Origin: the human T2T-CHM13v2.0 reference genome, Homo sapiens
Strand: one strand, 5' to 3'
NCBI RefSeq assembly: GCF_009914755.1
Contig: NC_060928.1
DNA: 64,000 bases
This document shows positions 1 to 64,000 of this stretch, piece after piece. Both the position numbers and the translations under genes were made by a program. The notes beneath the pieces are model-generated. The model searched no databases and had not been told where the DNA came from. It saw only the letters and a list, made by a program, of their open reading frames with translations. Position 1 is the stretch's first letter. Each line of letters starts with the position of its first letter.

Positions 1-67
1 TTTCCGTTTCCTCATCTGTGAATGGGAATAATTATACTTACAATTTGCCATGAGAATTAAATGTAAA
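1..67 (+). mobile_element. MIR SINE fragment
   Basis: MIR core 'gtttcctcatctgtgaatgggaataat...tgagaattaaatg'. Confidence 0.75.
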
Positions 68-147
68 CTACCACACACACGTCAGCATTTCATCACCTAG
101 GTTGCCTTTCTCCTGATTCAGAATAATTTTTTTTTTGGCTTAACTCC

Positions 148-230
148 CTTTTTCTCCAGCTTTATTGAAGTATATAATGGTCAAATAAAATTATATAATG
201 TAAGTTGTCCAACATAATGATTTGACATAC
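148..230 (-). mobile_element. Old L1M (L1MA/MB-like) 3' terminal fragment
   Basis: 'cagctttattgaagtata...aaataaaattatata...aacataatgatttgacatac' resembles reverse-complemented L1M 3' ends. Confidence 0.55.
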
Positions 231-1212
231 AAATATTTTATTTCCTTGTTTATCTCACTTTTCCCCATGGAAGTCATTTCCCTCACATGGTCCTTTTCCT
301 TCTCTTCCTTTCCCCAGTCTTTCTACAGCAAAATCAGCCTTGCCCTTTCATTCCTTCCTAGAATTCTCTGAAATGTTAAATAATATGTTCTGTCGGTGCT
401 AACTCCCAGTGCCTGAAAACATTTGCCCCATGTGGTGGGATGCAATATTTGGGTGCTTTGGCCCTTAAGTATCTACCTGAGCAAGTGTTCCCTACACCCT
501 AACTCTGCACAGAGAGAGATGTTTAGGTTTTTGGAACTATAGTACAAAGAGAGTGCAATAAATGGGACACTCACACCTGCTCTAAGTGGCAGAGGGTGCT
601 TTGCCGAAAAGCAGAACAAAGGCAGATCCTCTTTGTGCCCCCCATAGTTTCCAGCTTTTCACTCTGTAAACACCTAGGTGAGCCCTAAGCATCTCCAGCC
701 CTCCCTTCAAGTCTCAGAAGCCAAATAGCAATACTGAGTGATAGACAGAAGTGCATGATGTCCCTAGGGGAGAAGAAAAATTCTACACCCTTTGCAGAAA
801 GCTTCAGGTGTCTATGAGCCCGTCTCCACTTCATAGAACAGAGAACAGGGCTTGTCATCATGTGTTTAAAATATTCTGTATCACAAGTGGAGTGTTTTCT
901 AAAAACAACGAAGTTGCCACATGGGTTTCAAATGGTAGATCAAGCAATCTGCCATCCTTCCTCCCTGTGAAAACACAGAGATGGTGGTGGTGTCCACCAG
1001 AGTCATCTCAATAAAGGTAAGAGATCAAGGCCATGCTTCTCATGTTGGGTTAGCAACTTCTCAGAACCATCACCCATGAAAGTTTCAGGTAATTCTCAAA
1101 ACTTTCATATCCAGAAATGTTCCATGGAGAATTATTCTATGGATATTTGGAAGAAATAACAAACCTTATAATATGCTGCTACTGCTAATCCTGCTCCAAC
1201 TGTGAAATACGA

Positions 1213-1574
1213 TGATATGGTTTGGCTGTGTCCCCACCCAAATATCATCTTGAATTGCAGCTCCCATAATTCCCACGTGTCATGGGAGTGACCCCATGGG
1301 AGGTAGTTGAATCATGGGGGGAGGTTTTTGCCATGCTCTTCTCATGATAGTAAGTCTCATGAGATCTGATGGTTTTATAAAAGGGAATTCCCCTGTGCAT
1401 GCTCTTTCCTTGACTGCCACCATGTAAGACGTGGCTTTTCTCCTCCTTGCCTTCTGCCATGATTGTGAGGCCTTCCCAGCCACATGGAACTGTGAGTCCA
1501 TTAAGCCTCTTTCCTTTATAAATTACCCAGTCTTGGGTATGTCTTTATTACCAGCGTGAGAACAGACTAACACA
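1213..1574 (+). mobile_element. THE1 (THE1B/C-like) MaLR solo LTR
   Basis: Starts tgatatggtttggctgtgtccccaccc and ends gagaacagactaacaca; 5-bp TSD tacga/tacca (1 mismatch). Confidence 0.92.
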
Positions 1575-1849
1575 TACCACCACCAGAGCTAGGACCAGGT
1601 TCTGACCCATGCCAGAGCTTGGAGACACCATAAGACCTGAAAACAGTTTTACACCACCTTGACTAGTTTCTCTGCATATCTCCGTGTTCTCTGATAGTCT
1701 TACATCATAGTTCCCATTAGCCAGGTAATGTAATTTTAACATTACAAATATGTTCAAATGCATTTACTAGGATCAACTGCCCTCTCTGCTTCTTTCCACT
1801 CCCACCCTCAACTATGCTTCCAGTGCTGCCGCAATCCTTTACATGGCTT

Positions 1850-2035
1850 ATGCTCTTCTATTAGCAGGCACTGTGTTCATCTCTCACATTCATTATCTTA
1901 TTTAACCCTGTGAGATGCCTGCTATTTTAATCCCATTTTACAGATGAGAAAACCAAAGCTTGAAATAGATGAAGCAGCTTGCCCAAGGTCAGACATCTAA
2001 TCTGTGGAGGAGTCAGCCCTCTAACCCAGATCCAC
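1850..2035 (-). mobile_element. MIR SINE
   Basis: 'cccattttacagatgagaaaac...ttgcccaaggtca'. Confidence 0.8.
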
Positions 2036-2449
2036 ATCAACAACAAAGCCAGCCCACTCGAATCACAATTCATATATACATTCTGCCTATTCTTAGCATA
2101 TTTTTCTGCCTCTTAGAATGAAAGTCACATAGAATACAATAAAAATCACTGATTACCTATTTTTAACTCAAATACAAGTTTATTGAGTGGGGAATTTCTA
2201 TTGAGTCATTCAACATGGAGATGTGGGAAGAACTAGAGAAAGGCAGAGGATATATTTGGGCCAAGATTTCTGCCATAGTTTAGTGCCAAGCCTGGGGGGC
2301 TGGACAGCTAGGTGCTCTATCTGTTTCTACCATGTAGGCTTGCTGTGAAATCCCAAACAAATCCTCCATCCCCAGGCTCATTTCCTTGTTTGCAAATTAT
2401 AGTAGCCCATCCCACCAGGTTGTTGCATCAGGTATTACCTAGTGACGTT

Positions 2450-3316
2450 TGAATATGGAAAATGAGAACTAAGTCTTACATACCCCCATTCACATACATT
2501 AATATATTTCCTTTCTCTTCATCATCCCAATATAGTTACTTTATGTTCTTGTTAAGTAAATATTCAACATTTATGTTATTATAACTATTTAACTTTTGTT
2601 CACCGCTGAACTATGGAGTGTGTCATTAAATTTTCTTTCTTACATACTTTTTTGTTTCCCCTGAAGTTAATAATTGTCTTATTTCTTATTTCCCTCCTTT
2701 TTTTGGCTCAATGCCAAAAAAAAGTTCTTTGCCAAAACCAGAAAGTTTTTCTCAATATATACCAGCAAATCAGACAACAGATCAGTTCCACTTTTTTCCT
2801 CCTGCTCTGATCCAGAGTGGCTTCTCTCCAGGCATTCTGCACAGCTGACATTCTAGTGCTCCCCTTTGCCTTCACTCAAGGAATATCTTTGGCCTCTCTT
2901 TGGGTCTGGACCTCTTATTCCCTAGACCCCAGATCTTCCTCTTGCTTAGTTTACTCTTTCGTTTTCAAGGCACATCTCGTTTAGTGGCTTTCTGAGAAAT
3001 TCATAAAGACCTTGTATATCTGAAAATACTTTATTCCATTCCAAAATTTGATCAAGTTTACATTCATTTTCTTATTTAATTCAATGAATGTCCATTATTT
3101 TATTCCCATGGCAATGGGAGGCAGTGGCAGAATATTGATTTCGAGGTAAGAGTTAAATTTGTCAATATAATTATCTATCCTCTCCTAGCTCCAAGTAGTG
3201 TTTTTTCAATGTGATTCTCAATTCTTTGCATAGGAACTGTTTTTTTTTTCTTCCTGAATATTTTAGTAGATTTTCTTTAGCCCAAATGTTCTGAAATGTT
3301 TCAATGATGTGTCTAG

Positions 3317-3364
<48 letters not shown>

Positions 3365-4580
3365 CATTCATTATGCTAACATTGAGTTGACTCTTACAAT
3401 CTGTGGCTCTTATAATCTTGTCTCTTGGTTCAAGGAAATTCTTTCATTAATTCTTTAACAGTTCTCTTCCCTCCATTTTATCTGTTATATCTTTCTGAAA
3501 CTCCTGTGGATTTAGATGTTGGACTTCCTGGGCTGATCTTCAAATTTTCATGTTTGCTTTTATTTTTTCATTCCCATTCTTCTCAGAGAGTTTTTTTCTC
3601 TGTTTTCTAGTTCATTAATTAATTTTAATTTCCACTTTGGTATTTTTAATTTCCAAGATTTTATTCTGGTTTTCGGAATATTCCTTTCCATAGTTCCTGT
3701 TCTTTATGATAAGTGCAATATACTCTCTTACCTCTAGAAATAAATATTTTAAAAAATGTTTTCCTCTGCCCTGCACTGCCTCAGTTTCCTCAAATTTTTT
3801 TTTTTGTTTCTCTTCTATTCTCTCACTTTCACATTAGAGGCCTTCCAAGAATGGTCATCTGTTCCATTCAAGAGTAACACATCCAAGGCTGACTAGAAGT
3901 TCCAGGAGCATGGGCAGGGGTTACAAATGGTGAACTTTACTGCAATGTGACATGGAGGAGAGTTGGCACTTTCATGAGAGGCCTTTTTTGGATTGGTCAG
4001 TTTCCCCAGAAGACAATCATTTGCTCTCCCTCTGGCAGGGCATAAGGCAAGTTGTTGGCACTTTGAAAGAGAAGAGAGAAACTGGGGTCTCACTCTTTAG
4101 TAAACAGACTTTCACTTAAAACCTCCTTATTTTCCTTATTCCATATTAACTGTTCTTCTACTGTGCCTAACTGTCCCCTAGTCCAGATATCTGGCTGAAC
4201 TTCATTAGAAAGCAAACTGTTGTATGTCTTGGTCCAGTGGGGGAAGGGATCAGGTCTGTTTGGTCATTCTGTGTATCTATTCACCTGTTTTCACTCTGAC
4301 CCGTATCTCACCTTCTACCTTCAATTTATGAGCATTTCCAGAATTTGGCAGAGCAAAACAGCCTGCTTTTTGTTGATTCCTTCACCTACAAGCTTAAATT
4401 TCAGTATTATTTTAATGCTGTGCCAAGTCAGTTACCATTTGTTTATTCTTCTTTGAGCTTTCAAAATGTAGTTGGCATTTCTTCCCCGATGCCATCTCCT
4501 CTTTCATTCTCTTTGTCCTTTGAGCTTTAAACTTTTTATAATGTCTTTTTGTAGGATTTCAGGTACCATATTTAACTCAA
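2450..4580 (-). mobile_element. Ancient HAL1/L1M-type LINE, 5' region with ORF1 remnant
   Basis: Minus ORF 3171-3371 contains TPRHIIETFQNIWAKENLLKYSGRKKKQFLCKELRI, similar to L1 ORF1p (TPRHIIVRF...KEKMLRAAREKGRV); T-rich flanks resemble recalled HAL1/L1M sequence. Confidence 0.65.
3319..3362. repeat. (TG)n microsatellite, about 22 units
   Basis: Perfect GT repeat. Confidence 0.97.
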
Positions 4581-4619
4581 AATACAGTTTCCACTACTTG
4601 TATTTAATAGGATATCAAA

Positions 4620-6300
4620 AGCATTCTCCTCCATACTGAAAACATAGAGTAAATAAAACACTTTATTTCAGTAAAATACTGAAAACACCATTTGAACGGC
4701 TTTCTCATAGTATATCTAACCATTAACCTATCATTGGAAATTTAGAATGAATCAAAATTTCATTATTATAAATAGCATCAAAATAGCCATCCTTTCACAT
4801 TAAGTTTAGTCTTGTCTCTAATAATTTCCTTAAGAACTATTTCTAGAATAATATTAAGTCAAGTATTTTAAATTTTTAAACTATTGATACATGTTACCTA
4901 ATTGATTTCCAGAAAGGCAGTAATAAATCAGCACTCTTCCTCAAAGAAGAGTCAGTAGTTAAATGGAATTTATCCCATCATCACCAACAGTATCATTTCT
5001 CAAAATCTTTATCAGTCATGTCCCCATTATTGTTTTAATTTGCATTTACCTGTTGACAAATGTGACTACATTTTTTTCATATATTTATTGGTAACATATA
5101 TCTTCTGTTAATTGCTCATGGACCCAGCTCATTGTTTTCCTAGTGAAATGTGAGGTTATTTCTTATTTGTATGAGATCTTCATTTGTTAAAAGCATCAAG
5201 CCTTTTGGCTAGATTTCTCAAAAACATTTTTTCCAATTTTTTTAATCTAATACAATTCTTAGAATTTATCTCTGAAACACAGAGAATTTTTACATTTTTA
5301 CATAGTCAAAATTGTCACTCTTTTTTCATTTATGCTTAGAGGCCTTCTCATCCCATGATCAGATAAATGTTACCCTACACTTTCTCCTCTTTAAAATATG
5401 TTTTGAATTTTTTGCATTTTACACTTTTCCGCCTGAAATTTAATTTGTAGCATTTTCTCCCAGTCAATCAGGTAACTCAACACCACTGACTGCATACTTG
5501 TCAGTTTCTCAACTAATATGTAATGTAATTTTGAACACATTTTAAGCTCTTATATTCAATAGTCTGTCTCTTGGCTCTTTCAACCCCATTTGTCTGTTGA
5601 TTCTTACTCCAGAATATCCTGTTTTAATTACCATTAACTTTATAGCACATTGCAATGTCTACTAGAGAAAAGCCTGCTTTACTGCTCTTCTTTTTCTAAT
5701 TTTTTTAACTCTCTCATTATATTTATTATTCAAGATGAACTCTAGAATATTTGGTCAAGTTTCCAGAAAACTACAGAAGCAACATGATTTCGATTAGAAT
5801 TGCATTAAATATGTAAATTCATTTGAGAAAAATCGAAGTGCTGAGGGGATTCATTTTTCCTTTTTAGGAAGATGACACCTATCTCCATGTATCCAAATCT
5901 ACCTTATATCTATTCTGGGAGTTGTACTGTTTTTCCAGTACAGAGTCTATATAATTACTCAATCAGTTTATTTCTGGATATTTTATGTGTTGGTACTATT
6001 TTGAATAATTTTTATCTTCATAGTTTCTAAATGATTATAACCATTATATCAAAAAGTTAGTTATTAATTTTTATATATTTATTTTATATTGAATCAACTA
6101 ACTCAACTCATAATTTCTAATAATTTTTCAGTGTTTCTAAGAATCTTTGCTTTACAATGTAAACAGTAATTTTACCTGGTAATATCATTTTTATCTCCTC
6201 TTTTCCACATCTTACTGTGAACCAGGTATTAGTAGGCTGTCATGAGTGAAACTGTAGACACCCTTGTCATGATCCTGGTTTTAAAGAAAATACTTTCACA
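4620..6300 (-). mobile_element. Ancient L1ME-like LINE (ORF2 3' part and 3' UTR), degenerate
   Basis: Antisense L1 motifs 'cattattgttttaatttgcattt', 'gaattgcattaaatatgtaaattcatttg', 'cccttgtcatgatcctggttttaaagaaaatactttca'. Confidence 0.7.
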
Positions 6301-6304
6301 ACAA

Positions 6305-6560
6305 GAATAATCATTGCTAATTTTTACTCAGTGCTTTCTGTATGCCAGTCACTTTGCCAAGGGATTTAACTATATTATTTCCTTCCATCTTCAATCACTT
6401 TAGGAGAAAGTTACTATTGTAATCCCATTTTAAAGACAATGAAACTGAGGGTTTAGAGTAGAAATATATTCAAGGTTATCCAGCTAGTCAATGACAATGC
6501 AGGATTTCAACGCCACATTGATTTGACTCCAGAGCTCATGCTTGCCACATATTAGTATTT
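6305..6560 (-). mobile_element. MIR SINE
   Basis: 'tgccagtcactttgccaaggg...cccattttaaagacaatgaaactgaggg...caaggttatccagctagt'. Confidence 0.8.
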
Positions 6561-7519
6561 CAAGTAAGCACGATTTGTTGATAGGAGTTTTGAAGGAGGG
6601 CTTTGAGATTTTTTTCTTATCTCTTTTGGTGTTTGTTTGTTTGATTGAATGTTTGCGCTGAGAAGATGGGAGAGAGAAGAGTAGGTTGCTTCTAGGCAGG
6701 CAGAACATAGACATGAAGAGAACATTGAGTACATTAATGATGCAAGAAAAGTGCAACAGAAAATGCTTCCTCATAGTTCTTCAAGTTATGTGTGGACACC
6801 AAAATCAATTACTAATGAAAAGAATACATTTCAAAGGCCAAAAAAATGCATCTAAGAGTTTTGGTATTATTACAACACAAATAAAGCTATATCATGTAAC
6901 CACTTGACCATTTCAGTTTCCAAAATTTCTCAAAAAGCATTTTGGTCTCATTAACTCAGATCTTTGATTCACTGAATAGTAAGGCAAAAGGTGGGGTTAA
7001 GGTGATTTGTGCTATTTAAGGCTCATCTTGGCAAGAAGCTGACTTGAGGGAGACGGTGTGCTTCCTTTTCCCGTGTAAAAAAAGGAATCCAGCAATGCAA
7101 AAAATAAAGTCTTTTAAAGTGGTACACAAAATTATGTATTTCTGCAGCATATCCCAGGCTTACTGGCTATGTAATAGACCTGCTGGACTCCCACCACTGC
7201 AAGAAGCTCGTGCCCAAAGCATTATGATTAGCATAGGAAACATGAAGATCTTACTTTTCCACCACACAATTTCAATTGTTGGGGTTGGTAGGAGAAGTTC
7301 TTCCTTAAAAATCATTACATAAAAGTTTTCAGCTTGAAGTGCTAAAAGAGGTTTCAGCATTTAAAGTGCCACACTCTTTTATAGGAAGGGGACAATTGAT
7401 TCGCACTAATGAGGTGTTCATTTAAGAACACAATTTTTTTTTTTTTTACAAGCGTTAAGAATACTTATCCTTGACCAGTGAACAGAGAGGTGGTTTGATC
7501 TGAGCAAACACATACAGGA

Positions 7520-7705
7520 TTGTGTTTCTGACCTAGGTTTTAATCCCGGTCTTTTTGTGCAGGGCTCTTAACCTGTCAGCTCTGGGTCTATTCATTTGTC
7601 CATTGGTAATAATAACATTGCTGCCACTTCCTCGATAAGGCTTCTATGAGATTGAAAAAGGGGTATACATGGAAAAGTGCTTTTGAAAACTGAAATACAC
7701 TTGAT
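7520..7705 (+). mobile_element. MIR SINE (degenerate)
   Basis: 'acctaggttttaatcccgg...aataataacattg...tatgagattgaaa'. Confidence 0.6.
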
Positions 7706-9429
7706 ATGTGTAAGGAAAGATCCAACGGTTTCCAGGACACTCTCCCTAAAGTGTAGTCATATTTATTGTTCACCCGAACTCCTCTGAAAAAGACAGTCAT
7801 CGGCAGTAATGGAGTTCTGCAGAGAGCCAGCCTGTTTCCATTTCAGTTCAAAGCCCTTGCGGCAGCAAACTTTCAATCCAGGCACTGCCCCTGAGTCCCA
7901 AGTAAATTGTCTGTTTCCCCAATATAAATGGTGAGCATTTAAACAGATCATATTCTTTTATCAGGCAGTGACCATCAAAATTTAAAGGCTAAAGGAAGGA
8001 TGACCTATTTTACATGGACTTTATGAGAGGCTTTAGAGAGAGGTGCCACGTGATCCTAGGACGGCTTGATAACGTCAGCTCTGGGTCACCACATGGCTTT
8101 TTCCCTCAGTCCCTTTGGCCAGTCATTTCTTTTATACACTGTACAGTGGCTCTGTGTACTGGGGACTAGCTTAAATTGAGCTTGAGACAAGGGCCATGGA
8201 ATGATTGAGTAGTGAATTAGATAGAAAATTGCGGCTTTTGCACCATAAGTGAGAGAATCGCTGCATTCAACCAGCTGCTATGACTTGAGGATTTCACACT
8301 TCTTTTGACATTTTTTTTCAAAAGGAAAACTTGATGCAAAATATATTTGTTTCTTTAGACACGCAAGAGCTGCCTGTTGCCCTCGACCTTTTAAAATCTT
8401 CCCTCCACATCTCAAATATTCCTTAGCCATCATCAGCATAAGTTGTGACCTATGAAAATCAATGTTCAAGAAAGAGTTGGAGGAGGGAAAAACCCACTCA
8501 AGGTTCACTGGGCCCCCATCAGAACAATCAGCCATGAATGTGGGATACAGGAGTACAGGAGGCTGAACATAAAAGGCAAAGATACCACAGAGAGAATTGA
8601 TTTCTTATATTGGCTATTTGGGTTTTACGCAAATTTGTACCAAGAGGTACATAAAATTGAGTCAAATTTGAAAACCGTAAAACACTGGATTGGTTTATTT
8701 GCATTTGTTCATTCATGCATGAGCACAACTAGTTGTTCTAGAACAGGCAGATGAGGGCACTGGTTATATATGGCCACTTGATTTGAGCACACATGACTTG
8801 AGCCTGCTCTATGCCTGGAACTGTCCTAGGCCCTGAGAGAAATAGGCAAATGAGCAAGATTTAGATTCTGGCTTCCAGGGATTGATACATAGCTCTGATT
8901 CCAGACAGTGAGAAAACTACTAGAAGAGAACCATCAAATGCTTTGGCTGTCTCCCTAACTGAGCTATAGCTTTTTACAGTAGACATAAAGCCCCATGAGC
9001 ATAGATTAGGCGAAGGATAAGGCAAACACCTCCGCAAGTCTCCCAAGTCCCCAGACAATCTGATGCCACCCAGATGGAAGGACCTCTCCCCAGTGCCTGT
9101 CACACCACACAACACAACTAACCACTCAGCATTCTTCAAACATAACCACACATTTACTCTTCCAGGTCCTGTTCACAAGCCTCCTTCTACTTAGAACACT
9201 TTTATACCATCTTTGCCAACCTAGAAACCTCTGATTATTTCCCCTGTGGCCAAACTCAGTGATCCTTAGGGTGAAAATGGTCAGTGAGACGTCATTCCAA
9301 GGTCTCTCCCAGCCTCTAAGCCAATGATATGTGAACCTAAGAAATATACAGAACAGTTCACCTCTGTTGAACCATGAAGCCATTCCTGATGCCCTGAGGC
9401 ATAATTGGGCCTCTGAACTTCCATCCCAC

Positions 9430-9610
9430 ATGCTTCTTCTGCTACTATAGCACTAAATGCACTGGAATTGTAAATAGTTGTTTGTTAGCCATTTACTAGT
9501 TGATCCTTCCAAGTAGAATGAGTACAACTCAAGGGCAGCGTCTGCATCTTATTTCGTTTTTGTCCTGTCTAACAAACAGTCATGTGGCCATAGCTAAGTG
9601 TCAATCACTC
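9430..9610 (+). mobile_element. L2 LINE 3' fragment
   Basis: 'tagaatgagtacaactcaagggcagcgtctgcatcttattt' resembles the L2 3' end. Confidence 0.5.
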
Positions 9611-9629
9611 GTCCAAGTGCATTGTGTGT

Positions 9630-9790
9630 GTTTCTTCATTTAGTCCTCACTACAGCCCTATGAGATAGATTACTATCATTATCCAAGTTTGCCCATGAGG
9701 GAGCTGAGACACAGCAAGTTTAAGTAACATGCTCACGGTCACACAGCTGATCAGTGGGTAACCAGCCTGGTTGTTAACCACGCTCTTATC
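9630..9790 (-). mobile_element. MIR SINE
   Basis: 'catttagtcctcactacagccctatgagatag...aagtaacatgctcacggtcacacagct'. Confidence 0.8.
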
Positions 9791-9969
9791 TGTTCCTTTA
9801 TGCTGCCTTTTACCTATCTTTGTACCCTCAAGGCTTGGCTCAGAGGTCCAGTATGTGGAGCTCACTAAATGCATATTAGCTGATTAAATGACCGAGCAGG
9901 TGATCAATCAGTACTGGTTAGTCCTGGCTAGACCCTCCTGCAAAGTTCTAGGCTATAGAAGTTAGGGAT

Positions 9970-10305
9970 AATAAGCAGATTTGGAGAAGGTTCAGAAAAA
10001 CTCAAGAAGACAGAAATGAAGAATTATACCTATGGATTTAGGTTGCTTAGCCTTGAGAGCAACAGCCGCAGGCTGGTTTCATAATGATCATCAAGAAAGG
10101 AAGGCTGATTCGTGAAGACAGTGACTGAGCTGTTTTTCTCCACCTCCGGGGAGGAGAAAGGAGCAGAACTGTGCCTAAGCTGCAATGGGCAGAGTTTAAA
10201 TCCACTACAAGGAAGAATTTCCTTGGCCTAAGTGTCATTTGTTAGACCTAGGAATGAGTTATAGAGAGAGGCTACATTAGGTTATCTGTCTTCAGCCTTT
10301 TGGAC
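9970..10305 (+). mobile_element. L3/CR1 LINE 3' fragment
   Basis: 'ttggagaaggttcagaa...acctatgga...ttagccttgaga...aaggaagaatttcct' follows the motif order of the CR1 RT C-terminus and 3' end. Confidence 0.6.
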
Positions 10306-11499
10306 TTGCTTCTGCTCAGAGTGAGGAACATGTAGAATGAAAACAAACAATACAAGGTCTCTCCCAGCCTTATGAATCTGATATTTGAATCTAAGAAATA
10401 CATCAAACATTTCGTCCTCCTTGATTCAACAAATGAAAAAAATGAATTGATGAATGAACGTGTCCCACATTTAAAAGGCAATAACAAAAAATTACAACCA
10501 GCTATAAGAAAAAGGGTCTTCTTAGGAGATACTTTTGTGCTAGAGATGTAACAATAGAAGAAAAACAGAACTTATTTCAGTTCTTCTATGGCGTCTGTGA
10601 TCCAACTCTCTCTTGCTAGGTCCATCATCCTCTTGACATAAAATTAGAAAAGGTCAGTCTACATCCTCAGGTGCTGGTTTTGACCCATCATCACCATTTA
10701 CTCACTTGATGGATGACAGTATCTTGATACATATTTCTTTAAACATGAAGTAAACTCAAAATATGAACCACTATTTCATCAATGTCCAATCTAAAGCACT
10801 TTAAACATAAAGAAACAAATCCTTCCCTGAGAACAGGAAACAACATCAAACCTACTTATTTTTTTTTTCCTACATGAAAACTGAAATGTGAAATAGTAAT
10901 GGAATTGAAAGAGAAGGTAGAGAGTACACAAATCTATATGCATATTTGGTACATTTCAAAACCATGATTCGGCTTTATTTTCTGTTAATGACAATAAAAC
11001 CTTGCACTTGTAGAATGCTTTACAGTAATAAAAGTTATTTAAAACAAACATTATTTCACTGAACTTGTATCTGAAAGGTAAGTATCTTCCTTTTCATCTT
11101 ATAGAGGCAGAAACAGCTCAGAGAAATAAGGGACTTGATTGAGGTCACACTGATAGGCCTTCAGCCAGGCCTTCTCACTTCTAGATTGACCATTTCAGGT
11201 ACACCTGTGTTGGGTGCCTGGTGAGCACCCAGTACACCTTACCATGTACTGCCTCTATTGAGAGCTGTGGAGTGGCCCTATAAAACCTTGAGAAATTCAG
11301 CTGGTCTAATAATCTTGGGAGACCTGGCATAAGAGAAACTGCTCTATCTGTTCTGAGTACAGAATACCCACTATCAGTGAGAGCCTGCATTCTAACTCAG
11401 GCTTTCCCTGCTTGCAAAATTATCTCCTCATGAAAAACCTGGCTCAGATGCCATCTACTCTGTGAAATTGTCCCTATTCCCCTCGCTCCAGGTAGAGGG

Positions 11500-11720
11500 A
11501 CATAATCCTATAAGCTCTGGATCCAGGCTGCTTGGGTCTCAGTCTCATGTAATAATTAAGTGACCTTACCCTCTGTTAGCCAGCCTCATCTACCAAATAG
11601 GAATACAACTAATATCCCCCTCATTCAGAGGTGGTAAGGAGTCAATGATTCTGTATCAGAAAAATGCTTCCAACAGCTCTTGGCACAGAGTAAGCTCTGT
11701 GTTTGTTAACTATCATTGTT
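11500..11720 (+). mobile_element. MIR SINE
   Basis: 'ctctggatccaggctgcttgggt...gtgacctt...cctcatct...ttggcacagagtaagc'. Confidence 0.7.
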
Positions 11721-12069
11721 AACTGTTCCTGAAATTACTGTCATTGGTAACTATTCCTGAAATTATTACCTTCTCTGAGTCTTCACAGGGCTTTGTTTAT
11801 CCTCCTGATGTATGACTCATATTTTTTATAACTATTCTCCATGATTTGGTTAGTTATTATCCACCCCATCATCAGCCCAGAGACCTCAGTTTCTCTTCCA
11901 ACAATCTCTTTTCAGATCTCTTTTCAGATGGAGGCACTGATACCCACTTATATCTACTGCCAGCTGAAGCTGGCTTGGCTCTGCAAGGTTTTTCTCCTCC
12001 TGCCTCTTTAGACTTATGTACCACCATTCCTGCCTCACCCTGAATGGCTGGTGTCACATCCAACTGCAT

Positions 12070-12410
12070 GTTCCTCAACACACACTTCAACACTGCTCTC
12101 TTTCCTATGTCTGACATAGGCTCTCTTTTGCCTTGAATTGTCTTCCCAGTTCTTTGGCTTAACTCCTTTTCTTCGTTTAAGAATTAGCTCCAGTATTGCC
12201 TCCTCCATGCAACTCCCAAGATAGATTAGAGGCCTACCTACAGTGCTCCCATGATACATGGAGCATTTTGTGGTTGTCCTATCATTATAATGACCTGCCG
12301 TGCTCTCCCACCATGACCTTGCGTTGCAGGGCAACATCTTCAGTCACTTTCTCATCTTCTTAAGTATGGATGTGCTTTGCACATGGGGGGTATTCAAAAA
12401 AACACTGAAT
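12070..12410 (+). mobile_element. L2 LINE 3' fragment
   Basis: 'gctccagtattgcctcctccatg...accttgcgttgcagggcaac' resembles L2. Confidence 0.5.
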
Positions 12411-12439
12411 AGCTGGTCTCATTAAGTAGGTAATAGATA

Positions 12440-12715
12440 GATAATGACACATATTGTGCATTTGATGGGTCACCAAGCAGTGCTTACTGATGTGTTCTTC
12501 TAAACACTTTCAAGAATGTGATTCATTTAATCTCCATGACAATCTCATAAAGACGCTACTATAATTATCCCCATTTTATAGCTGAGAAAACTGAAGCAAA
12601 GTGAGATTTAAAAACTTTACCAATGTTACACAGTTAGGAATTAAGGACACCAAGGTTAGAACTCAGAAGTCTGTCTCAAGATCAACACGTTCTTGACCCA
12701 TATGCTATAATACCT
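12440..12715 (-). mobile_element. MIR SINE
   Basis: 'atccccattttatagctgagaaaactgaagc...gttacacag'. Confidence 0.8.
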
Positions 12716-13756
12716 GCTCAAAAAGGGGTATCATAATAGTAAAGATACCTCAACAGACACAGACAATATGTTCCAGTTCCAATTTTACAGATGAGAAAGT
12801 AGCAGAAGAAAGTTTATGGAGAAGCAGTCCAGGGGAAAAAAGGTAGAAAGCTGAACTGGAAGATGATAACCATTGCTCCTCACTAGCCAGCGCTGGAACT
12901 TGGGCCAATCTCTTATTCTCCCTCTTGATGTAAAATCGAAGGCTTAGGAACCTGTCTCTGCTTCCTTCCAGATCAAATATCCAATTTCACTTAGTTTTGA
13001 CAAACATTCATCCAGGGCTTATTGCGCACCAGGCTCCGTGATACACCTTGATCCTTGAGGAGTTCATCTTCTTGTGGGGAGACAGGCACAGATAGACAGT
13101 ATTTCTAGACCAGTTCAAAATGGCCACAGTGTGGTGACATGGGTTGTTTTAAAGGAAACCATCCTATTATAAATCATTATCCAGACATGAGTCCTTGGCC
13201 CCTCCATAATATCTTCAATCTAACAACTGGCCAAAACAATGACGTGTCACGAAGGATACATCCCATCTTCCCTCCAAGTCCTCATGCAAGCGTAATCACC
13301 TCGGTTTACAAGTGAAGAAGCCAGTGATCAGGCTAAGTTTGCCCATGGTCATACAGCTCCCTGGTGGCATAAGCCACTGCCATCTCTGTCCCTGAGTGCT
13401 CTCCCAGAGCTGAAGTGGGCTATGGGGGACAGGGGCATTAACTGTGCTACAGCTGCTGTTGGTTTTCCAGGATGGTTATATGCTTAAATGGATTTTCAGA
13501 TTTACAGTTGATTCTAGAAATTGCATCTAGTTCATTTCCAACTCCATAAGTAAAAGCTGGTTCACTTAAGGCAAACAGCATCCAATTAAAATACATTCTG
13601 TAGAAGTGAGTGAGCAAGGCATTTTGCCCAACTCTTGACTTATTAAAAAAAGAAAATCCTTTCGGGGAAGTTTTCAAAGAGCAATCCCATCACATTATTG
13701 TGAGATGAAAGAGTTAAAGTATGAATGATAAAATATAATGTGAAAATATACTCTGA

Positions 13757-14128
13757 GGCCAGGTGTGGTGGTTCACACCTGTAATCCCAGCATTTTGGGA
13801 GGCCGAGGCAAGAGGATCACTTGAGCCCAGGAGTTCAAGATTAGTCGAGGCAACATAGAGAGATCCCAATATACAACAAATAAAAGACTTTAAAAATTAG
13901 CCAGATGTGAGGTGTACACCTGTAGTCCCAACTACTCAGGAGGCTGAAGTGGGAGGATCACTTGAGCCCAGGAGGTAGAGGCTGCAGTGAGCCATGATTG
14001 TGTCACTGCACTCCAGCCTGGGAGACAGAGGACAGAGGGAGATGCTATCTAAAAAAAAAGAAAGAAGAAGGAAGAAGGAAGAAAGAAGAAGGAAAAAAGG
14101 AAGCAGAAGAAGAAGAGGAGGAAACAAA
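13757..14128 (+). mobile_element. AluJ with GAA-rich tail
   Basis: Full dimer with J diagnostics (ggatcacttgagcccaggag in both arms); perfect TSD gaaaatatactctga at 13742-13756 and 14129-14143. Confidence 0.95.
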
Positions 14129-14164
14129 GAAAATATACTCTGAGAAGCAGCCTTGTCATAAGGC

Positions 14165-14365
14165 GGGTACAGGTTTCAAGGTCAAGCCAAATGGGTCCAT
14201 ATCCCCATTGTGACTATGTGACTGTGGGCATGTTCCTTAACACCACTTTGCCTCTGTTTCCCTATTGGTACAAAATAAATAAATAATATCTGTCTGCCAG
14301 AGTACTTGTAAGAATTATAAGTTTAGTTTAGTGTCTGGCATAGAGTAAGGGTTAAAAAAATAAAC
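14165..14365 (+). mobile_element. MIR SINE
   Basis: 'ctatgtgactgtgggcatgttccttaac...gcctctgtttcc...ctggcatagagtaag'. Confidence 0.7.
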
Positions 14366-14539
14366 TATTAAAAAACATTTTATTAAAGTCTTAATGATTC
14401 AGAGATTGATTATTTCATTAGAAGATCATCATGCTTTTTCCCTTTCTTACTGCCTGCCCACATCACAGCTGCTTGTAAGTTATTATTCCATGGGATAAAT
14501 AATGAGATAAAATTTAATTCAGATGGCATAGCAACAAAA

Positions 14540-14770
14540 GTGGGAATAGGATAGGCATTGGAGTCAAACAGGCATGAACTGAGACCCTGAATGGCTTTGG
14601 GCAGGTTATGTAACCTCTCTGAGCCTTGCTATTTACATCTGTAAAATGGGGATAATCATATCTACCTTCTAGACTTCTGACAAGGATTGAAATATGTGTG
14701 TATGTGTGTTTGTTCACTCTCTCACACACATACAACTCCTAGCACTATGGTGGGAAAATAGTAGGTAAGT
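14540..14770 (+). mobile_element. MIR SINE
   Basis: 'tttgggcaggttatgtaacctctctgagcct...catctgtaaaatggggataat'. Confidence 0.8.
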
Positions 14771-15108
14771 AGAAAAGTACTGAATCAGTTCCAGTAAGAA
14801 ATATAGTACTCAGCTAAACTAAAGCTTCAGCATCCATCACAATTCATTCTTAAACAATCTTTACTTCCTCAGCTGCATTACTACCATGGATGGCCAAAAG
14901 AAGTCACCCTCGCCACAAAGGCCTTGCATCTGAGGCCATCAGATTTAGTTTCCTCCCTTAGGGACAGCCTTGGTGTCAACTGAAGTAGGTGACTCCAGGC
15001 TTATGGGGACCCAGCCTAGCGATACAAATGAATGGGGGCAGCAGGCAGACCTCTTGGGGATGTTCAAGAGGTACAGAAGCAGATGATGCTGTAGCTGACA
15101 CCCTATGA

Positions 15109-15494
<386 letters not shown>

Positions 15495-17611
15495 TAGGAC
15501 GCCTTTTTTCTAACCACTACCTCCACTAGCTAGAAGGGGGAGCTCCAGCTATCACAATGGAAATGACAGGGGTCGATCAGCTGTACAGGATCACATCTTT
15601 GGAAGCAAACAGCACAGGCAATATTTTCATTAGAAGCCTTTTGGTAAATTAATAAGCTAAAGGGTCACGGGATGCTGACAGTGATATGACACATGCATTT
15701 TTACATAAACATTTGGACTTCATGTTTCTAGTTTAAACATTTTATCCACAGAGATGTCTGAGTCATCTCCTCACAGTCTTCCTCCCTTCACTCTCCTTTG
15801 AAATAAAGACTATATAAAATGACAACTTTCTAAAGGAAAACATGCAAACGAAAGACAAAAATCCAAAAGTCACATTAACATACCATAAAATATTTGAATA
15901 TCTGTTTGGACCCCTGGAGACCCACCACATGTCATCCTGAAAGTAGCATGCAGAGATTTATTTTGTATCCTTTTCTACTTCCTGAATAATGCTCCCACTC
16001 AAAGTGAAAGGATTCCAATTTCATGGCAGGCTAGAGGGTGTTTTTTTCTGAAGCTCCTTACTTAACATCACATTGCATACAACAAAACATACCAGTCAAT
16101 ACCAGTATTATATTTCACTAAAATTTCTGTTGAAGAAGAAATCTTCAGAAAAGGCTCCTTCTTTTTATAAAAGAATTTTTTTAATTGACATTAAAAATCA
16201 ACTCATTCTGAATTACCATTTTTATATGAAAGTTTCTGCTATAGACAAAATGGAAAATCAGAGTTTCACTTTATCCAACATCATCCCTAAGAAATGCTTC
16301 ATACACAGAAGTGTTCTTTTTTCCATACGCCAGCAGCATTATTAAAAAAGAAACAGAAAAAAAGCTCTGGCATCAGTCTTCAATATTGTTGTCTAATTAA
16401 ATGGCAACGCAGTGGATGCGTAAAAATATGCATTAGAGGTGTGTAATGTGTAATGTGAAGAAGAGTAATCCAAGCCATTCAACAGGATTTAGGAAGGGAT
16501 TTCAGCTGGCAGCTTACGAGACAGGAGCATATAATTTTGCTAATTTGAAATAGGTATTGTAACGTATAAACATTACTGCTTTGCACATTTTAATGAAAAC
16601 TGCTTCTACACCAAAATGAATCCTTTAGCTTGAACTCTCTGCATACCACAGAGCTTCTACCTATTATGAGTTCAGCATAAATAAGGAAGGCACGCAAGCT
16701 GCATTAAAAGAATGGTCACCTCATTAAAAATAGGTTAAAACCAAGCCCCTATTCTAAGCTACCATAACACCATAAAGTAAGTCTGATGACAGGTGTTGTA
16801 TTAAATTTTTATATCGCAATGAACTTATACTCACACAAACCAAATCTGCATGTTTCCCTTGATATACACCTGCAACTTGTTAATTCAAGAAACTTTATTA
16901 AGAAAGCATAAATTTAGCAACACCTATAGATTTGTAAAGCCCTATTAGCTTGCTTGACAATCTAGAGTAAATGTATTTGGGGTCTTACTTGCATGGTTTG
17001 CAAAGACGTGGACACTACCCATGACTTTTTTCAAAAGGACGTGCTTGCAGATAGCACAGTTCCACAAATTGATGTACGCATATTACCTAGACTTGGAGCC
17101 AAAAGAGTTGAGAGAGATTTGGGTCCTGTGTGGAGCTGAGGACATCACTTACCTGCCAGCCTGCTTCTCGCTGAAGTACTTTTTTCCAGTCTTCTTCCAG
17201 CCTTGGGGAGGTCTCATCCATTGCTGATGCTGCTTGCACAAACTGGATTCGCCAGCGGCTGTTACTCTCTCTCCTTGCAAGCTTTTACCAAAGCAGCAGC
17301 CAGGGCAGTCCAGGGGCAGACTGTCATGGAGAAAATGCCATGCCAGAGGATGAGGGATCGGGCAGGAAGAACCCACCGGGGAACAAATTTGGGACACATG
17401 GGGCTACCCAGACAGATGCCAACTGGCCAAGCTGAAGGCCAGCTCAGCCATCAAGCGTCCAGAGATTAGGAACAACCAAGCTCCAGGGCCGGTGGACAAT
17501 GGGTCATTCTTATGCTTGTGGTGTAAAGGTCAGAAGAGGGAAGTGTGCAGGCTTGCTCTATGCTTGAGAAATATGCATTTCTATGTGTGCTCCCGTCTTC
17601 TCCTTGCCCCA

Positions 17612-17613
<2 letters not shown>

Positions 17614-17645
<32 letters not shown>

Positions 17646-17659
17646 GCTCACACACACAC
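17614..17659. repeat. (CA)n microsatellite
   Basis: Direct observation. Confidence 0.95.
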
Positions 17660-18011
17660 CAGAATTTGCATTGTTCTGCCAGGTTGCATCAGTGGGCTGG
17701 TGTATCCTAGAAGAAATAAACTATTTTACATAGTAGCAACACATTTCATTTGAATACATCTCCCCCAAAAAGCAGCGTATGAATCACTCAGCAGCCAGTG
17801 AACATGAATAATAGCAAGCTCCTTTGGGTGAAAATAGACTCATTCCCATAGTTGAATTCTGAGCATCTAGAGTCCCTCCCCTTCCCCCATAAGATGTTCT
17901 GCAGGCAGGCATTTCAATCCCACCGTAGGCCTCAACCCCTTTTCTAAATCAGTATACGAAATGATCAGAGGCTTCGGTTTGAATGAACTCCTCAAACTTT
18001 AGAAATCAAAC

Positions 18012-18176
18012 CCAGTCAATGCTTCACTAGCACTTCACATGCAGAATGATGCTGTCTCCTGATACTAAGAATTGCCCTTCACCCCTAGAGATTCTTATCT
18101 AATTGGTCTAAACTAGGACCCAAGACATTGGGAATTTTTTTAATGCTCTCCAGATGCACCCAGGATTAGAATCACA
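18012..18176. mobile_element. MER5-family hAT-Charlie DNA transposon fossil
   Basis: 'acccctagagattcttatctaattggtcta...ttttttaatgctctccag...aggattagaatcac'. Confidence 0.6.
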
Positions 18177-18199
18177 AAACTCGGTGCAGAGTATCATTT

Positions 18200-18600
18200 C
18201 AAATTTCTCTGATGTAATCACTCATCTGATACCTGAATCCACATGGCCCTGCCTATATCACTTAATACGGTAAATTTACTACCTCCCAAGACAGTCCTGT
18301 TCCATGGCTGGTAATTTTTGTCCCAAAATGAATTGATATCCTTCTCCCTGCAACTTCTACCCATGGATGTACTGCTTCTTAATTCCAGAAGGAATGAGAC
18401 TAAAGCCCATTCTACAGAACAACCCTTCAGAGATGCAAATATAGTGGTGCCCCATGCTCCCAAACTTCTACTAAAGTGTCTAATTTCCAGATTAAATATT
18501 GTTAGGTTCTTCAGAAAATGTAAGATGGTTTCAGGTCACTTCTCCATTCTGGTTGCCAGCCTCGAAATGTATTCTACAAATTCCCGTGCTCGCAGAAGCG
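18200..18600 (-). mobile_element. L3/CR1 LINE fragment
   Basis: 'actacctcccaagacagtcctgttccatggctgg...cctgcaacttctacccat...aacccttcagagat' matches the reverse complement of the CR1 3' region. Confidence 0.65.
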
Positions 18601-18689
18601 ATCATAATATTCTTGCTATGATCTATTATTGCACACACAGCCAAACAATCACATGCCTTGTTTGAAAAATTGCCACAATATCAACCATA

Positions 18690-18930
18690 ATCATCATAAT
18701 AAGAGCAACTAACAGTTACTGAGCATGGACCTAGGTGTCCGATGCTGTGCTGAGTGCTTTACTAACCTTGTCTAGCTTACCCTTTACAAACATTCTATGA
18801 GGTTATTATTATGCTCCTGATTTACAGATAAAGAATCCAAAAGAGATGAAGACATTTGCCTTGGTGATGAGGCCAAGAGTTAGTTCAGCTATAACTCCAA
18901 GGTCTACTCAATGCTACTCGATACTCTTTC
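18690..18930 (-). mobile_element. MIR SINE
   Basis: 'ttactgagcat...tgtgctgagtgctttac...tttacagataaagaa'. Confidence 0.75.
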
Positions 18931-19429
18931 ACTGATGCAGTCTCAGATCCCACTGGCTGTTTTGACAATCATACCTCATTAATACAGCACCTCGGTCAAT
19001 TGTGACACTTAAGTTTGTTCTTATCTGAAGATTATATAGGAACATGCTTTGTAGGCTGTAAACTGTCATACAAACCTAACTTGCCATTATTATCCTTTTA
19101 GTAATCACAAGACTATACCTTCCACCTCATCTCTAGTAAAACAGACACATGCAAAACCCTTTACTTGCCCAGTTCCTCCCTTTTACTGAGAATATACAGA
19201 TGCTTCTCAGAGGTTCTTCTGAGGTGTAAGAGAGAAAGGCCAGAAGACCAAGTTTCCAGAAAATTTCCCCAGAGACTAGTCTCAATGGAAGCCTCACCAG
19301 TCATATGGTTCTTACCCCATTTCCCTAAATCCTTATCAACAGCATCCCATAAGGACAACTGGGAGCAATTAGTTTTATCATTTGAATTGCATCATCTGCA
19401 ATGTAGTTATATCTGTTCTTATGGAAGGC

Positions 19430-19575
19430 AGCACACGAGTGGTTCGAAGCATAGTCTTTGAAGTCAGACTTAGATTTGATTATCAGCTCCATTATTTTCT
19501 AACTCTGTGTCCCTGGGCAGGTTACTCATCTTCTCTGAGACCTGGTTTCCATGTGTGTAAAGGGGAAGTATGCGT
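19430..19575 (+). mobile_element. MIR SINE
   Basis: 'tttgaagtcagactt...ctgtgtccctgggcaggttactc...gtttccatgtgtgtaaaggg'. Confidence 0.7.
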
Positions 19576-19577
19576 TA

Positions 19578-19978
19578 TAGTCTCAGGCACATTATTGTCC
19601 ACCAGTATCTAGTTCCCCTCTGCTTCCAAGCCCACAGCAAGATAGCATTTCCCTAACTCCCTTAAAATCCAGCATAACCACATGCCCTTTTTTGTCCAAG
19701 GAAATGTAAGAGGGTGGGTATTAATTCCCAGGGTGGGGGAGGCTTCAATAACAGGCACTTGATTCTCAGCCCGCTCTTTCTCTATTGCGGTGACTGCAGA
19801 TGCGTGTGTTGCTAAGTCATGCCTTAACACAGAGGCAGACAGGAATGCCGAGCCTGTTCTCAAGGAGAACAGGTGCCTTGGACAGTCACCTGGACCAACA
19901 ACAGGCATTATGTGAACAAGAAATAAGCTTCCAGTGTTATTTGTTAAAACATAAGCTAGCCTATCCAGAGCAATACAC
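19578..19978 (+). mobile_element. MLT1 (I/J-like) MaLR LTR
   Basis: 'catttccctaactccctt...tgtccaaggaaatgtaagag...tgtgaacaagaaataagctt...ctagcctatccagagcaataca'. Confidence 0.7.
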
Positions 19979-20742
19979 TTTCCAATTCAGAGTTGTTCTG
20001 AAAATTAAATTTAAAAAATCTAGCTAGAACATAGATCCCAGGCATTGGGTAGTCCTGCAATATTATTTTAAATAGCTTCCATTACAGGCCCAGTCTGTTC
20101 TACCCAGACTCTCACACTTCACTATTTTCTCTTCCTTTTCCAGTCTTGATTTTTCCTGTTCATAAGATACTGCATTAAGTGTCTCAGTTTCTAAAGATGA
20201 TGCAGAAATATGAATTTTAAAAAGAAAGAGCAAAGCATTCAACAATGCAGTGTGCCTTCATCTCAGAATCCAAACTCAGAATAGCATGACTTCCATGCTA
20301 CCGATCACTTAGCAAGGAAATTAATGAAAGCAAAGTGAAGCATCAAATAATAAATGTAGCTCTATATGAATTCAATGCTGATAAAACAAAGTACGTGTCT
20401 CCAAATTGTAAACATAATGAGAACATACATTAATACAGGAGCTTATTAAACAGCATAGCTTTTATTCACTGTTCTTAAATCAAGCACTAAAAAAAAAAGA
20501 ATAGGTTTTTTTCTTCTTTGTTGGATGTTTTAATTAAATGAAGGAGAAACTATAAAAATAAACATCAAGGAAAGTATGTATAATGACTCTGGCCAAACCA
20601 CGACACTGACATTTCAAGAACTCTAAGTCTTTTATTTCAAGCTCTTGTGCTTCTTAACACCACACAAACTTGAGCTTGCTCGAGGACACTGCTGGGAGAT
20701 TCTTTTTTTAAAGTATTTTCAAATGCAAGTGCTAATAACTAA

Positions 20743-21149
<407 letters not shown>

Positions 21150-21329
21150 TGAGGTCATTAGGGTGGGCTTTAATCCAATATGATTGATGTCCTTATAAAA
21201 AGGGGAAAATTGGGTCACAGAGACAGATGTAGACAGGGAGAAGGCCATATGAGGGTAAGGACAGATTCAGGGTGATGCATCTACAAGCCATGGATTTCCA
21301 GCAACCACCAGAACCTAGGAGAGAGGCAG

Positions 21330-21678
21330 TGTCCTAGTCCACTTGTGCTGCTGTAACAGAATACCTCAGTCTCAGTAATTTATGAAGAACAGAAACTTAT
21401 TTCTCGCCATTCTGGAGGCTGGGATATCCAAAACCAAGGCACTGGCAGGTCCAATTGTCTGGTGAGGGCTGCTTCTCTGGAGGGTAGGAATGCTGTGTGG
21501 TCATTTGGCAAAAGGGCAAGTGACTGAACTGTGTGAAGCCACTTCTATGAGGGACTTAATCACATTCACAAGGGAGAAGCCCTCACGGCAGCCTCATCAC
21601 CTCTTAAAGGCCTCACCTCTTAGTACTATCATGTTAACCACGACTGAATTTTGGAAAGGATCTATTCAAACCATAGCA
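21330..21678 (-). mobile_element. MST (MSTC/D-like) MaLR solo LTR
   Basis: Reverse LTR from tgtcctagtcc to attcaaaccatagca; TSD ggcag/ggcat. Confidence 0.85.
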
Positions 21679-21682
21679 GGCA

Positions 21683-22050
21683 TGATATGGTTTGGATTTG
21701 TGTCCCCACCCAAATCTCACTTGAATTGGAGGAGGGGCCTGGTAGGAGGTGATTGGATCATGGAGGTGGATTTTCCCCTTGCTGTTCTCAGGTTAGTGGG
21801 TTCTCATGAGATCTGATGGTTTAAAAGTGTGTGGCACTTCCCTCTTCGCTTTCTCTCTCTCTCTTCCGCCACCATGCGAAGAAGGCGCTTGCTTCCCCTT
21901 GGCCTTCCACCATGATTATAAATTTCCTGGGGCCTCCTAGCAATGCTTTCTGTTAAGCCTGCATAACTGAGAGTCAATTAAACCTCTTTTCTTCATAAAT
22001 TACCCAGTCTCAGTTAGTTCTTTATAGCAGTGTAAGAATGGACTAATACA
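21683..22050 (+). mobile_element. MSTA/THE1D-like MaLR solo LTR
   Basis: From tgatatggtttggatttgtgtcccc to aatggactaataca; perfect TSD aggca (21678-21682, 22051-22055). Confidence 0.9.
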
Positions 22051-22636
22051 AGGCATGAAATAGATTCTCTCTCAGATCCCTTGGAAGGAATCAACTCGGT
22101 CAACAAACCATGATCTTGGACTTCCAGCCTCTAGAACTGTGAGACAATACATTTCTGTTGTCAACACCATCCACTTTGTAGTACTTTGTTACCACAGCTC
22201 TAGCTGAATTAAAAAATAAAATAAATTTTGAAATAAAGTAAAAGTCATGGCAAGAATGTAATATTTAAGTAGAGTAAACTAGGTACCTTACAAAAACTTT
22301 TACTCTACCATTTCTTGCCTCAGAATAAACAACACACTTTCAGTACGTCAGGAGTGTGGGCCTGCAGTCATGCAGTTTAGCTGCTGGTACCATATGAAAT
22401 TTAATGTCAAATTGATGCCAAAAAGTAATGGAAAACCTTTTCCTTACCCACTGTTTTTCCCTCCAGATAAGCAGCATATTAAGAATATGCTGACTAATAA
22501 GAAATAGAGTTTTAGAATTTGTAACATTTTCTTTATGAAAAAGTTATATATATACGAAAAACCTATACAAAGTGCATCAGTCAGTCCTCCCTGATTTAGG
22601 ATAAATTCCTTTAGCTTATAGAATAAAAATGGGTTA

Positions 22637-22786
22637 AGCCAGGCACAGTGACTCACTCCTATAATCCCAGTGCTTTGGGAGGCTGATGTGGGAGGATTGC
22701 TTGAGCCTAAGAATTTGAGGTCACAATAAGCTATGATGGTGCCACGGCGCTCCAGCCTGGGCGACAGAGTGAGACCCTGTCTCAAC
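22637..22786 (+). mobile_element. Alu monomer (FRAM/FAM-like)
   Basis: Single arm of about 150 bp, gccaggcacagtgactcac...gagtgagaccctgtctcaa. Confidence 0.85.
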
Positions 22787-23444
22787 AATGGGGAAGGGAG
22801 GGAAGGTGGTTAAGACCGCATTGTAAGAATCGAGCAACTAAAAAATAGTTTTCCAGGTAAATTAAAACATGCATGCCACAATGCTAAATGCTGGTAAAAG
22901 ATGGTACTTTACCCTGCTCTGTTAGATGCAAATATTCAATCTAGAGGAGAAAACAAAAAAGTCTGGGGTGAAGGGAGCAGGAGGATATTGAGAAAATTAA
23001 GTTCCGAGCCAAGGAGTCCCCAGGCATGGAAGAAATGGATGATCTTTCACCTACCCATGGGATTTTGTACACACTTGCACTTAACAGCTATGATAGAATT
23101 TTTATGAGTCCCTACTGCCCACGTTATACATTTCCACTTTAACTTCACCTCAATGAAATTTTCCTAGACATGAATAGGGTATGTTTTCCCATAGATTTTA
23201 CTTCTGTTTTTGGTTTTTAGGTGGTTTTTTTTCATTAGATGCTAATAGCAAGGTATTTACCTTCAGAAATTTGCTTCACCAACAAATTCTAATCATGTAT
23301 CAAACCCACACTACTGGAGGTGGCTATATATTAACTCTATAATAAAACAAATAGATCCAAAAACATTTCTGTCCTAAGAGTGATAAATCAGAAGACTATG
23401 AATTCCAGCACTGTAGTCATTGTATTTCAGAAGGTAGGGAAATA

Positions 23445-24165
23445 GAGTACTGGCTTCCAGTTCACTGCTGCCCTGGAACAGTGATGCTCACCATTCTCTC
23501 TGTAAAATACCTAACCTGAACTGCAGTGACACCCATGGTTTTATGGCCAATTGAACACCTGTGGCTGGTGGAGTGAAGACTTTCTGGTCTACTTGTGTCT
23601 CTTGGCTCCCACGTACTGACTTGTAGGCTTACCAAGATTCATTTGCATTTGTCCCGGTCCTGTTATTGACAATTATGCCTGTTAATATAATTACATAATT
23701 CAATTAAATAACTATATCTATAAAATATGAGTTTGGATAGAAAAAAGTTGCTGTTTTCATGAAACAAGTCAAATGATTTGGAAAGAAAAGTTACTCTTCA
23801 AAAAGTTGTTATTGGAGGGCCAGGAATCCTAAAAACCTATACAGATTCTGTACTCAGGTTGTTGGACATTGTCTTTAAATTCTTGATTCACTTTAGAGAA
23901 ACTAAAACTGAAATTTGTAGAGTTACTTTAAGGCTATGGCTTACATGGGAAAAACTTCAGAATTTCTCTTTGTGGATCCATATTTAGAGAAAAGGCCTTG
24001 GCTCCACAGCAAAATAGTGGCAAATACATGTGCATTTATATGTTTTAAGCAAAAGTCAAATGTTTTGTGTCTGCATATCATTTATGATTTCCCAATTTAA
24101 TCAATTTATGTGATTAACCAGTGAACTACCATTTTCAGTTGTATGGAATAAGAAAGCTTCTATTA
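23445..24165 (+). mobile_element. Tigger13a-like TcMar-Tigger DNA transposon fossil
   Basis: 'atgagtttggatagaaaaaagttgctgttttcatgaaa...gattctgtactcag...gaaactaaaactgaaa...gaaaaggccttggc...gattaaccagtgaactacc...ggaataagaaagcttcta' is collinear with the recalled consensus. Confidence 0.7.
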
Positions 24166-25554
24166 CAAAAAAGAACATAATAAACCAGGAAGGACTTTTT
24201 CTTAACCTACTCAAAATGAACAGAGATAGAAAGCAAAAGACCCAAATATTCAAACCAAGAAACAGAATCCATTTCAATACTTAAGTGTACTTATATCGCT
24301 TAAGTGAGAAATAACCTGGCTGTCACTACAAACATTATATTTTGTATGAATCTGAGCCATGTAGATGCCAATTAATTACTGCATGGCATTACTATGTCTT
24401 TCTATAACTGTGTAATAATACCAACTGACTGTGATCAGAAGGATTTAGTAGACATTTATTAATGGAAATCAGATGACTTCATCCACAGTGTCTAAATTAC
24501 TTTGACATGTTTGTGCCCGAAGCAAAATAATGTAATAAAAAACAACATATAGATGAGAACCTCAATTTTTCTGTACATATGAATCTGTCACTGATTTGCA
24601 AAGAATCAAATATAAGTCCAACCAGGTGAAGACATTCAATACATCATCCTTCCCAATTCAGTATAAAACTAATACTGGCCTTTCCAGTATGTTTATATCC
24701 TGTTCCTGACTTTGTGATATGCTGGGCATCAAGAGAGCCCAGAGACACAGGGTATTGCCTTAGCAAATGTTAATCCCAGCAGAGATAAATTACAGAATAC
24801 TGTCTTTAAAGTTTCCTTTAAAGACTATCTGAAGTCATAAGCCCCCAGAAATAATCAAAAACTAATGAGTAGAGTGGGAATGCAGATCTAATGACTAGAT
24901 TGAATGAAAAACAAAAGGGCTATACGATATATTTGAGGGAAGCTGGAAACTTCTTCCCCTCATTCTCTCCCTCCTGCAAAAAAAAAAAAAAAAAAAAAAG
25001 ACCCCCAGCAGTCTAAAAATCCCACCTGCCATATCTTTTGATTTTAAAACCTTTTCTGTCATTGTCTATGAAATTCAAACACTCCTAGGAGGGGTAGCCT
25101 GAAGCTTTATCTTCTGACATTGTGTTACAAGTTATTTTCCAGTTCAGCTTGGAGAGCAGGACTCTCTGCAGCCAGGCAAGGAGCACGGATGGGATGAAAG
25201 GAGCCTTACACATGGCTAGATGAGAGGAGCCGGGGGATTGCTAAACTCCCCTAGGCACAAATTGATTTACAAAATATGAATTTAAAGGTTCTGGAAAGTT
25301 GGGACTTTGGAAATGACCAAATTCTTTTGATTGCAGATTATTAGAAACTATCCAATTGGTTTACGTACTTGTAACATAACTAGGTTCTTGTGGCTGTTGT
25401 AAAATGTAAGTTGGGGAGGGGATGTGGGATGTTTCTTCCCTCTCCATTTACTCGTAATACCAACATCCTAATGTAAGGGGAACCTCAGACAGGGTGCAAG
25501 AATTTCAAAATGGGAGAGAATTAAGAAGGCAATTTGGAAGGTGAGCTAAGGCTG

Positions 25555-25910
25555 CGTTACTCAAAGAGGTACAGACCAGCATCACTTAGGAGCTTGTTAG
25601 AAATGAACAATGAGAACACTTGGGCACAGGAAGGGGAACATCACACACCGGGGGCCTGTTGTGGGGTGGGGGGAGGGGGGAGGGATAGCACTAGGAGATA
25701 TACCTAATGTAAATGACGAGTTAATGGGTGCAGCACACCAACATGGCACATGTGTACATATGTAACAAACCTGCATGTTGTGCACATGTATCCTAGAACT
25801 TAAAGTATAATTAATATATATATAAAGCAGAATCTCAGGCCCCACTCCAGACCTACAGTATTTTATTTTCATTTTAACAAGGCTGATTCATTAAGTTTAA
25901 GAAGCAATGG
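25555..25910. mobile_element. MER5A DNA transposon interrupted by L1PA
   Basis: 'agcatcacttaggagcttgttagaaatg' and 'gcagaatctcaggccccactccagaccta...ttttaacaag...aagtttaagaagca' flank the L1. Confidence 0.8.
25604..25826 (+). mobile_element. L1PA (PA4/5-like) 3' end, 5'-truncated
   Basis: Near-consensus L1PA 3' UTR: gaacaatgagaacacttgg...G-rich tract...tagaacttaaagtataat. Confidence 0.95.
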
Positions 25911-26738
25911 GCTACGGACACTTACCTTGAAGGTCTATTGGCATATGAAGCTTTATTTCTTTATTTTTAACCTAGAGCACAGGCTTAGGTTGGATTTGGA
26001 ACAGAATGACTGATCCACATTATGGGGAAGAATTTAGCACCCTACCAAGAAACTGCTTGTCACTACCTCTGGAGAACTTTCTCAGGGATCTCATTTTTCA
26101 AAATTCTGCAAGGATTTTTAGAGGCATGATCCAGTAGGTGCAAATGGCAGGACTCCAGCCCTTAAATCACCCAACACCTTCGACATACGTGGCTATTCCA
26201 CTTAATAGTTCAGAAAAACAGCTGATGACAAGTGCATGACGCCGCCTCTGGACGTTCAGATGACTGATTTTGTATAAATCAATATTGAGTGCCACAAAAT
26301 GTCAGAAAATACCAAATGAGGAGAAAAGAATCAATAGATAACCTTGGAATTAAATGAGTGATGAATAATCTTTACCAACTAAAATAAATTAAACTATGAA
26401 AACCAGGTTAAAGCAATATCAAGGGTCTGGCATAAAACCACAAAAAAATATATAATTTACAGGTAAGGCCGCTTGCGAGTAACATGGCTGTTCATTTTTT
26501 TCTTCCCAGGAAAGCATTATGACGGGAACTGCAAAATAAGAGCTGAATTCATACTTTCTAGCTTCTGTCTAAACAGCCATAATTTTTTAAGGTTCTACAA
26601 CAAATAAACTACAATTTACAGGTGCAGACCATGTATTAACCTAACATCCATAAAACTGAGCATGCATTTGCTTAACACTTTCAGGGAGGAGGTGGTAAGA
26701 GTAGAAAGACAAATTCTATGATTTATTTAATTTACTTT

Positions 26739-27131
26739 TGATAGGGTTTGGATCTGCATCTGCACCCAAATCTCATATCGAATTGTAATCTCCACTGTTG
26801 GAGGTGGGGCCTGGTGGGAGGTGATTGGAACACGGAAGTGGTTTCTAATGGATTAGCACCATCCCCCTAGTGCTGTCTTGTAATAGAGTTCTCACGAGAT
26901 CTGGTTGTTTAAAAGTATGTATCACCTTCAACCCCTTTCTTCCTGCTCCAGCCACATGAAAAAGGTGCCTGCTTCTCCTGCGCCTTCTGCCATGATTGTA
27001 CGTTTCCTGAGGTCTCACCAGCCATGCTTCCTGTACAGTCTGCAGAACTGTGAGCCAATTAAACCTCTTTTCTGTATAAATAACCAAGTCTCAGGTATTT
27101 CTTTATAGCAATGCAAGAATGGACTAATATA
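26739..27131 (+). mobile_element. MSTA-like MaLR solo LTR
   Basis: From tgatagggtttggatctg to aatggactaatata; perfect TSD acttt. Confidence 0.92.
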
Positions 27132-27159
27132 ACTTTATTTCAGATTTTAAGTGTGCCTA

Positions 27160-27320
27160 TCAGAAATGTTCTCCACATGAAGAAATGATAAATATTTGAA
27201 GTAACAGTTACCCTAATTACCCTGCTTTTATCTTTACACATTGTACGCATGTAACAAAATATCACACGTACCCCATACATATGTAAAATTATAAGGTATC
27301 CATTTTTTAAGAAAAATGTA
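27160..27320 (+). mobile_element. L1MA 3' terminal fragment
   Basis: 'aaatgttctccacatgaagaaatgataaatatttga...taattaccctg...tacacattgta...gtaccccata'. Confidence 0.8.
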
Positions 27321-27519
27321 AATTTATAAACAGACCAAACTGGATTTCAGAATTCAAATTCAAATGTGTTTCCAAGTCTGAAACTGACATCATAGATACA
27401 CCCAGTGCTGTAATAGAAATCAATATAAATGTCTTTCTTCATGAGTAAACAGATGCAAAGTCATGTTTTTACATCATTTTGTTTTTGTCCCAGAATACGT
27501 TCATGGATTCGAAAAGCAC

Positions 27520-27720
27520 AAATTAAATACCTACTGTGTGCTAAGAATGGTGCTAGGTACTAACGATTGAGAGATGAGAAAAACACATCCACGCCCTCAT
27601 GGTCTTGTGAGAACTAACGATTGAGAGATGAGAAAAACACATCCACGCCCTCATGGTCTTGTGAGAGGGAAAGACAGATAAGCAACCATTACAGCTGCAA
27701 GTAAGATCAGCTCTCTGGGC
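27520..27720 (-). mobile_element. L2 3' fragment containing a tandem duplication
   Basis: 'tacctactgtgtgctaag...tgctaggtact...gccctcatgg...aagacagataagcaa'. Confidence 0.65.
27559..27666. repeat. Perfect 54-bp tandem duplication
   Basis: actaacgattgagagatgagaaaaacacatccacgccctcatggtcttgtgaga occurs twice (27559-27612, 27613-27666). Confidence 0.97.
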
Positions 27721-28029
27721 AGGAGAATATGGCTGCACGACCCCAGGGATCCATCCAATCCCAACCCCCTGCCCCAACATAGCTTCAGCTCCAATAATCA
27801 CCATTCTTGTCACAGTGTCGTTGGAGAAGAGCAGCATGGAGACCCTGTCCCACCTTCAGTGGGTGCCACTAAAACAAGAGTATCATGGTGGTATTTAAAA
27901 TACAATAGTTTCTAAAATGTTTCACTTCAGTACAGACCACAGGACAGGGAACAATTCATGGTACCCTAAACTATAGATTCCTTTCTTTTTTTTCAGGCTC
28001 ATTTCCAAATCCAAATATCCATGGATACC

Positions 28030-28087
28030 TACACAACAGTGATGTCCACACAGACTAATACACAACACTGATGTCCACACAGGCTAA
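28030..28087. repeat. 29-bp tandem duplication with 2 mismatches
   Basis: tacacaacagtgatgtccacacagactaa / tacacaacactgatgtccacacaggctaa. Confidence 0.92.
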
Positions 28088-28774
28088 TAAACTCTCCTCA
28101 TCTAGACTTCAGTCACTGATTTGTATGAACAGAGAAATTTGGGGACAAGGGTCCTTCTGATCTAATAGCTCCTGAGGCCCTGTTTCTTCCAGGGTCCCCT
28201 TTGGAGGTAGGACAATCCCAGAGCAGCTGACATGTTAAGTCTTTCCGAATTGCATTTAACAGCAAAGAGATGCAAAACTACATCTTCTTTTAGAAGGCTT
28301 ACGGAGTGGGTGGGGATTGTATTTCTTGGACTTGGGCAGAAAGAGTGCTATCCGGGAACTTTTGATTTCCACCTCATTGGAAGACATCCTCAAATACTTC
28401 CAGTTGAGGTTCCATCTTCCTGGCAGGGATTGTGGGCTGCTTTTATTTATAGAGGAACGGCAGGGAGGCAAAGAGTGGGAGGCCTCTTCTCCAGAAGGCA
28501 GCCCACATGGAGCACAGATACAACACTTGTAGATACAACTTCCCAGCTAAAGCCGAGGCTGCCATCCCACTGAAAACAACACTGCGAATCAGGAGTGTGA
28601 ACAGATTTAGAAACCAAATTAAGCCAAGTCTGCCCTGGAGATGGTTGTTAAACCATAGTAAACATATCAAACCAGGGGCTTGAAATCATGCCACCTTGCC
28701 AGAAATTGCCCTGGCCTCACTGTTTGTTGCAATGATAAGCTCAGAGGCTCAAAAATGTTGACCAGCTGCAACAC

Positions 28775-28955
28775 CCCATGCGCTTCAATGTTTAAAACAA
28801 TTCTGCATGATATCACCATCATTCCCATTTTGCAGATGAGGACACCGAAGCATGGAAAAGTAGAATTAAGTTCCAAAACTTTTCATGGCTTTGAAAGGGG
28901 GAAGCCTTGGCCGAGTGGGTAGTTCCAGAGCCCTCTCCATTAGCCACACTCTCAA
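28775..28955 (-). mobile_element. MIR SINE
   Basis: 'cattcccattttgcagatgaggacaccgaagc'. Confidence 0.7.
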
Positions 28956-29299
28956 CTGCCTTCCCTTCTCAATCAGCTCCTCAACAAAAGACTCAAGGTG
29001 GTATCCGCACCTGGCACCAGATTAAAGACTCACTTCAGGGACTTCTGCAACCCATATCCCAGATGCTGATAATATAGAGATCCACCCAAAACGAATGGAA
29101 ATGTGGAGCCTGAAGGTGTGTAGGATACAGAAAAGCACGAAAGAGCACCCAGGACAGAGAGCAGAGCCCTCCAACACAGAGCCCTCGGGCTCACAGCTGC
29201 TGCAAGAAGCACTAGTCTCTCCTTCTGGTCCAATGAGTACTCACAAAGTTGTTTTGCTTTTAAGATGCGCTTAATGCCTTCTTCCAAAAAAAAAAAAAA

Positions 29300-29950
29300 A
29301 AAAGCCTCGTCAGTATAAAATGAACCGGAATTATAGCTGCCGCTTTGATGCTGTGTGTTATTTTTGGCTGAGTGTCCTGCTCTTCTGGAGGCTGTTGGTA
29401 GGGTGCTGAAGCCTACTCTAGTAACACAGGCTGACTGCTGTCCCCAAAGGACCCCGAGGAAAACAAGAGGAACTATCTCGCAGTCTTCAGCAGACAGGGG
29501 AGGTTTAACATAAATAAACTCCCACTTAACGTTTTCTCCAAAAAGCATCCATTCATTATCTTTATTTCCAACACAGTATTTATGAATTTCCTTTCAGCCG
29601 GGCCCGTCAGGCCAAACGTCACCACTCCGTGGTGAAACATCGTGTGCATTTTCTTTTCCTCCTAGGAAGATTAAGGCTGATGAATAAAAGAAAGGGGGAT
29701 GTGGCCCCTATATTTAGCTCTCCTCACAACATCATGTCTCACAGGTATTAAAAATAGACTCAAATCACTTGAAGACATTCTGAAAAATCAAAGACAGAAT
29801 AGCTTTCCAAGAGGAAGTTTTACATGTTTTCTGCTTTCTTCCTAGTTGAGTTCCGCTAGTGAGATGTTTAAGCAGCAAAAGCTCCTTAACAGTAGAGTGG
29901 GCGCCCTCTTCGTGGAGGCCAGGCCCGGGTGGCTATAGGGGTTTATCACA
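29300..29950. promoter_or_regulatory. Candidate enhancer (CpG-enriched, paired MEF2 sites)
   Basis: Unique sequence with locally frequent CpGs; CTATATTTAG 29708-29717 and TTAAAAATAG 29748-29757 match MEF2 YTAWWWWTAR; CTTTGAT TCF/LEF site near 29343. Function is inferred only. Confidence 0.35.
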
Positions 29951-30134
29951 TACTTTATCTCCTACTCATCCTTCTTGCAGCTTCAGTGCTTTGTGGACTG
30001 TATTTTAAGAGAGATCTGTGCAGGTCCTTGGTAAAAAGTGTGAAATAGGCTGTGTGGAAAATTCTCCTCTGTCAACAACCTTTCCCCCACTTGGGCTCTG
30101 ACACTCCCAAGGTCCCTGTCAGAGAGAAATCAGC

Positions 30135-30400
30135 TCAGATTCAATTCACTGAACAAATACGTGTTATTTGTGATCTGCCAGGCACAGTGCCAGGCAAAGC
30201 AAAGGGAGAAGAGGGAAGCAAAGGATGGACCGTCCTTGTTAGAGTGGTAATTCCACAAGGAAGTAGAGCTTCCAGAGGACTGTGGGCAACACAATTCAGA
30301 GAGAGAGCTGACATCTCATTGGAAGGAATCAGAAGGAACATCAAACTGGAGGAAGCATGTGAATCAGACAATAAAGACAAAAGCAGGAATGGGGCTGTTT
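30135..30400 (-). mobile_element. L2 LINE 3' fragment
   Basis: 'attcaattcactgaacaaatac...tgccaggcacagtgccaggc'. Confidence 0.6.
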
Positions 30401-30569
30401 GTATACCTGTGACGAGATGTGGAAGAAGGTCAACAATTAGCTTGGTGCAACGCCTCTCCCCAAAAATATATGCCCAGTAAACCCTGAGGAAAAAGCCTTT
30501 TACAGCTAAAGAAAGGAATCTGCAGATGGAGAAATCACACGGTACTTAAAAATGTAGCCTCTTTCAAAT

Positions 30570-30750
30570 ACTGCAGTTCACCAGCTGTGTAACTTTGGGC
30601 AATTTACTTCCCTTCCCTGAGCCTCAATTTCATCATCTGGAAAATGGGGATCATACTTCACTGGGCTGATGTGCATATTAAATCACAGTGTGAACATGCA
30701 ACGCCCATGTATGGCACGTGGTTCAAGGTGAGCACTCAATGAATGGGTGT
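30570..30750 (+). mobile_element. MIR SINE
   Basis: 'agctgtgtaactttgggcaatttactt...gagcctcaatttcatcatctggaaaatgggga'. Confidence 0.8.
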
Positions 30751-31181
30751 AACTCACTCATGTGGGAGCTATTTACATTGGAACATGTTTCTAATATGCC
30801 TCGAGTCACACACAACACCCATTCTTCTGGCAGAAAGGCTTGATTAACACTAGAGCACAGTGAAGGTAAGATAGTGTGGACTTTGCTTATAGAATTGTGT
30901 AATTTTCAGACTTCTTCATGGTTTATCCCACGTTACAGAGGAAGAAAACAGCCACCACCAGTTTCCAATGACCCAAGCAAATACACAACCTTGAAAAAGC
31001 AAACCTTCTAATGGGACTTTATTTCAATCCTTGACTTGGCAGCTCATCACACTTTAGGATCACTGGTGAAAAGCTAGGGGGAGGTATTTTCCAACCTAAG
31101 GTAAGAGATAAAAGGGCCTGAGGACGTTAAAAGTGAGGGAATGGAAATAGCAGGGGCGAAAATCAATGTTTATGAAATAGT

Positions 31182-31345
31182 CCAGTGTTTCTCAAATCTT
31201 CCTGTTCACACAGATCTTCTGGGTATCTTGTTTCAATGCAGACTCTGATTCAGTATGTCTGGAGTCGTGCCCAGAACTCTGCATTCTCATAAGCTCCTCC
31301 ATGATGCCTATGTTACTCGTCCATGGACCACCCTTATATAATAAG
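31182..31345. mobile_element. MER5A/B DNA transposon
   Basis: 'cagtgtttctcaaa...atgcagactctgattcagtatgtctgg...ctctgcattctcataagctc...ggaccaccctt'. Confidence 0.8.
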
Positions 31346-32252
31346 CGAATGGTGTTTGTGTAGAGCCTAAGAAAGGGTTGAGTGGTGGAACCAGGAAATC
31401 CCCAAATAAAGGAAGAGAGGCTTGAAAGAAGAGTGATATCCAAACAAGATGGCAAGAAGACTAGATGATTTGAGGAGCAGCCAAGCCGGAGATGTAAATA
31501 CAGAGACATGGTGTCCAAGGGGAAGGTTTTCGGAGAAGAGGCCCCAGCTCACGAAGTTCCAGTGCATTACTCACTTTGGCTGTGAGTCACTCACAGCCTT
31601 TTAGAATTGTTGACGGCAAACATTTTGGAGAGTGCTGCAATAAAGGAATGTGCTCACAGCCATTAACTATGAAGCACTAACTCATTTCAGCAGCCTGACA
31701 CAAATTATGCTACGCAGTTGAAAAATAGCTATTGATCAGTCCCTTCTTTCTGGTGCCTTCCAATATCCCAGATCAGCACTTCCATTCGTTTCCCCGCCCC
31801 CGGATGCCCTCACACACCTAGTTAGATCCTGCCCAAGCCAAAAAAAGATGCCCGCAGACTTTATTTTCTTCCAGATTTTGCCTTTAATAAAGCAAGCCCA
31901 GAAAGAGGCAAACCGAAAGATGCCTCCTTTAAGTTTCTCCATGTATCTGTTTCTTATGAATTTCCCAGTCTTTTTTTCTTCTATACTCATTATAGACACA
32001 AAGGCAACAATCAACTGATCTATCATTTCCTGGGCTAGAAGATAAGAAATGAAGAGGGCATGAAAAGGACAGAATATGAAATTAGGTTTTAAAGAATTGA
32101 ACCTGATTCAGGGGCAGGTCGAATGGCAACACTTTGAGCACCTTCAAGTAGCAACTTGAGCCTCAACAGAAAAAGGAAGCCCAGGGTCTTTCAAGAATCG
32201 TCCCTAGTTTCCTTCTTAATCTCAAGAGAAACTAAAGAGGCATGTAGATCTT

Positions 32253-32690
32253 CTATGGCAGACTGATTACAAAGAAGTCCCCGATTCTCTGTCCCTCCCT
32301 GTATCTATTTCCTTTGCCATGTGACTCTGCAATGACTCCCACCATATGAGGTAGTTTAGTTGGTTTCCCCACCCTTTGAATCTCAGCTGCCTTGTCCCTT
32401 GCTTTAGCCAATAGACTGTGGCAAAAGTGCCTTGTCCCTTGCTTCGGTCAATAGTCTTAAAGCAAAGCCAAGGGCATCCTTGCTCACATGACCTGCCAGC
32501 CCCCAGCTGACCCACCAGCTGGCTCAGATGCAAGAGTGAGCCCAGCTGAGATCAGCAGAGCCTGGCCTAGCAGCAGAACTGCACAGAAAACCCTTAGATC
32601 ATGAGCAATAATAAATGGTGGTTGCTTCAAGCCATTAAGTTTTAGAGTGCTTTGTGATATAGCATTATTTGGCAAAAAATAACTGATATA
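32253..32690 (+). mobile_element. MLT1H-like MaLR LTR with internal deletion
   Basis: 'ccctccctgtatc...gccatgtgact...gagtgagcccagctgagatcagcagag...catgagcaataataaatggtggttgcttcaagcca...aactgatata'. Confidence 0.8.
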
Positions 32691-33319
32691 GCTTCCTCTG
32701 GAAAAGCCATGATAAAAAGGCCAGGTATACAAATACTTCCAACAGGGCATTGGTTTTCCTCTGTTCAAAATTATTAATGAACACAAATACATTGTAATAG
32801 CATAATTGCATCATTTATAAACACAAAAACACATTAGGAAATTGGATAATAAAAGCACATTGCTATATTACTTTTCATTTTGCAAATGGTTGAATCTGTT
32901 AATTAATATACTGTATTCACTTGTGTAACTTTTTAAAGTTTTCTAGACTTCAAATTGAGTCAATCATTTCTTCTTTTGTGCATTCATTTGTTGAAGATTA
33001 TAATGAACCGAGTTGTGAGTTGGGTACAATAGTAGCTCTGAAGATGAATAACACATTGATCCCTGATCTCAAATGACTTCCGTCTAGTAGGGTTGACAAA
33101 GACACATACTCCAAGACTCTTAATGAATGGCAGTGGGTATGTCAGTTTCTTTCTGTCATCCCTATTATTTTCGATCTGACTCACCTTACCAGGTCCAGAT
33201 GAAATAGTCTTTTCTCTTTCACATCTTCTTTACTACCAGCCTTATTTTTTCCCCAGCTATAAGTAGACCTTCTCAGCTTCAAAAACACAATTTGGAAGTG
33301 TAGAGCATGTTCAGACAAT

Positions 33320-33720
33320 AATCTAGGTCAGTCACAAAATTTAAGGTTAGAAGGAAAGCTTAATACTGGATAGATTATGAAGGGCCTTGAATATCAGTTG
33401 TAGTGTGTACAGTTGGTTCTGCAGGCAATAGGGAGCCATGGAGGACTTCTGAGAGAGGGAGTGAAGTAATCAAAGCTATCATTTAGAAGGATGATTGGCT
33501 TCAAGCCTTTGCTATAGGATCATGGAAACCCAGGGTGATAGAGTTTCAGAATGGATGAGACTGTCAATTGTAGATGCTGCATAGAGATTAAAGAGGATGA
33601 AAAATTTATTAGGTTTGCCAAGTAGATAGCCACTGGTGACACTGGAAGGAAAAAATTCAATAGAAGACAAAAAGGGAAGGAAATAGAGCAGGTGGGATAA
33701 GACTGTCCTCTACTTCAAAT
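33320..33720 (-). mobile_element. L2 LINE fragment
   Basis: 'agattatgaagggccttgaata...gcaggcaatagggagccatggaggactt...atttagaaggat'. Confidence 0.7.
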
Positions 33721-34214
33721 TTTTCTATGGAGAAGGCAGTTGTGATTGACTGTTTACAAGGAGAATTTGAGGATGCACAGCCTCTGATGGAAGATTAGAG
33801 TCAGTCTCTTTCCCATATGCCTAAATTGCCTTGGTTAGCTTAAAAAAGCTAAGAAGTTCTAGTATTTCTCCAAGTGCCTTAGAGGGTGCTCCTGTGAGAG
33901 AAGAGAGGGTTGAGGTCTCAAGGGACATATGCTGAGAGTATCCAGACATCTTCCTCCCATTTCAACAAGCTTAATCCCAATTATCTTCCTTATGTACAAG
34001 TGTTCCTAGCTGAATTTCACTGGGAAAAACTAGGGTTTCTTCTATTGATTAAAAAATAATTTTATTAATTTTAAAACCATTAGGCCAAATAATTTCCACA
34101 ATCCACTCTAGTTCTAAGATTAAGTTCTAATAATAAGTATTATTATACTATACTAATTATCTTTCAATACTTAGAATGAGAAGAAAATCAGGAGGTGGGC
34201 ACCTAACATCTCTT

Positions 34215-34420
34215 GAGCCTATTATATATAGGTTAGCCAATGTGCTGTATCCTGTCCATCCATGGACCACGCATTGAATTCACAACACAGCTCTCTGCAG
34301 GAGGAATCATTATCCTCATTCTGCAGATGAGGAAATTGAGGCCCAGAAAGATCAAATAACTTGTACAAGATCTCAGCGCTGAATCCAGAGCCTGGACTCT
34401 TGACCAGTAAGTCACAGCTG
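34215..34420 (-). mobile_element. MIR SINE
   Basis: 'attatcctcattctgcagatgaggaaattgaggcccaga...aataacttg'. Confidence 0.8.
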
Positions 34421-34688
34421 TGCACATTTTCATGAACACCCAGTGGAGCCTGGGGTTCATCCATGAGTTCCCAAGGTTCACTGAATTTGAATTTCTGGGA
34501 GCACATACAGCAGTAACTTTGGCCAGAAGATGCTGCTAAACTTAGGGGAAAAAAAAGGATGTGTTGAGAGAAAAAGATGGGAAGAGGAAGATTTAAAATA
34601 CTGGAAAGAATTAGAAAAAAGTACTAGTGAACTTTTGGACCTTGGAAATATTGGTAAAAACAAATCCTAATGTGGGAGCTATAAAAAT

Positions 34689-34749
34689 CACACACACACA
34701 CACACACACACCACACACACACACACACCACACACACACACACACACAC
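34689..34749. repeat. Interrupted (CA)n microsatellite
   Basis: CA runs broken by two 'cc' steps. Confidence 0.95.
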
Positions 34750-34889
34750 CTGAGACCATAAATGCCATTGCTAGAAAGGATATGTAGGTAACAGAAAAGG
34801 CATTTTTTTACCCTAGGCTGAAATTGATTTTCATTTGGAAAATTGAAACTTATTGGTAATAATTAATTATTAAAATATGGCCCCCAGCA

Positions 34890-34987
34890 GGCCTTGTCTA
34901 GTCTGCTTTATTTAAAATTTCACATTTCCCCAACTCCTTATACCCCCTCTACTTTATTTCTCTCCATAGCACTTAACACCATTTCAT

Positions 34988-35034
<47 letters not shown>

Positions 35035-35210
35035 TTATTCGTTTGCTTATCACCTCTCTCCATAAGAATGCAACTTCTGTGGATTGGGGGTTGTGGGTGG
35101 GAAGGAGGCTTAGCATTATTTTTGTGGTTATTCACTTGGTATCTCTAGCATCTACCATAATATCTGGCTCCTAGGAGGCACTGGATAAATATTTGTTGAA
35201 CAAATGAATG
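34890..35210 (+). mobile_element. L2 3' end containing (CA)n at 34991-35032
   Basis: 'tctccatagcacttaacacc...gtatctctagcatcta...ataaatatttgttgaacaaatgaatg'. Confidence 0.8.
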
Positions 35211-36394
35211 TGTTACTTCATCATGGTATTTATGGAATAAGCTTTCATATCTATTCATTCCCATCCCAACTTACGGCATCTGAAATGTTAGAGTCTCCAT
35301 CAATTACAAGTCTATTTAGCATTTATATGGCACTTCATATTTAAAACTCACTGTTCAATTATTGATCCCTACAATCGACCTTGAAAATAGATCCTGAGTA
35401 GTAGAGTGTCCCACACCACTTTCCCTTCCTAGGCTTCCCCATGGTTGTAAGCAAAGGGCTAGGAAGGAGGAACAAGTTCAAGGATGAGGGGCAGGGAGGC
35501 AAGGCATGTGTTCTTGAAAATGCGTTCCGTGGTCTACCTTTGCTTCCTTAGAAGTGGTGGAGCAGAGCCAAGATCCTGTCCTCCAGCTACTGCAGATGGG
35601 CTCAGCATCCCCACAGAGGAGGTGGAGAAGAAAGAAACCCCAGGAGCCTAGAGAGGAAGTGAGGCATGAGGGGAGGAGGAACCCCCAGCAGCCATCCTCC
35701 AGCAGGGGTCTCTGACTCTGCCCTATGAGCTCTCCATCTTTTTACAGGTGAAGACCAGACTGTGCTTCCTTCCACGTGACTTATTTGCCCTGCTCCAGTG
35801 CTCAGCTGTCTACCACAGCAAGCCTGAACTCCTTGGCCTGAATTCCAGTGCCCTCACCTAGCCATCTGGTCTACCCTACCCATTTCGAGCCCAACTTAGC
35901 CTTAGGTAAGAAGATCAATGGACACATTGTGTATGGAGATAACCCAAATGTAGTTTAAAACACCACCAGATTTTAACTTAAGAGCTCAATAAGCTATGCT
36001 TCACTTATAAATATCTCAACCCGTGGTTTTTAGGATGAGGTTGCCCTGAGCAACTCAGATGAAATCAGATAGATACCTGAATTGCAATACTAAACAAACA
36101 CCTGTCTAAATCACTTAATTTAGTGCTGTGGGACTTAAAAGTCTCAGCTCCTACTCTACCAACTCCTGTCCCAGCTCTGCAAGAAAGATCACCAAATGAT
36201 CAACAGGAAAATAATCAACAGGAAAGAAGGCCCAGGTGTTGGTAGCCAAATAGGCATCTGGGGACACAGCAAGAAACACAAGTAAAAACAATGAGGTCCT
36301 TTTCATGAACTTGGTACAATAATGGCCATTTTTGGAAAATTTCAAACATACAAGGTGCAAAAAAAGTTTTTCTTGATGTAAAAGGAAAGAGAAC

Positions 36395-36635
36395 TAACAC
36401 TTGACAGGCACATTAAACATCTCCAATGTGCCCAGCACTATGCAAGCTCGGCACATTCATCATCTTAAACTTCTCAAGAACCCAATGAGATATACGTTGT
36501 ATCTATCTTCATTTTCAAAAGGGAAGCTGAAAAAGGCTCAGAAATGTATACTACCTTGCTTAAGGTCCTACAGTTAAAACATGAAAGAAACATGTCTGAA
36601 AACCAGGCCTTCTGACTTTTAAGCCCAGTACTAGA
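36395..36635 (-). mobile_element. MIR SINE
   Basis: 'aatgtgcccagcactatgc...aacccaatgagata...aggctcaga...ttgcttaaggtcctacag'. Confidence 0.7.
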
Positions 36636-37412
36636 TATTCTGGTAGGTCATTCTACATAAATAACTTAAATACTGTTTTATTTCACACTGACTTTGATTT
36701 TTTGATCATTTCTTATTTTAGCAGCTACACAGAGAAGGCATTTTAAGATATTTAATCTCTCTTTGTTGTTTCTCTGAGGTCACACATCTTGCATTGCCCT
36801 AGGGAGATTATTGCAAACGTTACTTATTACAATACTGTTTGAACTCTGTGTATTTATTAAACACCTATTGATTGTTAATTGAGATTCCTAGTTGATGAAA
36901 TGAGTGGGAGAGCCAGCTTTCTTTCTTCAGTGTTGTGTATATTGACTTCATTATTTGAAGCCTTCATCTCAGACTCATGAACATTCTCCAGACATACTTG
37001 ATTCAAAGACATGTTCTCTCTATTGGGGTTTCTAATCTTCGGTAGGTCATACATTATATACACATAGCTAGTAAATACATTTAAAAAGATATTTTTTGAC
37101 ACACATTAATTCATACTGCATGATACTTCCTGCAAGAAACTTCCAAACAACTAACTTGCTACCAGATTGTTAATAAAAATGTTGTGGAAACTGTTTCTAA
37201 AGGATGGCAATTAGCTACAATGATTAGACAAAACATGGTTTCACATTAAATTAAATTGATATTTAAATGTAATTGTTTTTAGCTCCGTGGTGTCAAGGTA
37301 CTACATAAATCCATTATTACTACTATTTAACAGCAGTAGTAACAGCCGCAATAACTCAACCAAATTTTCCAAGATTGTAAATTGCACTGCCCTAAAGAAG
37401 CTAATTGCATGC

Positions 37413-37489
37413 TTAGGAGGTGGGTTAACTCTTTCAAGCCACTTAGGAATGTTTAATGATAGTTCTTGAAAGAGTTAATTGCCTTCTAA
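37413..37489. repeat. Inverted repeat (hairpin) with a perfect 14-bp core
   Basis: ttaactctttcaag (37425-37438) and cttgaaagagttaa (37465-37478); extends about 11 further pairs including G.U. Confidence 0.85.
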
Positions 37490-37849
37490 AACGGCTCCCA
37501 GTGGAGACAGTCAACACACATGCGCACGTGCACACATATAGCCACACATATATAGCTCTGAAGAAACATATTTACACTTAGCTACATTAACTCTGCCCAA
37601 ATAGTTTTACTTCATTTACAACTAACTGAAATGTCAACACATTATTAAGAGAACTATTAACAACTCAGATATGAAGTTATTCTTGACTTTAGACAAAATA
37701 AACAAACAATAGAATAAAGCCTTTGGAAGACAGTAGTAGGCTTTGCTCTGAGGAAAGATTAGAGAAGTAGAATGATTTCTAAATGGGTAGAGTCTGTCCA
37801 TTCTGCTTTGCCTAAATCTGAATTAAAACCTCTAAGTCAGGAATGACAA

Positions 37850-38165
37850 GCTCCAAAGTTTTCATTGTCAGCCAAGGAATATAAATGACTCAAGTAGTGC
37901 CAATGTAAGACAGTAGGGAATGGTAGTGATTGTGGCAAACTGAAGAGGGCATGCCTTATCTAAAGAAGTTAGGGTTTCTTAGCTTCAGATAGTTATTGCA
38001 GTGTGGGAATGTGGACCCAGACTTTCTACATTTTTCTATTTTTTACAGAAAAGCCAGAAATCTGAAATTTTTTTTATATCTCTTTATTTTTAAAACACCA
38101 TGTACACCCTAAAAAATGTGAAGCAGGCTGAATTTTACCACAAGCCTCAAGTTTGCTCCTCTGCC
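37850..38165 (+). mobile_element. MER102-like hAT-Charlie DNA transposon
   Basis: 'tagggaatggtagtgattgtggcaaactgaagagggcatgcc...gggaatgtggacccag...aagccagaaatctg...agtttgctcctctg'. Confidence 0.7.
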
Positions 38166-38972
38166 CTAAATGGTTTCTGACATCAAGACTAAGTTGGCAA
38201 GTAGGCCATTTGTAGATGTACACCTAGGAGTTATTTATGTCATTTTGTCTTGGAAATGTAGCCAAATACAGGGCTATCTGCTTCCAAGAGGAAAAAAGAA
38301 ATAGACAACATCAATGCCATGATCATTCATCACTGTTAATGTGGTTGATGATTTCTTTGGCTTCTCCTGCTTTTTGCTGTAGTGATCTCACCCTGGATGC
38401 ATCACTTGAAGTCATTGGTGACATAATTCCAATAGCAATCTCATCAAAACCAGCCACCCAATTCATCCACAAATTTAAATGTGCTCATTATCAAGTGTGG
38501 CAAAAGAACGTCGAGACCCATCTCTTGCCCTATCACCACTTCTTTCTCAATCAGAGACCACGCTATGGCTAGATGTGTCACTGGCAGCTATGGGAAGCCG
38601 GGCCAAGAGAAGCTGTCAAAAACAACTCCTAAGAGAATAACGGAAATTTCTTTCAATGAGAAAGCTGCAGAAAGGGCTACTGTGTTTAATATAGATGTTA
38701 GATAGATATAAAATGCTCAAATCCCATTTTATTCCAGAAAACTTCCTTGCTTCTCCCACCTCTGAACTTCCAGGTACACACTTTCTTTCTTTACTTACAA
38801 TGACTTGGGCATATATATAATTTCCAAAATATATTAGGGTTCCTTTTAGAGCACAATCCATGTCTGATTTATTTATCTCTCTATCTCACAAAACAATTGA
38901 TATGTACCCAGCAAGTGGCAGCCATGCTTCACACGTTCAGTAGGTGAGTAGGTAAATGAAGAGAAATGAAGA

Positions 38973-39010
38973 GATGGATGGATGGATGCATGGATGGATG
39001 GATGGATGGA
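38973..39010. repeat. (GGAT)n tetranucleotide repeat at an L2 tail
   Basis: Direct observation. Confidence 0.9.
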
Positions 39011-39149
39011 AATGGAAAGGATAGATGGGAACAACCTCCTTTATTTTAGCCCAGAGACAGTGATCACAAGTGCAACTAGTAGAAATATTTACTGTGAACA
39101 AACTGTCTTATAAATTGCTTTGTGGCTAACAAGGGAGACAACCAATATT

Positions 39150-40000
<851 letters not shown>

Positions 40001-41909
40001 GTCTTTCACCCAAAGACAGATGACAATGATCAGCTACAGAAAGGATGGTAATGGAGCAGAGAAATCAGTGAGTGGGTCTGAATTACTTTCACTATCCCAC
40101 CCTGCAGCTAGGCAAAGGTCTGGAAAAAACAGGGTTTTAACTGCTATAGCCCAAAGTCTCCTTGCTCCACCTCACCAGACAGTGTGGTAAGTGAGTGGTG
40201 GCAGCTCCACACTCCAAACGAGGTTCCTTCCTGAGTCTGACAACTCAGGGACTCATTCTTTCATTCCCATTTGCCTCAAATCACAGCCTCCCGGCATGCC
40301 TTCTGGACAACATTTACGCAGGGTTGAATATATGGCTCACATTAGAACAAACAGAACTTCCTAAATTGGGCAATTTGTGACTTTGCACCTCAAGTTTCAC
40401 TCATCCCTGATTCAGAATGCACTAAAAGCACATTATTACTGTTTAGGATGCAAACTACTGCCCTGAAAAATATTGCTCTTTACCTGAGGTGAAACAAGTT
40501 ATAAATTAATGGTTAGTGGAGGGTAAGGTGCGTGGGTAAATAGAAATTCCTTAGAATCTTGTGTAGGCCATTCTACTAACATGATGAGGCTACATTTGCT
40601 GTGGATTAATTACCTTTTCTTCTAACTTAATTTATTTCATACTTTAAGAAACCAAAATGTCCAGTAGCCACTATGCTTGCGACAAAGAAACACAATAAAA
40701 GCAATTTCTCCAGTACAAAAAAATAAAGCGTTCCCGGTAATGCATTTTTGAATCCAGCATACCTTCCCCTAATGAGGTTTCAGCATGCTATAAATAACAC
40801 TAATGAGACTTTGTCTTGCCCATGTAATATATTTCCTTGATATAGCCTTAGATTCTCCGTGTTGCATGGAAAACTAACAGCCTCAGAAAGAAATGTCATC
40901 CAATAACACATTAAAACGAAAAGCACAATTAAATATAAATGAATTCAGTAATTTAATTGCACAATTGTCGCTTTAAAAAATTCAGAAGAAATGTAATGAT
41001 GTCATTTTTTTAAATCGGTAAATAATAAAAGTGCTTGTGGGGATGGTACAATATTTAAATAAACATTTTTCTGGCAAAGGGCAGGTAGCAAAGGCAATCC
41101 TACATGCTTAGGAAAATCCCATGGCTTGGAAAAAAAACCGAGTACCCTGGCATACATCACTCTGTGCACGTGATATGCAAAAACAGACATCTCAATTTCA
41201 ATCTAATCTTGAAAGTTTATCCCATGTTTGGAGGGTTTTCTGATTCTGGTCATTATCAACCAGGCTTTATATTATTCCCATTAAAATCGAATGCAAGATG
41301 GCAGCGTACCTAGGAAGCTCTCTAACCAGCTCCCAGTAAAATGAGAACTCCATATGGCTACCAGAAATGCAATCGTTTTCATATATCAACGACATAGCAT
41401 TTTAATGCTGACAAAGTATTAGAAAATCATTAATGGCTCTTCTTCATTTCCCTCTTCTCCAAAGATTGACCCAGCTCAGCCTCCCTTTGGTCTTCCTCTC
41501 TGATAAGATCAGAGACATGAAACGTTGTCTAAAGGAAGATCTAAAGGTAGGCTTTGGGCTTCACTTTACATTGATTTTTATTCAATTCCAATCAAGAACA
41601 CATCCAAGAAATTTACTTACTAGATTCCAGCGTTATGGTGAGGATAATGGGGGAAGAGACTTTTTAATTTTAAGTTAGCTATTACCTTACATTCCAGTTA
41701 TTGGAACTGACACAAGCAGATGAGAGAAAAGACCTTATGCAGCCACCTAAGCAAATTTTCTGGTAGAGCACACTTGTGCATTTAAATATCCTAAGCAAGT
41801 CCACCCCCTTGCTTTCATTGTGTTTGTGCTTGATTTTGACAATAATTTGTATATACGATTTTTGTTTATTTTATCTTGGATAACCATCCAACTAGATAAC
41901 TCATTAATT

Positions 41910-42400
41910 TATTTTCTCTTTCATTCTGTCAACAAATATTTATTGAGTGCCCTGTCTGGGCGCTGGCTCTAGGCACTTGGAATTACATAGTTAACCCTTT
42001 ACCCTTACACAGGCTGATAAAACTATACTCAAAAGCCATATCAACATCTATTTATAAGCTTAACATATACACGTGAACTTCAGGTCATGGTTTCACTTTC
42101 AGGAGCTCACACTCTATGTGTTTGGGATCACAGATAATCAACAACTTAGCAAATAACAAGATTTCTAAAAGCAATAGTTGCTATGAAGAATATGGAAAAA
42201 ACATATAATTCACTCGAGGCTTAAGAGTGGAAGGCAGTTCCTTTAATAAACCGGTTTCAGAACACATCTCTAGAAGCTGATTGTGAGCACAATGAGAGAC
42301 AACCACCCAATGCAACGATCTGGAAAAAGCATTCCTGGCAGAAGGAACAGCACATGCAAAGGCTCAGAAGCAAGAACAAGTTCAGCAAGGAACCAAGGAA
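41910..42400 (-). mobile_element. L2 LINE 3' region carrying a 79-bp templated insertion
   Basis: 'caacaaatatttattgagtgcc...ctaggcacttgg...caggagctcacactcta...gcattcctggcagaaggaacagcacatgcaaaggctcaga'. Confidence 0.85.
41997..42075 (+). repeat. Dispersed 79-bp direct repeat, copy A (copy B at 44380-44458)
   Basis: 75/79 identity by manual alignment. Confidence 0.93.
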
Positions 42401-42879
42401 CACGAAGAAACAGACAAGACAGAATCATGGCTTCTATTTAACAAGGGCTGAAACTAAAGCTCAGACTGGATTCTGTGAAAACTTTGTCTCAAATCCAGAC
42501 CTTCAAACTCCTAACCCTGTCTATCCCCTACACCACAGCATTGCTCGTCGTACATTAAAAGATTCAGTTATGTCCTTTGGTACAGAGTTCCTAATAACCC
42601 TGGGGGAGTCCACTCTCATAACTGTGCTGCATTCCCCAACTGGGTTCTCTCTTGACCATCACAAAGTTTAAAAACAAAAAACAACAACCACAACAACAAC
42701 AAAAAACAATGAACAAAAGCATGCACAGTGAAGTTGGTAAAAAAAAAAAAATCACAGAAAATACATATATTTTAGGTTCCTCTGACAGGATTACATTTGT
42801 ACTGAGCAAGGGAATTCCCAGAAGTCTTTTGAAATCCCAAAGTAATAATATCCCATCAATAGAGAGGTTTATACTTTTC

Positions 42880-43085
42880 CAAGAAGCCCAAATGGCTGGG
42901 TTCATATCTTGTCGGTGACTTTATCAGCTTCATGACCTTGAGATCATTCTGTGCCTTGGCTTTTTCTTTGATAAAACAGAGCTAACATTAGTACCAACAC
43001 TGTCTGGTGGCTGTGACCATTAAGTGAAGGAATTCAGGTGAAGTTCCAGTTAGGACAAGGCCGAGAACAAACTAAGGTTGCTGGA
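42880..43085 (+). mobile_element. MIR SINE
   Basis: 'ctgggttcatatct...tgaccttgag...ctgtgcctt...taacattagtacc...tgtgaccattaagtga'. Confidence 0.65.
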
Positions 43086-44379
43086 TGATGCTGTTGTTTT
43101 TGTATTAACATGGCCTCTTATAGAGCAAAGGAGAGCAACAGACAACAACAAAAAAACTTCTGCCCTTTTTTTCTTTATTTTCAAAGGGCCTTCTAGTGGA
43201 AGCTACTGAAAGTTCAGCATTTGCAGTTTTGTCTCTCTTGCCCACATACATCTAGTAGGCAAAAAACGTGTCTTTGCAATTAACTTTCAACAGCACCAGG
43301 CACACAATGACACTTACAAAAAGAGCTCAGTGACTCCCCTGGAAAGATCGCTGCCCCTTCCATTAATATCTGCCGCTTGATATGAGGATAAGACCAGATG
43401 ACAGAGGGACCCTGTGGAATGGAAAAGTCCTTTACAGAAAAAAGACATAATTGCTATTAATAATAATTAGTAACTAGGAAGATCAATATGCGTTGGTTGG
43501 ATGATACTCATGTCCACAGCAGTTTCGGAAGAGTAACCTGAAAGTTCTAAGCATTTCTTATACAGTTCCTCACAAAAGTCCCTACTTTGTCACACAAGCT
43601 GGGCCTCATTTCTAATTCCCAGATCTCCACAGCACAATTTCTTTTTATGAATCCTTTGGAATTCCACACGACAAGAGCAACAGCTGTGTTAGGCCAACCC
43701 ATCATTCATTTTGGCTTCTCTCGCTGTAACTCAAAAAGTCAGTGATCACTTGGAAACCACCTCTGATCCGTAGGAGGTGATGGCAGACTGAATTTACAAC
43801 AAAGCCCTGCCTGCAGAAATCTTCCTGTCACCTGCAGGCCACATAAACCATTAGCATCCCAGCCATAACGTGCGGTCAATGAGCTACACAGGCATTTCAA
43901 AACCAAGCACTTTGCCACTATTTATGGGCCAAGGCAGGGACTCCAGCAGCTCTGATTTTCTTGTCAGCCTGCCAGAGGAGGAGCTACAAAGAACAGCTGC
44001 GTTACCCACCCTTCTACAGTTTGAACGTTTGAAGAAAATTAAAAGAAAAAAACCCAAACGTTAGAAGGTGCCACTCGAACCTGTGCATCTCCTTGTGGAG
44101 TTTTCCTGGCCCTGAAAACACTTTTAACTCAACTCCTGGTCACTGCCCTCTGCTAAACAGGAAAACAGCAATAGAATGTCATTTTTGTCTAATTGCCCTA
44201 CACAGAGCGCTCACCAAAGGCAAGCCACAGTAGAATATTATTATTTTTAGAACACTACTCGGTTTTAACATTTTAGTAACCACGTGATCTCTAGAACCAC
44301 AATGGTTCTTAAATGAACCATTTTCCTCCATTCTAGAAACAGATAAATATAGACACCATATATATTTTTAAAATAAGCT

Positions 44380-44458
44380 CTTTACCCTTACACAAGCTGA
44401 TAAAAATATACTCAAAAGCCATATCCACATCTATTTATAAGCTTAACATATACACATG
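44380..44458 (+). repeat. Dispersed 79-bp direct repeat, copy B (probable donor)
   Basis: ctttacccttacacaagctgataaaaatatactcaaaagccatatccacatctatttataagcttaacatatacacatg. Confidence 0.93.
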
Positions 44459-46094
44459 GGATATTTAAAGTGTTGATTGGTCCTCTGAAATGGTTTTTTT
44501 CCACTTGCATAGAAAATTAAGTGGAGGTCAACACAATGAAACATTTTCTAAGTCACTGCTGTTTATTAGGAAGTTCAGAATAATAGGCTCCAACCTGAAA
44601 AAAAAATGTCAATGCAATCTAAAAATAACAAAAGGTGCATAACAAATTTGTCCTCATTTTGTTCTTAATAGAAGGTGTTTCTAGTGCATCAGCCAGAATG
44701 ACCTATCAAACGCATCACCTTGTACAGTCAATTTATTCCTTTATCAGGCAGTCATTGGAGAGGGATTTTGTTTTGCATTGCCTCAACATAAAGTGGGATG
44801 GTGAGCCTGCTTTCCTTACGCAGTGAGGGAGCCTCTTTTGTCAGGAAACCTTTCTAAAAGATCTTTGATCAAAATGAAGATGAGACAGGGAGACTTTTCT
44901 CTTTCCCCGAAATGCTGCCCCCACCTTTGGATCATAAAACCTCTCGATCTAAGCACTAAGAATCAAGCCCAGAGCAGGATCCCTTTGGCTCTCAATGCTA
45001 TCCTGTCACCAGAAGCACATTCGGAATGTCTCTCAAAAATTAACTGTTTCACCAGACCTGAAAGACCTGGTGTTAGAAGGCAGGAATTGTTCTTCCAATT
45101 TCTCAGTTGTAAAAACTGAAGTGGGAGAAAGATAAGGGGGCTTCTCTGTGGCAACTGAGCAGTCAAACTGTCAGGATATCAAATTAGCATCCAAAGTGGG
45201 ACCAGAGATGGTCGCTTCCTCATTTGCACCTCATTATCTTAACAAGCCTAAAGAAAAGCTGAAGGCCTGCCCAGTGTTACAATAATATACTAAACACACT
45301 TAGCACAAAAATTTATAAAGATTTCTTATTTTTATAAATTAACGATTGGAGGATTTTAATTGAAAAATGTGCTGCATGCTTTAATAGGAAAACGGCAGCA
45401 AAAAATAAATGAAAATAAATGAATGCAGTCACTCTAGAATGAATTGAAATGTGAGTGACTGTGTAAGCCACTCTCTACCCACACCCTCCTCCAAAACCCA
45501 CTCCCTATTTGCAGACTCTTACCTCCAAAATCATTGTCTTATACTTATAAAAGGTGCCTGAAAGTCTTCTGCCTGAAACTTAGTCCTAGAATCTTAAAAG
45601 CTTTATTAGCCATCATAAATTATTTTCTTAAGTTACAAATATCCCTGGGAGAGATGATGCTCTACAAGGCCTGAGAACAATGTAAATAGTAGAGGAAGGC
45701 AGCTAAGGGTAGAGGAGGAAACAAAAAGAATCTTACAGGCATAAATAAAATGCCTGTGATGTACAAGCAACATTGCATATTTGGTCTTATGTAATATTTG
45801 CATAAATCTCTTTTAAAGTAGACACTAGTGTTACTAATTTTTAGTGAGGAAACTGAGGCTCCAGGGTTCAACCAGTTGATAAGTGGGATCTGAACCTGGG
45901 TCTGTCTGCTTCCCAAACTCCGAGTCCCAGGGATGTCATGGAAGGATGGGTGAGGAGCTAAGCCCCCAGACACCACCATCTGGTTCCTTCCCAGTCAGGC
46001 TGGCTGACAGGGATGTGGCTAGAGATGGTTCAGAGACAACAGAAAGACAATAACTCTGCAAACTCTGGCAGAGACAATGGCATGATATTCATAA

Positions 46095-46274
46095 CCAAGA
46101 TTTATTGTGTACTTATTAGGTACTGATTCCTGTCCTTTACATGCAATATCTCGTTTAACCCCCATAAAGACTTTGTAGATAAACATTGTTCCCATTTTCC
46201 CATTTTATAGATGAGAAAATGAAGATCTAGGGAGAGTAAGTAACTTGCAATAGATCTTACAGCTATTGAATGGC
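46095..46274 (-). mobile_element. MIR SINE interrupted by MLT1A0
   Basis: 'cccattttatagatgagaaaatgaag...agtaacttgc...acagctattgaatggc'. Confidence 0.8.
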
Positions 46275-46633
46275 AGCTATGGTCTGAATGTTTGTGTCCC
46301 CCAAAATTCATATGTTGAAACCCTAACCACCAAGGTGATGGTATTGGGAGGTGGGGTCTTTGGAAGGTGATAAGGTCATGGGGGTAGAGACCTCAGGAAA
46401 GAGATTATTACCCTCATAAAAGAGGCCATGGAGACCCCTTCCCCTTTCCACCACGTGAGAACCCAGCAGGAAGGCCATGAGTGTCTATGAGCTAGAAAGT
46501 GGTCCCTCACCAGAAAATGAGTCTGCCTTAATCTTGGACTTCCCAGCCTCCAGAACTGTGAGAAATAAATTTCTGTCGTTTATAAGCTGCCCAGTTTGTG
46601 CTATTTTATCATAACAGCCTGTGGACTAAGACA
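46275..46633 (+). mobile_element. MLT1A0-like MaLR solo LTR
   Basis: From gctatggtctgaatgtttgtgtcccccaaaattcatatgttgaa to ggactaagaca; perfect TSD atggc. Confidence 0.9.
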
Positions 46634-46719
46634 ATGGCAAAGCAAGGTAATTGGACTTCTCTGCTCAGTGGCTTTTCTCTCTCCAATAGCAACAAGCACA
46701 AAATGATTCAGCTTGCTAG

Positions 46720-46812
46720 TTGCCATTCCTGTAAGCTACTTAACCCTCAGTTTCCTCATCTGAAAAACAGGGGTAGTAATAACAGCCTGGCAAGGTTATT
46801 GTGAGGATTCTC
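46720..46812 (+). mobile_element. MIR core fragment
   Basis: 'cctcagtttcctcatctgaaaaacagggg...ggttattgtgaggatt'. Confidence 0.8.
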
Positions 46813-48050
46813 TGTCACACCACTGGGACTTCCAGTGGGGCTGGATCAGAAGCCCAAGCCACTAGGGTGGCCAGAGCTTACAGTCCAGTGACAGTGGCCA
46901 GCCCCTTCAGAGAGCCAGCTTTGGCCAGGAAAACGCTATGGAGAACACAGGCTCCCAGCTATTGGAATGAAGACTTCTCCCACGCCTGTTTTTCAAACAA
47001 GTTAGAACACCGCCAACCCTGCCCTCAGGAACCTCTGAACATGATCACAGGTCTCAGGGGTCACGCTCACTAGGGTCTCCATCTGGTCTTTCTTTGCTCC
47101 TCCTCCTCATTGCAGGAGTTTCCAGACACAACTGCTAGGGGGAGAGTAGCGACCACGTGAATATCACTAAGGACTGAACAAGTACCACTGAATGAGAGAA
47201 GCTGATCAAGCCAGAGACCTCCGCCATACCCTCTTGGACACAGGAGCCACTCCTGCCGGTTCTAGGCACCTCAGATCCAGCCTCCACACTTTCTGAACAA
47301 CCACAGGTGACCAGGGGAGAGGAATGCAGAGGAAACCACGAGGCCCATACACAGCTATATATTTTAAATAGCATCTCCTCTCTGCAGCCTTACGTGGGAG
47401 GGGAACATATGGTCCTACATTCATTATACTCCTGAGTTTAGGTTTGAAACATCATATTTTCATTACAAATAAGCTTTGATGACACTGCCTATTGCAATGA
47501 TTTCAACGCATGGTTAATTTTATCTGCGGCAGTGGTGAGAGTGGCATACCAATTTACTGCCAGAGGAGAACAATCTGATTTTAGCATCTTAACCCTGAAC
47601 TCGAGTTCCCTTTGTTCCTGAGAACCTCATTTTAGCAAGATTCAAGACTCGAAGTGACTGGGAAGAGCGCGTCACTGATGCTGACTCAAAGGGAGTGGAA
47701 AAGTTGAGAGAGAAAAGGGATGAGCTGGATAAACAGAAATACATGAGACAGGGGAATAGGGGAAGTGGACAGCAAAGGGTTTGGGTTCGGTGTGACAGTG
47801 TGCTTAGAACTTCAACGAGCAGATCAGGTCTTCACAACTTGGCTGGCGAGCTGGTGAGAGCAGACCTATTTGTGAGGCTCTTTTCTGCTGTGTCTGACTT
47901 CAGGCCAAGCCAGGAAGCAGCAAGAAAGAACTCACTCATGGAGCCCTTTGTTCTGGGCCAGGAAGTTTAGAGAAAAACTAAAATACAGAATAATGTCACT
48001 GGTGGATAGGGTAGAGAGGAAGGTGCTCTAACTTCTTAGCCTCTCTGTGA

Positions 48051-48074
48051 GTGTATGCGTATGTGTGTGTATGC

Positions 48075-48157
<83 letters not shown>
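48051..48157. repeat. Compound (TG)n(TA)n(GA)n microsatellite
   Basis: Direct observation. Confidence 0.97.
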
Positions 48158-48229
48158 TCTATATAAATTTTGCTTCACTCTTAGTAAACTTTTCTGCAGC
48201 CATTTGGCTACACTTTATTTTAACTCATC

Positions 48230-48600
48230 CCATCATTCAGCACACATTTAATGAGCACTTGCTAAGTACCATAAGGTACTGAGAAAAGAAATGGGTATGG
48301 AGAACAGTGTCCCTGCTCTCTGAGCAACTCAGAACTAGCCTAGGACATGGAAATGGGACATACCAATTAGAGAGATGTAATAAGTTGTTCAGATGAAGTA
48401 AGAATTCTGAAAAGGAAGTATCTGACTCCAACTAAGGGCTTAGAGATGTCTTCAAGGAGGTGACTGAATAGGAGTTGAATCCTAAATGATTAAGAGGAAT
48501 TAACCAGAGTGATGCCACTAGCGAGAACAGCCCTTAGAAAGGCCCAGAGGCTAAATGCAATAAGGTGCTGGCAATTTGAGGAACTACAGACACAAGAAGA
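48230..48600 (-). mobile_element. L2 LINE 3' region
   Basis: 'cattcagcacacatttaatgagcacttgctaagtacc...gtccctgctctc...ttgaatcctaaatgattaagaggaattaacca...aaaggcccagagg'. Confidence 0.75.
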
Positions 48601-49240
48601 CCCCGGGATAACATGTCATGCAATAATGTGAATATGGGCATAATTTAGAATTGGCTCATCCTCCCTTCAGCCCCAGTTCTCAAATGGGGAAGGCTAAAGT
48701 TCTGTTGAGTGTGTGTGTGTGTGCATGTGTGTGCAAACACACGCACTGGTGGTCATGCCCATGGAAGAGAGGCTGACGGTAGGTCCCCACTTGTCAAGTA
48801 TTCTCCCAACCCAATTGCTCCAGAGTGAGCCAATGAAACAGATGACAACTAGCTAGATTCCTGGAATCACTGCAGCTATCCCTGAAAGTCCTGGCCAACC
48901 AAAATTGTTCCATTCAACAACCAAGCCAGAACAGACCTCTGCCACCAGGTAGTACCAAACTACAGATGGGACTGGATGGATTTGGATCTTGCAGCAAGAT
49001 CCCTGAAACCCAAGAGCTTAGCTGTAGAGGGTCTCCCCAGTAATTTCCTGCACCTCACAGCTAATGCTCCCTCTCCCTTGTTTTACACAGTTGACTTTTT
49101 TGGAACCCACACATTGCATCTTGGAAGGTTTCACTATAGCCTTATTCATTGTGAATAGTATGGATAGTAGCATGGATAGAGTGTAAGGCAGAAAATAAGC
49201 ATAGAGACAAAGCCCCGATTATCAAGAGTTGCATATTCCA

Positions 49241-49274
49241 CTATCGTTCTTGTCGGGACTGAGGTTAAAAAAAA
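49241..49274 (+). pseudogene. SNORD116: Probable 5'-truncated retrocopy of a box C/D snoRNA 3' end (SNORD116-like) with A-tail
   Basis: Insert ctatcgttcttgtcgggactgaggtt plus A8, between 17-bp TSDs (49224-49240, 49274-49290; 2 mismatches); 20/26 identical, transitions only, to the recalled SNORD116 end CCGTCGTTCTCATCGGAACTGAGGTC. Confidence 0.55.
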
Positions 49275-49349
49275 GGAGCTGCATATTCCATGCTAAAGAG
49301 TTTGGACATTATTCTGAGGTCCAATGGGGGAACCAGTGGGTAAATGTAA

Positions 49350-49580
49350 GTCAGTGGTTCAAAGTCAAGGTTAGGCACAGATGCAATTTTTTTAGCCTGT
49401 GAAAGATTTTCAAAATCAAGTCATTCTGCTTAAACCTGGATCTCTGACTTCCCGTAAGAAGCTGGGCTGACTTTTCCATTTGCTGGAGTAGCATTGCTCT
49501 TTTCAGATGGAGTGTGCTCTCCTAGTCTCTATAAGCCCCACCATACCCAAGCAGTTTCAGTTTCATGCCTTTGCTAAGCT
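49350..49580 (-). mobile_element. MER102-like DNA transposon within L2
   Basis: 'acctggatctctgacttc...ttcagatggagtgtgctctcctag...ccccaccatacc'. Confidence 0.6.
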
Positions 49581-51679
49581 TGATTCCTATAGGAATCTAA
49601 GTTGGCAAAAAAAAAAAAAAACAAAAAAAACAGCTGTGACAGAATCAAATTTGCATGTTAAAAAGTTTACTGGAGCAAAAGTATTGAGATTGGGTGACAG
49701 GACGGGGAGAGATGAGAGGCAGGAGAACCTATTGGAGGGTTATAATAACCATTAGGGCTCTTTCTACATGCAGAACCCAAGGAAAGATGTCAGAAATGGC
49801 TGTGAATACCACCTTCAAAAACCAAACGATAGCCGGATACACTATCTTGCAATGCTAACCCATAACCCCATAATCTAAATGCAAATGTCGAGGTTTCACA
49901 GCAGCACCACAGTTTGACAATACTGATGGGAAACACAATAAATACTGAGGCAAATACACCAGTCAGAAGTAAAGTAAATTAATAGTACAGCTTAGCTGGG
50001 ATCACAAATGAATCACTCCAAAAGCAATTTTGTCCTGTTGTAAAATGAGATAAATACCTACTTGCCAGTTATTTTAGGAATAACACAAATCAGCCCATCT
50101 GTCTTAATTCAATGGTACTCATCATACATTTTTAAAGTTATCACTTCCTGAAGAGTCATCCTATTGGTGCCAACACACACTTTATGTTGACAGTCTATGG
50201 CATGACCTGCAATCTGGGTGTCATTTCAGAGCAGCGTGGAAACCCTAAGCTATGCGTCTTTGCCGAAGTGACTTGTTCTCTGGAAAGCAGGGGAGAGGGA
50301 GCTCCTAGTTGCTGGACAGGTACAGTCTTCAAATGACATTGGAGAGGAAGCTGAAGGTAGAAGCATTTTTTTTTTTAGGAAGGAGATGCAAATGTTAGTA
50401 CAGAGAACAATTTACTGCAAACTAAATTACTAATCAATATCTAGTAGTAGGCAGACTGTCCACTGTGGCTGTGAGAGTCATATTCAATCTATGATGGGAG
50501 ATGCTAGAAAAGGAGACTGCTCTGCTTAAATTTTATTCTTGTTTTGTATTCAGACATAAATAAGCTTGCTGATCATATCACTCTCTCAGATTTATGGAAA
50601 ACACAAGAGAGCACAAGAATTTCAGAAAACCTCCCTGGATCTTGCAATTTCTCAGAGTAAATACTTCACACTCCCTCCTTGAATGTAAGAAAACATGGGA
50701 TAAGAATTAATCCAGGAAACTCCTAAAACTCAGGGTTAGAAACTTAACGCTTCATAGAAAATATTGGGTTAGAGAGCCTGCAGTTGAGAGTAGTGAAAAG
50801 ATCTCAAAATGTATTTTATGATCAATTCAAACTTTAGGCAGAATAATGAGCCCAAGTTATATAGAGTCCAACAATGGTATTTTATACATCTTAAATTAAT
50901 AGTGATGGGAATCACATAATTAACTCCCACTTATCATTTCATTCTGGACTCTTCAGAAACTTGCCAGGTCCTCCCCCAATGAGAGCTCCAACAAAATGCC
51001 TATAAATTCATTTTTGTCACAGTGAGTACACAGAGAGGCTCTCTCCCCATCTGCTTCTTCAAGGTGGTCTCCATGCAACTATTCACTCTCTTTCTGATTA
51101 CGTAACCTGGAGCTGTAGACCCCTAGCTCCACACCCCAAAGCAGCTGCTGTTAGTCTCAAAGATAACTAGCCAGGGATCCTCTCTTCTCACAGAAGCAGT
51201 TCTGCAAGTAAACCACCAGTCTACTCCCATTGATGCTAGTAGGGCTCAATGGAAAACTCCACTCCTGCATTGTTTCTTTCTCCTTCCCTACTTCTTATGC
51301 CCTGTATTTGTAATTATCTTTACAAGAGAGATCATCAATTTACAAAAAAATGGCATTAAATCTGTAAAGTTGCTGAAAAGTTGTATAGAAGATTAGAGGT
51401 TCATGTAAGAGTTGAGAGAGAGAGAAAGAGAGAGACCTCATACCCCCAATATATTAAATTGACTTATCTCTACAGTAGGACAACTAGCTCCTAAGCTTCT
51501 TGAGGTGAGGCTGCAAGGAATGTGGCTCACATATCTGCCCTGCCCACCTCCCAAGAGGAGTCTCGCAGGGCTCCTCGAATAAATAAGTAAACACCTTTCC
51601 TTGCTTCTATGACTTAAAACCAAACTAAGAAGAGGATGGGCTCAAAGTGTAATTTTCTTAAACTCCTGGCGGGCTTTGA

Positions 51680-51860
51680 AATGAGGTTGCTCTTTAATCT
51701 TCACAATGACCTATTGATGTAGTCATCATTATTTCCACTTTACAGACAAGGAAAAGAAAATTGAGGATCAGAGAGTAAAGTGACTTGCCCAGGGTAGTGA
51801 CTGTCCATTGTAAGTAGCAGAATCAGATTCAGATCCAGATCTTGCTGGGTCTACAATCCC
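51680..51860 (-). mobile_element. MIR SINE
   Basis: 'tttaatcttcacaatgacctat...ccactttacagacaaggaaa...aagtgacttgcccaggg'. Confidence 0.75.
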
Positions 51861-51962
51861 ATGTAGATGCCAAACGCGCATTATTTCACAATAACTAATT
51901 TCTCCCCACCTTGGTGAGTGCTGAAATCGTAATTTAAATCACTGACTGGCCCTGGCTTCTCA

Positions 51963-51963
<1 letters not shown>

Positions 51964-51997
<34 letters not shown>
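51964..51997. repeat. (CA)n microsatellite
   Basis: Direct observation. Confidence 0.97.
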
Positions 51998-51999
<2 letters not shown>

Positions 52000-53219
52000 C
52001 ATTTTTTACATGGGTAAATGGACTCAAAATGTCTTCTAAGTTAACTAATCAGTAATGCCCTTTGCAGTCTAAAGTTACACAAGGGGACAAAATCATTTCT
52101 CTAGATCCTTGGCTTTGAATGAGCTATGTGACACTGAGTAGTTTATTTGGGATGTGTGACCCCAGGAGGACTGAGTAGAAGCCCGTAGCAGGATGAGATA
52201 GGTGCTTTTCTTAGTCCCTCTAGGATATATGAGTCTCAGAGAGAGGGAGGCAGGAACTAGGTGAGTTTTCCTGACCTTTTCCCCCTGCCTAAAGATGATG
52301 TCCCAGAGGCTGTGCAGACATAATGGCAGGATGCCCCAAAGGTTACCCCATGTGTATTAAATGGTCAGCAAGTGTGGAAAAAGGTGGGGTGCACCCAGGG
52401 GTCTGACACCATCACTGATGTTAATTATGAGTTCCCAAGGGCGGCATGCTAGTAGCCATTACCTGTAACTTTCAGTTGCAGAGCCTCAGCTCTCTCTGTT
52501 CCAGTGAATGAGCCATCAGAGAAGCTGGCTAGCTGGCCAATTTCTCAGATACAATTACTTTTTTATGATGAGGTTCAAGGAAGCTCAGGGCATCACGAGG
52601 ACTTCCCAGACCCACACATCACACTCAGCCCTTTTATCCAGCTTCCATTTGTAAAAGGACACGTTGGCCTGGGTGGCCATTTCCTATCCCCGAGCCAAGC
52701 CGTGGGTCAGCAGCCACTATGCCTTCCTTTCATACTGCAGGTGACCTCCCAAAGTCCTGGGTCACAGCTGACTAAATGAACTGGATAATTAAAAGAGGGG
52801 ATGAGCCATGCCGTGAGGTTTTGTCTGCCTCATCAAGAACACCATGCCCTTTTTATCAACCTACTTGGTTTTTTGTTTTTATTTTTCCCCCTTTGAAAAA
52901 TGATTAGCCTTGAGAAACTTCTTAACCATGGCACCATCCACCATTAGCTGCCAAGGCCAGAGTATTTAAAAAGTTTCCAACTGCCCGCACTTAGAAAGTT
53001 GAACTAATAAAAACTGGTATGGCGGGGGTGGGGGAACCATAGCCTTTTCACGCCATAAGCCATAGTATCAAGTTTTCTTCCAAATCTGAAGATTTTTTTA
53101 TCACTTCGAAGTATTGTTTAGAAATATGTTTATCTGGTGGGGGTGAGGATGAGATGAGGGTGGATCATTTTTTGTTATTAGAATTTCAGTACAATTACCA
53201 AGAATCATATGATTAACTT

Positions 53220-53270
53220 TATATATATATATACACACACACACGTGCGCGCGTGTGGATATATATATAG
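53220..53270. repeat. (TA)n(CA)n(CG)n alternating purine-pyrimidine tract
   Basis: tatatatatatatacacacacacacgtgcgcgcgtgtggatatatatatag. Confidence 0.9.
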
Positions 53271-53889
53271 ACACTGTATTATATATAGAGATAGAGATAG
53301 AACTTCATAAAAATTTAACCCCCTAAGTTCCATCACAGCTTTCCCTTTCTCCCAAGAGTAAATTTCCACAATCAAGGATACTAACTTGGGCCCGGAGGAC
53401 AGTTACCTCCTTCTTCATCATATCGTGTTTCATAAGCATCAATAAATAGGAGCTCACAGATATGTGTGGAAGAGTTACATAAACACGGCTAGTACATTAG
53501 TACATCAGCAGTTCAATAAAGGTACCATTATAGAAAAAAAATAGTAAGGAAAATGCATCAAAATCCAGCCTTAAAGGACCAATAAGAAGCTCAAAGCCTG
53601 AGTCCCAGAGAATAGAATCAGACAAAGACTAGTTTCCATTTTTTCTATGCCTGTAATAGCTAGTGTTTATGCCAAATACAAATCCCAAATACTTCTGTCG
53701 AACTCCCTCTCACCCAAGTCAATGCATCTGCACACCATATGGGAATGACCTCCCATTCCCCTTAGCATCCTCCATATATATCTGCGGAAAGGAGGGACAG
53801 AGGACGAAGGTCCAGGGCTGCTGCTTCTGTGGAGCATGCTTTGATCAGCATCCCCCACTTTGTAGCGTGGTACCAAAGAGCTTGTGCAT

Positions 53890-54105
53890 TATACACTCGT
53901 CCTGGTTTACCACTCACCAGCTCTGGGCCAATTACTTAGCTTCCCTGTGACTCAGTTTTTCCTTCTTTAAAATGGAGACATTAATACTAGCATATATCTT
54001 ATACGGAGTGTTGTGTAAAATCAAATGAATTGATGTATATCTATAAAACCCTTGGAACAGTGCCTCATAAATTCTAAGTACTAAATACGTGACATTTTAG
54101 ATTAT
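53890..54105 (+). mobile_element. MIR SINE
   Basis: 'accactcaccagctctgggccaattactt...ctcagtttttccttctttaaaatggaga...ttggaacagtgcct'. Confidence 0.8.
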
Positions 54106-54223
54106 TATGATTTGGTTGAAAGAGTGACTCATGCTTCCAATCCTGAGAAGTTGCATGTCAGTAACAGAAAGAACTAAAGCTGATGTCAGCTCCCAGGGCT
54201 GAAATCAACATTCCAGCCTGTCA

Positions 54224-54225
<2 letters not shown>

Positions 54226-54277
<52 letters not shown>

Positions 54278-54284
54278 ACGCGCA
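54226..54284. repeat. (TG)n microsatellite, about 25 units
   Basis: Direct observation. Confidence 0.97.
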
Positions 54285-55248
54285 TCTGTGTACAATGGTA
54301 TGGACGCATATTAAGCCAAATTCAGTATATGTGTGGGTGTGGCATTATGGGTGATTTCTACCTTTATTTCTTAAAATTTTCCATGGTATTATCAGATTAG
54401 ATTCATAACAATTAGAAATACAAAATCAATTCTCTCCCCATCTTCTCTTAAAAGCAGCTTCAGTCTGGTGAGGTGAGAGCCTTGATAACTTCCCTAATCC
54501 CCTAAATAGGATTCGACTTCTCATCCATAATTGGAGGAAAGGATCTGAAGTTTGGGGTAAAATGAAGTAGGACCCCCTCTAACAATCAACGAAGCCTCAC
54601 CAAAAGAATGACATAGAAAGTAACAAAACACCCTTCACTCTCTGAGTAGGTGGGGAACCCACAAACTTCACCGGGAAGAGCAGAATACTTCAACGAGGAG
54701 TCATAGCACATCAAATGGCAGAAATGTATCATGTAAGCAGAGCAAAAAATTAAAGATGACTCCATATTTTAAGGAATCGTATTTGTACTAAGATTAAAAT
54801 GAACTTTCTGGGTGTTCTTGTCATCTGAAGCATGCATATAAATGACAAGACTGCACATAATAAACAGTAATGGTAATGGGGGGAAAGAGTGCTGGGAGCC
54901 GGAATATTTCATCTTTCGGATTTCAATTCTTCATCCATCCACTGAGACCAAAGAACACATAGGTTATGAGACTTGCCTTAGCTATCCCTACAGTTAGAGC
55001 CAAAGACCTCCATGAAGTACTTGGTAGAGATCTACAGATGGTACCAAATGTTCCATAGGGCTAGGATTAAATGCCAAAGTCTACATGTTGTCACCTAGCA
55101 AATGGCTCATTATTCTAATGTCTAGAAAGTACATCTGGTCAATTATAAGCTTTGATGGCTTTACAGCTGTTTTGGAGAGGGTCAAAGAAAAGCAACATAG
55201 TACATTGGAAAGAATACTAGTTTAATAACAATAAAAATAATAATGGTG

Positions 55249-55856
55249 TAATCTAGTTCAACCATTGTGGAAGTCAGTGTGGCAATTCCTCAGGGATCTA
55301 GAACTAGAAATACCATTTGACCCAGCAATCTCATTACTGGGTATATACCCAAAGGATTATAAATCATGCTGCTATAAAGACACATGCACACATAATGTTT
55401 ATTGTGGCACTATTCACAATAGCAAAGACTTGCAACCAACCCAAATGTCCATCAATGACAGACTGGATTAAGAAAATGTGGCACATATACACCATGGAAT
55501 ACTATGCAGCCATAAAAAATGATGAGTTCATGTCCTTTGTGGGGACATGGATGAAGCTGGAAACCATCATTCTCAGCAAACTATCGCCAAGGACAAAAAA
55601 ACCAAACACCTCATGTTCTCACTCATAGGTGGGAATTGAACAATGAGAACACATGGACACAAGAAGGGGAACATCACACACCGGGGCCTGTTGAGGGGTG
55701 GGGGGACCGGGGAGGGACAGCATTTGGAGATATACCTAATGTTAAATGAGGAGTTACTGGGTGTAACACACCAACATGGCAAATGTATACATATGTAACT
55801 AACCTGCACGTTGTGCACATGTACCCTAAAACTTAAAGTATAATAAAAAAAATAAT
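55249..55856 (+). mobile_element. L1PA (PA3/4-like) 3' end of about 0.6 kb, 5'-truncated
   Basis: ORF 55317-55628 gives the ORF2p C-terminus (MFIVALFTIAKT.NQPKCPSM.DWIKKMWHIYTMEYYAAIKNDEFMSFVGTWMKLETIILSKLS); 3' UTR and tail; TSD aataataatggtg (55236-55248, 55857-55869). Confidence 0.97.
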
Positions 55857-55869
55857 AATAATAATGGTG

Positions 55870-56100
55870 GATGCATTTATTAAGAGCTTGCAATGCTCAG
55901 GGGACTGGATTTTACCTGCCTTGTGATCTAATGCTCACAACAGCCACTGAGGTAGGTACTGTTTTTATATCTCCATTTATACCCCAGGAAATGAAGGGCA
56001 AAGAGGTTAAGCTGCCTGCCCAGAATATTCGGTTAGAAAGTGGAGAAGTCAAGTTCAAACCTGGGCAATCTGAGACCAAAAACATGGCTTTTAACAAACA
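55870..56100 (-). mobile_element. MIR SINE
   Basis: 'ctcacaacagccactgaggtaggtactg...agaggttaag...ttcaaacctgggcaatctga'. Confidence 0.75.
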
Positions 56101-56559
56101 ATGTTCCCATTTCTCCAGCCCATCACACTTTCAAAGACCTTCCCATGCATTGCCTCATCTGAGCCTTACAATGATATCTGTCTATCCACCTGTGCACAAC
56201 ACATTGAATTCCTATCTCTGTTTTAAAGATGAAGAAACTGGGGTTCAGAGAGATTACATAACTTGTTTGATGAAATGCTACTTACAAGAAGGCCCAACTC
56301 ATTTTTGACCATAAACTGTCCTCCTAGAAACCGCCCCACCAAGCTTCCCATTATGCACCATCATCTCCACATCACTTCACATCTCCAGACCTGAACGTCC
56401 TCATCTGCCAAATGAGGAAGTAGAAAGTTCTAACATTTGGTGCTTCTATAAAAAGAAATTAACCCATGCCACAAGCTGCTGAAGACCCGTCAGCAGCCAC
56501 TCACCACCCACAAGATACCCAGGCTCCTTAGTACAGAGTACCAGCCCCACCCTCCACTC

Positions 56560-56895
56560 CAGGCTGATCTCACTCTGTTCCAGCCATGCTGAGCCATATG
56601 GTCTGCACTGTCCCCTCATCCTAGAGTGCTCTCACCACTCTGTGCCCAGCAAAACCTGCTGAGATTCTCCCACCCGCTTCCTGCAGGAAATGTTTCTTGT
56701 TCCTTCCAGATAGAACTGACCTCTTCCTCATCAATGGCTCCTTCATCACACTGCAACTTTACAGCACTTCTTTACTGATATGTCTTTCTCTTTCTACTGA
56801 ACTGTTGGCTTGGCTCTAGGTGCCATGTCTATCTTTAGTACCTAGCACAGTGCCAGGCACACAGTGCTTCTTTGATAAATGTTTGTTGAATGAGT
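56560..56895 (+). mobile_element. L2 3' end
   Basis: 'tagtacctagcacagtgccaggcacacagtg...ataaatgtttgttgaatgagt'. Confidence 0.8.
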
Positions 56896-57759
56896 AAAAA
56901 AAAAAAATGTAGTCTGAAGAAGTGTTTAAAACAGTATTAATCTGAGCAGCAAAGTTATATCTAACACTCAAAACACAATCTGCTGGTTCGTCCAAAAGCA
57001 TTAGAAACTGACTTCACTAATTCTATCACCACTCTACCGTTACAACTTTAATCAATCAACAAAAGATAAATGAGTGTCTAGAAAGGGCCAGCATCATTTT
57101 GAGAATGTCTGTTGCACCAGTAAGTAAGATATGATCCTTGTCCTGGTAGAACTCATATGTTTGCCAGTGCCCATCAGTAACTACACGGCAAGATGGCACA
57201 TACTGTAAGAAACTTTATACAGGACCACAAAAAAGGAAGATTAAGCATTCTTCTAAATATTTCTCCAACTAATCAGATTGGACAAATGGAAAGAAACCAC
57301 TTACTTTGATTCTGTATGTTTTCCCTTCTGCAATTTATGTAATTAGCCAAACAAAATCAAACCACATTATCTAAAACATGACAGTTTAAAATATAAACAA
57401 AAATGTGAGGTATTCTAAAGGTAACCTTGGTTCTCTTCTTTTAAAAAGGAGCTTAGTAAGCCAATTAATGTTGAAAATGAGATCAGAAAGGAAGCTGACT
57501 CTTTTAAGCACTTTAGAAGGAACCATTTTTCGTCCAAACATACCTCTCATGACGTAAGCAGAGGTCAGCAGCTCTGATATGTGAATTACAAATCATTCCA
57601 CCAGATTGTTAAGGCAAAACTCTCTAGATGGCATGGCACAATGCTTATGCACACTTGAAAATAATGAACCCATATTTATGTTAAAACATGGCCTAGTGCA
57701 GGCTTTGTGCCAATTCACACTGGCCATCCTCTGAATTGGCCGCGGGCATTTCCTGAGTG

Positions 57760-57925
57760 CGAGGAAGACATTTTGCACACATTCTCTTACTGAATCCTTT
57801 CAACAACCCCGTGAGGGTGGTGGTGCTGTTATTATCCCTGTTTTGAAATAGAGGAGATTGAGGCAGAGACATGAAACCTTAGATGTTACACTGTTGCAAG
57901 TCATGGAGCCAAATTTATTCCCTAT
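57760..57925 (-). mobile_element. MIR SINE
   Basis: 'aatcctttcaacaaccccgtgagg...ttattatccctgttttgaaatagaggagattgaggcaga'. Confidence 0.7.
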
Positions 57926-60900
57926 TCTTTATAAGGCCACATCTTCCAGTCCTCAATCTGCCAGAGTACCTTTATGAGGCTTTCTATATCAGAAAAAAAA
58001 AAAGTCCATTATCAAAATCAATTATCAACCCTCTTTCTGTTTTGTGAAGAAAGCGATAACTGCTGTAAAGTTCATTTTGAAGGCTGCCTAGAGTCCCGGT
58101 GACTTTGCTGGGACAATGAATAGTGTCTCCCTCTAAGTAGTTAAACAGTGCAGAACTCTCGAGTAATACAGCAGCTGCTAACAACACTGTCACCATCACA
58201 TTGTTTAGTCAGCGATTGTACCTCAATGACTTTCTTCTCTTGATATGTGCTTAGGTTACCAAGAGAAATCTGAGAGCCCACTAATGCAAAATATATCTAA
58301 TGCAAAATGTTTTTCCTCTACCCTCTGCTCTCCCAAAACTGACCTTTGCATTGGGGTCTTGAAGATAAACCTTCCTGCGATTTAAAGATTGATTCAAAAC
58401 CTGGTGTAGGGGGTTTCCCAGGTATTCATGTATTAACATTTGCTGCTCAGATTTTTTTTTTCAGACAAACAACATCCTTTCAAAGGGTTCCTCTGGCACC
58501 TTCTTCACTTGACCTACCCAATTTAGAACAGTCCCTAGTGCTGTCTTGGTGGTGGCATTGCTCTGTGATAGCTAATACACATGCATACATTACTGCTGAC
58601 ATTTAAAAACATTCCTAACAGTTTGTGTGGGTACATGGTAAACAGATGCTATGGGATTTTTACCCATTATCAGTCATCTCTGAAGACTGCAGTCAAGTGA
58701 CAGGTTTTTGAGACTTTTTGGTCTAAAAGCAAGAGATTTATTTTTAATAGAATATTGATATTATGGTACAAAATGGTATTTGGTGTTTATTTCTTTTCCC
58801 CTTCTAGCAAGGCAGTTCAGCTTGGTGGGTTTTGAGGCCCTAGCACCCTTTATTCTATCTGTTATTCTGGTGGTTTCCCCCCTGGGGGGTGGTGGTGGGG
58901 GGGAAGTTGCAGACTTTTATGAACTGTCTGATTAAAGTGCCTCCATCTGAATGCAGATTTAAAGTTCCAACACCTGAGAGCTCAAAACCAATGAATATTT
59001 ATGCCAAAAACCAGCAGATGAATACACTCTAAATCTTCAAATGCAAGTCTAGTCATGGGTTTTATCTTATTTTAGGACTTACTTTTTATTAAAATGAACT
59101 CTTGCATATTTACACTACAGAAATAAACGTTATTTGCAAGCACAATACAGTAGAGTCCTTACAAATGCACTGCCTCTGGGAAAAGCAACTTGGCTCCTCA
59201 AGCAGATTTTGTTTCGTTATCACGTCTTCGTTGAAGAGAAGTTTCATTGCATATGATTGGCATAATTCGGGGCCCAGAAAATACAACCATTTGGGGAGAT
59301 TATTCATTTAGTGGCCAAGATAATTGTACGTCCCTCCCTAGATGGGGATTTTTGTTGATTTAACAATTTTCCTCCTTTCATTGGAAACTTCTTTCAGGAC
59401 CGCTTTTCTAGAAGGTAGAGATTGGTATAGGCAAGCACAAGGGGACATTATTCAGCAACAGGTTTATTTGCCTTCTCTGTAGGGTGGCTTAACCCATTTT
59501 GGTTCTGTAGTTAATGTCCCAGTTAATATTTGCTAGGTGCTCCTTCTACTAGAATAAGGAGCAAACTTGAGGTTTACCCTTAAATCCTAAACTGTCCCTT
59601 CAGAATACAATCATAGCAAAAGAACACTGGCCCTCATAACAACTAGCTCTAAGAAGTGGTTGAGGTTACACAGTCAGGCCAAAGACAAGGGTAACCAGAC
59701 CAGAGGCTCCTAACCTAGCTCATTCAACAACACAGGTGAAAGCAAATATTGTTACCGGCTAACATCACAATGAGCAAATGACTCCCAAACACATAAAAGG
59801 TGATTCTTTCAAAGACAGAGAAATGTCCCATCTTAGACCATTCCTTCCGATACCTTTGCACCATTTTGCTTTTCATTAAATTGCAATAAACCCCATATCA
59901 AAAGCCAAGTGGAGTTATCAGAATTAAGGGAAATACAAATTTTGATTGATCCCACTATGCATCTTGAGACTTCCCTGCCCTCACGTTACTGAGGACTTAG
60001 AATATGCAAATTTACCATCATGTTCCTAAACTTATTCCTTCTTTTTCATAAAGTAAGCTTAGAGATAAATGTTTACAAATCAACCCAGTCATCATTTCTT
60101 CATTTTAATGCTTAAACGCTTCATTTTGATTGCTGCCTTTTTGACATTTCACCAAGGAAATATGTTTGCGTGTTCGCAATGCCATTGAATCAGCAATTAG
60201 ATCTCCATATTCCAGATGTCATGAGAGTTTTCAATGCATCTCCCAATAAAATTTATTTCTGAACTTTGGGAAGGAAAATCACAAATGTACTTTGTATAAA
60301 TTAAACACATTATCCTTATTTTTCTAATTGCTAAATTTAACACAGGGAGGGCTTCTGAATTTATTAATTCAAAATTTTCACATCATTCTACATAATATTT
60401 TTCTTGCAATGAATATAATTTTGAGTTATTTATAGGAATGACTTATGCATTTTGGTTCACTTTTTTTCCAGTGGAACAGGAAACATGAAGTTGAATTTTT
60501 GCTCTTAAGAGCATGCTACACTTGCCATCCTTACAAGTCTCTCTTGAGCCTTGGCACCTGGCTGGCACAGGAAATTTGTTGTCAAAAGTGGACAAAGAAA
60601 AATGTAATTCTGGTCTCATCTGTGCCTTCATTAAGACTTTTGGAGCTACTTAATTCCCTTCCTGCACACCTTGCACTGCTTTGATTCTCCACCTGCTCAC
60701 AGGGCTAGCTCGGAAGTACTGCTCCTGTGGCCCCTTCGCTACCATGTGTCACTCCGGAGCAATCCAGTGCCAACCTTTTCCTCTTTTACCTCCTTGGTGA
60801 ACTAAATATACAGCTTCCTAGGTCTTTGCAATAGACTCTAATTGACTCTTTTAAAACTACAATAAACCAAAATGGCTATCCTATGTGCAATTTGGCACCA

Positions 60901-62279
60901 CCAATATTTAAATGGGAATGCAGAGGTGTCTCTGTGAGGAGCCATCCTGAGTGGCTTCAGGCATAGTTGTAGGAGGGGAGAAAATAAAATGCTCTCCAAG
61001 ATTTTGTTTACCTGAATTGGAAATGCACACCAAATCCTCATCTCCATTAAGTTAGGAACATGGCTGAGTAAACAGTAATCCTTCCCAGTGGCCCTCCTTG
61101 CAGGCCACACCCATCACCACGGAGAGCCCTGGCAGGCCCCTGAGGTTCCCTTCCCTCCATTACTCCTGTGACAACTCTTTGGCATTTTCTCCTCTCGTAA
61201 GAAAATGACACAACTCAGTGCTCCTTGTGATGGAAGGATTTTACTTGGTATTTACCCAGTTCTAAAGGGTAACACTAGTAGAGTTTGACTCCCTGTTCTC
61301 CTCCCATCTGCAAAATGTTTGCAGATGCCTCCTTCTAGCCCAGCCCACCTCCTGAAAGACGCTCCTGAGCAAAAACTCATCTGTTAGTAATAGAACTGAA
61401 AAATGTCTCATTCCGGCTAGAAGTGGTACAAGAGCTGCTACTGCTCCAGCAAATTTATTTTGCCTTTCAAGGGTTTAATTGCACACAACATGGTGCAGTT
61501 TTGATTAATCCTTCAGAATTTAATATATACTCTGGGGGGGTCAATATGTTGCTTCTTCATGCATCGCTATCATGGGAGTAACCGGAATGCGTTTAAACAC
61601 CACAGGAGGTACACTTCTCAAACTTACCTGGCCCTGCCAAGGGTAAAAAGTGCTCATTAATGACTCGATCCAGGAGGGGAGAGAGCAGAGGGGGTACGCT
61701 TCCTCCCTGACGCTATTTCTGCTTTGCTTGGCAGGCACGGTTCCCTTGGGGAGGTCCCAGGTGAGGCACACACTGGAATCTTCCAGGCTCATGCCCTGAT
61801 CATTTTAATGAGAGAGCAGTGTTGAAATATTGGCACCTCGCATCCAGCCAACATATGGAGAAGCTGTACAGGCACTTAATTGAACTGTTTTAAGATTATG
61901 AAGGGTATAGTCAACTGGGTCAATGAGGGTTTATTCTGTGAACTTGGGCTATAAAGAGATCATTCAAAGGTAATAAGTCCATTTGCCATTTACACAAAGA
62001 ATAATCTGTTAAATTCTACAATCCATGTCCCACAGTTGGATTTCTGAGGAGCATGGAAAGACGTAGAGTTACAGTGTATCACTAAACTTGTAAACACGCA
62101 AAGTAAGATCTTGAGGCTGGAGTGTTAAGATAGGCAAGCTCTAAGTTACTCAACCCTCTCCGAAAGTCACGATCAGAGGTGAAGAGCCACAAGAATAGCG
62201 CTTGGAAATGCTGCAATTGGGAAGTCATCTACCAAACATCCTCAGGAGAGGGGTCGCCTTCAGCAGAAGCACAGCAACA

Positions 62280-62413
62280 AAACAGAGCACGAAATGTGGA
62301 GTCAGAGAAGAGCTCACATCTTGGCTCTCCCTCACTCTGTGGAATGTTAAACAGCCTTTCCCAGCCTGTTTCCTCACCTGAAAATTGTAATATTAGACCT
62401 GTCTCAGGAGGGC
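62280..62413 (+). mobile_element. MIR SINE, host of MLT1B (continues after 63111)
   Basis: 'tgtggagtcagaga...cagcctgtttcctcacctgaaaattg...ctcaggagggc'. Confidence 0.65.
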
Positions 62414-63111
<698 letters not shown>

Positions 63112-64000
63112 GGGCATTAGGAATCTCCAGTGCAATCAGATACGATAGATACTCAGCACAGCACAGTCCCTCAAGGAATGCTAGTTCCCATTCCACTCTC
63201 CCCAACCCCATTTTACAGATGCATAAAGAGAAACAGATCCACAAGATGAATTGCCTAAACAGGATACAGTAAGTGAGAAAAAGAGAAAGTCACCTTCCAA
63301 AATTCAGAGGCCCTTGCCCAGTCTACTGGTCCATACTGCCCCCCACAAGAAATGGCAGCACAGTGGGCATAGAGAATCGCTTCAAACAAAAGGCTAGATG
63401 ACATTCCTGGCTTCTGGCCATGGGAAGATTCATATCTCAATGTAACTTCAATGTTCCTAAGCCACCGACAAGGGGTCAGTGGCAGATCATTGCGTACAAG
63501 CAAACAGCTTTTTCAAAATCCTTTCCCTGAAATGCTATCCAAACAATCAAACAAGAGCTAACCCGTTTCCCCCCTCAAACACAGGTAAAACGACTTGATA
63601 ATTCTATGATGACAACAAGCCCAGTTATCAAGCACCACCCTCATCTAACATGATCATAAAAACCTTTCTCAGTCAGATTTATGGATTGTCATGCGAGCCC
63701 CTGAAGAGCTCCTTGCCAGAGGGAAAACCAGGACACCAGAAGGCCAGGTCACATGAGCATAGAGCCCAAAGTTCAGAGCATATAACTGCCCACACCCCTG
63801 GTCTGTGTGCTCACCAGATTAAACCAGCTACAAGATGTCTAAAAGTTAGAACAACAAACACACTGCCAGGTTTGCAGTTAACCTGTAGTCCGACAGGGCC
63901 ACCTGGTCATGCATCCCCCCTTTTAATTCCCCCTGAAGGTCAGAGAACTCACCCACAACCTGAGAGCATATCCACCCACAGCCTGTTCCAAGTCAGTTTC

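What the first reader, a model, noticed from the sequence alone, without database searches (positions are those of the whole stretch)
49224..49290. Tiny retroposed insertion resembling the guide and box D end of the Prader-Willi snoRNA SNORD116
Seen in sequence: an antisense L2 is interrupted by a 26-nt foreign segment (ctatcgttcttgtcgggaCTGAggtt) and an A8 tail. These are flanked by 17-bp direct repeats (aagagttgcatattcca / aggagctgcatattcca), and removing the insert plus one repeat restores continuous L2-like sequence. Established: TSD plus A-tail is the signature of L1-mediated target-primed reverse transcription, and CTGA a few nucleotides from the end is the box D position of a C/D snoRNA. 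From memory, the SNORD116 (HBII-85) 3' end is ...ACCGTCGTTCTCATCGGAACTGAGGTCCA. It aligns without gaps at 20/26, all differences are transitions, and several are at CpG positions. Inference: a 3'-adenylated, processed snoRNA was retrocopied in the germline, and the fragment is too short for standard annotation. If the host gene is on the - strand, its pre-mRNA would carry a sequence complementary to the guide region of this orphan snoRNA.
Basis: partly seen in the sequence, partly recalled or inferred. Interest (0 to 1): 0.8.

Follow-up and report, generated by a model that had tools for sequence, protein, structure and literature searches.

The report
Truncated SNORD116 retrocopy in PPARGC1A intron
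A 26-base scrap of the Prader-Willi snoRNA SNORD116, copied back into the genome long ago by the LINE-1 machinery, sits inside an old repeat in a PPARGC1A intron and is most likely an ordinary, inert molecular fossil.

Summary
At 49224-49290 a 26-nt segment plus A8 lies between 17-nt direct repeats (15/17). The insert matches it 20/26 without gaps, and all six differences are transitions. One of 200,000 shuffles reaches 20/26, and no other site in the window reaches 18/26. A profile of 12 paralogues of the flanking old repeat aligns straight across the junction only when the 50-nt unit is removed.

Best reading: a severely 5'-truncated, L1-mediated retrocopy of an oligoadenylated SNORD116. This is a known kind (snoRNA retroposon, Weber 2006) with a new, very short member.

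Against: Rfam finds nothing here. As a blind scan the match is weak (nhmmer E 0.25). No outgroup genome was available to show the empty site.

The insert is antisense to PPARGC1A, whose CNS transcripts would carry its complement. The residual SNORD116 pairing (-17.5 kcal/mol) is no better than six other sites in the same 64 kb. Low interest.

The parts
49224..49240 (+). Left copy of the target site duplication (AAGAGTTGCATATTCCA). The inferred L1 endonuclease nick lies at its left edge (top strand TC|AAGA).
   Evidence: It matches the right copy 15/17. Paralogues of the flanking repeat hold this stretch once.
49241..49266 (+). Retrocopied 3' end of SNORD116: 1 nt, then the 17-nt guide element upstream of box D (ASE2), box D CTGA (49259-49262), then 4 nt of the terminal stem.
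   Evidence: 20/26 ungapped to group-I copies L015-L018, with 6/6 differences transitions. 1 of 200,000 shuffles reaches this. It is the top nhmmer hit of the window with the group-I profile, but only 7.6 bits, E 0.25. It is unique in the genome at 3 or fewer mismatches.
49267..49274 (+). A8 tail. The last A may belong to the right repeat.
   Evidence: It is the only one of the 6 close direct-repeat loci in the window with an A run before the second copy.
49274..49290 (+). Right copy of the target site duplication (AGGAGCTGCATATTCCA).
49207..49347 (.). It is split by the 50-nt unit 49241-49290.
   Evidence: The profile of 12 paralogues aligns to 49207-49240 + 49291-49347 in one piece (17.4 bits, E 4.6e-7). 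With the unit left in, it aligns only to the right part (11.4 bits). In the deletion scan, 50-nt deletions starting at 49223-49241 score best.

Best explanation
This is a severely 5'-truncated retrocopy of a SNORD116 snoRNA, of a group-I-like copy from the 15q11-q13 cluster. It was made in the germline by LINE-1 target-primed reverse transcription.

Inferred steps: a mature or slightly trimmed SNORD116 carrying a short oligo(A) tail was taken by L1 ORF2p. The - strand of an old repeat was nicked at 5'-TCTT/GA-3'. The T-rich end primed on the A tail. Reverse transcription stopped after about 26 nt. Staggered second-strand cleavage gave the 17-nt duplication.

The copy holds only the D-box guide element, box D and part of the 3' stem. 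It has no box C, C' or D' and no 5' stem, so it cannot form a snoRNP. It has since decayed by transitions, partly at CpG, and is most likely neutral.

Shown: the anatomy, the match to SNORD116, and the interruption of a repeat family. Inferred: the L1 machinery, the adenylated RNA substrate, an age of roughly tens of millions of years, and neutrality.
For: - Anatomy: repeat, 26 nt, A8, repeat.
- The 26 nt match the last bases of four group-I SNORD116 copies 20/26 with no gap and only transitions. Four more copies give 19/26 and one gives 18/26; the other 21 hits give 15 or fewer.
- Chance controls: 1/200,000 shuffles reach 20 or more. 0 of 1165 near-matching shuffles are all-transition, with a mean transition share of 0.36. 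It is the only site in 128 kb with 18/26 or more.
- The match ends at the snoRNA's 3' end where the A tail begins, as in type-1 snoRNA retroposons (0-9 extra bases, short A-rich tail, 7-19 bp duplication; Weber 2006, PMC1687206, passages seen).
- The flanks belong to a dispersed repeat: 31 genome hits to a 24-mer from 49636-49659 against 1 for the control. Its 12 usable paralogues have one copy of the duplicated stretch and no insert. Removing exactly 50 nt gives the best fit.
- SNORD116-like copies outside chr15 exist (3 of 30 Rfam hits: chr1, chr13, chr9). The chr1 copy ends in an A-rich tail.
Against: - Rfam's SNORD116 model does not report the insert at E up to 10 in three runs, even when the insert is given alone.
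- The nhmmer profile of 23 chr15 copies does not list it among 40 hits at E up to 1000.
- The group-I profile gives only 7.6 bits, E 0.25 for the window. A blind genome scan would therefore drown in chance hits, and the case rests on the insert being delimited independently by repeats and tail.
- 6/26 differences is more than the 2/17 between the two repeat copies.
- No other group-I 3' fragment exists in the genome at 3 or fewer mismatches (9 hits, all chr15), so there is no young precedent for such a truncated copy.
- The endonuclease site is two changes from consensus.
- No outgroup genome was available, so the empty site is shown only through paralogues.
Confidence: 0.78

Rival explanations
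1. It is a genuine L1-mediated micro-insertion (duplication plus A tail), but of the 3' end of some other RNA. The likeness to SNORD116 would be chance.
For: The match is short and Rfam is silent. nhmmer gives E 0.25 window-wide. I could not compare the insert with all small RNAs or mRNA 3' ends.
Against: The insert was delimited before any comparison. For such a fixed 26-mer only 1/200,000 shuffles reach 20/26 at any offset of any copy. The match also sits at the very 3' end, next to the tail, and all 6 mismatches are transitions (0 of 1165 near-matching shuffles). No closer source exists in the genome at 3 or fewer mismatches.
Confidence: 0.12
2. It is not retroposition. A local duplication or double-strand-break repair event copied 17 nt and captured filler DNA, and the A run is incidental.
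For: Close 17-nt direct repeats are 24 times more common in the window than in simulated sequence (6 loci against 0.25), so such repeats arise by other routes too.
Against: None of the other 5 loci has an A run before the second copy. The sequences that follow the two copies are unrelated, so it is not a tandem duplication. The filler matches an RNA's 3' end in the orientation that puts the A run at its 3' side.
Confidence: 0.05
3. The retrocopy has been co-opted. Its complement in the intron of CNS-specific PPARGC1A pre-mRNA would be a binding site for SNORD116's D-box guide and would affect processing of those transcripts.
For: The gene is on the - strand and the window lies between exons of its far-upstream transcripts (hub annotation). 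CNS-specific transcripts start far upstream and are abundant in brain (abstracts of PMC8036390 and PMC7031416). The duplex with the group-I guide is -17.5 kcal/mol, the lowest on the - strand of the window.
Against: - The duplex is 8 + 4 bp with a 2x2 internal loop, and a mismatch at the second position from box D flanks the canonical methylation position.
- Three more - strand sites reach -17.2 to -17.4, and three + strand sites are better at -20.0, -18.8 and -17.7.
- PPARGC1A occurs 0 times in the main text and in the one held supplement of the SNORD116 target study PMC8789076.
- The site decays like neutral DNA, with transitions at CpG.
Confidence: 0.03

Closest known systems
Type-1 snoRNA retroposons (snoRTs; Weber 2006, PLoS Genet, PMC1687206)
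   Same: snoRNA-derived sequence ending at or near the mature 3' end, a short A-rich tail, a target site duplication within the 7-19 bp range, and location in a gene intron (passages seen; anatomy).
   Different: snoRTs as defined start at the mature 5' end of the snoRNA. This one keeps only the last 26 nt and lies antisense to the host gene. 'HBII-85' does not occur in that paper's main text; its supplements were not looked at.
5'-truncated L1-mediated retrocopies (processed pseudogenes, truncated L1 and Alu insertions)
   Same: Target-primed reverse transcription signature: duplication, A tail, a pyrimidine/purine nick site, and truncation from the 5' side.
   Different: The template is a non-polyadenylated small nucleolar RNA. 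The product is far shorter than what annotation pipelines record.
SNORD116 (HBII-85) group-I genes, 15q11-q13 (Rfam RF00108)
   Same: The 3' 26 nt (ASE2, box D, start of the 3' stem) match 20/26.
   Different: There is no box C, D', C' or ASE1, no 5' stem and no host-gene context, so it is not a snoRNA gene.
Dispersed SNORD116-like copies on chr1, chr13 and chr9 (L026, L027, L029)
   Same: SNORD116-derived sequence outside the imprinted cluster. The chr1 copy is followed by an A-rich tail.
   Different: Those copies span most of the snoRNA (Rfam 47.8-61.2 bits). No clear duplication was found for them in the flanks examined.

Membership tests
Type-1 snoRNA retroposon (Weber 2006) | Sequence derived from a known snoRNA | tested here: met
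   20/26, all differences transitions, to group-I SNORD116 3' ends. Shuffle controls. Rfam itself gives no hit.
Type-1 snoRNA retroposon (Weber 2006) | Starts at the mature 5' end of the snoRNA | tested here: not met
   Only the last 26 nt are present. The upstream 24 nt match SNORD116 at 10/24 and belong to the duplicated target. Truncated versions are mentioned in the paper for type 3.
Type-1 snoRNA retroposon (Weber 2006) | 0-9 extra bases, then a short A-rich tail | tested here: met
   A8 follows GGTT, where the source reads GGTCCA. There are no intron bases.
Type-1 snoRNA retroposon (Weber 2006) | Target site duplication of 7-19 bp | tested here: met
   17 nt, 15/17.
Type-1 snoRNA retroposon (Weber 2006) | Empty site in related species at one end of the duplication | not testable with these tools
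   No other mammalian genome is held. As a substitute, 12 paralogues of the target repeat have one copy and no insert.
L1 target-primed reverse transcription product | Nick site close to 5'-TTTT/AA-3' (consensus recalled) | tested here: inconclusive
   The site reads 5'-TCTT/GA-3' on the primed strand. It is two transitions from consensus and the pyrimidine/purine pattern is kept.
Box C/D snoRNA gene, SNORD116 family (RF00108) | Boxes C and D with terminal stem, score over the gathering threshold | tested here: not met
   Only box D is present. There is no Rfam match at E up to 10.
Canonical C/D guide target site | Continuous duplex of about 10 bp or more that includes the fifth position upstream of box D | tested here: not met
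   The duplex pairs ASE2 nt 2-9 and 12-15 with a 2x2 loop, and nt 16 is mismatched. The energy is matched or beaten by 6 other sites in the window.
L2 (LINE-2) repeat as the target | Match to the L2 consensus | not testable with these tools
   No repeat library is on hand. Shown only: membership in an old dispersed family (31 hits against 1 for the control; profile E 4.6e-7). The name L2 is recalled.

The most novel reading that the evidence does not exclude
Retroposition of the guide end of an orphan snoRNA, landing antisense in an intron, created a ready-made landing pad for that snoRNA. Here SNORD116 could dock on the CNS-specific PPARGC1A (PGC-1alpha) pre-mRNA, linking the Prader-Willi snoRNA to a master regulator of energy metabolism. 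More broadly, micro-retrocopies below annotation size could be a source of targets for orphan snoRNAs.
Probability: 0.03. Interest if true: 0.75.

Novelty: new member of a known kind. Interest (0 to 1): 0.25.

Why it matters
The finding shows that L1 also leaves snoRNA-derived insertions of only a few dozen bases. Rfam-based and repeat annotation cannot see these, so counts of snoRNA retrocopies are lower bounds. For SNORD116 it adds one dispersed fragment to the three near-full-length copies outside chr15. A functional link to PPARGC1A would matter for Prader-Willi biology, but the evidence here speaks against it.

Tried and rejected
- Rfam cmscan at E up to 10 on 48700-49800, 49215-49295 and 49241-49268 gave no snoRNA hit on the insert.
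- nhmmer with all 23 aligned chr15 copies did not list the insert. blastn-short ranks its 22-nt hit (E 4.2) below 15 short exact matches.
- Paralogues of the flanks were sought by several routes that failed.
  - Own-genome DNA searches with 401, 63 and 262 bases found only the window itself.
  - A six-frame protein search gave one Alu hit, which is noise.
  - A local blastn of the flanks against the window and the loci found nothing.
  - A sequence-only model could not be run on this genome.
  - The route that worked was a 24-mer pattern from a distant part of the same repeat.
- Pairwise blastn and single-sequence nhmmer between the window and the paralogues were too weak. Only profiles worked.
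- The idea that the retrocopy extends further 5' was rejected: the upstream match is 10/24 and that stretch is the duplicated target.
- A tandem duplication was rejected because the sequences after the two repeat copies differ.
- Paper reading closed, so the supplements of the SNORD116 target-prediction paper PMC11662933 were not seen and may list intronic PPARGC1A sites.
- A literature search for SNORD116 retrocopies listed no paper holding SNORD116 among its 15 rows. The SNORD115/116 evolution paper PMC12429941 has 0 occurrences of six retroposition-related terms.

Full report
**What is there.** One search shows, on the + strand:
- AAGAGTTGCATATTCCA at 49224-49240;
- a 26-nt segment, CTATCGTTCTTGTCGGGACTGAGGTT, at 49241-49266;
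- eight A at 49267-49274;
- AGGAGCTGCATATTCCA at 49274-49290.

The two 17-mers agree at 15 of 17 positions, and both differences are transitions. The repeat finder reports the same pair as 49226-49240 / 49276-49290 (14/15, spacing 50). The sequences that follow the two copies are unrelated, so this is not a tandem duplication.

**Is the repeat pair special?** Only partly. A scan for non-low-complexity 17-mers repeated at 15/17 or better within 18-100 nt finds 6 loci in the window. The mean in 20 first-order Markov simulations is 0.25. Close direct repeats therefore arise in real DNA by several routes. This is the only one of the six with an A run directly before the second copy.

**The SNORD116 match.**
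- Rfam family RF00108 run over the window's own genome gave 30 hits: 27 in the chr15 cluster and one each on chr1, chr13 and chr9.
- The insert matches it without gaps at 20/26, and all six differences are transitions.
- Four further copies give 19/26 and one gives 18/26. These nine are the group-I copies. The other 21 hits give 15 or fewer.
- With gaps allowed, group I still fits best (score 8 against 4 or less for group II and III examples).
- Group naming, and the definition of ASE2 as the 17-mer upstream of box D, follow Baldini et al. (PMC8789076, passages seen). Those passages also say that ASE2 is the more variable guide and that group I is closest to the ancestor.
- By that definition the insert is 1 nt + ASE2 + box D + 4 nt of the 3' stem.
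- Two of the six differences fall in the source's CCG. One more (insert position 11) is a CpG only in the group-II version (alignment).

**Chance.**
- Of 200,000 shuffles of the insert, compared at every offset with all 1201 distinct 26-mers of the 30 copies, one reached 20 matches, 22 reached 19 and 191 reached 18.
- In a second set of 200,000 shuffles, 1165 reached 17 or more. None of these had only transition mismatches, and their mean transition share was 0.36.
- In the real window, both strands, the insert is the only position with 18/26 or more to the five distinct group-I 3' 26-mers. Five other positions reach 17.
- The match also sits at the very end of the snoRNA, next to the tail. 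That is where retroposition puts it, and a chance match need not.

**Results against.**
- Rfam cmscan at E up to 10 reports no snoRNA on the insert. This holds for 1.1 kb, for 81 bases, and for the 28 bases given alone so that a 5'-truncated match was allowed.
- An nhmmer profile of 23 aligned chr15 copies (14 of them group II or similar) does not list the insert among its 40 hits at E up to 1000.
- A profile of the nine group-I copies makes it the top hit of the window, but at 7.6 bits, E 0.25. The single copy L015 gives 8.4 bits, E 0.22.
- By calculation a random genome of this size would hold about 250 sites at 20/26 or more. I could not count them, because the pattern search allows at most 3 mismatches.
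- The case therefore rests on the 26 nt being delimited beforehand by repeats and tail, not on a scan.

**Other places in the genome.** The insert itself is unique at 3 or fewer mismatches. The group-I 3' 26-mer at 3 or fewer mismatches hits only the nine chr15 copies, against a control of 0. There is therefore no closer source and no younger sibling fragment.

**The target was a continuous old repeat.** Direct searches for paralogues of the flanks failed. A 24-mer from 49636-49659 gave 31 genome hits at 3 or fewer mismatches, against 1 for the reversed control. I suspected from memory that this stretch belongs to the same repeat.

I fetched 724 bases around each of the 30 other hits.
- A profile of all 30 matched the window at the seeded place and also, unseeded, at 49262-49350 (E 1.5e-4 in 800 bases). 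The two places are adjacent in the profile but about 284 bases apart in the window.
- Twelve of the 30 are family members upstream of the seed at E below 1e-3. The other 18 were dropped. They include three that belong to another family, two with an Alu and four sharing only A runs.
- A profile of those 12 was built with the seed cut off and no window sequence in it. It aligns to 49207-49240 joined to 49291-49347 in one piece (17.4 bits, E 4.6e-7). With the 50-nt unit left in, it aligns only to the right part (11.4 bits).
- None of the 12 has extra sequence at that place (alignment).
- In a scan of deletions of 0-80 nt (steps of 5) starting at 49180-49300, the best scores (17.4-18.9 bits) belong to 50-nt deletions starting at 49223-49241. 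That is exactly one repeat copy plus insert plus tail. Runners-up are 30-35-nt deletions at 49253-49258 (17.2-17.5 bits).

This stands in for the empty site, which I could not test because no other mammalian genome is held. No tool here can name it, and I did not determine its orientation.

**Mechanism.** The anatomy is that of L1 target-primed reverse transcription. This rests on established knowledge of L1, and the consensus site is recalled. The inferred nick is at 5'-TCTT/GA-3' on the - strand (top strand TC|AAGA). That is two transitions from TTTT/AA, and the pyrimidine/purine pattern is kept.

The tail begins after GGTT where the source reads GGTCCA. The template was therefore a mature or slightly trimmed snoRNA with an oligo(A) tail, not the host intron. 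[quoted passage not shown] It differs in keeping only 26 nt. Weber mentions truncated versions ascribed to arrest of the reverse transcriptase (same passages).

One base (A) is shared between the end of the left repeat and the snoRNA base before the insert. This fits microhomology at a truncated 5' junction, which is an inference.

**Age (inference only).** There are 2/17 differences between the repeat copies and 2 non-CpG differences in the insert. Two of the source's CpGs are still intact. Together these suggest tens of millions of years rather than a recent or a very ancient event. Part of the 6/26 may reflect a source copy that differed from today's, since ASE2 varies among copies.

**Function.** The fragment has box D but no box C, C' or D' and no 5' stem, so it cannot make a snoRNP. 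PPARGC1A is on the - strand, and exons of its other transcripts lie at 17153-17320 and 63953-63978 (hub annotation). The site is therefore intronic to far-upstream transcripts. Two abstracts describe these as CNS-specific and abundant in brain (PMC8036390, PMC7031416; listing). Their pre-mRNA would carry the complement of the insert.

The group-I ASE2 pairs with that complement at -17.5 kcal/mol, against -29.5 for a perfect site. It uses nt 2-9 and 12-15 with a 2x2 internal loop, and the second position from box D is mismatched. This is nominally the best site on the - strand, but three others reach -17.2 to -17.4, and three on the + strand are better (-20.0, -18.8, -17.7). PPARGC1A does not occur in the main text or in the one held supplement of the SNORD116 target study. 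Of the 14 papers that hold both names, none of the 12 listed has either in its title or abstract. I conclude the complementarity is a by-product of origin with no sign of use.

**Verdict.** This is a real, old, severely truncated SNORD116 retrocopy, a new and unusually short member of a known kind. It is of modest interest, mainly as an example of what annotation thresholds miss.

Noticed in passing
window 49351-49634: A second insertion of about 284 bases splits the same old repeat. The family profile's positions 152 and 158 lie at 49350 and 49635. It ends in an A-rich tail (49607-49630, A16 C A8) on the + strand, so it is probably another retroposed element. The own-genome DNA search with 49345-49606 found only itself, and its source is unknown.
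   Followed up: partly
G000 chr1:214870426-214870517 (L026), chr13:39075607-39075699 (L027), chr9:138632657-138632739 (L029): Three SNORD116-like copies lie outside the chr15 cluster (Rfam 61.2, 58.5 and 47.8 bits). The chr1 copy loses the D-box guide region and runs into an A-rich tail followed by an Alu. No clear target duplications were found in the flanks examined.
   Followed up: partly
window 49156-49179: A tandem 12-mer, TAGTATGGATAG / TAGCATGGATAG, lies just upstream in the left flank.
   Followed up: no
window 48700-48762: An imperfect (GT)n microsatellite produced the weak mir-297 and SCARNA7 Rfam matches. These are chance hits to low-complexity sequence.
   Followed up: no
window 55552-55582: A weak likeness to the SNORD116 region upstream of box D (nhmmer 4.6 bits, E 1.9). 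Its complement is also one of the -17.4 kcal/mol guide-pairing sites. It has no tail or flanking repeats in the alignment shown, and I take it as chance.
   Followed up: no
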